A model generated the notes under the pieces. That model made no database searches. It was given only the letters and a program-made list of their open reading frames with translations, and was not told where the DNA came from. A DNA stretch of 64,000 nt. Source: an uncultured SAR86 cluster bacterium. Its GTDB lineage: Bacteria; Pseudomonadota; Gammaproteobacteria; Magnimaribacterales; AG-339-G14. This document shows positions 1 through 64,000 of this stretch, one piece after another. Position 1 is the stretch's first letter. Every line of letters begins with the position of its first letter. The DNA lies in assembly GCA_902529935.1 (NCBI GenBank), contig CABZYK010000001.1, positions 92,268 to 156,267 on the forward strand, written 5' to 3'. The translations under genes and the position numbers were made by a program.

Positions 1-1287
1 AAAAAAAGATTTGAACTTATCAGAGGTATGTTTAATAGCATGTCGCCTTTTGATATTGCATCAGCTTTAGAGTCAAGCAGCCCTAATAACAGAAGAATTT
101 TATGGGAGCTTGTAGATATAAGTGTTGAAGGAGAAGTGTTAAATGAGTTATCCATAGAGGTAAGAGAATTCTTCTTATCTAACATGGATGCTACCGAGGT
201 TGCTCAAGTAACTGAAAAGCTTGAAGCGGATGAAATAGTTGAAATTATTCAGGAATTACCCGAAAAGGTAATTGGAGATGTATTGAAGGCTATGTCAAGC
301 CAAAATAGAGAGCTTGTTAGTAAAGATCTTTCTTTTGCCAAAGGTACTGCGGGAAGAATGATGAATCCTGACGTTGTGGTGGTTAGACCCTCACATACCA
401 TCGAGGTAATAAGACGTTACCTAAGGATTAGAGATGAGCTCCCTCAAGATATGGATAAAGTTTTTGTTGTGAACAGAAACAATATTTTAAGAGGAAATTT
501 GCCTCTTACTAAGATCTTGTCGGCCAAAAGTTCAGACAAAGCCGAAGACTTAATGATCAGAAAATTTCATTCTTTGCTTGCTACAGACTCAGAGAAAGAA
601 GTTGATAGATTATTTGAACGTAATCATCTTATTTCTGCTCCTGTGATCAATAATGAAGGTGAACTTTTAGGAAGAATTACAATTGATGATGTCATAGATT
701 CAATTAAGGAAGAAGTCGATCAGCCCTTCAGACAAATTTCAGGATTAAGCAGAGATACTTTTCAAGAAACCTTCTTAGCCTTGAGATCTCGCGGATTGTG
801 GTTGGGTGCAAACCTCATAACAGCTCTTCTTGCCTCTTCTGTCATTAATCTATTTCAGGGAACTATTGAAAAGGTCATATTTCTAGCAGTTTTAATGCCG
901 ATAATTGCGAGTATGGGCGGTGTTGCTGCAACTCAAACTCTGGCAATCACCGTGAGAGGCCTAGCCTTAGGTCAAATAGTTTCAGGCAATATAAGATGGA
1001 TATTATCAAGAGAATTAATTGTTTCTTTTTGGAACGGTCTTTTTTGGTCAATAATTTTAGGTTTGATAGCCTCACTCTGGTTTAAAGATTTTGATATCTT
1101 TTTTATTGTCATCTTCTCTATGACAATAAATTTAATTGCAGCAGCATTATCAGGTATCTCCATACCTCTTATATTGAGAAAATTAAAATTTGATCCGGCT
1201 ATTGGCGGTGGAGTAATTGTTACAACAGTAACAGATATCGTTGGTTTTTTTACTTTTCTTGGAATCGCATCTATCGTTTACGCATAA
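1..1287 (+). CDS. mgtE: Magnesium transporter MgtE (5' end probably outside the window)
   Basis: MgtE N domain, CBS pair, TM motifs 'MPIIASMGG' and 'DPAIGGGVIVTTVTDIVGF'; frame open to base 1. Confidence 0.93.
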   Translation, partial: KKRFELIRGMFNSMSPFDIASALESSSPNNRRILWELVDISVEGEVLNELSIEVREFFLSNMDATEVAQVTEKLEADEIVEIIQELPEKVIGDVLKAMSSQNRELVSKDLSFAKGTAGRMMNPDVVVVRPSHTIEVIRRYLRIRDELPQDMDKVFVVNRNNILRGNLPLTKILSAKSSDKAEDLMIRKFHSLLATDSEKEVDRLFERNHLISAPVINNEGELLGRITIDDVIDSIKEEVDQPFRQISGLSRDTFQETFLALRSRGLWLGANLITALLASSVINLFQGTIEKVIFLAVLMPIIASMGGVAATQTLAITVRGLALGQIVSGNIRWILSRELIVSFWNGLFWSIILGLIASLWFKDFDIFFIVIFSMTINLIAAALSGISIPLILRKLKFDPAIGGGVIVTTVTDIVGFFTFLGIASIVYA

Positions 1288-1790
1288 GTATATTTTCTTC
1301 TGACAATCCTTAATAATCCAAACAAAATAGGCCATACCAAAGCTGAAATTAAACTGTTTAATATAATTGCTAGGATGATAAAAAAACTGAATTCCTGAAA
1401 AAAAACATAAAGACTTAATAAGTAAAGAAATACGATACTTCCTATCAAGATAGATTGTTGAATTTGAAACATGGCCCTGATCCTATGAAAATACCTCTGA
1501 GTTAAATAAGATATGATTAAAAAAAGGATCACATGAGTTCCTAAAAAATACCCTAGATTTAAATCCAAAAGAATCCCTGAAATAAATGACCAAGACAGAC
1601 CAATATTTTTTGGTAAAGCAATATTCCAATAAATTAGAATCATTAAAGTAATCGGAATGGAAGATCCATAAATTTCTAGTGAAAAGAAATTTAAGAGCGA
1701 TTGAAAAAAAACTCCAAATATTAATGAAATGCCAATTGCTGATTGAGTGGAAAAAGTCTTATTAGGATTTCTTGAAGAAAAATAAGCCAT
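1278..1790 (-). CDS. mreD: Rod shape-determining protein MreD
   Basis: Hydrophobic 170 aa, 'LIYWNIALP', 'GILLDL'; follows mreC. Confidence 0.9.
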   Translation of the reverse strand: MAYFSSRNPNKTFSTQSAIGISLIFGVFFQSLLNFFSLEIYGSSIPITLMILIYWNIALPKNIGLSWSFISGILLDLNLGYFLGTHVILFLIISYLTQRYFHRIRAMFQIQQSILIGSIVFLYLLSLYVFFQEFSFFIILAIILNSLISALVWPILFGLLRIVRRKYTYA

Positions 1791-2635
1791 TACGGTAAAG
1801 TTAACAAAATCTGATCGCCAGAACTAAATTCTGAAGTTCCAAGTACCTCAATTTCTAAAAATTCATTATTTGATGTTGCTGAAATTTTATTAACTATTCC
1901 TACATCAATTCCCTTGGGATATTTCTTGCCAAGGCCGGATGTTACAAGTTTATCGCCTGGAACAATATCTTCGTTTTTCTTTAATCCTTTAATTAAAAAA
2001 TTCTGAGGCATATCAGTTCCAACTAAAATCATGTTTGAATTTGTTCTTCTATTTCTTATAGGAATTTGAGAATCTTCAGCAAAAATTGGTTTAATTTCAA
2101 CTTTGGAACCTGCTGATAACTCTACCGATCCTATCAAGCCGGTCCAATTAAATGCTACCATTTGATCAGCTTTTTGACTCCTATTAATCCCCACAGTTAG
2201 TGAAGGTTTAGGAGCATAATTTATCTCTTCTATTTCGCCATAGATGAACTCTTTTTTACTAGTCTTTTCTAGGTATCCCAATAATTTTTTCAGTTCTATA
2301 TTTTCCTGAAGGACCCTTTCATAATTTATAAGATTGAATCTTTGTTCATCGACGTCTTTTTCTAAACGTAGTATTTCATTTTGTAATATTTCCCTATCCT
2401 CGAAATAATCAGAAAAAGAAATCCATCCTCCTCTTACAAATTGCGGTATATAAATTATAGGCTCTGTAGCAAAACCAACATAAATCTTTACTTTTTCTCC
2501 TAGATTAAATCGAACATCAGCTGCGAGGATTAAAATGGCAAAGAGTATAGATGGAACCACTCTGGAAAGTCTCATGGAGCCAGTTGTAAAAATGGCTTTT
2601 TGAGCAATTACAGCTTGTTTATGCTCCTTGGCCAT
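1790..2635 (-). CDS. mreC: Rod shape-determining protein MreC
   Basis: TM plus coiled coil 'ENIELKKLL', 'GDKLVTSGLGKKYPKGIDVG'. Confidence 0.92.
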   Translation of the reverse strand: MAKEHKQAVIAQKAIFTTGSMRLSRVVPSILFAILILAADVRFNLGEKVKIYVGFATEPIIYIPQFVRGGWISFSDYFEDREILQNEILRLEKDVDEQRFNLINYERVLQENIELKKLLGYLEKTSKKEFIYGEIEEINYAPKPSLTVGINRSQKADQMVAFNWTGLIGSVELSAGSKVEIKPIFAEDSQIPIRNRRTNSNMILVGTDMPQNFLIKGLKKNEDIVPGDKLVTSGLGKKYPKGIDVGIVNKISATSNNEFLEIEVLGTSEFSSGDQILLTLP

Positions 2636-2644
2636 AAGGGATTA

Positions 2645-3685
2645 TTAATCTGTTGATAAAAGATCGATATCGTATTTATCCATTATTTCTAAGGCAACTC
2701 CCCCTCCTCTCGCAACGCAAGTAAGAGGATCATCAGCTGGGATAACAGGTATACCTGTTTGTTCTGAGATCATAACATCAAGGTCTCTGAGTAATGCTCC
2801 TCCACCAGTCAAAACAATTCCTCTTTCTGATATATCGGAACTCAGCTCAGGTGGAGATTGCTCTAGACCATTTTTGATTGCTTGCAATATAGAAGATAGA
2901 GGGCCAGACATTGCTTCATATACTTCTAAACTTGAAATAGAAAGAGTGTTAGGTACACCCTCAGCTAAATTACGCCCTCTGATTTCCATCTCTTGTAACT
3001 CACTTTCAGGAGTAGCACATCCAATAGTTTCTTTTATTCTTTCAGCAGTAGATTCACCAATGAGAATTCCATATTTTCTTCTTAAATAAGAAATTATTGA
3101 TTCATTAAGCCTGTCTCCACCAGTTTTTAATGAGTTTGAGTAAACCACTCCATTGAGTGCCAGTATAGCAACCTCAGTGGTACCACCACCAATATCAACT
3201 ACCATGGATCCAAAAGCCTCCTCTACAGGAAGTCCAGCTCCAATTGCAGCAGCCATAGGCTCTTCTATTAGTCTTACTTCTCTTGCCCCAGCTCCAAGCA
3301 CGGACTCTCTGATTGCTCTTCGCTCCACTTGTGTTGATTGACAAGGTACGCACACAAGAATTCTCGGGCTAGGTCGCATAAAATTATCGCCATGAACTTG
3401 TTGAATGAAGTGTTGAAGCATTTTCTCAGTAACCTGAAAATCTGCTATAACTCCATCTTTCAGCGGTCTTATTGCTTCAATGTTTCCTGGAACTCTTCCA
3501 AGCATCCTTTTTGCTTCAGTTCCAACTGCTACTACTGTTCTTGCCCCTTCAGTTTTTCTAATTGCAACTACACTAGGTTCATTGAGGACAATTCCTTTAT
3601 CTCGGACGTAAACAAGAGTATTTGCCGTTCCAAGATCAATTGATAAATCATTGGAGTATAATCCTCTAAAATATTTTAGTACCAT
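2645..3685 (-). CDS. mreB: Actin-like rod shape protein MreB
   Basis: 'IDLGTANT', 'DIGGGTTE', 'LTGGGALL'. Confidence 0.98.
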
Positions 3686-3707
3686 TGCTTTCTCGTTTTA
3701 TAAGCGA

Positions 3708-3736
3708 ATCGTATCAATGCTCTGTCGAAGGGGCAA
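3708..3736 (-). promoter_or_regulatory. Putative sigma70 promoter of mreB
   Basis: TTGCCC-17 nt-TACGAT with TGn extension. Confidence 0.55.
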
Positions 3737-3764
3737 GAAATAGCAATAAAATAAAATTTGAAAA

Positions 3765-4052
3765 ATGACAATAAATGATAAGACTTTAGAAAATCTTTCG
3801 AAATTATCTAAGATTAAAATTGACGATAATCTTAGAGATAAATTGAAAGAAGATCTTAATTTGACGATGAATATGATTGATAAAATTAATAAAATTGATT
3901 GCGATCAAATAGAAGAACTAAGTCATCCAATAAAAGATAATTTTAATTTAAGAGAAGATATAGTTTCTGAAAATATCAACAGAGAAAGTCTTCAAAAAAC
4001 TTCAAATAAAACTGAAGACGGATTTTACCTCGTGCCTAAAGTTATTGAATAA
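3765..4052 (+). CDS. gatC: Asp/Glu-tRNA amidotransferase subunit C
   Basis: 95 aa, 'LREDIV', 'GFYLVPKVIE'; precedes gatA. Confidence 0.93.
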   Translation: MTINDKTLENLSKLSKIKIDDNLRDKLKEDLNLTMNMIDKINKIDCDQIEELSHPIKDNFNLREDIVSENINRESLQKTSNKTEDGFYLVPKVIE

Positions 4053-5477
4053 ATGAATTTGGAAACATTAACACTTCATGAGCAGATAGATGGCTTAAGA
4101 GAAAAGAAATTTTCTTCCGTAGAGCTTGTAGAAAATTATATTTCGGTAATAGAAGATAAAGAAGATCTCAATATCTTTGTATCCAATGATTTTGAAAAAG
4201 CGCTTGAGAAAGCAAAAAAGTCTGATGGGTCTAAAAAGAGCCAAAAAGATATCCCTTTGAATGGAATACCAATGGTACACAAAGACATTTTTTGTACTAA
4301 AGGTATCAAAACATCATGCGGATCAAAAATGTTGGATAATTTTTATCCTCCCTACTCCGCAACAGTTGTAGAAAAGTTAGAACAAGCTGGATCAATTTGT
4401 CTAGGAAAGGCAAACATGGATGAATTTGCGATGGGATCTTCAAATGAAACAAGCTTTTATGGAGCAGTAAAAAATCCTCTTAACATTAAAAAAACTCCAG
4501 GAGGTTCTTCTGGAGGATCTGCAGCAGCGGTTGCCGCAAACTTCAGTAGCTTTTCAACTGGAACTGACACAGGAGGATCTATAAGACAACCTGCTTCATT
4601 TTGCGGCATAGCAGGAATTAAGCCAACCTATGGAAGGGTATCTAGGTATGGAATGATTGCCTTTGCATCAAGTCTTGATCAGGGAGGAATACTTGCAAAA
4701 AATATAAAAGATGCGGCGATTGCTCTTCAATACATATCAGGGTATGACTCAAAAGATGCTACTTCGATAAAAGTGGAAGTTCCCAATTTTTCTGAAGATT
4801 GTGAATCAAGTGAATTTGAGCATGTTGTTGGTTTGGTTACTGATTTAATTCATTCTTTTGGAGATGAAGATTTATCAAAAAATTATGGTGAAGCCATCAA
4901 GAGGCTAGAAAAATTAAAAATTAAGACGAAAGAGATTAGATTACCAAATTTAGAATTATCATTACCTGTTTATTACGTAATAGCCCCTGCTGAATGTTCA
5001 GCTAACTTATCTAGATATGATGGCATCAGGTTTGGATACAGAGCTGAGAACGTTGAAAATCTCGAAGATCTATATTTTAAATCTAGAGGAGAAGGTTTTG
5101 GAAACGAAACAAAAAAAAGGATACTTATAGGAACTTATTGCTTATCTTCAGGATTTTATGATGCTTACTACAAAAAAGCACAAAAGATAAGAAACCTGAT
5201 TTCAAGTGATTTTGTTAATGCATTCAAAGAAGTTACTTCAGTAATGTTGCCTACAACATCTGGAGAGGCTTTTGATTTGGGTTCAATAACTGATCCTGTT
5301 GAAATGTATAAACAGGATATTTTTACTATTCCTGCAAACCTCGGAGGTTTACCTGCTACATCTGTACCATTTGGAGAAAAGAATAATATGCCCCTTGGAA
5401 TACAATTCATAGGAAACATTTTAGAGGAGTCCTCGCTTTTAAATATTTCTAATAAATTTCAGTTAGGTGAAAAATGA
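4053..5477 (+). CDS. gatA: Asp/Glu-tRNA amidotransferase subunit A
   Basis: Amidase signature 'PGGSSGGSAAAVA...GTDTGGSIRQPA'. Confidence 0.97.
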   Translation: MNLETLTLHEQIDGLREKKFSSVELVENYISVIEDKEDLNIFVSNDFEKALEKAKKSDGSKKSQKDIPLNGIPMVHKDIFCTKGIKTSCGSKMLDNFYPPYSATVVEKLEQAGSICLGKANMDEFAMGSSNETSFYGAVKNPLNIKKTPGGSSGGSAAAVAANFSSFSTGTDTGGSIRQPASFCGIAGIKPTYGRVSRYGMIAFASSLDQGGILAKNIKDAAIALQYISGYDSKDATSIKVEVPNFSEDCESSEFEHVVGLVTDLIHSFGDEDLSKNYGEAIKRLEKLKIKTKEIRLPNLELSLPVYYVIAPAECSANLSRYDGIRFGYRAENVENLEDLYFKSRGEGFGNETKKRILIGTYCLSSGFYDAYYKKAQKIRNLISSDFVNAFKEVTSVMLPTTSGEAFDLGSITDPVEMYKQDIFTIPANLGGLPATSVPFGEKNNMPLGIQFIGNILEESSLLNISNKFQLGEK

Positions 5478-6913
5478 ATGACAAATGGGAAAGTGTCATT
5501 GGACTGGAAATTCATGTTCAGTTGAATTCAGAATCTAAAATCTTTTCTAATGCTCCAACTAAATTTGGATCTGATCAGAATCTGCAAGCATGCGAAGTTG
5601 ATCTTGGAATGCCAGGCACTCTTCCAGTTTTAAATGAAAAAGCCATTGAAAAGGCTATAAAGTTTGGAGTTGCTATTAATGCAGAGATTGCTGAGAAAGT
5701 TGGCTTTGCTAGAAAAAACTATTTTTATCCTGATTTACCAAAAGGTTATCAAATAAGTCAACTTGATGATCCAATAGTTGGCAAAGGATCAATTGAAATT
5801 CAACTAGGAGATCAGGAGATCAAAACAATTGGAATCACAAGAGCTCATCTCGAAGAAGATGCTGGCAAGTCGATACATGATCTATTTGAAAATGAGACTG
5901 CGATTGATCTTAATAGAGCTGGCACACCTTTATTAGAAATTGTCTCTGAGCCGGATATGTCGAATTCTGAAGAAGCGGTTGCTTACTTAAAAAAAATTCA
6001 TTCTATAGTTTGTGCTTTGGAAATTTCTGATGGGAATATGTCTCAGGGTTCAATGAGATGCGATGCAAATGTCTCTGTAAGAAAGAAAGGCGATAAAAAA
6101 TTAGGCACAAGAACGGAACTTAAAAATATAAATTCTTTCAAATTTGTCGAAAAAGCAATTAATTTTGAAATAAAACGCCAAATTTCTTGTCTGGAAAAAG
6201 GAGAAGAGATTGTTCAAGAGACTAGGCTGTATGATGCTATAAATAATACTACTAGATCAATGAGATCAAAAGAGGAAGCTAACGACTATAGATATTTTCC
6301 TGAACCAGACATAATCCCTATTCAAATTACATCTGATCAAATCCAGAGGATCAAAAATGAATTGCCTGAACTGCCTGATGAAAAAAAAGAAAGGTTTATA
6401 AATGAATTAGGTCTATCAGAATATGATGCAAGGAATCTTACATATGATCTAGAACTTGCATATTTCTTTGAAAAAACCTTGGTTAATATTGATGATCCTA
6501 AGCTTGTGGCAAATTGGATATTAGGAGACTTTTCAGCCATATTAAATAAATTTGACGCAGAAGCTAACAACTCAAAAGTTGATGCGATCAAATTCGCCGA
6601 ACTACTGACTTATCTCAAAGAAGAAAAAATCTCTGGGCAAGCTACGAAAAAGGTTCTGGAAAATATATGGGAAAATCCAGATTTATCTGTTTCCAAAAGC
6701 ATTCAAGACCTTGGTTTAGAGCAAATATCAGACGACAATGAGATTGAAGAGATAATAGAAAAGGTTATAAATAATAACCCTGATCAAAAAGAACAGTTTC
6801 TTTCTGGGAAAGATCGTTTATTTGGATTTTTTGTAGGCCAGGTAATGAAGGAATCCAAAGGCAAGGCCAATCCTAAGCTGGTAAATGAGATTCTAAAAAA
6901 GAAATTAGTCTAA
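5474..6913 (+). CDS. gatB: Asp/Glu-tRNA amidotransferase subunit B
   Basis: 'IGLEIHVQL', 'RKNYFYPDLPKGYQISQ', 'DYRYFPEPD'. Confidence 0.98.
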   Translation: MNDKWESVIGLEIHVQLNSESKIFSNAPTKFGSDQNLQACEVDLGMPGTLPVLNEKAIEKAIKFGVAINAEIAEKVGFARKNYFYPDLPKGYQISQLDDPIVGKGSIEIQLGDQEIKTIGITRAHLEEDAGKSIHDLFENETAIDLNRAGTPLLEIVSEPDMSNSEEAVAYLKKIHSIVCALEISDGNMSQGSMRCDANVSVRKKGDKKLGTRTELKNINSFKFVEKAINFEIKRQISCLEKGEEIVQETRLYDAINNTTRSMRSKEEANDYRYFPEPDIIPIQITSDQIQRIKNELPELPDEKKERFINELGLSEYDARNLTYDLELAYFFEKTLVNIDDPKLVANWILGDFSAILNKFDAEANNSKVDAIKFAELLTYLKEEKISGQATKKVLENIWENPDLSVSKSIQDLGLEQISDDNEIEEIIEKVINNNPDQKEQFLSGKDRLFGFFVGQVMKESKGKANPKLVNEILKKKLV

Positions 6914-7362
6914 GTTACATACATAGTGAGAGCTTCAGCTACATATGCTGGTTTTTCTTGCCCTTCAATTTCCATTTTTATTTCATTTTTAACTAGATAC
7001 CTTCCATCCCCTTTATCATCTACAGATAATAAAGTGGCTTTAGTTCGAACCTTTGAACCAACATTTACAGGAGTTAGAAATCTAACCTTATCTAAACCAT
7101 AATTAAAGGCCATTTTCATGTTCTCTGGAGCTACTTGAGGAGCAGGCATTCCAGCCATCAATGATAATGAGAGAAATCCATGAGCAATGGTGGAACCGAA
7201 TAATGGTGTTGCCTTTTCTTCATCGACATGAATGAATTGATGATCTAACGTTACATCAGCAAATTGATTTATTCTTTCTTGATCAATTTCCAACCAATCT
7301 GATGTACCCATATCTTTTCCTATGTAATCTTTTAAAGTATCTGCTGGTACTAATCCCGCCAT
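6910..7362 (-). CDS. MaoC/NodN-family hotdog dehydratase
   Basis: 'FADVTLDHQFIHVD', 'TIAHGFLSLSL', 'NYGLDKVRF'. Confidence 0.9.
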   Translation of the reverse strand: MAGLVPADTLKDYIGKDMGTSDWLEIDQERINQFADVTLDHQFIHVDEEKATPLFGSTIAHGFLSLSLMAGMPAPQVAPENMKMAFNYGLDKVRFLTPVNVGSKVRTKATLLSVDDKGDGRYLVKNEIKMEIEGQEKPAYVAEALTMYVT

Positions 7363-7363
7363 T

Positions 7364-8989
7364 TCAATCTCCTTTTGTAATTAAATGATTTTTATAATCT
7401 TCTCTTAAACCTGTTTTTAATAGTTTTCCAGTTGCTCCGTGAGGTAACTCATCAATGAAGATCACATCATCAGGCAACCACCACTTTGCAACTTTATCAG
7501 AAAGATACTCTAAAACAGATTCTTTTGTACATTCGTCAGAATTTTTAACGACAAATAGTAGAGGTCTCTCATCCCATTTTTCATGAGCAACTCCAACGAC
7601 ACATGCTTCCAAAACTCCAGGGCATCCGAGGGCGGTATTTTCTAGATCAATAGAACTTATCCACTCACCTCCAGACTTGATTACATCCTTACTCCTATCT
7701 ACTATCCTCATGTATCCATCTGGTGAAATAGTTGATACATCTCCAGTATCAAACCAACCATTTTCTAAAGCACTTTCTGATGACTTGTAATATCTTTCAA
7801 TTATTGCTGGTCCTTTAACCATTAACCTGCCAAAAGTTTTCCCATCGTTAGGCAAAGTATCTCCTTCATCATTAACAATTTTAATTTGGCATCCATATAT
7901 TGCTCTTCCTTGACTGGTTTGAAGCTCATAACGATCATCTAACTCCATCAAATCCATCTCTGCTGTATCTTGATTTAATGTTCCTAAAGGACTCATTTCA
8001 GTCATTCCCCACCCATGCAAAAGAAAAACGTTATGTTTTTCTTGGAAGTCTTTTATCATCGACTTAGGAGCGGCAGATCCACCTACTAATACTGAATTAA
8101 CATTTTTTAGGGTAATGTCCTTTTCATCTAAATAATTTAGTAACCCGAGCCACACTGTGGGAACACCAAGCAAATTATTCACTCCCTCATCGTTAATCAA
8201 GTTGTAAATAGACTCTCCATCAGTAAAAGGACCAGGAAATACTAATTTACACCCAAGCATACTAGCTGCATAAGGAACTCCCCAAGCATTAACGTGAAAC
8301 ATTGGAACCACTGGGAGGACAACACTTTTTGAAGTTAAATTCATTGCATTTCCTGCACTCGAGTACCAAGCATGAAGTATTGTAGATCTATGAGAATAGA
8401 GAACTCCTTTTGGATTTCCAGTTGTGCCAGACGTGTAACACAAAGAAGATGCTGTGTTTTCATCAAAAGTTGGCCAATCAAATGCTTCGCTCTCATCTTT
8501 AATTAGCTCTTCATAACACATCAAATTTTCTAGCTTTGAATCTTTGGGAAGGTTTTCTATGTCGCATAAAACAATGAAGCCTTTCACGTTTGTTAAATTT
8601 TTAGCAACTGCCTCAATTATTGGTATAAAAGGAAGATCAATAAAAAGATACTTATCTTCAGCATGATTAACTATGAAATCTATCTGCTCTGGAAAAAGCC
8701 TAGGGTTTAGAGTATGCAATACTGCTCCAATCCCAGAGATTCCAAAATAAAGTTCAAAATGTCGGTAGCCATTGACAGCCATTGTGCCGAGAACATCGCC
8801 TTCTTTAACTCCTAAGTTAACTAAGGCATTGGCAAGCTGCTTTGATCTTTTTGCAGCATCTAAAATAGAATATCTATGAATGTCTCCTTCAACTCTCTTG
8901 CTTACTATTTCAGTTTTAGAATTATTTTGAATTGCATGCTCAAGAATTCCTGAAATGAGCAAAGGTTCAGTCATCATATTACCCAGCAT
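7364..8989 (-). CDS. Acyl-CoA ligase (fatty-acid/3-methylmercaptopropionate CoA ligase, DmdB-like)
   Basis: AMP-binding '[11 protein letters not shown]', 'WGMTE', '[16 protein letters not shown]'; N-terminus '[19 protein letters not shown]'. Confidence 0.88.
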
Positions 8990-9011
8990 AATTACCTCTT
9001 TATGATTAATA

Positions 9012-10064
9012 TTAATTAAAAGTCTGACTAACTAATGGAGAATATCTTCGATGCAAGTAAGTTTCAATAGTCTGCTTAGATTTAAAATTTTTTATTAGCT
9101 CTATATCGTTTAAGGCTTGAACTAAATAAGGTTTCCATTCCAAAAACAAATTATCATCTGTAGTCTCAAAAACTGCTTTCTTAATATCTTTAAAATTTCT
9201 AATCATTTTATTGATTTCAGATTTCTTGATATTTTTGAATGGACTATCAAACAAAGGCAGCAGTTCACTGGGTAAATTTATCTTTTTTTTCTTATCAAAA
9301 ACTTTACCTGTTAAAAATTCATCAGTTTCTATAAGGCCGGTGCCATTAATAACGTGTCCATAAGGATTACCTCTAAAAAAATCCCTGCCCGTAATATCGC
9401 CTAAAAAAAGCCTTGTAGGACAATAATCGTTTGCATAAAAATTATCCCAAATAACCACAGGATTCTTTATTACTTGACCTAGCTCTTTGAGGTGGTCTTG
9501 AGAAATAAAATCGCTAATTACTTTTGGACCCGTCCAAAGAAAAAATAAATCATTATTTATAGTTTCAGATACTCCTTCGAGATACTTATCATTTTGAATT
9601 CCTTTTTTAGAAAAGCTTTCGCAATAAATTGATGGACAAAACCATCCGTTACTGAGACCCAACTTAACAGTTACCTCTGAAATTAATTCGCCGTGAAATT
9701 TACCTAAATCCTTATCATCAGATTCTATTCCAATGTTATTTATATCAATATCATCAAACAATAAACCTACTTCGGAAAATCCTTTATCAATGGCAAAATT
9801 AAACTTTGAAAGCAGAAAGTTAAAATCCTTCTTAGATTTTCTATTAAAGTCTGCTCCTGGAGATAATGTATATACTTGAGCTATATTTTTGGGAATGCTT
9901 CGTGCTTCAAGAGATTTATCTTTTGAACGCCATTTTTGTCTGATGTGAGAATCTTCTTTTGGCGCATAAATGTAATGGGTAATGTTACTATTCTCAAAAC
10001 CATAATCGTTCTTTTTTGGCTTTCTATTATAAAAACCTTCTATGAATCCTCTGATTTTCATCAT
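9012..10064 (-). CDS. Glycoside hydrolase family 84 (O-GlcNAcase/beta-N-acetylglucosaminidase), no signal peptide
   Basis: 'GFIEGFY', 'YIYAPKED', 'LLFDDI', 'WTGPKVIS', 'IWDNFYANDY..RLFLG'; ATG overlaps moeB stop (TAATG). Confidence 0.85.
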   Translation of the reverse strand: MMKIRGFIEGFYNRKPKKNDYGFENSNITHYIYAPKEDSHIRQKWRSKDKSLEARSIPKNIAQVYTLSPGADFNRKSKKDFNFLLSKFNFAIDKGFSEVGLLFDDIDINNIGIESDDKDLGKFHGELISEVTVKLGLSNGWFCPSIYCESFSKKGIQNDKYLEGVSETINNDLFFLWTGPKVISDFISQDHLKELGQVIKNPVVIWDNFYANDYCPTRLFLGDITGRDFFRGNPYGHVINGTGLIETDEFLTGKVFDKKKKINLPSELLPLFDSPFKNIKKSEINKMIRNFKDIKKAVFETTDDNLFLEWKPYLVQALNDIELIKNFKSKQTIETYLHRRYSPLVSQTFN

Positions 10065-10834
10065 TAACACTTACCACAAATTTTACATTGGTTATTTTTT
10101 TTAAAAGATATTTCCCTGCTTAAATTATCTTTGAAATCAAAATCTTGGAAAATTTGGCAGTTCTTGGATATCTTAGTAATTGTTTTTATTGATTCTGAAG
10201 CTAACATTGACCCAATTATCCCTACTATTGGAGAAAATATTGCTGATTCTGTGCAGCTTAAGTCTTCCGAAGATGTATCTTCGAATAAGCATTCATAACA
10301 TGCACTATCATTTTGGAAATCAAATTTCATAAGCTGCCCTTTCCAATGAATGCATGAACCTGAAATTAAGGGTATTTTATTTTTATAACAAAAATTATTT
10401 GTATACCTTCTAGTTTCAAAATTATCAGAACAATCTATAACAATTTCGCTCTTTGTTATTTCATCAGGAACACTATTTTTTTCAAAACTTTGTCTGAATT
10501 TTTTTATATTCACATCAGGATTAAGTCTCAGTAAAGATGTAACTGCAGCATCGACTTTAAAAGCATTTAAGTCCTCTTCACGAAATAAAATTTGCCTTTG
10601 TAAGTTACTTAGATCAACTTGGTCAGGATCAAAGAGGTTTAAGTTACCAATTCCACTTGCAACCAGATACTGCGAGCAGGCGCATCCCAAACCACCAACC
10701 CCAATAATCGTGACAGTAGAATTTTTTAGTAGCTTTTGTCCCTCAACCCCTATGTCAGTAAGCATGATATTTCTGCTGTATTTCATCAGCTCTTTTTCAC
10801 TAAAGTTCACTTGGTTAGACACGCTACTCTCCAT
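10064..10834 (-). CDS. moeB: ThiF/MoeB-family adenylyltransferase
   Basis: 'YSRNIML..IGVEGQ', 'GVGGLG', 'SNLQRQ', two CxxC zinc motifs; follows prmC. Confidence 0.85.
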   Translation of the reverse strand: MESSVSNQVNFSEKELMKYSRNIMLTDIGVEGQKLLKNSTVTIIGVGGLGCACSQYLVASGIGNLNLFDPDQVDLSNLQRQILFREEDLNAFKVDAAVTSLLRLNPDVNIKKFRQSFEKNSVPDEITKSEIVIDCSDNFETRRYTNNFCYKNKIPLISGSCIHWKGQLMKFDFQNDSACYECLFEDTSSEDLSCTESAIFSPIVGIIGSMLASESIKTITKISKNCQIFQDFDFKDNLSREISFKKNNQCKICGKC

Positions 10835-11613
10835 TTTCCATTCAAATCTTTTAAAAAAGAAACATCACTGTAGTCATTTTGTTTTGCCATTTTATTTATA
10901 GGATCCTTCTGATCAAATCCATGTTCTAAAAGCAATTTCCCATTTTCTTTTAAGAAAGTAACACTATTTTTTACGATTGTACTAATGTCAGCCAGTCCCT
11001 TTTTCTCAGAAAAAAGTGCTGATGGTGGCTCAAACCAAATTCCATCTTCATCACCATCTAAATCATTACGATAAATATATGGTGGATTAGAAATTATCAA
11101 ATCCATTGGTTCAAAAAGCCATCTTTTATGCCAATCATGCTGAATCAGAACAGAGTTTTTTAGATTTAGAGCTTTTATGTTTTCTCTCGCAACAGATAAA
11201 GCTTCAAAACTTTTATCTGTTAAGGTGCAAGTCCAAAAAGGCTTTTCTTTAGCTATAGACATACCTATAGCTCCAGATCCTGTTCCAAGCTCAAGAAGTG
11301 AACAATTCTCTAAATCAAAAGAGATGGCTGTTTCTACTAATAATTCTGACTCTGGTCTGGGGATTAACGTACTTTCATTAACCTGAAATTCATCATCCCA
11401 GAAAGGTTTTATGCCTGTTATATATGCCAAAGGAAAACCTTCTTCTCTCTTCTTTACAAGGTCGGTAAAGGCTTTGTTTGTTGTATCTTGAATTTCAATA
11501 TCAGACTTTTTATAAAGATCAACTCTTTCAATTTTGAGGATGTGACACAAAATCAGTTCCTTATCTATTGTTGGCAGGTTAGAAATTGAAAATAACTTTC
11601 GAAGATTTGTCAC
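10807..11613 (-). CDS. prmC: Release factor glutamine methyltransferase
   Basis: 'LIPRPESE', 'ELGTGSGAI', 'SNPPY'; GTG start. Confidence 0.95.
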
Positions 11614-12701
11614 GAGAATGTTTTTTCAAGGTTTGATAATAATCTAGCTTGATTTTCTTCCAATAAGGTTGAGATCATGATTTCCATTTCACCATCTAGG
11701 AAACCATCCAAATTATGAACCGAAAATTCAATTCTATGATCAGTGATTCTACTTTGAGGAAAATTATATGTTCTAATTTTTTCAGATCGATCTCCTGACC
11801 CAACCATATTTTTTCTTTTTTCAGCTTGCTCTTGAGTTAGTTCTTGTTCTGCCATTGCTTTGAGCTTTGCACCAAGCAAAGTAAGTGCTTTTGCTTTATT
11901 CTTATGTTGAGACCTATCATCCTGGCACTCAACGACTATTCCGGTCGGAATGTGGGTTAACCTCACAGCTGAATCTGTCTTATTAACATGCTGTCCTCCT
12001 GCACCAGAGGCACGAAAAGTGTCGGTTCTGATTTCAGACTTATCTATCTCGACTTCTTCAACATCTTCTATTTCTGCAAGAACAGCTACCGAGCATGCCG
12101 AGGTATGAATTCTTCCTTGTGATTCAGTTGAAGGAACTCTTTGAACACGATGTATCCCAGATTCAAACTTCAATTTTTTATAAACATTCTCACCAGAAAT
12201 TTTTATTACAACTTCTTTAAATCCACCTTGCTCGCTTTCTCTTGACGAAATAAGGTCGCTCTTCCATCTATTTCTTTCTGCTAGCCTTAGATACATTCTA
12301 TAAAGGTCTCCAACAAAAAGTGCTGCCTCATCGCCACCGGTTCCGGCCCTAACTTCAACAAAAACATTTTTATCATCATTCTCATCAACAGGTATAAGAA
12401 GATTCTTCAGCTCTATTTCAATCTCAGAAATTCTTTCGTTATTTTCTTTAATTTCCTCTTTTGCTAACTCCGCTAAATCTATATCAGATTCATTAAGGAC
12501 TTCTTCAGCACTAGAAATATTGCTTTCGCACTGAATGTACTCTTCGAATTTTTCTACAATAGGTTTTAAATTAGAATATTCTTTCGACAAAGATGCATAC
12601 TGCTTTTGATCATTTATTACATCTGGCATGCTCAATTTAGTCTGAATATCAGAGAAATTATCCTTAATCTCAGTTAATCTTGTTTTTATTGAATCTAACA
12701 T
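11610..12701 (-). CDS. prfA: Peptide chain release factor 1
   Basis: PxT motif 'VPSTE', 'GAGGQHVN'. Confidence 0.98.
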
Positions 12702-12719
12702 TTATAAAATTTTTAAAAG

Positions 12720-13235
12720 ATGAATAAAAATTCAATCCTGTGGTCAATTCTACTTATTTTTATTTTAGTATCCTATCTTTCATCTTGTGCAACTGTTAAA
12801 GAGGACTTAATTACTTCAAAAAATGATAGAGATTTTTTAGATGCAAGTTTTTCATTTACAACAAGTGAATCTTTCCTTAACGGAAAAGTCAGTTTTTTAA
12901 AACAAAAAGAAAAATTAATAATAAATTTTAAAAGTAGTAGGTTTTATCCAAAGTTCAGCCTTGTGTTCAAAAATAAAAATACATATCAATTACTAGTCAA
13001 TAATTCTTTCAGAAGCAAAGCAGAAGAAATAATTCAAAATAATGATAAATTAATTTTTACACTTTATTCTGTAGTGGATTGGTACTACAGAGATTGCATA
13101 TCTGGAGACTGCAAACTCCTAAAAATAATAGAAGATTCTATCCTTGTTGAAAAAATATCCGACGCTGAAGAAGACACGGATAAATTAGTTGCAACTAATC
13201 CATTTTATAAACTTAAGATTTTGATAAATAAATGA
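12720..13235 (+). CDS. Lipoprotein at the lolB position; possible divergent LolB
   Basis: Signal peptide with lipobox 'LSSC'; directly upstream of ispE. Confidence 0.55.
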   Translation: MNKNSILWSILLIFILVSYLSSCATVKEDLITSKNDRDFLDASFSFTTSESFLNGKVSFLKQKEKLIINFKSSRFYPKFSLVFKNKNTYQLLVNNSFRSKAEEIIQNNDKLIFTLYSVVDWYYRDCISGDCKLLKIIEDSILVEKISDAEEDTDKLVATNPFYKLKILINK

Positions 13236-14032
13236 AAGTTTCCTGCCCAGCGAAGTTAAACATTGGTCTAAAAATAAATTCAAAGAGACCTGATGGCTAT
13301 CATGATCTTGAAACTGAGTTCAGGTTAATATCTTTGTATGATTATCTTGAAATAAAAGAAAGTAAAAATTTCCAACTTAATATCAATAATGATGAGATTA
13401 AAACTGAAGATAATCTAATTACAAAAGCTTATTTTTTGATGAAAAGCTTATGCCATGAAAAATATGATTTCTCATTTAAAGTACAGAAAAATATACCAAT
13501 TGGTGCAGGCTTAGGGGGTGGAAGTTCAAATTGTGCCTCTGCATTGATCGTTCTAAATAAACTTTTTAAATTAAATTTTCCAGACAGTAAGTTATTAAAA
13601 ATTGGACTTAGTCTAGGAAGCGATGTTCCTTTTTTTATAAAAGGAGAAAATTCTATTGCTAAAGGAAGAGGCGAATTACTCGAAACTATTGAGATAGAGG
13701 CAAACTATTATTTAATTATCTATCCAGATATAAAAATATCCACGGCTGATGCATTCAAGTTTTATGAAGAAAATAAGACAGATTTTCCAAAACATTTAAA
13801 AAATGATTTTGAGTACTTTGCAAGAAAAGTATATCCAGAAATAAATGAAATTTTTAACCTCATGTCTCAATATGGAACTGTAGAATTATCTGGAACTGGC
13901 TCTTCAATGTATTTAAATTTTAATTCTTCAGAAGAGGCGTATACAATTGCAACCAAAGTTCCGACTAACTGTAAGTTTTTTGTAACAAGAAGTTTAGACA
14001 AGTCTCCGATATATGATGAACTTAATAAATAA
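13232..14032 (+). CDS. ispE: 4-diphosphocytidyl-2-C-methyl-D-erythritol kinase
   Basis: 'PAKLNIGL..RPDGYHDL', 'KNIPIGAGLGGGSSN'. Confidence 0.96.
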   Translation: MKVSCPAKLNIGLKINSKRPDGYHDLETEFRLISLYDYLEIKESKNFQLNINNDEIKTEDNLITKAYFLMKSLCHEKYDFSFKVQKNIPIGAGLGGGSSNCASALIVLNKLFKLNFPDSKLLKIGLSLGSDVPFFIKGENSIAKGRGELLETIEIEANYYLIIYPDIKISTADAFKFYEENKTDFPKHLKNDFEYFARKVYPEINEIFNLMSQYGTVELSGTGSSMYLNFNSSEEAYTIATKVPTNCKFFVTRSLDKSPIYDELNK

Positions 14033-14107
14033 TGGGGTGTGGCCAAGCGGTAAGGCAGCGGCTTTTGATGCCGCCATGCGTAGGTTCGAATCCTACCACC
14101 CCAGCCA
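14033..14107 (+). tRNA. tRNA-Gln (TTG)
   Basis: TGGGGTG acceptor, anticodon arm GCGGC-TTTTGAT-GCCGC, GGTTCGAATCC, encoded CCA. Confidence 0.96.
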
Positions 14108-14113
14108 GATAAA

Positions 14114-15070
14114 ATGTTAAAGCCTGCTAAAAATCTTATTTTATTTTCAGGTAATGCTAACAATGTGTTAGCTGGAAAGATTGCTAAAAAACTTGGTAAA
14201 AATCTAGGAAAAGCTGAAGTTGAGAGATTCAGCGATGGCGAGTCAGATGTAAGGATAAACGTTAATGTCAGAGGAAAGGATGTATTCATAATCCAATCAA
14301 CTTGTTCTCCTGCAAATGAAAATCTCATGGAGTTATCAATTATGATAGATGCTTTAAGGAGAGCATCTGCTTCCAGAATTACCGCAGTGATTCCCTATTT
14401 TGGTTATGCCAGACAGGATCGAAGAGTTAGATCTGAAAGAGTGCCTATTTCAGCAAAACTAGTTGCTGAAATTCTTCAGATTGCTGGCGCAAATAGAATC
14501 ATGACTCTGGATTTACACTCTGACCAAATACAGGGTTTCTTCAATATACCTGTGGATAATATCTACGTTACAAAAGCATTCTTAAATCATATAAACAGAT
14601 CAAGATATCCAAACCAAATTGTAGTTTCTCCTGATGTAGGTGGTGTTGTAAGAGCAAGAGCACTAGCAAAATATATGGGGGATACTGATTTAGCTATCAT
14701 TGATAAAAGAAGAGAAAAGGCGAATGAATCTGAAGTCATGAATGTTATTGGGGACGTTAAGAAAAAAACATGCATCATTGTCGATGACATAATTGATACA
14801 GCAGGAACTCTATGCAATGCTGCCGATGCATTGAAAAAACAAGGCGCTCAAAAAGTTTATGCTTATATTTCTCACCCAGTTCTTTCTGGTTCTGCAATTG
14901 AAAAAATATCCAAATCAAAGCTAGACTCATTGATAGTAACTGATACAATTCCGCTCTCAAAAGAGGCTGAAAATTGTAAAAAAATAAAGATTGTCTCTAT
15001 GGATTCAACATTAGCAGGCGCTATAACAAGAGTGAATAGAGAAGAATCAATCAGTGAAATGTTTTTATAA
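14114..15070 (+). CDS. prs: Ribose-phosphate pyrophosphokinase
   Basis: 'FSDGE', '[10 protein letters not shown]', 'VSPDVGG', '[10 protein letters not shown]'. Confidence 0.98.
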
Positions 15071-15073
15071 AAA

Positions 15074-15775
15074 ATGAGTGAAAAAATAACTATATCTGGT
15101 GAATCCAGGCAAGAAACAGGTAAGGCAAATTCAAGAAGCTTAAGATCTTCTGAAATAGTCCCTGGGGTTATATACGGAGAAGAAAAATCTTCAAATATCA
15201 AAGTCTTGGAGAAAGATCTTAAGAAAATTCTTGAAAACCCAAGTATTTTTTCCCAAGTTATCGATTTGAATATTGATGGATCCCCTTTTGAGGTTCTATT
15301 GAAAGATATTCAAAGAAACCCGAGAAATGATAGACCTTCACACGTTGACTTCCTTGTTGTTTCAAAAGATACCAAAGTAACTGTTAATGTCCCATTAAAA
15401 TTCATTAATGAGGATATTTGTGTTGGCGTCAAACAACAAGGCGGTATGATTTCTCACCTCAGAAACGAAGTAGAAGTTTTATGCTCTGCAGCCTCTCTTC
15501 CAGAATTTATAGAAATCGACACTCAAAACATTGAATTGAATCAATCTGTGATGATGTCAGAAATTTCCTTGCCCGAAGGTGTCGAACTGACCAGCGTATT
15601 GAATGATCTCCAAGATCAACCTGTTCTCTCTTGTTCTGTTACCAGAGCTTCACTTGAAATTGATGATGATCCTGTAATTGGAGAAGATGGTGAAGAAGTT
15701 ACAGACGATGCTGAAGCTTCTGCCGATTCATCTCAAACAGACGAGTCTCAAGAAGAAGAATCTAACGATAACTAA
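15074..15775 (+). CDS. rplY: 50S ribosomal protein L25/CTC (long form, acidic tail)
   Basis: 'VPGVIYG', 'HVDF', 'GVKQQGG'. Confidence 0.95.
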   Translation: MSEKITISGESRQETGKANSRSLRSSEIVPGVIYGEEKSSNIKVLEKDLKKILENPSIFSQVIDLNIDGSPFEVLLKDIQRNPRNDRPSHVDFLVVSKDTKVTVNVPLKFINEDICVGVKQQGGMISHLRNEVEVLCSAASLPEFIEIDTQNIELNQSVMMSEISLPEGVELTSVLNDLQDQPVLSCSVTRASLEIDDDPVIGEDGEEVTDDAEASADSSQTDESQEEESNDN

Positions 15776-15778
15776 TTT

Positions 15779-16357
15779 ATGGAAACCTTTTTAGTAGTTG
15801 GGTTAGGAAATCCTGGCTCAAGGTATGCTAATACAAGACATAATGCAGGAACTGATTTCGTTCATATGCTTTGTGAAAAGTATGATGTTGAGTTAACAGA
15901 AAAGAAAAAATATAAAGCTTCTATAGGAAAATTTCTATTGAAGGATATGGAAGTCATACTTTCTATCCCTACCCTGTTTATGAATCAAAGTGGAAAAAGC
16001 GTTGCTCCCACTGTAAAGGGAGAAAATATAAAATTAAAAAATCTTCTTGTTGTTCATGATGATCTTGATCTTCCTCCCGGAATATCAAAATTAAAATTCT
16101 CTGGAGGAGATGGGGGTCATAATGGTTTAAAAGATATTATGCAAAGCTTATCTGGTAAAAAAGATTTTAAGAGGCTAAGAATTGGTATAGGTCATCCAGG
16201 CGACACAAAAAAAGTAAATTCTTTTGTCGTAAAAAAAGGATCTTCTGTCGAAAGAAAAAATAAACTTATAGCGATGCATAATGCTTTGGAAGTTTTTGAA
16301 CTTATTGCTTTTGATGATTGGGAAAAAGCTTTGACGCAATTACATTCAAAAAAATAA
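15779..16357 (+). CDS. pth: Peptidyl-tRNA hydrolase
   Basis: 'VGLGNPG..Y..TRHNAG', 'GGHNGLK', 'RLRIGIGHP'. Confidence 0.97.
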   Translation: METFLVVGLGNPGSRYANTRHNAGTDFVHMLCEKYDVELTEKKKYKASIGKFLLKDMEVILSIPTLFMNQSGKSVAPTVKGENIKLKNLLVVHDDLDLPPGISKLKFSGGDGGHNGLKDIMQSLSGKKDFKRLRIGIGHPGDTKKVNSFVVKKGSSVERKNKLIAMHNALEVFELIAFDDWEKALTQLHSKK

Positions 16358-17442
16358 TGGGACTTAAATGTGGAATTGTTGGATTGCCTAACGTTGGCAA
16401 ATCTACCTTATTCAATGCGTTAACATCATCCGGCATACAAGCTGAAAATTTTCCATTCTGCACAATTGATCCTAATGTCGGAATAGTAAATCTACCTGAC
16501 AGCAGACTAAATAAAATAGCTGAAATTGTTGATCCTGAAGAAATAATTCAATCAACTGTTGAGTTTGTTGATATCGCAGGCCTTGTTGAGGGAGCTTCTA
16601 AGGGAGAGGGTCTAGGTAATAAGTTTCTTGCCAATATCAGAGAAACAGATGCAATCATTCACGTGGTTAGATGCTTTGAAGATGAAAGCATAATTCATGT
16701 CAAAGATAAAATATCTCCTGTAGATGATATAAAAACGATAGAACTTGAACTCATCCTTGCTGACATGGAAGTTCTTGAGAACGCCATCGAAAATGTTAAG
16801 AGGAAAGCAAAAAGTGGCGACAAAAAACTTCTCTATACCTTAGAAGTTTATGAAAAAACATTGGAATTTCTCAACAAAGAAGAAAATTTAAGAAATATAA
16901 ACTTTGATAATAACGATTTAGCTGAACTTAAAGGCTTAAATCTTATTTCAATCAAACCTGTTATTTATGTTGCAAACATAGATGATAGCCTTAAAGAAAA
17001 TGAATTTTATTCATCCGTTAAAGAATTCGCCTATGAAAATAATTCTCAAGTAATTGGTCTGTGCAATCAGCTAGAAGCTGAAATAGCTGAACTTGAGAAT
17101 GATAAAGATGACCTTTTGAGAGATATAGGTCTTGAAGAGCCTGGACTAAACATCATGATCAGGGCAGCATTTGATAGCTTAGGTCTTCAAACCTTTTTTA
17201 CGGCTGGAAAAAAAGAAGTAAGAGCTTGGGAAATAAAAAAAGGATCTCTTGCACCTCAAGCTGCAGGAACAATTCATACAGACTTTGAAAAAGGTTTTAT
17301 CAGAGCTGAAACCATTTCTTATGAAGACTATATTGAGTTTAATGGAGAAACAGGAGCTAAAGAGGCTGGAAAATTAAGATCAGAAGGTTCTGAATACATC
17401 ATTGAAGATGGAGACATAGTTCACTTCAGATTCAATGTATAG
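16357..17442 (+). CDS. ychF: Ribosome-binding ATPase YchF
   Basis: '[13 protein letters not shown]', 'DIAGLV', ends 'HFRFNV'; start moved to the ATG overlapping the pth stop. Confidence 0.97.
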
Positions 17443-17450
17443 CTTGTTGC

Positions 17451-17479
17451 TTGACTTTTAATGATCAGACTAAGAGAAT
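17451..17479 (+). promoter_or_regulatory. Putative sigma70 promoter of tRNA-Met
   Basis: TTGACT-17 nt-GAGAAT, 11 nt before the tRNA. Confidence 0.6.
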
Positions 17480-17490
17480 TCTCTTTCTTT

Positions 17491-17567
17491 GGCTATGTAG
17501 CTCAGCTGGTTAGAGCGCTGCACTCATAACGCAGAGGTCGGTAGTTCAAGTCTACCCATAGCCACCA
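17491..17567 (+). tRNA. tRNA-Met (CAT), elongator type
   Basis: GGCTATG/CATAGCC acceptor stem, loop CTCATAA, CCA end; U4-A69 argues against tRNA-Ile2. Confidence 0.92.
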
Positions 17568-17570
17568 GAT

Positions 17571-19676
17571 TTATCCTTCAGATGTTTCTTCCGGTGAGTT
17601 TACTGCTTTGATGCTAAGTTTTACCCTACCTCTGTCATCAATACCTATGACTTTAACATCGACTTCTTCTCCTTCAACAAGGTAGTCAGAAACTTTCTCA
17701 ACCCTTTCTTCCATGATTTCTGAGACATGGACTAGGCCTTCTTTTCCACCATCTATTGAAACAAAAGCTCCGAATTCGACAATTTTAACTACAGTTCCTA
17801 TATAGATCTGACCCACTTCTGGATCTGCAACAATTTGATTAATAAGGTCTATTGCTGTTTGCCTTGATTCAGGTGAATCACCAAATATTTTAATCTCCCC
17901 ATCATCATTAATATCCACATTTGCACCAGATTTTTCGGTAATACTTTTAATTACCGAACCGCCTTTCCCAATTACTTCTCTAATTTTATCTTTTGCAATA
18001 GTCATATTTACAGCTTGCGGGGCATTAGGTGAAAGTTCTTTTCTTGGTGAGTCCAATACAGAGTCCATTTTTGCAAGGATGTGAGTCCTTGCTGTCTGTG
18101 CTTTTTCAAGAGCTACCTCCATTATCTCTTCTGATATTCCCTTAACTTTGATATCCATCTGAAGAGCCGTTACTCCGTCTGAAGTTCCTGCTACCTTAAA
18201 ATCCATATCTCCTAGATGATCTTCATCTCCTAAAATATCTGTTATCACGCAGAAATCATCACCATCAAGAACAAGTCCCATAGCTACTCCTGCCACAGCT
18301 TTCTTAATAGGAATTCCTGCATCCATCATTGATAGACTTGAAGAACAAACTGTTGCCATGGAACTAGAGCCATTTGATTCAGTTATTTCGGATACAACCC
18401 TTATGGTGTAGGGAAACTCTTCTTGGGATGGCAAAACTGCTTCCAAAGCTCTTCGTGCCAATTTTCCATGACCGATTTCTCTTCTTTTTGGCGCCCCTAT
18501 AAAACCTGCTTCACCAACAGAAAATGGAGGAAAGTTATAATGAAGCATAAAGGGATCATTTGTTGTACCTTCTAGAGCATCAATTAATTGAGCATCTCTA
18601 GACCCACCTAGTGTTGCAACACCAATAGATTGAGTCTCACCTCTCGTAAACAAACAAGAACCGTGAGATTTATTTAAAAATCCAACTTCTATATCTATTG
18701 GTCTGACTGTATCAAGGTCTCTTCCATCTATTCTTGAATCTCCATTAAGGAGCCTAGATCTTACTATTTCTGATTCTACTGATTTGAAATATCCAGAAAC
18801 AGCGTTTTCATCTTCCAAATCTTCATCGCTAAGACTCTCTTTCATTTTATCTCGAGCAAGAGAGACTGATTCCTGTCTTTTAGCCTTTTCTGGAATCGAA
18901 TAAGCACTTACTAGGTCATCTCTTACAATATTTATAATTTTTTCTTTTAATTCAGAATTATCTTCTTTTATAGAATATTCAATTTCAGGAATAGAGGTTT
19001 TTGAAACGAGCTCTTCAATTAAAGTAATTGTTTTTTGCATTTCTTGATGAGCAAATAGAACAGCTCCGAGCATTTGATCTTCTGAAAGTTCTTTTGCCTC
19101 AGATTCAACCATCAAAATAGCATCTTTCGTTCCAGCAACAACCATATCCAACATCGATTTTTCAAGTGATTCATTATCAGGATTGAGCACATATGATCCA
19201 TCCACAAATCCCACTCTTGCAGCAGAAATTGGTCCCTCAAAAGGAAGACCAGATATCGCTAAAGCAGCAGATGCTCCAATGAGAGAAATAATCTCCGGAC
19301 TTTCATTCTTATCAGCAGATAAAACTGTGCATATTACCTGTACTTCTTGAAAATAACCTTTCGGAAATAAAGGTCTTAAAGGTCTATCAATAAGTCTTGA
19401 GACAAGCGTTTCTTTTTCAGTTGGCCTACCCTCTCTGCGAAAAAAACTGCCTGGAATCTTTCCTGCAGCATAATATTTTTCTGTGTAATTTACTGTTAGT
19501 GGAAAAAAGGATTGTCCTTCTGGCTCTCTTCCAGCAACAACAGTTACTAGAACTTGATTTTCGCCAGAAGAAGCAATGATAGATGCTGTGGCTTGTCGTG
19601 CTATTTTTCCTGTTTCTAATTTTATATCTCTACCAGCTACATTTGTTGTAACTGACGCATAAGTCTCTTCAAACAT
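17571..19676 (-). CDS. pnp: Polyribonucleotide nucleotidyltransferase
   Basis: 'RREIGHG', 'SNGSSSMA', 'GDMDFKVAG', KH and S1 domains. Confidence 0.98.
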   Translation of the reverse strand: MFEETYASVTTNVAGRDIKLETGKIARQATASIIASSGENQVLVTVVAGREPEGQSFFPLTVNYTEKYYAAGKIPGSFFRREGRPTEKETLVSRLIDRPLRPLFPKGYFQEVQVICTVLSADKNESPEIISLIGASAALAISGLPFEGPISAARVGFVDGSYVLNPDNESLEKSMLDMVVAGTKDAILMVESEAKELSEDQMLGAVLFAHQEMQKTITLIEELVSKTSIPEIEYSIKEDNSELKEKIINIVRDDLVSAYSIPEKAKRQESVSLARDKMKESLSDEDLEDENAVSGYFKSVESEIVRSRLLNGDSRIDGRDLDTVRPIDIEVGFLNKSHGSCLFTRGETQSIGVATLGGSRDAQLIDALEGTTNDPFMLHYNFPPFSVGEAGFIGAPKRREIGHGKLARRALEAVLPSQEEFPYTIRVVSEITESNGSSSMATVCSSSLSMMDAGIPIKKAVAGVAMGLVLDGDDFCVITDILGDEDHLGDMDFKVAGTSDGVTALQMDIKVKGISEEIMEVALEKAQTARTHILAKMDSVLDSPRKELSPNAPQAVNMTIAKDKIREVIGKGGSVIKSITEKSGANVDINDDGEIKIFGDSPESRQTAIDLINQIVADPEVGQIYIGTVVKIVEFGAFVSIDGGKEGLVHVSEIMEERVEKVSDYLVEGEEVDVKVIGIDDRGRVKLSIKAVNSPEETSEG

Positions 19677-19705
19677 TTAATTTCCTTTATAAATCTAAAT
19701 CTAAA

Positions 19706-19975
19706 CTACTTTCTTAGATTCAGTGCTTCTAGAACAGAAGAATAAGCCTCGGGATCTTTTCCTTTGAGATAATCTAATAACTTTCTCCTAGAATTCACCA
19801 TTCTTATTAGTCCCTGACGGGAGTGATGATCCTTCGCATGATCTTTAAAATGCTTTTGTAACGATTCAATATTCGCAGTTAATAATGCTATTTGAACCTG
19901 AGGTGAACCTGTATCTCCATCCGATACGGCAAATTTACTTACAATTTCATTTTTCTGTTCTGTTGTTAAACTCAA
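19706..19975 (-). CDS. rpsO: 30S ribosomal protein S15
   Basis: '[13 protein letters not shown]', 'KDHHSRQGL'; TTG start with AGGAGG SD. Confidence 0.98.
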
Positions 19976-19991
19976 TGAGTCCTCCTAGTTT

Positions 19992-20876
19992 TTAAGATAA
20001 AGATAGAAAATTTTCTAGGAATCGTTTTGGTTTTAGTAAACCTTCGTTATATTCTACCAATCCAATGAATCCCCTTTTGGAATCCCTTAGCCTTAAAATA
20101 GTCGAAGAATCGTATTTCAAGTTAGATTCGACGAATTGGCCGTTTCTTAATTTATCTACTATATCTGGCGCGCATTGTATCTCATTAAAGCAATTAAGTG
20201 CATCATTTGGTGAAATTATTTTATCGATAGGTAAACTTTCTTCAGGGAGTTTGATTGCATTTTTAACATAGAAATTCCCTGATCTGGTTCTTCTAAGATC
20301 TTTCAAATACGCTGGACAATTAAATAGTTCACCGATATCTTCTGCTAAGGATCTTATGTAAGTTCCAGAGCTACAAGAGACTTCAATATTAATTTCATTT
20401 CCAATTATGGATAATAGTTTTATTGAAGATATAAAAATTTCTCTTTCATCTTTATCTATTTTTATGCCTTTTCTTGCGTATTCATAAAGAGATTTTCCTT
20501 TGTATTTCAAGGCTGAGTATGCTGGAGGTTTTTGTTTTGATTTACCCAGGAATTTTTGAATTATGTTTTCTACATCTTTTGATGAGAAATCTAAGAATGA
20601 AAATTCTTTTGAATCGATTGTCTCCCCTTCAGAGTCACCAGTGCTAGTCTTTTTCCCAAAGTATATGCATGCATGATAAGTTTTTTCAGACGAGCTCAGA
20701 TAGGAAGCAAATCTGGTCATTTGATTAAGACAAACTATCAATATTCCACTAGCCATTGGATCAAGAGTTCCACAATGCCCAATTTTTAGTTCTGGATCTA
20801 ATTTAGACAGTCTTCTTATATAAGATGCAGATGACTCAGCTTTTGGCTTATCAATTTGAAGTACGCCATTAATCAT
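19992..20876 (-). CDS. truB: tRNA pseudouridine(55) synthase
   Basis: 'GHCGTLDPMASG', 'PPAYSALK', 'CSSGTYIRSL'. Confidence 0.96.
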   Translation of the reverse strand: MINGVLQIDKPKAESSASYIRRLSKLDPELKIGHCGTLDPMASGILIVCLNQMTRFASYLSSSEKTYHACIYFGKKTSTGDSEGETIDSKEFSFLDFSSKDVENIIQKFLGKSKQKPPAYSALKYKGKSLYEYARKGIKIDKDEREIFISSIKLLSIIGNEINIEVSCSSGTYIRSLAEDIGELFNCPAYLKDLRRTRSGNFYVKNAIKLPEESLPIDKIISPNDALNCFNEIQCAPDIVDKLRNGQFVESNLKYDSSTILRLRDSKRGFIGLVEYNEGLLKPKRFLENFLSLS

Positions 20877-21186
20877 AAATATTTAGCTCATCAAAAATAA
20901 AAATCAGACTTGGAACTCTTTTCAAAGATAAATTTCTTGCCAGACTTGATCTTAAAAAGCCTGATGCCTTTTTAAAACCTTTTTCTAACCCTGCTTGATC
21001 GGAAGAAGATATCAAATTTCTGTAGAAGATTTTGGCTATCTTCATATTGTCAGACATCTCTACTTTAGTGATGACGGTATTTTCTAGTCGGGGATCTTTT
21101 ACCTGCGTTTGAACTAAATTAGAAATTTCCCTGAATATAAGATCTGCAATCCTGTCAGACCTCTTAAATGAGTATTTATTTGTCAA
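20869..21186 (-). CDS. rbfA: Ribosome-binding factor A
   Basis: 'VKDPRL', 'KASGFLRS'; between infB and truB. Confidence 0.94.
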   Translation of the reverse strand: MTNKYSFKRSDRIADLIFREISNLVQTQVKDPRLENTVITKVEMSDNMKIAKIFYRNLISSSDQAGLEKGFKKASGFLRSSLARNLSLKRVPSLIFIFDELNIYD

Positions 21187-23537
21187 GATTCAAGTTTTCT
21201 GGCTATTTCTTCTCTTTCGTATACTTCAATGACATCGCCAACTTTTGCATCAGTATAATTAGTAATTCCTATTCCACATTCGGTGCCGCTTTTTACTTCT
21301 GAAGCCTCATCTTTAAATCTTCTTAGAGAGTCTAATTTTCCTTCATGAATTACAATATTATCTCTTAGAACTCTAACGAGTTTATTTGCCATGATGCTTC
21401 CATCAGTAACCATTGAACCTGCTATCAGGCCGAATTTTGGCGATTTAAATAATTCTTTTACTTCTGCAATGCCCAATTGTCTTTCTTTTATTTCTGGCTC
21501 TAAAGATCCTTCTATCAAAGCTTTAATTGAATCCAGCAAATCGTATATTATTCCGAAATACTTTATCTCTATACCTTCGCTTTCTGCCAAGTTGAGTGCA
21601 GTGGAATCAGCTCTCACGTTGTAGCCAAAAATAGTTGCCTCCGAGGCAATTGCTAAGTTGACATCATTTTCGGTAATAGAGCCCACTCCATCGAGTACAA
21701 TCTTTAAATTAACCTCATCTATCTTCATATTGAGAACTGAACCGGATAGAGCTTCCAATGTTCCGTTAGAGTCTGATTTAAGAATAAGATTTATTGAAGG
21801 TTTAGTTCCATCGGCATTTGCAAATATATTTTCAGAATTTAGAGAACCCATTCTAGAAAGTCTTTTTTCTCTTTCTTTTGTAGCTCTTTCTTCTGATAGA
21901 TTTTTTGCTGTTTTTTCATCTTTTAATACATAAAACTGATCCCCAGCTGATGGAGGATATTCCAAGCCTGATATAGATACTGGCGAGGAAGGTTGTGCAC
22001 TTCTAATTGGTTTTTCATTAAAATCTTTTAGAGCCCTAATTTTTCTGGTTTGATCTCCTACAAGAATAAAGTCACCTGTATTTAGGCTGCCTTGTTGAAT
22101 TAATAATGTAGCAACTGCACCTTCACCTCTTTTTACACCAGATTCTAAAACTACTCCAGTTGCAGGCCCTTCAAAAGATGCCTTCAAGTCCATAATTTCT
22201 GCTACCAAGAAAATTGTTTCTAATAATTCAGGGATTCCTTCTCCGGATTGAGCTGATACGGGAACCATTTGAATATCACCGCCCCAATCTTCTGCAACAA
22301 GTTCTTCCTTGGCTAAATCCCCTTTTATTTTGTCTACATCAGCCTCTGGTTTATCGATTTTATTTATCGCAACCACAATTTGCACACCAGCAGCTTTAGC
22401 ATGATTTATGGCTTCAATCGTTTGAGGTTGAACACCGTCATCAGCAGCAACTACTAGAACAACAATATCTGTAGAATTTGCACCTCTAGCTCTCATTTTT
22501 GAGAATGCAGCGTGTCCTGGTGTATCAATAAATGTGAGATTGTTGTCTTCAATTGATACTTGATAAGCACCTATACTTTGAGTGATGCCTCCCTCTTCTT
22601 TATCTGCAACGGAGGAATTTCTTATGTAATCAAGAAGTGAAGTTTTTCCATGATCAACATGTCCGAGCACAGAGACAATGGCATCTCTTGCAATTTGCTC
22701 TCCCTCTTGAGCAAATCCCTCAAGCATTTTTTCCTCAGCTTCATTTTCTTGAATCGGGTTGCCTACATGACCTAGTTCAGTGGTTATAAGAACTGCGGTT
22801 TCTTGATCAAGAGACTGATTCACAGTAGCCATAATTCCATTATTCATAAGAGCTTTAATAAGGTCAGAAGACTTTACGGAAAGTCCTTTAGCGAGTTCAG
22901 CTACAGAAATAGTTTCAGGGATTGATATTTCTTTCTGAATAAATTCTGCAGGCTTCTCAAATTTTTGGACTGATGCAAGTTGAGATTCTAAAAACTTTTC
23001 ACCTTCTTGTTCTTTTTTATCTAGTTTTGAATCTTTAGCAGGACTTTTGAGATCTTTTCTCTGAGTTTTAGTTGATTTTTTTGGAGAAGTGCTTCCTTTG
23101 CTCTGTTTTGCTTGCTCCTGTTTTGTCTTCCTTATTACCTTTGTAGAAGAATCTTTGATTCTTTTTTCTCTTTCTTCATCTTGAGCTTTCTTATCACTAG
23201 ACGCCTGGACTCTCCTTTTTTCGGCAGCCTCAAAATCAATTGTTCCAGATAAATCTCCTGATGAACTTTTTTCCTTAGCAGATTGACTCTCGGATTTAAA
23301 TCTAGTTATAGAGATTTGTCCTTCATCATTCTTAGTCTCGGTCTTTGTTTTCTTAGCAATAGAAATAGTTTTCTTGGAACCTTTCTTAGTGCTCTTAATA
23401 TGTTCAAGAATTTTTTTTCTATCTTCTGTAGAAATATTATCGTTGGCAGATGATTGAGATAGACCTGCTTGATTTATCGCTTCTAACAATGAATCTACTT
23501 CGTATCCTATGACTTTTGCTAAATCACTTACATCCAT
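21183..23537 (-). CDS. infB: Translation initiation factor IF-2
   Basis: 'GHVDHGKTSLLD', 'DTPGHAAF', 'SLRRFKD'. Confidence 0.98.
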   Translation of the reverse strand: MDVSDLAKVIGYEVDSLLEAINQAGLSQSSANDNISTEDRKKILEHIKSTKKGSKKTISIAKKTKTETKNDEGQISITRFKSESQSAKEKSSSGDLSGTIDFEAAEKRRVQASSDKKAQDEEREKRIKDSSTKVIRKTKQEQAKQSKGSTSPKKSTKTQRKDLKSPAKDSKLDKKEQEGEKFLESQLASVQKFEKPAEFIQKEISIPETISVAELAKGLSVKSSDLIKALMNNGIMATVNQSLDQETAVLITTELGHVGNPIQENEAEEKMLEGFAQEGEQIARDAIVSVLGHVDHGKTSLLDYIRNSSVADKEEGGITQSIGAYQVSIEDNNLTFIDTPGHAAFSKMRARGANSTDIVVLVVAADDGVQPQTIEAINHAKAAGVQIVVAINKIDKPEADVDKIKGDLAKEELVAEDWGGDIQMVPVSAQSGEGIPELLETIFLVAEIMDLKASFEGPATGVVLESGVKRGEGAVATLLIQQGSLNTGDFILVGDQTRKIRALKDFNEKPIRSAQPSSPVSISGLEYPPSAGDQFYVLKDEKTAKNLSEERATKEREKRLSRMGSLNSENIFANADGTKPSINLILKSDSNGTLEALSGSVLNMKIDEVNLKIVLDGVGSITENDVNLAIASEATIFGYNVRADSTALNLAESEGIEIKYFGIIYDLLDSIKALIEGSLEPEIKERQLGIAEVKELFKSPKFGLIAGSMVTDGSIMANKLVRVLRDNIVIHEGKLDSLRRFKDEASEVKSGTECGIGITNYTDAKVGDVIEVYEREEIARKLES

Positions 23538-23542
23538 ATTTT

Positions 23543-25000
23543 TTATTCCTCAAACCAATCAGATCTTGCATCCATAATAATTTTTGCAGCTAATTCTTCA
23601 TCTATTTTGGTCATTTCTACTAATTCATCAACAGATAGATCAGCTAGCTCATCTTTGCTAGATAAATTATCTGAAAGAACTTTTGCAATTTCTTCATCGA
23701 CTTCCTCTAATGAATTAAAGTCAAATGCTTCTTCCATTTCTGAAAGAGCAATTTCAATCAATGCATCAGAAGCTCTTTCAATTAACATTTCGGCAATTTC
23801 TTCTGTAATCTCCTCTATTTCGCAAAGTTTCGATATTTCAGCTTCTGCAATAGAGTTCACTGATTCAAAACCGTTGGAAATTAGAATTTCTGAAGTAGAG
23901 GTATCAATATCTAAGTATTTTTCAAGAGTATTTGAAGCTTGATCAAACCCAGAAGATTCTTTATCTTCATTTTCTCCTCGAATCTGAATGTCCCATCCAA
24001 TTAGTTCTGAGGATAATCTAATATTCTGACCATTTCTTCCTATTGCTTGAGCCAAGCTTTCATCTTTGACCTGAACTTCCATTTTATCTGCATCTTCGTC
24101 TAGAACTATTGAAGTAACTTCAGCTGGTGACAAAGTGTTTATAAGTAATTTTGCTGGATCATCCTCCCAAACAATAATATCAATTCTCTCATTACCTAAT
24201 TCGTTTGAAACTGCTTGAACTCTCGCTCCTCTCATTCCCACACATGCTCCGACGGGATCAATTCTTGTATCGTTTGTTTTAACTGCAATCTTAGACCTTC
24301 CCCCAGGTTCCCTGGCCACAGCTCTTATCTGAACTACTTCTTCAGCTATCTCAGGAACTTCAAGCTTAAATAATTCAACTAGCATCTCTTTTGAACCTCG
24401 AGATAAAGTTAATTGTGATCCTCTATTTTCACGAACAGTCTCTTCAAGAATAGCCCTGACCCTATCTCCGATGCGATATATCTCTCCTTGTATTAAATCT
24501 GATCTAGGGAGAATTGCATCAGCTCCTTCTCCAAGATCAACTATGATTGTTTCTCTAGTAACTTTCTTTACTGTCCCAGTAACAAGTTGACCTAAGTAAG
24601 ATCTGAATTTTTTAATTATCTCAAGCCTTTCTGCATCCCTTACTTTTTGAACAATTACTTGTTTTGCTATTTGAGCAGCAATTCTTCCAAACTCAACATT
24701 TTCAATCTTTTCTTTGACTAAATCGCCAATAGAAAGGTTTTTTTCCTCTGCATCATCACTATCTATAAGAATGTGCATTTCAGGAGTTTCATAGTTATCA
24801 ACTTCGACTACCTCCCAACATCTAAAAGTTTCATAATCTCCTGTCTGGTGATCTATATCCACTCGAATATCTACCTCATCAGAATATTTTTTCTTAGCAG
24901 CGCTAGCTAAAGCAAATTCAATTGCTTCAAAAATAGTATCTTTTGGTAATGCTTTCTCGTTAGAGACCGATTCTGCAACCATTAATATTTCATTATTCAT
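23543..25000 (-). CDS. nusA: Transcription termination/antitermination factor NusA
   Basis: 'FGRIAAQIAKQVI', 'DPVGACVGMRG'; start at MNNEIL with GAGGT SD. Confidence 0.97.
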   Translation of the reverse strand: MNNEILMVAESVSNEKALPKDTIFEAIEFALASAAKKKYSDEVDIRVDIDHQTGDYETFRCWEVVEVDNYETPEMHILIDSDDAEEKNLSIGDLVKEKIENVEFGRIAAQIAKQVIVQKVRDAERLEIIKKFRSYLGQLVTGTVKKVTRETIIVDLGEGADAILPRSDLIQGEIYRIGDRVRAILEETVRENRGSQLTLSRGSKEMLVELFKLEVPEIAEEVVQIRAVAREPGGRSKIAVKTNDTRIDPVGACVGMRGARVQAVSNELGNERIDIIVWEDDPAKLLINTLSPAEVTSIVLDEDADKMEVQVKDESLAQAIGRNGQNIRLSSELIGWDIQIRGENEDKESSGFDQASNTLEKYLDIDTSTSEILISNGFESVNSIAEAEISKLCEIEEITEEIAEMLIERASDALIEIALSEMEEAFDFNSLEEVDEEIAKVLSDNLSSKDELADLSVDELVEMTKIDEELAAKIIMDARSDWFEE

Positions 25001-25457
25001 TTGATACCTCGAAAATTGGTTCAAGTCTTGCGACTATAACTTTGTCAAAATTAATAAAGAATTCGTTTTCATCTTTCAAAAAAATACCTTCCTCATTGGC
25101 ATTAAGCAGTAAAGCAGTTTTGGTTACTTTTTTATTTCCGTCATAAAATTTGACTTTAATCTCATGTCCAATAAATTCATGAAATTGCTCTAATTTAAAG
25201 AATTTCCTATCCAGCCCCGGTGAAGATACTTCTAAAGTATAATCAAATGATACAAGCTCTATATTGGTGAGTAATTCATTCACTTGATTGCTAACTTTCT
25301 GGCAGTCATCTATGTCAACGCCGTTCTTTTTGTCTATAAAAATCCTTATTAATTTTGATCTTGAATTCCCTGATAATTCAATCCCCCATAGAGAGAGACC
25401 AAAAGATTCAATATCTTTTGTAATATTCGTTTCTAACTTTTCTATCGTACTTGTCAT
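24993..25457 (-). CDS. rimP: Ribosome maturation factor RimP
   Basis: 'GVDIDDC', 'YTLEVSSPGLDR'. Confidence 0.95.
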   Translation of the reverse strand: MTSTIEKLETNITKDIESFGLSLWGIELSGNSRSKLIRIFIDKKNGVDIDDCQKVSNQVNELLTNIELVSFDYTLEVSSPGLDRKFFKLEQFHEFIGHEIKVKFYDGNKKVTKTALLLNANEEGIFLKDENEFFINFDKVIVARLEPIFEVSNE

Positions 25458-25466
25458 AACCACATA

Positions 25467-25495
25467 TAAAAGAAGCCCATAAAGGGCCCAAAAAA
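25467..25495 (-). promoter_or_regulatory. rimP leader-like short hairpin with U-rich tail
   Basis: GGGCCC-TTTAT-GGGCTT then CTTTT, between tRNA-fMet and rimP. Confidence 0.5.
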
Positions 25496-25572
<77 letters not shown>

Positions 25573-25590
25573 ATATTCTTAAACTGCGCG

Positions 25591-25619
25591 AGTATAGGTT
25601 TTTAAAGCTTGTTTTTCAA
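25591..25619 (-). promoter_or_regulatory. Sigma70 stable-RNA-type promoter for tRNA-fMet-rimP-nusA-infB
   Basis: TTGAAA-17 nt-TATACT followed by GC-rich discriminator CGCGC. Confidence 0.75.
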
Positions 25620-25625
25620 GTAAAT

Positions 25626-25712
25626 TGGTGCCGAAGAGAGGATTCGAACCTCCACGGACAGTTGTCCACTACCCCCTCAAGATAGCGTGTCTACCAGTTC
25701 CACCACTTCGGC
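25626..25712 (-). tRNA. tRNA-Leu (GAG)
   Basis: GCCGAAG acceptor, CTATC-TTGAGGG-GGTAG arm, long variable arm, CCA end; secG-leuU synteny. Confidence 0.95.
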
Positions 25713-25714
25713 CC

Positions 25715-26029
25715 TTACTCTGGTAATTCTTGAATGATTTCTTCTTCAATCTGTTCAATATTATTTTGATCAATAAGAAAATCAAATTCATTATTAATTT
25801 CATTTTTTTGAACTATTGATATAGAAATAGTTACAACAAAGAATATAACTACTAAAACCCAAGTGACTTTTGTTAATAAATTGGTTGAATCAATAGGGCC
25901 AAGCATTGGATTTGAAGAACCAGAACCAAATGCAGAACCAATATCGGCTCCTTTACCGTGCTGCAACAAAATTATTCCAACCAATAATATGGCTGAAATC
26001 ACTTGGAATATAATCAAAAAAAGAATCAT
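25715..26029 (-). CDS. secG: Preprotein translocase subunit SecG
   Basis: 'ILLQHGKGADIGSAFGSG'. Confidence 0.96.
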   Translation of the reverse strand: MILFLIIFQVISAILLVGIILLQHGKGADIGSAFGSGSSNPMLGPIDSTNLLTKVTWVLVVIFFVVTISISIVQKNEINNEFDFLIDQNNIEQIEEEIIQELPE

Positions 26030-26757
26030 TACTCTAAACTCTGCGCGATATTAGCAAATTCTTTAGGGTCAAGAGAAGCATTTCCTACTAAAAATCCGTC
26101 GATGCCGTCTACTTTGGCAAGGTTCTTAGCACTCTCTGAAGTTACACTGCCCCCATAGACCAATGTCAAATCTCTGCCTAAATTGTCTCTAACTAAATCT
26201 TTTATGAGAAGAGAAACCTCTTCTAAATGCTCGTTTTGGACAGCTATTCCAGAACCAATAGCGTAAATGGGCTCGTAGGCAATCAAAACGCTATTTGATA
26301 AGTTTTTAAGAGGAAATAAATTTTCAGTTAATTGATGTTTTATTTTTTTTTCTGTTCCACCTTCGGAATATTCGTCCTGATTTTCACCAATGCACAAAAT
26401 AGGTATAAGATCGCAATCAAAGGCTGTTTGAACTTTATTAAGAATAGTTTCATCGTCTTCCCCTTGAAGCCTGCTTTCGGAGTGGCCTACTATTGAGTAA
26501 GAAGCTCCAATATTTCTGAGCATTTTCCCTGATATTTGACCAGTAAATGCACCCTCAGTCTCTGAAGATAAATTTTGAGCGCCGATTAAAATTTTTTTGT
26601 GAGTTTTCAATGATTTTTTATAAAAATCATTTATATCCAGATAGTTAGGGCAAATTACTACCTTAATTTCTTCTGAGATTTTATTTAGATCAAAATCTTT
26701 CAGCCATGCATCTAGATTAACAAAGTTCATTTTCCAGTTTGCAACTAAATGCTTCAT
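26029..26757 (-). CDS. tpiA: Triose-phosphate isomerase
   Basis: 'ANWKMN', 'GHSE', 'AYEPIYAIG', 'YGGSV'. Confidence 0.95.
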   Translation of the reverse strand: MKHLVANWKMNFVNLDAWLKDFDLNKISEEIKVVICPNYLDINDFYKKSLKTHKKILIGAQNLSSETEGAFTGQISGKMLRNIGASYSIVGHSESRLQGEDDETILNKVQTAFDCDLIPILCIGENQDEYSEGGTEKKIKHQLTENLFPLKNLSNSVLIAYEPIYAIGSGIAVQNEHLEEVSLLIKDLVRDNLGRDLTLVYGGSVTSESAKNLAKVDGIDGFLVGNASLDPKEFANIAQSLE

Positions 26758-28103
26758 GAAATTGATTCCACGAGATCAGTCAATAAAGCTGATTGCTCTG
26801 AAGTTGCTTCTTGAGAATTACTTTCAACCATTATTCTAATCTTATGTTCTGTGCCAGATTTTCTTATGAGCACTCTGCCGTCAAAAGTTTCTAATAACTC
26901 TTCTGATTTTTTTTGAGCTTTCTGTAATTTTTTATTTTTTAAAACTTTATTTCCATCCTTAACTTTTACATTGGTAAGAATTTGAGGATATTTTTTAAAC
27001 TCTGAAAGTAATTCGGGTATTGTTTTATTTAAAACTACAATAGATTGAAGAAACTGAATCGCAGCGATTATTCCATCTCCAGTATTTGATTTATCTAGGC
27101 AAAGAATATGTCCAGACTGTTCTCCTCCAAGAGTCCAATTAAGTTCATTTAACTTTTGTAAAACATACTTGTCACCAACATCTGATCTCACCAACTCAAT
27201 GCCCTCATCGTTAAAAGCTTTCTCTAACCCTTTATTTGTCATAAGAGTACCAACTACTCCTTTAACGCCAAGATGTATTTTTGACTCAAATTTATTTTTT
27301 GCGATGACATATAAAATATCGTCTCCATCTAATTCTCGACCGTTTGAATCAATAATAATTAATCGATCTCCATCACCATCAAGAGCAATGCCAAAATCTG
27401 CATTTGTATTTAAAACTTCATCTTTTAAAAAATCTATATTGGTACTTCCACAATCTTTGTTAATGTTTAAACCATCTGGACTATCAGCAATCGAATAAAC
27501 TTCGGCTCCTAACTCCTTAAAAACTTTGGGTGCAACTTCATAGGCAGCGCCATTAGCAGAGTCAATAACAAGACTTAAACCTGAAAATGAAATATCTTCA
27601 CTTAAAGTATTCTTACAAAATTCAATGTATCTACCTTTTGCATCACTAATCCTTGCTGCCTTGCCAAGATTTTCAGGATGCACGAATTCATAAGCCTCTT
27701 CAGCAAATTTTTCTATTTCTCTTTCATTCTCAATGGATAACTTTTCTCCATTTTCATCAAAAAATTTAATGCCATTATCTTCAAATGAATTATGTGAGGC
27801 ACTTATTACCACTCCAGCATGGCCTTTGAAAGTAGATACCAGATATGAAATTGCCGGCGTTGGCATAGGACCTACTAATCTGACATTTACTCCAGATGAA
27901 ATAATTCCAGCTTGAAGGGCAGACTCCAGCATGTATCCAGAAATTCTTGTGTCTTTTCCGATTACTAAAGTGTTGATTCCCCTTTTTTTGAAATGTCTCC
28001 CTGCAGCATGACCAAGTTTGAGGACTGACTCTGGATTAACTTCATTATCTATAGATCCTCTTACACCGTCGGTACCAAAAAATATTAGTTTTCTATCTCT
28101 CAT
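26754..28103 (-). CDS. glmM: Phosphoglucosamine mutase
   Basis: 'FGTDGVRG', 'ISASHN', 'DGDGDR', 'GGEQSGH'. Confidence 0.97.
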   Translation of the reverse strand: MRDRKLIFFGTDGVRGSIDNEVNPESVLKLGHAAGRHFKKRGINTLVIGKDTRISGYMLESALQAGIISSGVNVRLVGPMPTPAISYLVSTFKGHAGVVISASHNSFEDNGIKFFDENGEKLSIENEREIEKFAEEAYEFVHPENLGKAARISDAKGRYIEFCKNTLSEDISFSGLSLVIDSANGAAYEVAPKVFKELGAEVYSIADSPDGLNINKDCGSTNIDFLKDEVLNTNADFGIALDGDGDRLIIIDSNGRELDGDDILYVIAKNKFESKIHLGVKGVVGTLMTNKGLEKAFNDEGIELVRSDVGDKYVLQKLNELNWTLGGEQSGHILCLDKSNTGDGIIAAIQFLQSIVVLNKTIPELLSEFKKYPQILTNVKVKDGNKVLKNKKLQKAQKKSEELLETFDGRVLIRKSGTEHKIRIMVESNSQEATSEQSALLTDLVESIS

Positions 28104-28905
28104 AAATACCTAATTTTTCTAATTCCTCTCGAAGGTGTTTAACTTCGTGACTTCTTATTATATTGCTCCCGCCTAGAGCACAAATTATACCACTCAGTAA
28201 GCTAGCTGATAGTTTAGTTTTTGAGGTATCTTTAAAGAAATCTGCAAAAGATTTCTTCCTTGAAGTTCCAGTAAGTATTTTCCTATTTTCTTTTTTGAAA
28301 AAATTTATATTAGTCATCATTAATATATTCTCCAGGGGTGTTTTCCCATAACCAAACCCAGGGTCAAAAAAGCATTGTTTAATGTTTATGCCTTTCGAAA
28401 GATATGATTTTTCTTTAGCCTGAAAGAAGTTATCCACATCCAAAAGAATATTTGATGTTTTTTTTGTTTTATTTCCATGATGAGTTGTGCATATGAAAAG
28501 TTCTTTTTCTTTTGCCAACTTTAACTTCTTTTGAGATATGTTCTTTGATACATCGTTTATAAATTTCATTCCAAATTTAGAAGCTTCGTAGAGAACTTTA
28601 TAATCCCTTGAATCAACGGAGATCATAATATCTTCATCTTTAATCTGTTCTAATATCGGAATCAATCTATCTATCTGGACTTGTGAAGGAATTTCAGTGA
28701 AGCCTGGCCTTGTAGACTCAGCTCCAAAATCTAGAATATCGGCGCCTGCATTTATAAGTTTTTCAACTTTTCTAAGAGCTTTCGATAAATCAACTTTATC
28801 ACCGGAGAATAGATGACCACCATCAGAAAATGAATCTGTAGTTAGATTTATTATGCCCATTAATCTAGGAGACTCTTTTATGAGGCTCCCAGATACAGAA
28901 GGCAT
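28093..28905 (-). CDS. folP: Dihydropteroate synthase
   Basis: 'DSFSDGG', 'GAESTRPG', 'DPGFGYGK', 'GTSRK'. Confidence 0.94.
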   Translation of the reverse strand: MPSVSGSLIKESPRLMGIINLTTDSFSDGGHLFSGDKVDLSKALRKVEKLINAGADILDFGAESTRPGFTEIPSQVQIDRLIPILEQIKDEDIMISVDSRDYKVLYEASKFGMKFINDVSKNISQKKLKLAKEKELFICTTHHGNKTKKTSNILLDVDNFFQAKEKSYLSKGINIKQCFFDPGFGYGKTPLENILMMTNINFFKKENRKILTGTSRKKSFADFFKDTSKTKLSASLLSGIICALGGSNIIRSHEVKHLREELEKLGIYER

Positions 28906-28906
28906 A

Positions 28907-30811
28907 TTAAGTTTGATTTGCAGGTTCTTCTATAGAGGAGCTTTTTTTGCCAGTATTCTTTGGAGCAGAATCATCATCTGACTCTCTTCTTGGTTTAGCC
29001 CCTGCCATAATGTCATCAATTTGAGCTGTATCAAGAGTTTCCAGCTCGACTAAAGACTCAGACATTAAATGAAGTTTATCAATATTATCCTTAAGAATTT
29101 TGGTTGCTCTTTTGTAACAATCATCAATAATCTTCTTGATTTCTTTGTCAATCTTCTCTGCAGTTTGATCAGAAATTCCTTTAGATTGCGAACTAGCTGA
29201 TCTTCCTAGAAAGGGCTCGTCTGAATCTTCGTCGTATTTCATTGGTCCGATTGCAGTTGATAAACCCCATTTAGTGACCATGTTTCTTGCTAAATCTGTA
29301 GCTCTTTCAATGTCATTAGAAGCACCAGTGGTAATGCCTTTATCACCATAAATTAATTCTTCTGCTATCCTGCCACCAAATAAACCACAAATTCTATCGA
29401 GAATTTCTTGTTTGCTGTTACTGTATTTATCCTCTTCAGGGAGAAAGACAGTCACTCCTAAAGCTCTTCCACGAGGAATTATGGATACTTTGTAAACTGG
29501 ATCATGTTCTTCAAGCAATCTTCCAACAATTGCATGACCAGATTCATGGTAAGCAGTTTTAATTTTATCGGCTTCATTCATAACCATGGACTTTCTTTCC
29601 GCACCCATCATGACTTTGTCTTTTGCCAATTCAAGCTCTTCCATAGTAACTTTCTTTTTTCCTGCTCGAGCAGAAAACAAAGCAGCTTCGTTGACCAAAT
29701 TAGCTAAATCAGCGCCTGAAAATCCTGGTGTACCTCTTGCAATAAAGGATACTTCAACATCCTTATCTACTGGCACTTTTCGAATATGCACTTTAAGTAT
29801 TTGCTCTCTACCTTTGATATCTGGCAAAGGAACGACAACCTGTCTATCAAATCTACCAGGCCTCAAAAGAGCTGGATCTAGAACATCAGGTCTATTTGTT
29901 GCAGCAATTATGATGATTCCTTCGTTAGCTTCAAAACCATCCATCTCTACAAGTAGTTGGTTTAGTGTTTGTTCTCTTTCATCATGTCCTCCTCCGAGAC
30001 CCGCACCACGATGTCTTCCAACAGCATCAATCTCATCTATAAACACAATACATGGTGACTGTCTTTTAGCTTGCTCAAACATGTCTCTCACTCTTGAAGC
30101 ACCAACTCCAACAAACATTTCGACAAAATCAGACCCTGATATTGAGAAAAAAGGAACTTTTGCTTCACCTGCTATAGCACGAGCTAACAAAGTTTTACCT
30201 GTTCCTGGAGAACCAACCATTAAAATTCCTCGAGGAATCTTTCCTCCTAATTTTTGAAATTTTGAAGGATCTCTTAAGAAATCGACTAGTTCCTGTACTT
30301 CCTCTTTTGCTTCTTCAACCCCGGCTACATCTGCAAATGAAGTTTTAACTTTCCCACCTTCAAGGAGTTTAGCTTTACTTCGACCAAAGCTCATAGGGCC
30401 ACCTCTACCGCCCATTCCGCCTTGCATCTGCCTCATAAAAAACATGAAAATCGCAATAATTATTAGAATTGGAAAACTTGCAACCAACAATTGAGTCCAA
30501 ATGCTTTCCTGTTGTGGCTCTTCACCTAATACTTGTACTCTATGTTCGAAAAGATCATCCATCAATTGATTGTCTTGCACATAGACTGGACGTGTTGTTT
30601 TAAATTGAGAGCCATCTTGAAGTGTACCTTCAAGAGTATATCCATCACCTTTGAACTCTACAGATGAAACTTGATCTGAATTTACAAGAGACACAAACTC
30701 AGAATAGTTCATCGAAGAAGAAGTTGCTGGACCCGAGAGACTTTGAATGACAAAAAAGGTAGTACCAGCAATTGCCAACCAAAGGAAAATATTTCTTAGA
30801 AAATCTGACAT
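28907..30811 (-). CDS. ftsH: ATP-dependent zinc metalloprotease FtsH
   Basis: Two TMs, Walker A 'GSPGTGKT', 'HESGH'. Confidence 0.98.
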
Positions 30812-30814
30812 AAC

Positions 30815-31387
30815 TTATTTCAATTTATTTTGTGCAATAACATAAATTTCTTTAGATGTTTTTCTTGATGCATCTGGCTTATAAAAAGTTACGTTACTGA
30901 AGTGGTTTAATAAAGATCTTTTTAGATCATTTTTTGAATTTTCAAAACATTTTGCTATCAGAGAACCTCCTTTCATTAAAGAGGAGTTACAAAAATCAAC
31001 GACATTATTTAATAGTTCAAGCATGTTTTCTTTATCTGTAATAGCTATACCACTTATATTGGGCGCAATATCAGAAATTACAACATTAAAATCAAGATTA
31101 ATAAATTTCTTTATATCTTTATCCCTAAAATCAAATTCTATAAATTCAACCCCATTTATGGGTTTCATTGGAATGATATCTAAAGCAAATACTTTTCCTG
31201 AATTGCCTACTAATTCTTTTGCTACTTGACTCCAACCGCCTGGAGAACTGCCTAAATCCATCACAGAGCAACCCTTTTTGAGAAGATTAAATTTGTTATT
31301 TATTTGATGAAGCTTAAAGGCTGCTCTCGATCTATACCCCCTAGACTTAGCAAGCTTATTAAAGTGCTCGCCTCCCGAATATGACAT
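30815..31387 (-). CDS. rlmE: 23S rRNA Um2552 methyltransferase
   Basis: 'YRSRAAFKL', 'DLGSSPGGWSQ', 'SDIAPN', 'KPDASR..SKEIY'. Confidence 0.95.
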   Translation of the reverse strand: MSYSGGEHFNKLAKSRGYRSRAAFKLHQINNKFNLLKKGCSVMDLGSSPGGWSQVAKELVGNSGKVFALDIIPMKPINGVEFIEFDFRDKDIKKFINLDFNVVISDIAPNISGIAITDKENMLELLNNVVDFCNSSLMKGGSLIAKCFENSKNDLKRSLLNHFSNVTFYKPDASRKTSKEIYVIAQNKLK

Positions 31388-31864
31388 TTAAATGTGAGAA
31401 ACCTCTAGGATCTCATACTCTTTGATGCCTGAGGGACTTTCAAATTTTGTAGCTTCTCCTTCTTCTTTACCTATGAGAGATCTTGCCAAAGGGGAAGAAT
31501 AAGATATTTTTCCATTTTTCACGTTTGCTTCATCCTCTCCTACAATTTGATAGCTGATTTTTTCATCGTTTTGCATATCTAGGAGGGAAACCGTAGATCC
31601 AAAAATGACCCTTCCTGTACATTCAATTTTTTTGATATCTATAATTTGAGATGCACTCAATTTTCCTTCAATTTCTCTTATTCTCGCTTCGGTAAGACCT
31701 TGCTGTTCTTTGGCAGCATGATATTCGGCATTTTCTTTAAGATCGCCAAATTCTCTTGCTTCGGCAATTTTTTTGGTAATGTTTGGTCTAACATCTGTAA
31801 TTAGATGCTGTAATTCCGTTCGAAGGCTTTCTTCTCCCTCGACTGTCATTGGCTCTCTGTTCAA
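31388..31864 (-). CDS. greA: Transcription elongation factor GreA
   Basis: '[14 protein letters not shown]', '[14 protein letters not shown]'. Confidence 0.97.
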
Positions 31865-31866
31865 TT

Positions 31867-34800
31867 TTATTCAATACTTTTATGAATATCTTGAATGTTT
31901 TGGACGGACCAATCAAGTCTCTTTTCTAGGACTTCGCATATGGCTAAACCGCCTTGCAAAGTTGTCGTACATGGAATTTTATTATCTAGAGCGGTTCTTC
32001 TGATGGAAGAAGAATCTTGGATAGATTCTTTACCTTCCGTCGTATTAATTAACAAAGAAATTTCATTGTTTTTAATTAAATCAACAACATGTGGTCTTCC
32101 CTCTGCTACTTTATTTATTATTCTTGCCTTAATACCCATTTTTTGAATCTCTCTAGCAGTTCCTTTTGTGGCCACAATGGATAGGTTCAATTGATCTAGC
32201 CTGGTTGCGAGCTCTTCAAGATGAGGTTTATCATTCTCTCTAACGCTAAGAAATACCGACCCTCCATCTGGGATAATTGTTCCAGCTGAGATTTGAGATT
32301 TATCATATGCTTCAGCAAATGATGTACCTATACCCATTACTTCCCCGGTGGATTTCATTTCTGGGCCTAAAATAGGATCGACGTTTTGAAATCTATCAAA
32401 AGGAAGTACTGCTTCTTTAACTGAAAAATGATTTAAATTTGAAGGATTTTTTATTTTTTGTTGCTTAAGAGACTTTCCAATCATTGTCTTGGAAGCTATT
32501 TTTGCCAAAGGAAGTCCAATAGCCTTGGAAACAAATGGTATTGTCCTTGAAGCTCTGGGGTTAACTTCTAGGAGAAATATTTCCTCGTTGGCATATGCCA
32601 TTTGAACATTCATTAATCCAATAATATCCATTTCCTTTGCGATGACTCTCACTTGTTCCTTGATTTTCTTAATAACTTTGTCTGGGAGACTGTAAGGAGG
32701 AAGAGAACAAGCTGAATCGCCTGAATGGATTCCTGCTTGCTCAATATGTTGCATAACTCCGTAAATTTCAACTTGGCTTCCATCGGATATCGCCTCAATA
32801 TCCAACTCAGTAGCAATATCTAGAAATCTATCCAAAAGTACGGGGTTAGAATCAGAAGCTTGTATGGCTTCATCCAGATATTTTTCCAAATCATTATCGT
32901 TATGCACAATCTCCATGGCTCTTCCACCAAGGACATATGAAGGTCTTACAACTATAGGGTAACCAATTTGATGTGCGATAGATTTAGCTTGAGACTTATT
33001 TGAGGCCATCCCATTTGGAGGCTGCTTTAATTTATTTTCATTAACGAATTGTTGAAACCTTTCTCTGTCTTCTGCAAGGTCTATTTTATCTGGTGAAGTT
33101 CCTAAGATTGGTACTTTATTTTTTTCAAGCTCTTGTGCTAGTTTTAATGGAGTTTGTCCTCCAAATTGAATGATTACACCAACAGGATTCTCTAATTCAA
33201 TTATTGCAAGAACGTCTTCAAGAGTAATTGGTTCAAAATACAATCTGTCGGAAGTATCGTAGTCAGTTGAAACAGTTTCAGGATTACAATTAACCATTAT
33301 TGTTTCATACCCTTCTTCTTTCATTGCCATTGATGCATGAACACAGCAATAATCAAATTCTATGCCCTGACCGATTCTATTTGGGCCTCCTCCTAGAACG
33401 ACTACTTTTTTATTTTTTGTTGGGTTTGATTCACATTCGTCTTGATATGTTGAGTACATATAAGCTGTTGTAGTTTCAAACTCTCCTGCACATGTATCAA
33501 CTCTCTTAAAGACAGGTTTGATGTTTAACTTTTGTCTCAAAGATCTTATTTTTTCTTCCGACTGATCTGAAAGAGCCGCTAAACGCTGATCAGAAAAGCC
33601 CATTTTTTTGAGATTGAAAAGGAAATCTCTTGAAGACAAAGTTTTTTTATTTATTTTTTTCTCTGTGGAAATGATTTCTTCAATGGTCTGAAGAAACCAT
33701 GTATCAATTTTAGTCAAATCATGAACTTCATCCAGAGAACTGCCTTGTCTGAAAGCTTCGCCAATAAACCAAAGTCTCTCAGGAGAAGGAGATATTAATT
33801 TTGATCTCAAAGTAGTCTTTGTTAATTCTTCCTCTATGTTGTCAAAACCGGTTTTTCCATTCTCCATACCTCTTATAGCTTTTTGTAATGACTCAGCAAA
33901 ATTACTTCCTATCGCCATTACTTCACCAACAGATTTCATTTGAGAAGTTAGAGTGGAATCAGCTTGAGGGAATTTTTCAAAGTTAAATCTGGGTATTTTA
34001 GTCACCACATAATCAATAGTTGGCTCGAAGGAAGCTGGAATTTTTCCTCCACTGATATCATTACTTAATTCATCTAAAGTAAACCCAACAGCTAATTTTG
34101 CTGCGATTTTAGCAATGGGAAATCCTGTTGCTTTCGATGCTAGAGCTGAAGACCTAGAGACTCTTGGATTCATTTCAATAACCACCATTTCTCCATCTTC
34201 TGGATTTATAGCGAACTGTACATTTGAGCCGCCGGTTTCCACTCCTATTTCTCTGAGAATGGCAAAAGAAGCATTTCTCATTTCTTGATATTCCTTGTCC
34301 GTTAACGTTTGAGCAGGTGCAATAGTAATGGAGTCTCCTGTATGCACTCCCATAGGATCGAAGTTTTCTATGCTACAAATAATTATGCAGTTATCCACTT
34401 TATCCCTTACAACCTCCATTTCGTATTCTTTCCAGCCCGAAAGATACTGATCTATATATAGCTCAGAAGTTGGAGATAGATCCAAACCTCTTAAACATAT
34501 GGATTCGAATTCTTCAGAGTTATAAGCTATTCCACCGCCCATGCCGCCGAGAGTAAAATTTGGTCTAAGAATGCAAGGAAAACCAATTTCCTGTTGGATT
34601 TTTAGTGCTTCCTCTAGATTATGCGCTAATCCAGCTTTTGGAGTCTTTAAACCTATTTTTTTAATCGCTTTTGCAAACAGTTCTCTGTCTTCTGCCTTAT
34701 CGATAGCTTCTTTTGTGGCTCCTATCAACTCGACATTATGTTTTTTCAAAATACCCTTTTGATCTAGATCTAAAGCAGTATTTAAGGCTGTTTGTCCTCC

Positions 34801-35070
34801 CATTGTCGGTAAAAGAGCTGATGGTTTTTCTTTTTCGATTATCTTTTCTAATGTCTTCCAATTAATAGGCTCTATATAGGTTGAGTCAGCAGTCTCAGGA
34901 TCGGTCATTATTGTTGCTGGATTAGAATTCACCAAAATCACTCTATATCCCTCTTCTCGAAGAGCTTTGCATGCTTGCACGCCAGAGTAATCAAATTCAC
35001 ATGCCTGACCAATCACAATTGGACCAGCTCCAATAAGCAAAATGGAATCTAAATCATTTCTTTTTGGCAC
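31867..35070 (-). CDS. carB: Carbamoyl-phosphate synthase large subunit
   Basis: '[15 protein letters not shown]', duplicated ATP-grasp domains, MGS domain; GTG start. Confidence 0.99.
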
Positions 35071-36175
35071 TGCTTTTGACTACTGTTAAAAATTTATCGA
35101 ATAATTCTTGTATTTCTTGCGGACCGGGACTGGCTTCGGGATGTCCTTGAAAACTGAAGCATCTTTTATCGGATGTTTCTATTCCTTGAATGGTTTCATC
35201 AAATAAAGAAAGGTGTGTAATTTTTACATCCTCAGGAATTGATCTCGAATCAATGGTAAATCCATGATTTTGGCTTGTTATGAAAACTCTATTTGAATCC
35301 AAGTCTTTAACAGGATGGTTGGCGCCATGATGTCCAAACTTCATTTTGATAGTTTTCATTCCCAAAGCTAATCCTAAAAGTTGATGGCCTAAACAAATGC
35401 CGAACATTGGAATTCTTTTTGTCCTAAGTTCCTTAATGCATTTAATTGCATACTTGCAGGGTTCAGGATCACCAGGTCCATTAGAAAGAAATACTCCGTC
35501 GGGCTTCATTGCCATAATCTCTGCAGCAGTTGTTTTAGCTGGAACCACGATCACTTGAAATCCTCTATCTTTAAGCATTCGTAAAATGTTGTGCTTTACT
35601 CCAAAATCGATCGCAACTATTTTTAAATTATTATCATCGAAATCCTTCCTCCAAGAGGGTTCTTTCCATTCGTATACTTTTTTCGTTGAAACAACTGAGG
35701 CGAGATCTTTTCCACCTAAAGGCACAAACTCTTCAATTAATTTAAGCGCTTTCTTTTTATGATCTTTGCCGGAAACGATGGCACCTACTTTTGCACCTTC
35801 GTTTCTGATTATTCGAGTGACTTTTCTAGTATCAATTCCATAAATACCTGAAATATTTTTTGTCTTTAGGAAGTTTGATAAATCATCCTGTTTTCTCCAA
35901 TTGCTTGTAATTGTTGACGGGTCTCTGATGATGACCCCATTACATCCGTTTGAATCGGACTCTAAATCATCATCATTAGTTCCTACGTTACCTATGTGAG
36001 GGTATGTAAAATTAATAATTTGATCGGTATAAGATGGATCAGATATTATTTCTTGATACCCAGACATGGAAGTATTGAAAACGACTTCTCCGCAAGTATC
36101 AGCATTTTTACCAACGGAAAAACCTTCAAAAAATCTTTCGGAATCCAAATATAAATAAGCTTTTTTTTCTGTCAT
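35054..36175 (-). CDS. carA: Carbamoyl-phosphate synthase small subunit
   Basis: 'GEVVFNT', 'SNGPGDP', 'GICLGHQ', '[10 protein letters not shown]'. Confidence 0.98.
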
Positions 36176-36181
36176 TTAGGC

Positions 36182-36219
36182 AAAAAAAAACGCGGAACTA
36201 AATTTTTAGTCTCGCGTTT
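36182..36219 (-). terminator. Intrinsic terminator-like hairpin directly upstream of carA (attenuator candidate)
   Basis: CGCGAGACTAA-AAAT-TTAGTTCCGCG followed by T9; ends 6 nt before carA ATG. Confidence 0.75.
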
Positions 36220-36245
36220 CAGATCTTTTCTAATGCTACTGGCAT
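36219..36245 (-). CDS. Putative carA leader peptide MPVALEKI
   Basis: ATG CCA GTA GCA TTA GAA AAG ATC TGA; stop abuts the terminator 5' arm. Confidence 0.4.
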   Translation of the reverse strand: MPVALEKI

Positions 36246-36254
36246 TAGAAGGAC

Positions 36255-36283
36255 ACTATAATGAAGAGTACTTAATAAGTCTA
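36255..36283 (-). promoter_or_regulatory. Putative carA promoter; its -10 overlaps a TATAAT (36257-36262) facing map
   Basis: TAGACT-17 nt-TATAGT on the minus strand. Confidence 0.6.
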
Positions 36284-37074
36284 TGACTTATGATGTAAAA
36301 TCTCAAAAAATGATTAAAAGTTCTGACGAAATAGCCAAAATGAAGGTTGCAGGAAAGCTTGCAGCTCAAACTTTGGAAATGATTGAACAACACGTTCAAC
36401 CAGGGGTATCTACAGGTGAGTTGGATAGAATCTGTCACGATTACATTGTCAATGAAATTGACTGTATTCCTGCTCCCCTAAATTACAATGGTTTTCCAAA
36501 ATCTATTTGCACTTCGATAAATCAAGTGGTTTGTCACGGAATACCTGATGACAACAGAGTCCTAAAAAACGGAGATATTATCAATATTGATGTAACTGTG
36601 ATCAAAGACGGTTACCACGGAGATACAAGCAAGATGTTTTTTGTTGGAAAAAAACAACCTCATGCAGAAAGGCTGGTAAGTATTACTCAAGAATGTCTTT
36701 ATAAAGCCATAGCAATATGCAAGCCAGGAATAAACCTAGGTGACATAGGATATGTGATTCAAAAACATGCAGAAGAAAATCACTACTCAGTTGTCAGAGA
36801 TTATTGCGGGCATGGTATTGGCAAAGTTTTCCATGAGGATCCTCAAATTCTTCACTACGGAAATCCAGGAACTGGAATGGAATTAAAAGCGGGTATGTGT
36901 TTTACCATTGAACCTATGATTAATCTTGGGACTCATAAAACCAAATTATCTAAAAATGATGGCTGGACAGTAGAAACTATTGATGGAAGATTGTCAGCCC
37001 AATGGGAGCATACGTTGGCTATAACCGATGATGGCTGCGAAGTTCTTACTGCTAGATCAGAAGAAACTCTATGA
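36283..37074 (+). CDS. map: Methionine aminopeptidase type I
   Basis: 'VVCHGIP', 'NIDVTV..DGYHGD', 'GHGIG..FHE', 'FTIEPMIN', 'QWEHT'. Confidence 0.98.
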   Translation: MTYDVKSQKMIKSSDEIAKMKVAGKLAAQTLEMIEQHVQPGVSTGELDRICHDYIVNEIDCIPAPLNYNGFPKSICTSINQVVCHGIPDDNRVLKNGDIINIDVTVIKDGYHGDTSKMFFVGKKQPHAERLVSITQECLYKAIAICKPGINLGDIGYVIQKHAEENHYSVVRDYCGHGIGKVFHEDPQILHYGNPGTGMELKAGMCFTIEPMINLGTHKTKLSKNDGWTVETIDGRLSAQWEHTLAITDDGCEVLTARSEETL

Positions 37075-38234
37075 ATCATTTACTGTCTAAAATTGGATCT
37101 TATCCATTTGAAAAACTTAATCTTCTACATAAGGACATAAAGCCATCAAAAGAAGTAATCAACCTGTCCATTGGTGAGCCAAAATTAAATGCTGACTCCA
37201 AAGTCCTCGACATTTTGAATAAAGAAACAAATTCTTTTTCAAACTACCCTCCTATGAATGCAGTTCCTGAATTATCAGAGGCATATCGGCAATATTTGAA
37301 AAATCATTTCGGTATTGAGAATGTTGCTGATGATGAAGTTTGTCTTGTAGCTGGCACAAGAGAAGGAACATTCTCAATCATTCAGGCTCTCTTTAATAAA
37401 GAGAATGTTAAAGAAAAGCCCTATGTTGTAATGCCAAATCCTTTTTATCAAATTTACGGCGGAGCAACGACTCTTGCCGGTGGAGAAGCGAAGTTTTTGG
37501 ATTGTCCTGAAGAAGACAATTTTCAGCCTGATTTAGATTCCCTTAAAAGTGAGGATTGGCAGAAGTGTCAAATTTTAGTTCTCTGTTCCCCAAACAATCC
37601 AACTGGGTCTGTTTTACCTCTAAGCAAACTTAAGAATATTTTAGATTTAGCTGAAAAGTATGACTTTTATGTTGTTTCTGATGAGTGCTATGTAGATTTA
37701 TATACCTCTGAGAAATCCTGTCCAAGTATCCTCCAAGCTTCATCAGATAGATCGGATAGATTGATTGCTCTTCATAGCTTATCGAAAAGATCTAATTTAC
37801 CTGGCTTTAGATCGGGTTTTGCTTGCTCCGGTAAAAAAACCATTTCTGCCTACAAGAAGTTTAGGTCTTTTCATGGGGTCAGCGTTCCTTTGCCAATTCA
37901 AAAGGCGAGCGTTGAAGCTTGGCTGAATTATGATTTTGTCGCTGAAAATAGAAAGTCTTACAACGATAAATTTAGCCTGGCAGCAGATATCTTTAAAGAT
38001 AAAGTAAACAATGTAATTCCTGAAGGTGCTTTCTATCTTTGGTTGGATGTTGTAGACGGTCAATCTTTCTCAAAAAATATTCTTGAAAAAGAGGGTTTAA
38101 TTGTACTTCCTGGAAGTTATTTATCTGCCGAGGTCAATGGTTTTAATCCTGGAGAAAAATACGTAAGAATTGCTTTAGTGTATGATTTTGAAACCACAGA
38201 AGAAGCATTGAAAAGAATCAATAATCTTTTATAA
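37071..38234 (+). CDS. dapC: Succinyldiaminopimelate aminotransferase
   Basis: 'YPFEKL', 'PNPFYQIY', PLP Lys in 'SLSKRSNLPGFRSG'; next to dapD. Confidence 0.9.
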   Translation: MNHLLSKIGSYPFEKLNLLHKDIKPSKEVINLSIGEPKLNADSKVLDILNKETNSFSNYPPMNAVPELSEAYRQYLKNHFGIENVADDEVCLVAGTREGTFSIIQALFNKENVKEKPYVVMPNPFYQIYGGATTLAGGEAKFLDCPEEDNFQPDLDSLKSEDWQKCQILVLCSPNNPTGSVLPLSKLKNILDLAEKYDFYVVSDECYVDLYTSEKSCPSILQASSDRSDRLIALHSLSKRSNLPGFRSGFACSGKKTISAYKKFRSFHGVSVPLPIQKASVEAWLNYDFVAENRKSYNDKFSLAADIFKDKVNNVIPEGAFYLWLDVVDGQSFSKNILEKEGLIVLPGSYLSAEVNGFNPGEKYVRIALVYDFETTEEALKRINNLL

Positions 38235-38238
38235 AAAA

Positions 38239-39126
38239 ATGATGAATCAAAAATGGATTGGTTTTGGCAAAGGAACCAAAAATAAAAAGGGTGAATACAT
38301 TGAAATGTATTTTTCACCTGATGATATATCTACAAGTGCTGCAGAAATCAAAGAAGGATATGAAAAGGTAGAAGTTTCTGATGATGTGCCACCCTCTTCA
38401 GTCCCAGAAGCTTATCTGAAGTTACATCTTCTTTCTCTTCGCTTGGTAAAGCCCAACGAAACTAATTTAGAGGGTATTTTTGGCATATTACACACCGTAG
38501 CATGGACCTCAGCTGGTCCAATAGATTCTAATGAATTAAAAGAATTTCTTAATGAAAAAAGAAGTAAAGGCGAATACGTAAAAGTGTATTCAGTTGATAA
38601 GTTTCCTTGCTTAACAGATTACGTTGCATTGAATGATATAAGGATTGCAGATGCCAGCAGAGTCAGATTAGGAGCTTATCTTGGGCCAGGAACTACTGTT
38701 ATGCATGAAGGTTCGGTTAATTTCAATGGTGGAACCCTAGGTGAAGCAATGGTTGAAGGCAGAATTGCTCAAGGGGTGATAGTTGGGGATAAATCAGATA
38801 TTGGCGGAGGTGCCTCTACTCTTGGAACTCTATCTGGAGGCAACGAAGTGATCATATCCATTGGAGAAAGTTGTTTGCTGGGTGCAAATTCAGGCTTGGG
38901 CATTCCTCTTGGAGATCGATGCACAATTGAATCAGGTCTTTATGTAACTGGTTCATCAAAAGTTCAAGTAATAGAAAACGGAAAAGTAAAAGAAACTGTC
39001 AAAGCGATGGAATTGGCGCATAAGTCCGATCTCTTGTTCATTAGAAATTCAATCACCGGCTCTATTGAATGCCGAGACAACCGAAACGTTAACGAATTAA
39101 ACGAAGACCTTCACGATAATAATTAA
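38239..39126 (+). CDS. dapD: Tetrahydrodipicolinate N-succinyltransferase (Pseudomonas-type)
   Basis: 'AYLKLHLLS', 'VDKFP', 'RVRLGAYL..GTTVMHEG', 'LFIRNS', 'LNEDLH'. Confidence 0.95.
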   Translation: MMNQKWIGFGKGTKNKKGEYIEMYFSPDDISTSAAEIKEGYEKVEVSDDVPPSSVPEAYLKLHLLSLRLVKPNETNLEGIFGILHTVAWTSAGPIDSNELKEFLNEKRSKGEYVKVYSVDKFPCLTDYVALNDIRIADASRVRLGAYLGPGTTVMHEGSVNFNGGTLGEAMVEGRIAQGVIVGDKSDIGGGASTLGTLSGGNEVIISIGESCLLGANSGLGIPLGDRCTIESGLYVTGSSKVQVIENGKVKETVKAMELAHKSDLLFIRNSITGSIECRDNRNVNELNEDLHDNN

Positions 39127-39287
39127 TGGTCATTAATCTTCTTCTAACTTGGCTGGCTCTTTATGTAATTGCATACGCCACAACCTTTATTTTCAAGGGA
39201 ATTGATCCCAAGAAAAGGTGGTGGCTGTCTTTGCAATTAAGTTTCTTAGGTTTTTTAGTATCAGTAATTTGGTATAACTTTTTTTAA
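39126..39287 (+). CDS. Small 53-aa two-TM membrane protein (absent from the ORF track)
   Basis: MVINLLLTWLALYVIAYATTFIFKGIDPKKRWWLSLQLSFLGFLVSVIWYNFF; TAATG overlap with dapD; fills the gap. Confidence 0.7.
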   Translation: MVINLLLTWLALYVIAYATTFIFKGIDPKKRWWLSLQLSFLGFLVSVIWYNFF

Positions 39288-39291
39288 AGTT

Positions 39292-40209
39292 TTACTCAGA
39301 ATAAGTAATAGTGACAACGTTTGAGCCAGTGCCCTCTCCGTATTCGTTGGTGCCAAAGACTCTGTACCAGTAGGTGTTTCCAGATGAAATAGAATTATCT
39401 GTATAAGAATCGGTGCTCACACTCGCTATAGCTTCATAAATACCATCTGCAGTTTGTTTTCTTTTCAGGGTATAACCGGTATGTCTGTCGTCTCCTTTTT
39501 GCCAGGATAGTGAAGCAGAGGATTCAGAAAACGAAGCTTTTAAATTTAGAGGAGAAGATGGAGGGATATTTATTTTCTTACAACTCGTCACAGAATCATT
39601 AATATTTTCCATTCGAAAACACTGATTTGCGATCATTTCAATAGCGTAGGTACCTGTGTTAAAACAGTTATTGCAGTTACCTACATAACCTCCGCCAATT
39701 CCACCATGACATGAAGTATCGCCATAATCACTTTTGTCATCAACATTGTTTGTGACAAAAATTTTTCCATTTTTTACTCTCACCAAGCACTGTTGTGGTC
39801 CGGTTTCGGAGAAGCTCTGACCAAGGTTGTGAGGATAAGTCATTAAAACTTTTGTATCATCAACTGATTCAATTTTCATATTTTGACTTACTATGTAAAT
39901 ACCATCTTGATTTTTCCAGTACCCATTATAAATTTCTGTATCATTACAAGCCCCGTACCGACAAGTTGAAGTACAACTCCACTCTCCTACTAAATCTTGT
40001 TCGGAATTTATACCTCCAGTTTGTAGATTATTAATACGGGTTAGAATTTCATTTAAAACATCGGCTGAAATAACATCGCCAGCATTTATGTTTATAGGCT
40101 CAGGATTACAAACTACTTCATCATAGGGGCCACCATATCCCGACGGAATAGTAGATTGAGAAAATAATGTATTTGAGCCTAAGAAAATTAAGATTGAGAA
40201 AATTTTCAT
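39292..40209 (-). CDS. Secreted Cys-rich protein with C-terminal fibronectin type III domain
   Basis: Signal-like 'MKIFSILIFLGSNTLFS'; FN3 'PPSSPLNL..LSW..GY..YTD..GNTYWYRV..N.YGEG.SN'. Confidence 0.78.
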   Translation of the reverse strand: MKIFSILIFLGSNTLFSQSTIPSGYGGPYDEVVCNPEPININAGDVISADVLNEILTRINNLQTGGINSEQDLVGEWSCTSTCRYGACNDTEIYNGYWKNQDGIYIVSQNMKIESVDDTKVLMTYPHNLGQSFSETGPQQCLVRVKNGKIFVTNNVDDKSDYGDTSCHGGIGGGYVGNCNNCFNTGTYAIEMIANQCFRMENINDSVTSCKKINIPPSSPLNLKASFSESSASLSWQKGDDRHTGYTLKRKQTADGIYEAIASVSTDSYTDNSISSGNTYWYRVFGTNEYGEGTGSNVVTITYSE

Positions 40210-40213
40210 TGAG

Positions 40214-40432
40214 TTAGTTAAATATTGCTTCATCAAATTTAGTATTTTCATAAGTTGAAATTTCCTCTATATCCTTGTCAGATTCCAATTGGTTATTTTG
40301 AAGGCTTGAATCCGTATTAGCCTGTGAATTAATTTCCAATTCTATTTCATCAGAATTAGATGATTCACCTCCACATGAAATTAAAGTAACAGAAATTGTA
40401 AAGATAAATAGCAAGTAAAAAAAAATTTTCAT
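40214..40432 (-). CDS. Small acidic lipoprotein
   Basis: Lipobox 'LISC' then GG; ATGA overlap with the upstream transporter. Confidence 0.75.
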   Translation of the reverse strand: MKIFFYLLFIFTISVTLISCGGESSNSDEIELEINSQANTDSSLQNNQLESDKDIEEISTYENTKFDEAIFN

Positions 40433-41922
40433 TGTTCAACTTTTCCTTTAATGAAGAAAGACAATACAATTAAGACCACTGCTAAAACAAGGTAGTAATA
40501 TACTAGCTCTGAAAATATAGGCGTCATGCTATCTAATCCAGTTGACGTAGCCTCGCCACCAAACAATCCTGCCAAAACACCTCCTAGGGAAGAGGCAAGA
40601 AACCACAATCCCATCATCTGTCCTAAGTATCTCTTTGGAGAGTATTTAGAAAAAGCTGATAACCCTACCGGAGATAAAGCTAACTCTCCAAAGGTATGCA
40701 GTAAATAAGTTAACAGTAACCACTGGACGCCTACCGGGGATGAAACTAAAGCGTACTCAACTGCAAAAAGCATGATTATAAAACCCAGAGCCATGAAGAT
40801 TAAACCTATAGCGAATTTAACAGGTGTATTTGGATTGAGATTCCTTTTTCCTAAGAATACCCATATGTAAGCAAAAAACGGAGCGAACATTACCACGAAC
40901 AGTGGATTAGCAAATTGAGTCCAACTGACAGGTGCAGTAAAAGTTCCAAAGGTTAGATCAACGTAGTCTCTGGTAAAAATAGTCAAAGAACCGGCCGATT
41001 GATCGAATCCAGACCAAAAAGCTGCCGCACCTATGAACAATAATAGAAGCATCAAGACGTTTCTTTTCTCTGCTGAGTTAAGTCCAGCAAAAAGAAAAAG
41101 GTAGGCAAAATAAACCATTGAAAGGATGACAAGGAAATCTCTAAATCTTTCAGCAAAAAATACTGCATCAACCGACCACCACCCTAAAAGGCCTGAGAGG
41201 ACTATTAAAGAAACCAACACAATAATCCCTAAAGAAATATTTCTGAGTTTAATTTTGTATTCGTCAGAATTAGGATTCGGATTCAAACCGGCTTCTCCGA
41301 GTTGGCTTCTAAAATAAATAAATTGGATTACACCTAGAAGCATTCCAAATCCGGCTGCACCAAATCCCCAATGCCATCCTACTTTTTCCCCTAGCCATCC
41401 GCAGACTGCAAAACCAAGCATGCTTCCGATGTTGATAGACATGTAGAAAATCGTAAAACCTGAATCTCTTCTATCGTCGTTAGTAGAATAAAGTTGGCCG
41501 ACAATCGATGATATATTGGGTTTAAGTAAACCTGTTCCAGCAGCGACTAAAATTAGTCCTAGAATAAAAGTTTGTTCCAATGGAATTGCTAAAGTGAAAT
41601 GACCAAGCATTATGATCAAAGCTCCAAATAAAACCGCTCTTTGATAGCCCAATAGGTTATCTGCTAGCCAGCCGCCAGGGAGAGCTAAGAAATAGACCAT
41701 GCCTGCATAGATGCCGTAAATTGCATTTGCTTCTGCATTGGACCAATCTAAACCAGGATTGCCAGTTACCCCTACGGTCATGTAGAGAACCAATAAACCA
41801 CGCATCCCGTAATAGGACATCCTTTCCCAAAGTTCGGTAAAAAAAAGTGTTCTTAAGCCTTTTGGATGACCAAAAAATCCTTGATCAATCGAATCTGTAT
41901 TTTCTGTTTCTGGATTCATCAT
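40429..41922 (-). CDS. Proton-dependent oligopeptide transporter (POT/DtpT family)
   Basis: 'FFGHPKGL', ExxER 'ELWERMSYYG', 'FYMSINIG', 'GELALSPVGLS'. Confidence 0.95.
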   Translation of the reverse strand: MMNPETENTDSIDQGFFGHPKGLRTLFFTELWERMSYYGMRGLLVLYMTVGVTGNPGLDWSNAEANAIYGIYAGMVYFLALPGGWLADNLLGYQRAVLFGALIIMLGHFTLAIPLEQTFILGLILVAAGTGLLKPNISSIVGQLYSTNDDRRDSGFTIFYMSINIGSMLGFAVCGWLGEKVGWHWGFGAAGFGMLLGVIQFIYFRSQLGEAGLNPNPNSDEYKIKLRNISLGIIVLVSLIVLSGLLGWWSVDAVFFAERFRDFLVILSMVYFAYLFLFAGLNSAEKRNVLMLLLLFIGAAAFWSGFDQSAGSLTIFTRDYVDLTFGTFTAPVSWTQFANPLFVVMFAPFFAYIWVFLGKRNLNPNTPVKFAIGLIFMALGFIIMLFAVEYALVSSPVGVQWLLLTYLLHTFGELALSPVGLSAFSKYSPKRYLGQMMGLWFLASSLGGVLAGLFGGEATSTGLDSMTPIFSELVYYYLVLAVVLIVLSFFIKGKVEQ

Positions 41923-41955
41923 AAATATAGGAATTTAAGATATCATAATTCTAGA

Positions 41956-42354
41956 ATGTTCTTTAGAAGATTATTGGCGTTATTTTATGACTTGCTTTTA
42001 ATAGCAGGCATATTGCTCAGTTTCACTCTATTAATCGTTATCATTAACGGCGGTGCCATTTCATCTTTCCTAGGAAGCAACTTGATGCTTCTCTCGTATT
42101 TTTTAATTTCGTTTATTTTTTATATTTATTTTTGGCATTTCAACGATGGACAAACCCTTGGAATGCAAGCTTGGAAAATAAAATTAGTTGCAAATGATAA
42201 TCAAGCAATCTCCATAAAATCTATGCTTCAAAGGTTGGTGTTGGGCTTATTATTTGGATCAATAGCAGGTTTAAATTTTTTTGTGATTCTGTTTAGATCA
42301 GACAAAAGAAGTCTCAATGATATCTTCTCAAAGACCAAAATTGTTCGCTCTTAA
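41956..42354 (+). CDS. RDD family membrane protein
   Basis: 'RRLLALFYDLL', 'GQTLGMQAWKIKL', 'SLNDIFSKT'; start set at MFFRR. Confidence 0.9.
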   Translation: MFFRRLLALFYDLLLIAGILLSFTLLIVIINGGAISSFLGSNLMLLSYFLISFIFYIYFWHFNDGQTLGMQAWKIKLVANDNQAISIKSMLQRLVLGLLFGSIAGLNFFVILFRSDKRSLNDIFSKTKIVRS

Positions 42355-43370
42355 AGTCTTTTACTGAATAAAAAAATAAGACTTACAAGCCCAAGAAGAA
42401 AAATTAAAGTAGTTATAAGTGGGCTGAAGCCAAAAACGATAGAGACGTTCCCCGCTATTTTTTCTGTAAAGTTGAAAAATATTGTTAAAACCACCCCTGT
42501 AAGCACCTTATAAGCGATGGAATAATCTCTTAAGAATGCTTGGCAAAAAATGAGGGCTAACAAGACAAAAACTGAGACAGATATTGGTTGTATAATTTTT
42601 TTTAAAAACTGCCACAGAAATAAGTTCTTCTCTCTGGTGCTATCTGAAAATTTAAAATTCTGAAAAAGCAAAGATGGGGGTTGTCTGTTTAACTTAATGT
42701 ATTTTGAAAGCTCAATTTTAGAAGGAGCTTTCCATATTTTTTGTATTTGATTATCGGAAGCTCTATCTTTAAAAGATGCTTCTTTTTGATCGAGTGAAAA
42801 ATCAAACTCGTCTTTTTCAAAAACTGAATCAATATCGCCTTCAGCGTTGAATTCATAAATTCTCAAATTATCAATTTTATCGCTAGATATGTCGCCTAGG
42901 TAAATGAGTTCATTCTTTCTCGTTAACCACTGGGCTTTTTGCGCTTGCTGAGGATTTGTTTTATAAACTTCAGACATCAAATTTGAACTTGGAATAACAA
43001 ATTCCCCTATCGTGAGCATTATTGATAAGAGGATAAATATTGGAAGAAGCATTGAAGAGAAGATTTGTTTGAAAGATTTTCCCAAAACCCTTATGGCAAT
43101 CAGTTCTCCAGACTCTTGAAGTCTTCCGTATGAAACTATTGCACCAATCAAACAGGCCAAAGGAACCACATCATAAATTCTTTTAGGCAGACTAAAAGCT
43201 AATGAAATTATAAAAGATTCAAAATTCTGATAATCGGATATATTTTGTAACTCACCCACCATCATTAGAATGAAATCAAGAGAAAAAAGGATCAGAAAAA
43301 CCAAACCTATGCTTTTGAGGATTGAAAGCTGTATCAGCACACCAGTTATATCAAATAGACTCTTAAACAT
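42351..43370 (-). CDS. lptG: LPS export ABC permease LptG
   Basis: 'PLACLIGAI..GRLQESGELIAIR'; second gene of the pair. Confidence 0.85.
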   Translation of the reverse strand: MFKSLFDITGVLIQLSILKSIGLVFLILFSLDFILMMVGELQNISDYQNFESFIISLAFSLPKRIYDVVPLACLIGAIVSYGRLQESGELIAIRVLGKSFKQIFSSMLLPIFILLSIMLTIGEFVIPSSNLMSEVYKTNPQQAQKAQWLTRKNELIYLGDISSDKIDNLRIYEFNAEGDIDSVFEKDEFDFSLDQKEASFKDRASDNQIQKIWKAPSKIELSKYIKLNRQPPSLLFQNFKFSDSTREKNLFLWQFLKKIIQPISVSVFVLLALIFCQAFLRDYSIAYKVLTGVVLTIFFNFTEKIAGNVSIVFGFSPLITTLIFLLGLVSLIFLFSKRL

Positions 43371-44537
43371 TTAGATTAAAAAGTAAAAAAACATATAAAT
43401 TACAAAAGTCAGAAGAGCTAGATTAAATATTAATTGAAAGTTATTTATCGAAGTTACTCCACTGCTGTAAATATTTATGGGTGACTCTTTATTAAGAAAA
43501 TAACTAAGGAAAATACCCGCCAAAAAAAATACGAAGTGAAAAGCAGCAAAAGAAATAGATGGATTGTACTCAGAAGATAGCGTCCAGTTTTGCAAACCTA
43601 AATAAATACCAAAATAAAGCAAAAAGAATAACGATCCGGTAATTAACGATACTGTGAAGCCAATTCTATGATTTGAAATTCCAAAATTGAGAGCAACGAA
43701 GGCACTCACAATAATTAATACAAAAATTGATAGCCTTTTAAAAAGTTCTGATTGTTCTCGATTATTCTCTAAATTTGAGATCAAGCTAGTCATTGAAAGA
43801 TGACTTAGATCGGTCGATGAGGTTTTAATTTTTCTGGGAAAAGTAAATTCTAGGTGCGAGAAGTTCATCAAAAAGTCTCCCTCCATCTCTAGGCCAACAA
43901 TTTTCCCATTCTTAAAAGTTAATCTGTTGGTAGATTTGTCAGTCGGTATAGAAGAAACTTGATCTGCCGTTAAAATGATCTCCATATCTTCATGTTCAAT
44001 TGATGCAAATATTTCACTAAATCCAAAATCAAAGTCATTAGATTCTTTGGCAAAAAAGGTAGTATTCACATCCTCAAAATAGGTAGGCTTGCCTGCCCCC
44101 ATCATTTTGAATCTATCAGAGAAAGTTTGATTACTTGTAAGCTTGTACAAAGAGTCAAGAGAATAAGGAGAGACTATCAGAGATATAAATAGTGCAAAAA
44201 AAGACATTAACAGTATTGGTATTGCAAGGATTTTAAGAAAGTTACCGCTCTTTAACCCCATCTGCCTCATGAAATTTATTTCATTGCTTGTGTTCATTCT
44301 TGCAATGCAAATTAAAGTTGAGAGGAAGATGCTCAAAGGGAGAATAATCTCAATGACACTTGGAATGTTAAAAAATATATAACCCAAGGCAATTTGTGGA
44401 TACATGTCTCCTCTGGCTGCAATCTCCAAGAAATCAATGCTTCTTAGAAAGAAAAAGGCTAAAAATAGTACTGAGAATATAACTAAAAAAGTCTGTAAGA
44501 AGCTTCTGATAATATACTTAGATATAATGCTGAACAT
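43371..44537 (-). CDS. lptF: LPS export ABC permease LptF
   Basis: 'IISKYI', 'ILPLSIFLS..RMNTSNEI..GL'; divergent from pepA. Confidence 0.87.
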   Translation of the reverse strand: MFSIISKYIIRSFLQTFLVIFSVLFLAFFFLRSIDFLEIAARGDMYPQIALGYIFFNIPSVIEIILPLSIFLSTLICIARMNTSNEINFMRQMGLKSGNFLKILAIPILLMSFFALFISLIVSPYSLDSLYKLTSNQTFSDRFKMMGAGKPTYFEDVNTTFFAKESNDFDFGFSEIFASIEHEDMEIILTADQVSSIPTDKSTNRLTFKNGKIVGLEMEGDFLMNFSHLEFTFPRKIKTSSTDLSHLSMTSLISNLENNREQSELFKRLSIFVLIIVSAFVALNFGISNHRIGFTVSLITGSLFFLLYFGIYLGLQNWTLSSEYNPSISFAAFHFVFFLAGIFLSYFLNKESPINIYSSGVTSINNFQLIFNLALLTFVIYMFFYFLI

Positions 44538-44595
44538 TTTAATTTGTCTATGGTGATATTATCCCACAGAAATTTGGCTTACTAAGGAGTAATAA

Positions 44596-46101
44596 ATGAC
44601 ATCAAATTTAAAAATAAACCTATCTATAACTTCTCCAAATGAGATGCTTTCTGATAAAAACGAAACTCTTATTATTGGTATTCAAGAAAACGGCAACTCT
44701 CAATCCAGTAAAAATATATTCAATAAGGCTTCTAAGGGCCTAATGAACACTTTGATAAAAAGAAAAGAATTCTCAGGAAAAGTTAATACTTCTTGTTATA
44801 TCCCCGCCCTAGCGGATCAAAAAGATAAAAAGTTTTTCTTATTAGGTTTAGGTAATGCGTCAGATAAATTCAAAGATGATGGTGCATCGAAGTTGATAAC
44901 TAAGATTTGCACCTTAGCAAAAACTGCAAATACAAAAAAAGTTTCTTTTTTTCTTCCAGAAATTAAATTTGAAAAAAGAGATTTTTCTTGGTTCTTGCAA
45001 AACCTTTCAATGCAATTGGAATCATCGACTTATAAATATATTTTTGATGGAAAAAAAGAACAAAAAAATAATATTCTTACGTCCGTAAATTTACTTGTTA
45101 ACTCCAAAAAGGATATTACCGATCTAAGAAAATCAATATCTATTGGGACTAACATAGGTGTTGGGATAAACAGAATGAAGGAGCTTGGCAATACTCCTGC
45201 AAATATTTGTACGCCCACTTACCTTGGAAATACAGCAAAAGAGCTTGGAAGAAAATATAAAAATCTATCTGTGAAAGTTCTAGGTGAAAAAGAAATGGAA
45301 AAGCTTGGAATGCATTGTCTTTTGTCTGTTGGAAATGGGAGTGTACAAGAATCTAAGTTCATTATTATCGAGTACAAAGGCGGTAAAAAAACAGAACAAC
45401 CGGAAGTTATTGTTGGAAAAGGTATAACTTTTGATACTGGCGGTATAAGTTTAAAACCAAGTCCAGCAATGGATGAAATGAAGTATGACATGAGTGGGGC
45501 TGCGAGCGTTCTAGGAACCATGGAGGCTATTGCTTTAATAAAACCAAAATCTAATATCATTGGAGTAGTCGCTTCTGCTGAAAATATGCCTGGCAGCAAG
45601 GCAACCAAACCTGGAGATGTTGTTAAAACAATGTCTGGGCAAACTGTGGAGATACTTAATACAGATGCAGAAGGACGATTAGTTCTTTGCGATGCACTCA
45701 CCTATGTAGAAAGATTTAAACCTAAAAATGTCATAGATATAGCGACATTAACTGGAGCAGTGATAGTAGCTTTAGGTCATGTTGCTTCAGGTTTGATGAG
45801 TAATAATCAGAAATTAGCCGACAAAATAATAGATGCGGGTCATGCTTCAATGGACAAAGCATGGCAATTGCCTCTATGGGATGAATATCAAGGTGATTTG
45901 GATAGTAATTTTGCTGATATAGCCAACATTGGTGGGCGAGCTGGAACAATTACTGCTGCGTGTTTCCTTTCAAGGTTTACTAAAAAGTATCCTTGGGCGC
46001 ATCTTGATGTAGCCGGGACAGCTCATGGTTCTGGAAAAGCCAAAGCCTCTAGAGGAAGACCTGTTCCACTCTTAACTAATTACCTATTGTCTCAATCGTA
46101 A
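44596..46101 (+). CDS. pepA: Leucyl aminopeptidase
   Basis: 'GKGITFDTGG', 'MKYDM', 'NTDAEGRL'. Confidence 0.97.
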   Translation: MTSNLKINLSITSPNEMLSDKNETLIIGIQENGNSQSSKNIFNKASKGLMNTLIKRKEFSGKVNTSCYIPALADQKDKKFFLLGLGNASDKFKDDGASKLITKICTLAKTANTKKVSFFLPEIKFEKRDFSWFLQNLSMQLESSTYKYIFDGKKEQKNNILTSVNLLVNSKKDITDLRKSISIGTNIGVGINRMKELGNTPANICTPTYLGNTAKELGRKYKNLSVKVLGEKEMEKLGMHCLLSVGNGSVQESKFIIIEYKGGKKTEQPEVIVGKGITFDTGGISLKPSPAMDEMKYDMSGAASVLGTMEAIALIKPKSNIIGVVASAENMPGSKATKPGDVVKTMSGQTVEILNTDAEGRLVLCDALTYVERFKPKNVIDIATLTGAVIVALGHVASGLMSNNQKLADKIIDAGHASMDKAWQLPLWDEYQGDLDSNFADIANIGGRAGTITAACFLSRFTKKYPWAHLDVAGTAHGSGKAKASRGRPVPLLTNYLLSQS

Positions 46102-46104
46102 TTA

Positions 46105-46542
46105 ATGGAATTTTACAAGGCTGGAACTTCCTTAGACGAGGGAGAAAAGTTTTGCTGCCAGTTTACAAAAGACCTCTATTGGCAAAATATTGAATCTGAC
46201 GAAAAAAATTATATTGTCATAAATTGTGAAGATCTAAATCAAGCAAAAAAATTAGATGACTTTCTGTGGGAAAATATTTCAGATATTTTTCTACCTCATA
46301 AAATCTGTAATGATTTAGATTCACCTGATGCTCCAATTTTGATTTCCTTCCCTGGAATAAAGCATCCTTGTAATAAAAATACTTATTTGATTAATTTGAA
46401 CCCAAAATTGCCTTCGAATTTTCAAGATTTTAAATCCTCTTATCAATTGGTTATTGAAGATGGCGGTGAATATCAAAAGATTGCGAGAGAGAGTTTTAAA
46501 GTTTGTTTAGAATACGGAATTAAACCAAACTATATTGGATAA
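46105..46542 (+). CDS. holC: DNA polymerase III chi subunit
   Basis: 'AKKLDDFLW..FLPH', 'LINL'; pepA-holC-valS synteny. Confidence 0.85.
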   Translation: MEFYKAGTSLDEGEKFCCQFTKDLYWQNIESDEKNYIVINCEDLNQAKKLDDFLWENISDIFLPHKICNDLDSPDAPILISFPGIKHPCNKNTYLINLNPKLPSNFQDFKSSYQLVIEDGGEYQKIARESFKVCLEYGIKPNYIG

Positions 46543-49280
46543 TGGATTCTAAATACCAACCCAAAAAAATTGAGAGATTGTGGTCTTCTAAATGGGAAGA
46601 ATCTAAATTATTTTCACCAAGCTTAAAGAAAAATAGCAAAGCTTTCTCCATCATGCTTCCGCCCCCAAATGTGACAGGGGTTCTACACATGGGGCATGGC
46701 TTTCAAACATCTATCATGGACTCGATTTGTAGATACAAACGAATGAATGGATACGATGTTTTATGGCAACCAGGCACAGATCATGCTGGCATATCAACAG
46801 AAATAGTCGTTGAAAGAAATCTTGAAAAGGAAAATAAAAGTAAAAATAAATTAGGGAGAGATAGATTTATCAAAGAAGTCTGGAAGTGGAAAAGCAAGTC
46901 AGGAAATACCATCACAAGTCAATTAAGAAGGTTAGGTGCATCTTTAGACTGGGAAAATGAAGCTTTCACAATGGATGAAGATTATGCGCACATTGTAAGA
47001 AAAGTATTCATTGAGCTTTATGAAAAAGGACTGATTTATAAGAAGAATAGATTGGTTAATTGGGATCCCAAAAATGAGACTGGCTTATCCGACTTAGAGG
47101 TAACCACGAGGGAGGAAAATGGGAATATTTGGCATATCAAATACGAAGTTGGAGATGGCTTTATTATTGTTGCTACAACTCGACCTGAAACAATGTTTGG
47201 TGATCAGGCAATAGCTGTTCATCCCAAAGACAAAAGATATAAAAAATTAATAGGTTTAAAAGCAAAAATACCTTTTACCGATAAATATATCCCCATCATT
47301 GCTGATCCGTACGTTGATAAAGATTTTGGTACTGGTTGTTTGAAGATCACTCCTGGTCATGATTTTAATGACTATGAACTAGGCATAAAACATGGACTAG
47401 AGCCTATAAATATTTTGAATCCTGATGGCACTTTGAATGCTGAGACTCCGGCCCCTTTCTCAGGCATGGATCGTTTTGATGCTAGGAAAGAAATTATTAA
47501 ATCTTTAAAAGATATCCAGATGTTAGAGAGAATTGAACCGCATAAATTATCTATTCCAAGAGCAGAAAGATCCGACACGATACTAGAGCCTTATCTAACA
47601 GATCAATGGTATTTAAATACAGACCTTATTGGTAAGGAAGCCTTGAGCTTGGTCAAAAAAAAGTCAATCAATTTTATTCCTGATAATTGGAAAAAGACCT
47701 ATTTCTCTTGGATGAACGAGCTTCAAGATTGGTGCATCAGTAGGCAATTGTGGTGGGGTCATCAAATCCCAATCTGGTATGACCAAGATGGAGGTGAATA
47801 TTGTGGAGAAAACGAGAAAGATATTAGAAAAAAATATAAATTAGATAAAAAAGTATCTTTGGTTCAAGATCAAGATGTTTTGGATACGTGGTTTTCTTCC
47901 TCTTTGTGGACTTTTGCTACCCTTGGTTGGCCCGAACAAACAAAAAGATTAGATAAGTATCACCCTACCTCATTATTAGTGACCGGTTTCGACATCATCT
48001 TTTTTTGGGTTGCCCGGATGATAATGATGACTAAGCATTTCACAAAGGCAATACCGTTTAAAGAAATCTACATTACTGGGCTTATCAGAGATAGTGAAGG
48101 CCAAAAAATGTCTAAGTCAAAAGGAAATGTTCTTGATCCTTTGGATATTATTGATGGAATAAATTTAGAAGCTCTTATTTCAAAAAGAATTTCTGGTCTG
48201 TTAAATCCAGACGACGAGCAGAAGATAATCAATCAGACAAAGAAAGATTATCCTCAAGGAATAAAAGCTCACGGTACTGATGCTTTGAGATTTACTTTTT
48301 TGTCTCTGGCTTCTGGAAGTAGAGATATTAATTTTGATATGAAGCGCGTAGAAGGTTATAGAAATTTTTGTAACAAACTATGGAATGCCTCTAGATTCAT
48401 TGAATTAAATAAGCCAGCTAGTTTCAAAAAGACTAATCAATTTATAAAAACTCCCGAAGATAAATGGATCGTGGAGAAATTAAATTACACGATAGTTTCT
48501 ATGAATACGCATATGGATAATTATAGATTTGATTTAGCCACTCAAAGTGTTTACGAATTCGTATGGAATGATTTTTGTGATTGGTACATCGAGTTTTCAA
48601 AAAATCGACTTGATTCAGATAACATTAAGAAAAGCGAAGTAGATAGAATCATATCTGGTTTGCTGAATATTCTTGAGTCAATCTTAAAACTTTGTCATCC
48701 TTTTATGCCTTTTATTACAGAAGAAATCTGGAATCAGATTGCTTCCGGAAAAAAACAATCATTCTTGTTAAATCAATCGTTTCCAAAAAAAGTAAGAATT
48801 TCAGGATCAAAATACAAAGAAATAGAAAATTTGAAAAACTCAATATCGTCAATAAGAAACATGAAAGCTGAAATGGGTATTGCATCTTTAAAGCTTGAAG
48901 AGGTGTTTATATCGGGCAATAAAACTTCACTGAATTTTATTCTCGAAAACTCAGATCATTTAAAAAAACTTGCTGGAATAAAAGATTTAAAAGTATTAGA
49001 GATAGATAAACCTTGCGCCATAGTTGTTTCACACGATCTCAAATTTCATATACCTTTTGAAGGAAACGTAGATCCAATATCAGAAAAATTAAGAAATGAG
49101 CAAAAATTACAGAAAGTAACCAAAAATTTGGCCAATATTGAAAATACTTTAAGCAACAAAAAGTTTATTTCAAGCGCTCCTAAAAGCCTTGTAAATGAGA
49201 GAAAACGTCAATATAAGCAGGCACTTAAAGAATCTAAGTCTATTCAATTACATTTAAAGAACTTAAATAAACTTAACTAA
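46542..49280 (+). CDS. valS: Valyl-tRNA synthetase
   Basis: 'PPPNVTG.LHMGH', 'WCISRQLWWGH', 'KMSKS'. Confidence 0.99.
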   Translation: MDSKYQPKKIERLWSSKWEESKLFSPSLKKNSKAFSIMLPPPNVTGVLHMGHGFQTSIMDSICRYKRMNGYDVLWQPGTDHAGISTEIVVERNLEKENKSKNKLGRDRFIKEVWKWKSKSGNTITSQLRRLGASLDWENEAFTMDEDYAHIVRKVFIELYEKGLIYKKNRLVNWDPKNETGLSDLEVTTREENGNIWHIKYEVGDGFIIVATTRPETMFGDQAIAVHPKDKRYKKLIGLKAKIPFTDKYIPIIADPYVDKDFGTGCLKITPGHDFNDYELGIKHGLEPINILNPDGTLNAETPAPFSGMDRFDARKEIIKSLKDIQMLERIEPHKLSIPRAERSDTILEPYLTDQWYLNTDLIGKEALSLVKKKSINFIPDNWKKTYFSWMNELQDWCISRQLWWGHQIPIWYDQDGGEYCGENEKDIRKKYKLDKKVSLVQDQDVLDTWFSSSLWTFATLGWPEQTKRLDKYHPTSLLVTGFDIIFFWVARMIMMTKHFTKAIPFKEIYITGLIRDSEGQKMSKSKGNVLDPLDIIDGINLEALISKRISGLLNPDDEQKIINQTKKDYPQGIKAHGTDALRFTFLSLASGSRDINFDMKRVEGYRNFCNKLWNASRFIELNKPASFKKTNQFIKTPEDKWIVEKLNYTIVSMNTHMDNYRFDLATQSVYEFVWNDFCDWYIEFSKNRLDSDNIKKSEVDRIISGLLNILESILKLCHPFMPFITEEIWNQIASGKKQSFLLNQSFPKKVRISGSKYKEIENLKNSISSIRNMKAEMGIASLKLEEVFISGNKTSLNFILENSDHLKKLAGIKDLKVLEIDKPCAIVVSHDLKFHIPFEGNVDPISEKLRNEQKLQKVTKNLANIENTLSNKKFISSAPKSLVNERKRQYKQALKESKSIQLHLKNLNKLN

Positions 49281-49297
49281 TCCTTTAATATAATTGG

Positions 49298-49675
49298 ATG
49301 TGGTTACGCGGACTAACAACTTCAGCAATCATTTCTCTCTTAGCTACTTTTCTAATTTTTAACTTCCCTCAATTTTTTTTCTCATTCGGACCTATGTTTT
49401 TGGTTCTGTTGATGTCAACTTTTATCTCCAGTATGGCGATAGTCTATGGAAGACAAATTACTAGGAGGTTGAAAAGAGAAAAAGGAGCAATCAAATGGTT
49501 TGATCCTAGCAAAGGTTACGGTTTTGTTGAGAGAGATAAAGGTGGTGATCTTTTTGTTCATTTTGCTTCGGTAAATGAAAGTGATAGAAAATTATTAAAA
49601 GAAAGTACTAGAGTAAGCTTTACCGTTACCAATGGTGCAAGAGGACCCCAGGCAGAACAAGTCAAAATTATCTAG
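49298..49675 (+). CDS. Cold-shock domain protein with two N-terminal TM helices
   Basis: RNP1 'KWFDPSKGYGFV', RNP2 'DLFVHF', 'GPQA'; hydrophobic first ~50 aa. Confidence 0.88.
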   Translation: MWLRGLTTSAIISLLATFLIFNFPQFFFSFGPMFLVLLMSTFISSMAIVYGRQITRRLKREKGAIKWFDPSKGYGFVERDKGGDLFVHFASVNESDRKLLKESTRVSFTVTNGARGPQAEQVKII

Positions 49676-50775
49676 AACAGCAACCTTCCTATAAACCATA
49701 AGGTAGAGAAGAAAAAAACAATCAAAGAGATAAAATCTTTTAAAAATAGTCTGCTTATAAGCCTTGTTTTTGCAATAAGGTTAAGGACTAAAAGAAGAAA
49801 AAAAGCATATAAAATTTGAGCTGCTTCTATTCCCAAGTTGAAGAGAATAATAGATGAGACTAGTGATTGAGAATCAAAATTAGATAAGTTTGAAGCAAAT
49901 CCAAAGCCATGCAAAAGTCCAAAAAATACGGTCGCAATAATTCTAATGAGTGAATTTCTTGTAATTAAATAAGGATAGGAAATTCCAATCAAAGCCATGC
50001 CTACGGATAGAACAGTTATTTCTGGAAAGAAGATAAGAGAAACGCAGACCAGTGATATCCAAAACATGGAATTTATCTTCATAATTCCATTTTTATTAAC
50101 TTGTCTAATTGTTAAGTACTCCAGAGCCAATAAAAATATTGAGTAGCCAATAAGGATTTCAATTATTGAAATTTTTACAGAAATAAAGCCTAAGGATGAG
50201 AACGTAATGCTGATAGCATGGCCTAAGGTAAAGCCAGAGAGTAGATAAATTAATTGTTTTATTCCAATTATCAGTAAGGCTAAAAGAGATACAAACGCAA
50301 TATGATCATAGCCCCCTAGAAAGTGGTTTAATCCTAAAGAAAAAAAACTAAAATTCTGATCGGCTTCTTTGAAATCAATTTTACTTTTAGAATTATTTAA
50401 AAATGTTTGATTTTGAAGGCTGGTCTCTTTTTTTATATTCACCAAAATAGTTTGATCTGGATAAAAAGAAAAGAAATTTCTAGCGTCAAGTGATCTAGGA
50501 AAATTTTTACAAGTAATTTTTTTCTTGAAAGTTAAGTATCTCGCTGTTGAATTAACTAGATCAAAATCTTTTTCGTTACAGGCATCAAAATTTAATCCAT
50601 TGTTGAGGTTTTCTTCCAAAGATGGTCTGTATAAGTTTCGAGGTACTATAATGTTCATCTCAATTTCCTTGGATTCATCTGTTTCAAGAAAGTCTAAGGA
50701 AAGGTTAAATTTTTGAAGCTCATGTGAGCTCAAGAAAGAGGCTGTCAATAAGAGATACAAAGACAGAAGTCTCAT
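49672..50775 (-). CDS. HupE/UreJ-family membrane protein with periplasmic N-domain
   Basis: 'LGLNHFLGGYDHIAF', 'FTLGHAI', 'FGLLHGFGFA', 'FNLGIE'. Confidence 0.87.
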   Translation of the reverse strand: MRLLSLYLLLTASFLSSHELQKFNLSLDFLETDESKEIEMNIIVPRNLYRPSLEENLNNGLNFDACNEKDFDLVNSTARYLTFKKKITCKNFPRSLDARNFFSFYPDQTILVNIKKETSLQNQTFLNNSKSKIDFKEADQNFSFFSLGLNHFLGGYDHIAFVSLLALLIIGIKQLIYLLSGFTLGHAISITFSSLGFISVKISIIEILIGYSIFLLALEYLTIRQVNKNGIMKINSMFWISLVCVSLIFFPEITVLSVGMALIGISYPYLITRNSLIRIIATVFFGLLHGFGFASNLSNFDSQSLVSSIILFNLGIEAAQILYAFFLLLVLNLIAKTRLISRLFLKDFISLIVFFFSTLWFIGRLLF

Positions 50776-51521
50776 TACTTATATAGGATAGGGTTTATTT
50801 CAACTGGATAACTTTTTTTAAGTTCATTTATGTATTCTCTAAAAAACCTCTCTCTTTCGCTCCTTATTGCCTCTTGATTTACTATGTCAAATATCGAGTT
50901 CAATGAAGCGGGTTCCCCTTCTATCTTATCTATAAGCAAAACACTAAACGATTGATCATCTTGGATAAATTTAATTTCACTGCCGATCTCAAGAATATCA
51001 ATATTTATAATTGCATCTGCTCCCAAATAATCTCTTAGCTTCTGCTTTGTAAGATAATCATTGGGTAAATTAATAAATTCACTATCAGATTCCATTAAAT
51101 ACAAATTATTTTGAGAAAATTTATCTAGATTATTGTTGTAATATTCTTCAACGTCTTCATACTCAATATCCAAGATGGTCTGATTAGAAATGATGTTTGT
51201 CATGTAATCGATGAGATTATTTTTCAATAGAGGATCGCTTTGGATAATATCTTCATCGATTGCCTTCTTAATCAATAATTGCTCAATGACGAGTTGATCA
51301 ATCACTGACTCTTTAAGTTCGGCGTCTATTTCCCCGTCATTATTGAAATCAAGTTGGCTGATCTGAGCTAGATAACTTTCCATGGAAACGGATTTGTCCC
51401 CAACTTTTATTGCCCAGTTTGAGGACGGAAGAGAAATATCTTCAAAAAAATCAAAAGTTAAGAAAACTATTCCCAGAATAAATGAAAGCAAGAATCCAAA
51501 ATTGAGGTAAGAAATATTCAA
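50775..51521 (-). CDS. SurA-N/PpiC-like chaperone, degenerate PPIase
   Basis: TM anchor, 'IDQLVIEQLLIKKA..DP', 'VEEYYNNNLDKF', ends 'LKKSYPVEI'. Confidence 0.7.
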   Translation of the reverse strand: MNISYLNFGFLLSFILGIVFLTFDFFEDISLPSSNWAIKVGDKSVSMESYLAQISQLDFNNDGEIDAELKESVIDQLVIEQLLIKKAIDEDIIQSDPLLKNNLIDYMTNIISNQTILDIEYEDVEEYYNNNLDKFSQNNLYLMESDSEFINLPNDYLTKQKLRDYLGADAIINIDILEIGSEIKFIQDDQSFSVLLIDKIEGEPASLNSIFDIVNQEAIRSERERFFREYINELKKSYPVEINPILYK

Positions 51522-51974
51522 TTATTTTTCTAGAACCATTTCTATATGAGGAATCCCATCCTCATCATAAATTTTTCCAACTGTTTTGAAGCCGTAACCT
51601 TGATAAAAATCTACCAAGGGATGTTGTGCTGAAATTCTAATGTCTGTCTCGGGATATAGAACGTGGCATGTATGGATAGATTTATCCATCAAAATTTTAC
51701 TTAACCCACTGCCACGAGATTTTTTGTGTAAAACCACTCTTCCTATAGAAGCGTCTTTATATTTTATTCCTGGCGGTATTAGACGACTGTAACCCTGAAG
51801 ATTTGATCCTATGTAAGCAAGCAAATGAAAAGAGTCCTGATCAACATTGTCCGCATCCAGATATGAAGTATTTTGCTCTATTAAAAATACTTCTTGGCGA
51901 AGATTCATTACGTCATAAAGTTGATGAACGCTTAAGTCTTCGAATGTTCCTTCTACCCAGATAATGTCACTCAT
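51522..51974 (-). CDS. elaA: ElaA-like GNAT acetyltransferase
   Basis: 'LRQEVF.IEQ', 'IGRVV..RGSGL', 'YDEDGIPHIEM'; ATGA overlap with the upstream gene. Confidence 0.88.
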   Translation of the reverse strand: MSDIIWVEGTFEDLSVHQLYDVMNLRQEVFLIEQNTSYLDADNVDQDSFHLLAYIGSNLQGYSRLIPPGIKYKDASIGRVVLHKKSRGSGLSKILMDKSIHTCHVLYPETDIRISAQHPLVDFYQGYGFKTVGKIYDEDGIPHIEMVLEK

Positions 51975-53008
51975 GGACAAGGGTTTGGACATCCGTAATG
52001 AATTTCTTCAATTTTCTTCAGACATTCTTCATCAAGCTTTGTATCGATACTGCCAACAGCAATCTTTAGCTGCTCCATAGTTGTGGCGCCAATAATATTT
52101 GAGGTCACAAAATCTTGATCATTAACAAATGAATTAGCCATCAAGGCAGGATCCATTGAATATTCATTAGCAAGATTTACATACTTCCTTATTATTTCCT
52201 CTGCCTGTTCCGTTTCGTATCTTTGGCCTCGTTCAAATAACGTAGTCCTAGCTCCAGCAGGCCTAGCACCGTCAAGGTATTTCCCGGTTAGATATCCCTG
52301 TGCAAGAGGTGAGTAAGCTAACAAACCAACTTGAGATCTGTGATGGAATTCGGACATCCCACTTTCATAGATTCTGTTTAACAAGTTATAGGCATTTTGA
52401 ACGCTAACAACTTTAGGTAAGTCATGCATTTCTGCAGCCTTAATAAATTCGGACAAGCCCCATGGAGTTTCGTTGGAAAGGCCAACGTACCTAATTTTTC
52501 CCTCTTTCACTAAATCACCCAAAACTTTTAATGTCTCGTCTATGGCTACTGATTCTAAATCGTAATGCTTATAAGAGAGGCCTCCACCAAATAAGTTTAT
52601 TGGTCTATCTGGCCAGTGAAGTTGATAAAGATCAACGTAGTCAGTTTTGAGTCTTTTAAGGCTTTCTTCAATAGCCTTTGTAATATTATCTCTATCAAGT
52701 CTTGTTTCACCGCCTCGAAACCATTTCATGCCGCTTCTTCCAGCAACTTTAGTTGCAAGAATAATTTTTTCTCTGTTACCTCTTTTTTCAAACCAATTGC
52801 CAATTATTGTCTCAGTGCTCCCCTGAGTATCTTCCATTGGTGGAATAGAATATAACTCAGCAGTATCAAAAAAGTTTACTCCTTGATCAACGGCGTAATC
52901 CATTTGCTCAAAACCTTCTTCTTCAGTATTTTGCTGTCCCCAAGTCATGGTTCCTAAGCAAATAACACTCACATCGATGTCTGTATTGCCTAATTTTCTA
53001 TATTCCAT
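51971..53008 (-). CDS. tas: Tas-like NADP(H) aldo/keto reductase
   Basis: 'CLGTMTWG.QN', 'DTAELY', 'LYQLHWP', 'GLSNETPWG', ends 'PNPCP'. Confidence 0.88.
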   Translation of the reverse strand: MEYRKLGNTDIDVSVICLGTMTWGQQNTEEEGFEQMDYAVDQGVNFFDTAELYSIPPMEDTQGSTETIIGNWFEKRGNREKIILATKVAGRSGMKWFRGGETRLDRDNITKAIEESLKRLKTDYVDLYQLHWPDRPINLFGGGLSYKHYDLESVAIDETLKVLGDLVKEGKIRYVGLSNETPWGLSEFIKAAEMHDLPKVVSVQNAYNLLNRIYESGMSEFHHRSQVGLLAYSPLAQGYLTGKYLDGARPAGARTTLFERGQRYETEQAEEIIRKYVNLANEYSMDPALMANSFVNDQDFVTSNIIGATTMEQLKIAVGSIDTKLDEECLKKIEEIHYGCPNPCP

Positions 53009-53053
53009 AATAATTACCCTCCAAAAACATTTGTTAGTATATAGGGGGAAAAA

Positions 53054-53533
53054 GTGGAACCAAACATCTATTCAATAAATTTTCAGGATTCAAAAGAAGC
53101 AGAAAAAAACTTAGAAGAATACAAAGGAAAGTATATTTTGATAGTTAATGTAGCTAGTAAATGTGGTCTTACACCGCAGTACGAAGGCCTTAAACAAATT
53201 CAGGATTCATATGAGAAAGATTTGCAAGTTATTGGTTTCCCTTGCAACCAATTCATGGGTCAAGAACCAGGTACCGATGAGGAAATTCAAACTTTTTGTA
53301 AAACGAAGTACGATGTTAATTTTCCTGTAATGAAAAAAATTGAAGTAAATGGGTCAAATACCCATCCGCTTTATGAATATTTAAAATCAGAAAAAACTGG
53401 AATTTTAACCGAAGCCATTAAGTGGAATTTTACAAAGTTTTTAGTTGATAGAGATGGGAACGTTATAAAAAGGTATTCACCTCAAACGGAACCTAGCGAG
53501 ATTGAAGAAGAACTTAAAGACATTATCGAGTAG
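53054..53533 (+). CDS. Glutathione peroxidase family (Cys type)
   Basis: 'NVASKCGLT', 'GFPCNQF', 'KWNFTKFL'; GTG start. Confidence 0.95.
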   Translation: MEPNIYSINFQDSKEAEKNLEEYKGKYILIVNVASKCGLTPQYEGLKQIQDSYEKDLQVIGFPCNQFMGQEPGTDEEIQTFCKTKYDVNFPVMKKIEVNGSNTHPLYEYLKSEKTGILTEAIKWNFTKFLVDRDGNVIKRYSPQTEPSEIEEELKDIIE

Positions 53534-53992
53534 GAGAATAATTACAGGCTTGCTTAGATTTTTTTGCATAATTAATCCATCCTCTCTACCAAAATTTAAT
53601 TTGTAATAATTCTTTCTTACTCCTGCTTCCTGAAAACCATTTCGACGATAAAACTTAATAGCTCTTTGGTTTGATTCTCTAACCTCTAAAAAAATTCTTT
53701 TTTTAAAAGTATATTTTGATTGATCTACAACCCTTTTTAGCAACTTATAACCAATTGATTTACCAATAAATTGTGGAGCGACAGAAATATTTAATAAATG
53801 GATTTCATCCATCACATACTGATAGATGACATACCCATTAACTTTACCGTCAATAGTAACCACATCAGCTTTGCTAAATCTTAAGGCATCATAAAAATTA
53901 TTTTCAGACCAAGGAGTTTCATTAGTTAGTGACTCTATACCATGGACATAGTAGATATCATTTTTATTCATAGGTCTGAAATTAATTTTCAT
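53477..53992 (-). CDS. rimI: Ribosomal-protein alanine acetyltransferase RimI
   Basis: 'DEIHLLNISV', 'LEVRESN..AI.FY..GF...G.RKNYY', 'REDGLIM'. Confidence 0.92.
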   Translation of the reverse strand: MKINFRPMNKNDIYYVHGIESLTNETPWSENNFYDALRFSKADVVTIDGKVNGYVIYQYVMDEIHLLNISVAPQFIGKSIGYKLLKRVVDQSKYTFKKRIFLEVRESNQRAIKFYRRNGFQEAGVRKNYYKLNFGREDGLIMQKNLSKPVIILLLDNVFKFFFNLARFRLR

Positions 53993-54251
53993 TTTTCCAA
54001 GCTTGTTTCCTCATTTGAGAATTTTCCAATAATTCAGATAACTTCAATGATTTAGAATTTAGAAAATCTAATGCTGTTTCGTTATCTTTAGTGAAATTAT
54101 TTAGATAATAATCCAATGATTTTAAAAACTGATCATTGCCTTCGCTTTCATCACTTTTATCGACTGCCTTTACTTTGTTATCTACAAATATAAAATCCTC
54201 AACCAATTCATAAGTTGAGATACCCATTTTGTTTAAAGTCTCTTTATTCAT
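53982..54251 (-). CDS. Hypothetical 89-aa protein; candidate minimal DNA polymerase III psi subunit
   Basis: 'LNKMGISTYEL' and 'LSELLENSQMRKQAW' resemble HolD termini; upstream of rimI. Confidence 0.55.
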   Translation of the reverse strand: MNKETLNKMGISTYELVEDFIFVDNKVKAVDKSDESEGNDQFLKSLDYYLNNFTKDNETALDFLNSKSLKLSELLENSQMRKQAWKNEN

Positions 54252-54299
54252 TTATCATTCGTTATGAATAGTATAATAATTTATAAATTGGTTATTTAA

Positions 54300-56929
<2,630 letters not shown>

Positions 56930-57883
56930 TTACTCGATGGCTCCGTAGCTCATAATTTTCTTATGTCTTTCATTAAGAAGATCCGAAATATTAAGGGACG
57001 AACATTTTTCGAGCTGCTCAGAAATGTGGTCTGAAAGCACAGAACTCATTTTTTGAATATCTCTGTGTGCACCGCCTAAAGGCTCATCGATGATTTTATC
57101 TATCAAACTTAACTCTAGAAGATTGGAAGCGTCTAATTTCATTGCTTTTGCGGCATCCTCTGCTTTTGAAGAATCTCTCCAAACTATCGACGCGCAAGCT
57201 TCTGGAGAAGCCACAGAATAAATAGAGTACTCTAACATTGATATATTATCTCCGACTCCAATTGCCAAAGCTCCGCCAGAACCGCCCTCTCCGGTAATAA
57301 TTACAATAATTGGTGTTTTAAGTTTGGACATAACACTTAAGTTGTAAGCTATGGCTTGTGAATTGCCTCTTTCTTCACTTTCTATGCCAGGATAAGCTCC
57401 AGGAGTATCGATAAATGTAATAACCGGCATAGAAAAATCTTCTGCAAGCTTCATTAACCTGGCTGCTTTTCTATAACCTTCAGGTTGTGACATGCCAAAA
57501 TTTCTTTCTATCTTATCTTTTGTGTCTTTACCTTTTTCATGGCCGATAAGCATCACAGGTTTTCCTTTGAAAGTAGCGGTCCCTCCAATTATTGCCCTAT
57601 CATCACCAAAGTTTCTATCGCCATGATGTTCATCAAAATTATGAAATATTTTTTCTATGTAATCGCTAAAATGCGGCCTGTGGGGATGTCTCGCAACTTG
57701 AACTTTTTGCCATATGGAAAGATTTGAATATAGCTCCTTGGTTATTTTTATAATTTCTTTATTAAGAGAATTAACTTGGCTTTGAATTACATCCGGCTGT
57801 TCTTGGCTGGAGCGCAGATCTTCAATCTTTTTTTCTAAAAGGCTGATTGGTTTTTCAAAATCTAAAAAAGAGTAGGACATCAT
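56930..57883 (-). CDS. accA: Acetyl-CoA carboxylase carboxyltransferase alpha
   Basis: 'FLDFEKP', 'ARHPHRP', 'DTPGAYPG', 'GEGGSGGA'. Confidence 0.98.
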   Translation of the reverse strand: MMSYSFLDFEKPISLLEKKIEDLRSSQEQPDVIQSQVNSLNKEIIKITKELYSNLSIWQKVQVARHPHRPHFSDYIEKIFHNFDEHHGDRNFGDDRAIIGGTATFKGKPVMLIGHEKGKDTKDKIERNFGMSQPEGYRKAARLMKLAEDFSMPVITFIDTPGAYPGIESEERGNSQAIAYNLSVMSKLKTPIIVIITGEGGSGGALAIGVGDNISMLEYSIYSVASPEACASIVWRDSSKAEDAAKAMKLDASNLLELSLIDKIIDEPLGGAHRDIQKMSSVLSDHISEQLEKCSSLNISDLLNERHKKIMSYGAIE

Positions 57884-60800
57884 CCTCTATGATACATAAG
57901 TTCTAAATTATCTCTTCCATAAGTATTTAGAAGAGCTTTCATGGTGTTATTAGTCAACAAGATTCTCCTATCCTCATCGAATTCTATTTCTGCTTCTGAT
58001 TTTTTTGAAGTGTATTTCAGCTCGACAGGACAACCAATTGAAGATTCTGTATCAAGGTCGTCGAGCAATCTTTTGAAGCTCTCAATGTTAGACTTTTTTG
58101 ATTCAATCAAAGATATTCTTAATTTTTCTACCATCCTGATTCTTAAGTTTTCTAAAGTATTGATATTAGTGACTTCAATTTTTTTTGCTAATCCGTACAA
58201 AACTTCTCGAGAATTATCTACAGTAACCTTGCCGTCCACAATAAAAATATCTTTGTTATTTAATTCAACCTGCATTGATTGCATTACATCAGAACCCAAA
58301 ATAATCTCTATTTTTTCAGTTCCGTCATCTAACGTTGCAAATGTTACCGGACCTCTTCTGCCTTGAATTGTCCTTTTGGTAGTTATAACACCTGCACACC
58401 TTTGAATATTCTTATCTTCATTGAGACTAGAAATCCTATTAGGGCAAATTTGCTCAATTTCCCATTTATATTCATCCATAGGATGGCATGAAAAATAAAA
58501 TCCTAAAGAGTTTAGCTCTCCCAGAGACTTATCAAATTCAATAGCTTTTGCTTTTGTGATGGGAATAACATTAGGCAGTTCAACGTCACCGAATAAATCA
58601 TCAATTCCGCTTTTTTTCTCTTCAGACACCTGTTTAGCAAACTTCAAAGCAGATTCAATATTCACAAACATCTCTTCCCTGCTAGATTGAAATGAATCCA
58701 TTGAGCCAGATGCAATCAGCGGTTCTAGAGCTCTTTTTCCTACTTTTTCTGTATCAATACGACTAGAAAAATCCGAGAGTGTCTTAAAGTTACCTTTTAA
58801 GGTTCTATTATCAATTATGCTTTCGATAGCAGACTTACCAACTCCCTTTATTGCTCCCAATCCATACATAAGTGTTTCATTATCTATATTCCTGAATTCA
58901 TAAAAACTTGAATTAATGTCAGGCGGCAAAACTTTAAGGCCCAAAAGCTTGCAGTCATCAAGAAGCATCTGAATCTTATCAGTATCGTCCATTTCTGAAC
59001 TTAAGACAGCAGACATAAACTCTGCTGGATAGTGGGCTTTTAACCATGCTGTCTGATAGGAAATAAAGGCATAAGCTGCAGAATGAGACCTGTTAAAACC
59101 ATAGCCAGCAAATTTTTCAATTTGATCAAATAATCCTTCTGCAAATCTTTTATTTTTTCCTTTTTCAATTGCGCCTGTTATAAAGGGTTCTTTTTGTTCT
59201 TCCATCTCAGAAGCTATTTTCTTTCCCATTGCTCTTCTAAGAATATCTGCCTCACCAAGCGTAAAACCGGAGAATTCCTGAGCCAATTGCATAACTTGTT
59301 CTTGATAAACAATCACACCGTGAGTTTTATCAAGTATTTTTTCAACTGATTCGTCTCCATAAGAGAATTCTTCTCTTCCATGCTTTCTTTCAATATAAGT
59401 TTCAACCATGTTCATTTCTAAAGGACCAGGTCTGTATAAGGCAATCAAGGTAATAATATCTTCAAAGTTATTCGGTTTTAGCTTTACTATGTACTCTTTA
59501 ATGCCCCGTGATTCCAATTGGAAAACAGCAGTAGTTAAGCCTTTTTGGAGAAGCTGATACGTCTTTGAATCATCAAGAGGAAGATCATCTAAATTAATTG
59601 GATCGAGTTTTAATGTCTGCCTGTTCTGATTAATTAGCTTCAGGGCATTTTTCATTATTGTTAAAGTTTTAAGACCTAAGAAATCGAATTTTTGCAATCC
59701 AACAAGTTCAATATCTTTCATATCATATTGAGTAGATACTGCACCGGTTTCCTCATCTAAGTAGAGAGCAGAAAAATCTGTTATTTTTGATGGAGCCATG
59801 ACAACGCCAGCAGCATGCTTTCCCACATTCCTTGATAAACCTTCAAGTTTCTGTGACATTTCAATAATTTCTTCTGCATCTTCATCATTTTTAATTGCTT
59901 GTTTTAATTCTTTGTTTTGCAATGCAGTTTTTAGTGTCATATCAGGATGAAAAGGGATTAATTTAGCGAGACGATCTGCAAGGCTATAGGATTTTCCTTG
60001 AGCTCTTGCCACATCTCTTACAACTGCTCTAGCAGCCATAGTGCCTAAGGTGCTTATTTGAGCAACAGAATCTTGTCCGTATTTATTTGTAACGTATTCA
60101 ATTACTTTCTCTCTACCATCCTTACAAAAATCTATATCAAAATCTGGATTACTAATTCGGTCAGGATTAAGAAATCTTTCAAACAAAAGATCATATTTGA
60201 TTGGATCTAATCCTGTTATTCCTATGGCATATGCAACTAATGATCCAGCTCCAGATCCCCTCCCAGGACCGACAGGAACATCATTCTCTTTAGCCCAGTT
60301 AACAAAATCTGCAACAATTAAAAAGTAGCCTGAATATCCCATCTTTTGGATTACACTTAATTCAAAATCTAGTCTTAATAAATAATCTTCCTTAACTTCG
60401 TCACCAAAAATTTTATGCAGGCCTTCGATAGATATTTTTTTTAGGTAATCATCTTCTGTTTCACCGTTAGGTGTCTCAAAATCAGGAAGAATATATTTGC
60501 CTAGCTCAATTACAAGGTTACATTTTTGAGAAATCAAATAAGAATTTTCTAGAGCTTCTGGTATATCCTCAAACAACTCAAACATTTCATCTGTAGATTT
60601 GAAATATTGAGTTGATAAGTAATTCTTTTTTCTAGCAGGATCGCTTAGAACATTTCCATTTTGAATACATACTCTAGTTTCATGAGCTTCAAATTCTTCT
60701 TCTTCCATGAATCTAACCTGATTGGTTGCTGCAAGAGGTATTTTTGCTTTGGCCGCCATAGAAGAAACAATATTGATGTAATCTTCTTCCCTTTCCCTTC

Positions 60801-61317
60801 CTAACCTGGAAATCTCAATGAAGAAATCCTCATTAAATATTTTTTTAAAAAAATCTATTCTTGCTTCGGCTAGCTCAAAATTATTTTTTAGAATTGCATC
60901 AGCGATGTGTCCTTCCATGTCTCCAGATAATAAAATTAATCCTTCATTTAAATCTTTAAGCCACTCCAATTTAAGATGAGGTATCGATCTAATTCTTCCT
61001 TCTATATGGGATTTGGAAACTAACTTTGTTAGGTTTCTATAACCTTCAAAATTTTTTGCATAAAGAGTTAATTTGCCAGACTCAGAATTATCGCTAATGT
61101 CTTTCACTGAATTAAAATTTACCCCACAGATTGGCTTAATGCCTTTGTCGCGCATTTCTTTATAAAATTTTACAAATCCAAATAAATTTGAATCATCTGT
61201 TATTGCAATAGATTCAAAATTTAAATCTTTTGCTTTGCTCGAAAGCTCATCTAATCTCACTAGGCCATCAGAGATTGAGTATTGAGAATGTATATTTAAG
61301 TGTGAAAATTTATTCAT
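57880..61317 (-). CDS. dnaE: DNA polymerase III alpha subunit
   Basis: PHP domain, 'GPGRGSGAGS', 'PDFDIDF', 'KFDFLGL', 'YGFNRSHS'. Confidence 0.99.
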   Translation of the reverse strand: MNKFSHLNIHSQYSISDGLVRLDELSSKAKDLNFESIAITDDSNLFGFVKFYKEMRDKGIKPICGVNFNSVKDISDNSESGKLTLYAKNFEGYRNLTKLVSKSHIEGRIRSIPHLKLEWLKDLNEGLILLSGDMEGHIADAILKNNFELAEARIDFFKKIFNEDFFIEISRLGREREEDYINIVSSMAAKAKIPLAATNQVRFMEEEEFEAHETRVCIQNGNVLSDPARKKNYLSTQYFKSTDEMFELFEDIPEALENSYLISQKCNLVIELGKYILPDFETPNGETEDDYLKKISIEGLHKIFGDEVKEDYLLRLDFELSVIQKMGYSGYFLIVADFVNWAKENDVPVGPGRGSGAGSLVAYAIGITGLDPIKYDLLFERFLNPDRISNPDFDIDFCKDGREKVIEYVTNKYGQDSVAQISTLGTMAARAVVRDVARAQGKSYSLADRLAKLIPFHPDMTLKTALQNKELKQAIKNDEDAEEIIEMSQKLEGLSRNVGKHAAGVVMAPSKITDFSALYLDEETGAVSTQYDMKDIELVGLQKFDFLGLKTLTIMKNALKLINQNRQTLKLDPINLDDLPLDDSKTYQLLQKGLTTAVFQLESRGIKEYIVKLKPNNFEDIITLIALYRPGPLEMNMVETYIERKHGREEFSYGDESVEKILDKTHGVIVYQEQVMQLAQEFSGFTLGEADILRRAMGKKIASEMEEQKEPFITGAIEKGKNKRFAEGLFDQIEKFAGYGFNRSHSAAYAFISYQTAWLKAHYPAEFMSAVLSSEMDDTDKIQMLLDDCKLLGLKVLPPDINSSFYEFRNIDNETLMYGLGAIKGVGKSAIESIIDNRTLKGNFKTLSDFSSRIDTEKVGKRALEPLIASGSMDSFQSSREEMFVNIESALKFAKQVSEEKKSGIDDLFGDVELPNVIPITKAKAIEFDKSLGELNSLGFYFSCHPMDEYKWEIEQICPNRISSLNEDKNIQRCAGVITTKRTIQGRRGPVTFATLDDGTEKIEIILGSDVMQSMQVELNNKDIFIVDGKVTVDNSREVLYGLAKKIEVTNINTLENLRIRMVEKLRISLIESKKSNIESFKRLLDDLDTESSIGCPVELKYTSKKSEAEIEFDEDRRILLTNNTMKALLNTYGRDNLELMYHRG

Positions 61318-61867
61318 TTAGAAATTGCTTAATTGGACTGAAAGATTTTCTATGAATATTTGTGACTCCATATTTCTTAATCATACTCTTATGAAGTTTG
61401 GTTGAGTAACCTTTATGTCTGTCAAAAAAATAGCCTTTAAATTTATTTTCTAGTTCTGTCATGTATTCATCTCTATAGACTTTTGCAATTATAGAAGCGG
61501 CCATTACTTCTCTAATTTTAGTGTCTGCTTTAATTATAAATTCTACAGATTTATCATTAAAGAAATTATCGTTTCCATCAATAATTATTTTTGAAAAAGG
61601 TTTTTTTACTTTGCTTATTGCCCTTATCATTGAAAGCTTAGTAGCTTCCCGGATATTATATTTATCTATTTCCTCTACAGAAGATAATCCAATTGACCAC
61701 TCAAGAGATAGTTCCTTAATTTGATTAGAAAATTCTATACGTTTTTTTTCTGAAAGATCTTTAGAGTCCTTAAGCCCAAAGATTTTATTTTCTCCTAAAA
61801 TAACCGCAGCAGACACAACCGGACCGGCGATGGATCCTCTTCCAACTTCGTCTACTCCAAGAATCAT
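61310..61867 (-). CDS. rnhB: Ribonuclease HII
   Basis: 'GVDEVGRG', 'DSK', 'AASIIAKV.RD', 'HRKSF'. Confidence 0.97.
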   Translation of the reverse strand: MILGVDEVGRGSIAGPVVSAAVILGENKIFGLKDSKDLSEKKRIEFSNQIKELSLEWSIGLSSVEEIDKYNIREATKLSMIRAISKVKKPFSKIIIDGNDNFFNDKSVEFIIKADTKIREVMAASIIAKVYRDEYMTELENKFKGYFFDRHKGYSTKLHKSMIKKYGVTNIHRKSFSPIKQFLNE

Positions 61868-62979
61868 ACTAAATCAAAAAGACAGTTAAATTTATCTTCT
61901 TGATTTACTTTCAAAGAATTATGAATTTCATGGAATTTCGTTTTTATCCGATCTAAGTTGGTGGCCTCGCTCATATTAAGCAGCTCTTTTTCTATTTGAT
62001 CGGCATTTACAAAACCTTGTCTCAATTCTGGGATTAATTTCCTCTCTGCAAGGATATTCGGGAGTGAAATGTATTTTGTATTTAAAAATTGATTTAAAAG
62101 AAAGTTATTAAAAAAATTTGTTTTGTAACAAACTACTGGAGGAGCCTGATTTAAAAGGCACTCAAGAGTAGCTGTACCAGACACACTAACTGCTATGTCA
62201 GTCGCAGCAAGAACTGAATCTGTCTTGTCGATAAATATTTTGTAAGTTTTTGATTTTAAATTACCTAAATTCCTCGAAATTTCGTTTTCATCCTTAAAGG
62301 GAATTAAAAATTGATAATCTCCCCTTTTACTCAGAGAGTTAATCGTTTCAATCATCACGGGCAAATGAGCATTGATTTCAGATTTTCTGCTCCCAGGTAA
62401 AAAAGAAAGTGTTTTTAGATCAGGGTCTAAGTCTAATTCAAATTTATATTTTAATTTATCAATATTAGTTGAAATGCGAGATGCTTTAGGATGACCTACA
62501 AAAACTGAATTAACGCTGAAATTTTGAAGAAACCTTTTCTCAAAAGGGAATAAATTTAAAACGAGATCTAAAAAATCATTAAATTTTTTAGCTCTGTTCG
62601 ATCTCCATGCCCAAACCTGAGGACAAACATACTGCACTGTTTTGATATTAGACTTTTTTTTTAAAATTCTGGAAATTCCTAAATTTAATGATGGGCTGTC
62701 GATTCCTATAAAGATATCTATATTTTTATCTATTAGGTGATCTATTAGTTCGTTTCTTTTTTTAAGAATTCTATTTATCCTAAATATTGGATCAATCAGT
62801 CCCATTACTTGAAATTCTTCATTTGAATCAAATGAATTAAAACCTTCTTTTCTCATTTCAGAGCCGCCTAGGCCAAAAAACTCTATTAACGGATCTTTAG
62901 ATTTAAGGTTTCTAATTAAGTCTGAACCGAGAATATCTCCAGATGACTCCGTGGCACATAACCCCACTTTCAATGGCAT
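61864..62979 (-). CDS. lpxB: Lipid-A-disaccharide synthase
   Basis: 'ESSGD', 'IDSP', 'PQVWAWR', 'PGSR.SE', 'SGTATLE'. Confidence 0.96.
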   Translation of the reverse strand: MPLKVGLCATESSGDILGSDLIRNLKSKDPLIEFFGLGGSEMRKEGFNSFDSNEEFQVMGLIDPIFRINRILKKRNELIDHLIDKNIDIFIGIDSPSLNLGISRILKKKSNIKTVQYVCPQVWAWRSNRAKKFNDFLDLVLNLFPFEKRFLQNFSVNSVFVGHPKASRISTNIDKLKYKFELDLDPDLKTLSFLPGSRKSEINAHLPVMIETINSLSKRGDYQFLIPFKDENEISRNLGNLKSKTYKIFIDKTDSVLAATDIAVSVSGTATLECLLNQAPPVVCYKTNFFNNFLLNQFLNTKYISLPNILAERKLIPELRQGFVNADQIEKELLNMSEATNLDRIKTKFHEIHNSLKVNQEDKFNCLFDLV

Positions 62980-63749
62980 TAGCGAACTATTCCTCGATCA
63001 GAACTTTGAATTGAATCAAGAAAAAGTTTTCCTTCATCAAAATCGGATACTTCTTTTTCAATCTCAGAGATGGCTTGATCAAGTTTAAGTTTTCTTAAAT
63101 ATACAAGCTTATAGAATTTTTTTAACAGTGATGACTGATCTTTTCCAAGATCTAATCTTTGTATTCCAATTACATTCAGTCCTCTTGGTATGGCAGGATT
63201 TCCACTAACTCTTACAAATGCGGGAATATCTTTTGAAACTGCAGATCCCATGGCACAAAAACTATATGGGCCAATATTGCAAAATTGATGAACTAAAGTA
63301 TATCCGCCTAACCTTGCACCTTTTGCAATATTTACAACTCCAGCTAAAGCAACATTATTAACTAAAACAATATCATCATCTAAAGTGCAATCATGAGCCA
63401 CATGAGAATAAGCCATAAAGAGATTATTATTTCCAATTGATGTTAAACCTTTCTCTTGGGCAGTCCCTCTATTTATGGTAACTCCCTCTCGGATTTGGTT
63501 GTTGTTACCAATATTGAGGAAAGTTTCTTCATCCTCGTATTTTAAATCTTGAGGATCTCCTCCAATGCTTGCAAAAGGATATATATGATTGTCTTTTCCA
63601 AGCTTTGAATTTTTATGAATGACTACATTTGATTCTATTATGGTTCCTGAACCAATCTCTACATCTTTACCGATAGATGAATACGCACCAATGGAGGCAT
63701 TTTTAGCGATCTTTGCTGAGGGATCAATTATTGCAGTTTCATGAATCAT
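62979..63749 (-). CDS. lpxA: UDP-N-acetylglucosamine O-acyltransferase
   Basis: Hexapeptide repeats, 'PQDLKY', 'HVAHDC'; start MIHETA overlaps the fabZ stop. Confidence 0.97.
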   Translation of the reverse strand: MIHETAIIDPSAKIAKNASIGAYSSIGKDVEIGSGTIIESNVVIHKNSKLGKDNHIYPFASIGGDPQDLKYEDEETFLNIGNNNQIREGVTINRGTAQEKGLTSIGNNNLFMAYSHVAHDCTLDDDIVLVNNVALAGVVNIAKGARLGGYTLVHQFCNIGPYSFCAMGSAVSKDIPAFVRVSGNPAIPRGLNVIGIQRLDLGKDQSSLLKKFYKLVYLRKLKLDQAISEIEKEVSDFDEGKLFLDSIQSSDRGIVR

Positions 63750-64000
63750 TTTGGTCTGTCTGCACATAGAATCGTGGCAGAACAAACTAAATTCTCTTCC
63801 AATGAGGCCTTGCAGTCAAACTTCCATATGCCGCGCCTATCCTGAATTTTCTTTGATTCTAATGTCAATATACTTGGAGGAACTACTGGAGATCTAAAAC
63901 GAACATTATCAGCTCCAACAAAGTAGTAAATTGAACCCTCTTCAGGGGTCTTATTCATAGTAACAAAACCTAAAATTCCAGATACTTGAGCTAATGCCTC
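63746..64000 (-). CDS. fabZ: 3-hydroxyacyl-ACP dehydratase FabZ (5' part outside the window)
   Basis: Frame open to the edge: 'EALAQVSGILG...VRFRSPVVP'. Confidence 0.93.
   Translation of the reverse strand, partial: EALAQVSGILGFVTMNKTPEEGSIYYFVGADNVRFRSPVVPPSILTLESKKIQDRRGIWKFDCKASLEENLVCSATILCADRPK

Follow-up and report, generated by a model that had tools for sequence, protein, structure and literature searches.

A GH84 enzyme as the probable substitute for NagZ in peptidoglycan recycling of a SAR86 cluster bacterium

Judged from its distribution and the gene neighborhoods of its homologs, a GH84 beta-N-acetylglucosaminidase of an uncultured SAR86 cluster bacterium probably stands in for NagZ in peptidoglycan recycling, as a non-orthologous enzyme that would cut GlcNAc from fragments of the cell's own wall. 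Its gene lies in the window, the whole stretch of 64,000 nucleotides that was analyzed (contig CABZYK010000001.1, positions 92,268 to 156,267), and by its sequence the product is an intact, leaderless protein of the GH84 family, akin to human O-GlcNAcase (hOGA). The gene, its neighbors and the catalytic motifs are located in Table 1.

Table 1. Features of the GH84 locus in the window
Feature	Position	Strand	Details
GH84 beta-N-acetylglucosaminidase gene	9012..10064	-	350 aa from ATG
Catalytic Asp-Asp pair, D104/D105 codons	9750..9755	-	aligned to hOGA D174/D175 (350-aa numbering)
Motif WDNFYANDY (W206-Y214)	9423..9449	-	GH84 sugar-binding pocket residues; aligned to hOGA WDNIHANDY
ThiF/MoeB-family adenylyltransferase	10064..10834	-	PF00899, 241.7 bits; NF004281 MoeB, 262 bits, just below the subfamily cut-off of 266
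prmC, release-factor glutamine methyltransferase	10807..11613	-	TIGR03534, 250 bits, cut-off 199
prfA, peptide chain release factor 1	11610..12701	-	NF001859, 508 bits, cut-off 400
Acyl-CoA ligase	7364..8989	-	PF00501 and PF13193; 22 bases downstream of the GH84 stop
MaoC-like dehydratase	6910..7362	-	PF01575, 84.5 bits; last gene of the co-directional string

Model searches of 265 genomes of the window's order found GH84 in 136 and NagZ (model NF003740) in 98, 95 of the latter above the cut-off; no genome contained both, and 31 contained neither. Of the 57 genomes with a completeness of 90% or more, 36 have GH84 and 20 have NagZ, so that 56 carry one of these genes and lack the other. The switch recurs inside families and inside genera: in family f1, genus g4 has NagZ (8 of 9 genomes) and genera g1, g2 and g3 have GH84; genus g11 has NagZ in 18 genomes and GH84 in four, and genus g17 has NagZ in 20 and GH84 in four. 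Although GH84 is formally sporadic in relatives, a pattern that the initial annotation had considered adverse to its own reading, NagZ fills the gaps exactly, which points to a function and not to dispensability.

It is very unlikely that this either/or distribution is a phylogenetic coincidence and that GH84 has some other housekeeping role, tied to the gene string hemA-prfA-prmC-moeB. The slot behind prfA-prmC(-moeB) is indeed maintained across four families of the order, the neighbors of the Fibrobacterota clade-mates are uninformative, and, because the switches were counted by genus and family codes among relatives that are not independent, kinship inflates the co-occurrence figures, as it does any such statistic. 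However, the switch occurs inside two genera and inside family f1, the exclusion is almost complete in the high-quality genomes, and in two unrelated lineages, SAR116 and Granulosicoccaceae, GH84 is found among recycling genes and NagZ is lacking.

No NagZ was found in the 14 genomes of the window's genus. Since the window's own genome (1.15 Mb) is 78.7% complete, the absence of NagZ rests mainly on the pattern in the genus and the order, and NF003740 could miss divergent GH3 GlcNAcases. The window protein matched neither NagZ nor GH3 models, and the sole GH3 match in its genome is an 810-aa ORF located elsewhere. Long GH3 ORFs (approximately 810 aa and 620–650 aa) exist in both GH84-type and NagZ-type genomes, and they are possible alternatives.

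The homologs of SAR116 and Granulosicoccaceae fall with the window protein in one clade (100 of 109 rows, SH-aLRT 99). The SAR116 order sample (121 genomes) contained 89 genomes with GH84 and none with NagZ. Where SAR116 contigs are long (five genomes), anmK is always the immediate neighbor of GH84, and ampG is 1–5 kb away; AnmK was within 3 kb of GH84 in nine of ten SAR116 loci, and one genome shows a contiguous run of Amidase_2, NlpC/P60, AmpG, AnmK, GH84 and M19 dipeptidase. AmpG adjoins GH84 in 11 of 12 Granulosicoccaceae loci, 10 of the loci contain Amidase_2, and the arrangement GH84-anmK-murQ was found in two. Outside the window's order, NagZ exceeded the cut-off in one of 40 GH84 genomes, the exception being an Acidobacteriota genome (G297) with both enzymes. 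When 80 GH84 loci were searched by tblastn, 56 of the 58 outside SAR116 and Granulosicoccaceae had no recycling partner within 3 kb, and none was detected within this distance in the Fibrobacterota clade-mates; a Pfam scan of two Fibrobacterota loci gave the uninformative neighbors SDR, UbiD and HisRS. Recycling genes adjoin GH84 neither in the window nor in its order, where the gene occupies the prfA-prmC slot.

The other components of a recycling route were recognized elsewhere in the genomes of the order. All five genomes tested, GH84-type and NagZ-type alike, encode AnmK, AmpD and AmpG. In the window's own genome they are encoded on two contigs (C25 and C6) and score 273 bits (AnmK, Pfam), 270 bits against a cut-off of 143 (AmpD) and 386 bits against a cut-off of 350 (AmpG); contig C2 carries an overlapping AmgK-like/MurU-like gene pair, both members of which are well below the NCBIfam cut-offs. 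MurQ (TIGR00274) was above its cut-off in none of the five genomes, with only weak matches in ORFs of 189 aa and 611–623 aa, and NagA (TIGR00221) was found in none of the five, four of which are 95–97% complete. On these grounds, the AmgK/MurU branch was preferred to a catabolic branch of the E. coli type. GH20 was likewise found in none of the five, and NagZ, GH20, MurQ and NagA were all undetected in the window's genome at its 78.7% completeness. With AmpG, AmpD, AnmK and the AmgK/MurU-like pair present and NagZ and GH20 not found, the pathway lacks an enzyme only for the NagZ-type step.

NagZ-type enzymes in some bacteria are also active on chitobiose, and the complementarity with NagZ alone would thus be compatible with a nutritional role, in which a general cytoplasmic exo-GlcNAcase acts on chito-oligosaccharides, GlcNAc-glycosides or glycopeptides imported from seawater and the GlcNAc serves as fuel or supplies nitrogen. 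As exo-GlcNAcases, GH84 enzymes are promiscuous, and one of them, BbhIV, works in glycan breakdown (PMC10245121). However, we regard this role as unlikely: NagA, which is needed for GlcNAc-6-phosphate catabolism, and GH20 were not found in the five genomes of the order, the clade-mates cluster with anmK, ampG, ampD and murQ and not with chitin genes, and neither a sugar transporter nor a kinase is among the genes packed around GH84 (prfA, prmC, moeB, acyl-CoA ligase and MaoC), in agreement with the initial annotation, which had noted no sugar-uptake genes nearby. The same annotation had suggested salvage of GlcNAc from imported glycopeptides; this comes close to the replacement of NagZ, provided that the imported material consists of anhydromuropeptides of the cell itself, brought in by AmpG, but the link to NagZ and recycling had been missed.

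If GH84 does replace NagZ, AmpG would bring into the cytoplasm the GlcNAc-1,6-anhydroMurNAc-peptides that lytic transglycosylases free from the wall, and there GH84 would take off the GlcNAc at the non-reducing end. Its catalysis would be substrate-assisted, with D104 holding the 2-acetamido group in orientation and D105 as the acid/base. AmpD would then strip the peptide, AnmK would phosphorylate the freed anhMurNAc, and the AmgK/MurU-like pair would return MurNAc, and probably also the released GlcNAc, to UDP-sugars; the substrate, the sequence in which GH84 and AmpD act and what becomes of the GlcNAc are our inferences. A full-text literature search yielded no paper giving a GH84 the NagZ step or GlcNAc-beta1,4-anhMurNAc hydrolysis. 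The chemistry is consistent with such a step in that the GH84 enzyme BbhIV cleaves GlcNAc-sugar bonds (PMC10245121, in part), and the available portion of PMC13436218 describes a non-GH3 enzyme able to cut GlcNAc-anhMurNAc. This precedent, NagX of Stenotrophomonas maltophilia, is a GH20 GlcNAcase that processes GlcNAc-anhMurNAc-peptides alongside or instead of NagZ; however, NagX is periplasmic and coexists with NagZ, whereas the window enzyme, of family GH84, is predicted to be cytoplasmic and excludes NagZ.

NagZ itself resembles the window enzyme in its proposed job, its compartment and its size class (approximately 340 aa, leaderless), and its pathway partners, AmpG, AmpD and AnmK, are those proposed here for GH84. 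The two belong to unrelated fold families, GH3 and GH84, so the window protein is an analog of NagZ and not a member of its family. GH3 enzymes employ an enzyme nucleophile, whereas GH84 enzymes employ neighboring-group participation.

The assignment to GH84, made in the initial annotation from motifs, is upheld by profile searches. The ORF (9012..10070, minus strand) would give 352 aa if begun at an in-frame GTG (10070) and 350 aa from the ATG at 10064. The Pfam NAGidase model (PF07555) matches residues 7–230 with E = 4.8e-36 and 125 bits against a cut-off of 25, covering profile positions 1–230 of 295, and a whole-genome search with this model gave the same result. This is the sole Pfam domain of the protein, which agrees with the earlier statement that carbohydrate-binding modules are lacking, and the sole NCBIfam match is NF041654 (GH84-type GlcNAcase). 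The GH84 proteins of the window's genus are the most divergent in the order (125 bits versus up to 234). In a phmmer search of PDB chains, hOGA ranked first (5uhk, E = 1.9e-30), followed by OgOGA of Oceanicola granulosus (2xsa, 1.3e-25), TtOGA of Thermobaculum terrenum (5diy, 2.2e-20), BtGH84 (3e-20) and CpNagJ (7e-18); this ranking places the protein nearer to metazoan OGA than to the secreted GH84 enzymes of gut bacteria and pathogens, as had been proposed.

The motifs LLFDDID, LWTGPKVIS and VIWDNFYANDY pair residue by residue with LLFDDID, LWTGPKVVS and VIWDNIHANDY of hOGA, and the catalytic Asp-Asp pair seen earlier is among them. The window protein has this pair in common with hOGA (5uhk, 5m7r), and substrate-assisted catalysis is expected. 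It also matches hOGA at G67, Y69, K98, Y219, T250, V254, W278, N280, D285 and Y286 (numbering from chain offsets). In an alignment of 41 sequences, D104 and D105 are both nearly invariant, and K36, Y147, W206, D207, N208, N212, D213 and N240 are invariant. The conserved GlcNAc-binding set is present, namely the K of YAPKxD, the Y of CPxxYC, WDN, NDY and a late Asn; the alignment to hOGA reaches residue 228, and N240 would be the counterpart of the late Asn of hOGA from the 41-sequence alignment. The numbering D174/D175 for the hOGA pair is that given in passages of PMC4683255. Several motifs of the window's clade are unlike hOGA: ANDYCP, N[GP]TG..TD and a C-terminal W.WK.PL..EW.P.L. The human enzyme, at 916 aa, further differs by its pseudo-acetyltransferase domain and by a long insert that is disordered.

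An AlphaFold2 model of the window protein (pLDDT 87.1, pTM 0.86) shows a (beta/alpha)8 barrel followed by a helical bundle. The top Foldseek matches are all OgOGA, hOGA, TtOGA and Trichoplax OGA, the best being OgOGA (7khs, E = 1.3e-20, TMq 0.72–0.73) and hOGA (9ba8_B, TMq 0.77). No leader peptide was recognized: over the first 40 residues the Kyte-Doolittle mean (15-residue window) peaks at -0.5, and the first barrel strand of the model begins at residue 4, so the protein is predicted to be a cytoplasmic form, and the absence of a signal peptide claimed in the initial annotation holds. OgOGA (2xsa, 2xsb, 7khs) is likewise leaderless and consists of a TIM barrel and helical bundle only; it differs in being approximately 100 residues longer (447 versus 350 aa), and the structural alignment gives only about 22% identity. 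OgOGA has served as a stand-in for human OGA and is active on O-GlcNAc proteins, as parts of PMC2973230 state.

GH84 belongs to the string prfA-prmC-moeB-GH84-acyl-CoA ligase-MaoC. The neighbors prfA, prmC and MoeB/ThiF named in the initial annotation were recovered with NCBIfam and Pfam models, and the overlap it described is read in the sequence as TAATG, the GH84 ATG having one base in common with the TAA stop of the ThiF/MoeB-family gene. The best NCBIfam match of the ligase, 3-(methylthio)propionyl-CoA ligase, is below the cut-off (799 versus 822 bits); the ligase is a conserved downstream neighbor of the slot in relatives. Synteny of this locus, which the initial annotation had named as a check, is kept in 15 of 21 GH84 loci of relatives and in three of three further loci, and where genomes of g11 and g17 carry GH84, it lies in the same prfA-prmC slot. 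In NagZ-type genomes the slot is simply empty: prfA-prmC-moeB is followed after about 100 bp by the ligase in one (G017), and two others (G126, G086) show prfA-prmC-ligase. An in-place swap of nagZ for GH84 was rejected, nagZ being located elsewhere. RNA libraries of three studies yielded metatranscriptome contigs over the GH84 gene, one (run X1, 9055-10360) spanning the GH84/moeB junction and another (run X5, 8518-9307) the GH84/ligase junction; as these are assembled contigs of non-comparable depth with possible DNA carry-over, they give a weak hint of expression and of co-transcription with moeB and the ligase. We read the position behind prfA-prmC(-moeB) as housekeeping co-expression, with no functional link to translation termination.

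The initial annotation had favored intracellular cycling of protein O-GlcNAc. A true O-GlcNAcase acting on cytoplasmic proteins, perhaps translation factors, would fit the cytoplasmic form of the hydrolase, its best solved-structure relatives (hOGA chains) and its tight packing with prfA and prmC, whose products act in or modify translation, and a bacterial OGT/OGA pair can exist, as in T. terrenum (PMC4683255, in part). However, GT41 (PF13844), noted earlier as missing from the window, was found neither in the whole of the window's own genome (1.15 Mb, 78.7% complete) nor in 60 relatives, 37 of them high-quality genomes; the search did match its controls, Caulobacter and Synechococcus. The operon link is also loose, moeB being missing in genomes of family f2 and GH84 lying elsewhere in genus g2; the strict exclusion of NagZ would have no rationale, and the clade-mates are located in wall-recycling clusters. 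O-GlcNAc cycling is therefore highly improbable here. Human OGA pairs with the GT41 enzyme OGT, and TtOGA, likewise an intracellular bacterial GH84 of barrel and helical bundle, has a GT41 partner (TtOGT), for which T. terrenum was singled out (PMC4683255); in the window's lineage no such partner was found. The earlier point that a streamlined genome retains this gene stands, a cytoplasmic OGA-like GH84 being present in 1.15 Mb.

In short, the exclusion of NagZ and the clustering with anmK, ampG, ampD and murQ give this GH84 a concrete and cheaply testable native function. If it is correct, GH84 would be the third glycoside-hydrolase family at GlcNAc-anhMurNAc cleavage, after GH3 (NagZ) and GH20 (NagX), and the database names carried by these proteins, 'hyaluronoglucosaminidase' and 'protein O-GlcNAcase/histone acetyltransferase', would need correcting. 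NagZ inhibitors are under development as antibiotic adjuvants, as described in part of PMC3920638, and a GH84 bypass would thus be relevant to the generality of that strategy. More tentatively, the short leaderless bacterial GH84 clade (the window's order, SAR116, Granulosicoccaceae, many Fibrobacterota and perhaps OgOGA-like proteins) might be the cytoplasmic muropeptide GlcNAcase of NagZ-less lineages, and by extension the eukaryotic O-GlcNAcase might descend from a bacterial wall-recycling enzyme later recruited to protein deglycosylation. In that case 'orphan' bacterial OGA homologs would gain a native role, with a bearing on the origin of eukaryotic OGA. For the organisms themselves, the replacement of NagZ would mean that a complete anabolic route of wall recycling persists in some of the ocean's most abundant streamlined bacteria.

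The 350-residue product matches the Pfam family NAGidase (GH84) with 125 bits (E = 4.8e-36), and a sequence search of all PDB chains ranked human O-GlcNAcase (hOGA) first (E = 1.9e-30), followed by the GH84 enzymes of Oceanicola granulosus (OgOGA, 1.3e-25) and Thermobaculum terrenum (TtOGA, 2.2e-20), BtGH84 (3e-20) and CpNagJ (7e-18). The motifs LLFDDID, FCPxxYC, LWTGPKV(V/I)S and (V)IWDN..ANDY are identical in register in these alignments. The DD pair, D104/D105, which corresponds to D174/D175 of hOGA (numbering from PMC4683255), is nearly invariant among 41 aligned homologues, and Y31, P35, K36, R42, W45, P144, Y147, Y161, G179, W206, D207, N208, N212, D213 and N240 are invariant. An AlphaFold2 model (pLDDT 87.1, pTM 0.86) comprises a barrel together with a helical bundle at the C-terminus, with OgOGA and human OGA as the nearest structures (TMq 0.72–0.77). 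Every observed particular of the initial annotation (a cytoplasmic-type GH84 with the catalytic DD, OGA-like motifs and an ATG overlapping the moeB stop) was confirmed by Pfam, PDB alignment, model and sequence, and the leaderless form is borne out by a barrel that starts at residue 4 and by an N-terminal sequence in which no hydrophobic stretch was found. Within the order, no GH84 diverges more than that of the window's genus (125 bits versus up to 234): its match is confined to profile positions 1–230, and 8 residues are deleted after K..WR, at about residue 47, yet every invariant pocket residue is retained.

Intracellular protein O-GlcNAc cycling, which had also been proposed, was not supported: searches for GT41, the family of OGT, found nothing in the window's genome (1.15 Mb, 27 contigs, 78.7% complete) or in 60 relatives, of which 37 are of high quality, and control genomes were positive. 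This absence removes the only known partner for such cycling, though an unknown transferase may exist, and a role as protein O-GlcNAcase is extremely improbable.

The distribution of GH84 is complementary to that of NagZ. GH84 occurs in 46 of the 60 relatives and is absent from three genera; short GH3 ORFs (337–358 residues) were recognized in all 12 sampled genomes of these genera, and NCBIfam identifies one of them as NagZ (431 bits, cut-off 207). The remaining genomes yielded a single GH3 ORF below about 560 residues (380 residues, ending at a contig edge, in G049). When the sample was extended to 265 genomes of the order, GH84 was matched in 136 and the NagZ model in 98 (95 above cut-off, two fragments and one 601-residue ORF that is probably not NagZ), both in none and neither in 31; these genomes are kin, and the counts carry no statistical claim. 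Completeness reaches at least 90% in 57 genomes, of which 36 carry GH84, 20 carry NagZ and 56 exactly one of the two. Within the coded family f1, NagZ exists in 8 of 9 genomes of genus g4, and GH84 in 13 of 14 of g1, 6 of 8 of g2 and all 17 of g3; NagZ and GH84 are found in 20 and four genomes of g17, and in 18 and four of g11. The pattern requires several independent switches. Genome G246 of genus g7 (contamination 4%) shows two GH84 copies on separate contigs, perhaps a binning artefact rather than a duplication.

In the window, GH84 belongs to a string of six co-directional genes (6910–12701, minus strand) that overlap or are separated by tiny gaps.

Genes of the string that contains GH84 in the window
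Gene	Position	Strand	Assignment
prfA	11610–12701	-	Pfam/NCBIfam
prmC	10807–11613	-	Pfam/NCBIfam
ThiF/MoeB-family gene	10064–10834	-	Pfam/NCBIfam
GH84	9012–10064 from ATG; in-frame GTG at 10070	-	Pfam NAGidase
acyl-CoA ligase	7364–8989	-	Pfam/NCBIfam
MaoC-like dehydratase	6910–7362	-	Pfam

The moeB stop and the GH84 ATG share one base (TAATG), and 22 bases separate the GH84 stop from the ligase start. Assembled RNA-library contigs from three studies cover GH84 and span both junctions, a weak hint of expression. The order prfA-prmC-(moeB)-GH84-ligase recurs in 15 of 21 GH84 loci of relatives, six of the 15 with moeB, and in g11 and g17 the few genomes with GH84 have it in this slot behind hemA-prfA-prmC (3/3). 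The presence of moeB is lineage-dependent (loci L002–L005, L007–L009, L015 and L020 versus L001, L006, L016, L018, L019 and L021), family f2 and others having GH84 directly after prmC, so that the window's overlap of start and stop codons is not conserved. All six GH84 loci of g2 lie elsewhere (L010–L014 and L017; for example L011:1228–2271), between an esterase-like and a cytochrome b561-like ORF, and their proteins nest in the tree among sequences of family f3, apart from their own f1, which looks like transfer within the order or relocation. Of five NagZ-type genomes inspected, one shows prfA-prmC-moeB and, about 100 bp on, the ligase, two show prfA-prmC-ligase and two show other genes behind prmC, with nagZ itself at unrelated loci. 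GH84 is thus cleanly missing from the slot exactly where NagZ exists. The ligase is a conserved downstream neighbour across the order, with or without GH84; its best NCBIfam match is the DmdB-like 3-(methylthio)propionyl-CoA ligase, just below cut-off (799 bits, cut-off 822), and the ligase and dehydratase pair (6910–8989) may take part in DMSP demethylation or fatty-acid handling.

All five genomes tested (three GH84-type, two NagZ-type) have AnmK, AmpD and AmpG; searches of five genomes of the order for MurQ, NagA and GH20 detected none of the three. Contig 25 of the window's genome, that of a streamlined marine gammaproteobacterium, carries AmpD (270 bits, cut-off 143) beside AmpG (386 bits, cut-off 350); contig 6 carries AnmK, and contig 2 an overlapping pair best matched by AmgK and MurU, both under their cut-offs. 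A gene for a YajQ-family c-di-GMP-binding protein lies between ampD and ampG (G000:C25:1314–1796, locus L122). The gene set thus corresponds to an anabolic, Pseudomonas-type recycling route with one gap, the step that takes GlcNAc off the disaccharide after import, which is termed critical in a Caulobacter study (PMC13046382). GH84 would perform this NagZ step, the cytoplasmic hydrolysis of GlcNAc-anhMurNAc(-peptide), where NagZ is absent. Precedents exist in the GH84 enzyme BbhIV, which cleaves a GlcNAc-sugar bond (PMC10245121), and the GH20 enzyme NagX, which cleaves GlcNAc-anhMurNAc (PMC13436218). The lack of NagA in the five genomes speaks against a role of GH84 in GlcNAc catabolism, and a nutritional GlcNAcase is unlikely.

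A one-genome-per-species scan yielded 163 relatives of the window's GH84, and the best 80 of these outside its group are mostly proteins of Fibrobacterota, SAR116 and Granulosicoccaceae. When 109 sequences were placed in a quick maximum-likelihood tree, these groups and the window's order formed one clade (100 rows, SH-aLRT 99; SAR116 and Granulosicoccaceae together, the branching order of the three groups being unresolved), separate from a eukaryotic OGA, a Chloroflexi protein and those of Verrucomicrobia, Acidobacteriota and Pirellulales. Of 121 genomes sampled from the SAR116 order, 89 have GH84, and NagZ was found in none. Nine of 10 SAR116 loci have AnmK no more than 3 kb from GH84, and in each of the five genomes with long contigs anmK and GH84 are directly adjacent and co-directional, with ampG 1–5 kb off. 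One genome has contiguous Amidase_2, NlpC/P60-SH3, AmpG, AnmK, GH84 and M19 dipeptidase genes, and another AmpG, YkuD, a MurQ-like gene, AnmK, PIG-L deacetylase and GH84. A PIG-L family (GlcNAc-type) deacetylase between anmK and GH84 (L120:6315–7004) is found in 10/10 SAR116 loci; together with the recurrent M19 dipeptidase and NlpC/P60-SH3 peptidase it suggests that the stem peptide and the released GlcNAc follow a variant route. Of 12 Granulosicoccaceae loci, 11 have AmpG adjacent, 10 Amidase_2, eight NlpC/P60 and two a Pfam-confirmed GH84-anmK-murQ string with a 4-base GH84/anmK overlap. The search for recycling partners on the other 58 loci gave matches in two only, and the Pfam neighbours of Fibrobacterota GH84 were uninformative. 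A GH84-bearing Granulosicoccaceae genome contains a NagZ-like frame (G278:C53:9359–10264; 148 bits, cut-off 207) with an in-frame TGA, possibly a nagZ in decay. Amidase_2-AmpG-GH84 follow a glutamate-racemase-like gene (Asp_Glu_race, L087:187–1017) in one Granulosicoccus locus. The string hemA-prfA-prmC-moeB is followed by murI in some other gammaproteobacteria, and its ending in a wall-related gene may be an old habit.

Against displacement of NagZ by GH84 counts the neighbourhood in the window's own order, where no recycling genes were found next to GH84. The mutual relatedness of the compared genomes weakens it as well, as does one counter-example with both enzymes, NagZ being above cut-off in one of 40 genomes with such GH84 relatives. 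That the pattern is a coincidence, GH84 having some other housekeeping role, is very unlikely. No paper tying GH84 to the NagZ step was found in full-text literature searches; the family and the pathway are each well known, and their pairing is seemingly not in print. Of the explanations considered, non-orthologous displacement is the best and is likely; GH84 would be the cytoplasmic GlcNAc-anhMurNAc(-peptide) hydrolase of the NagZ-less lineages.
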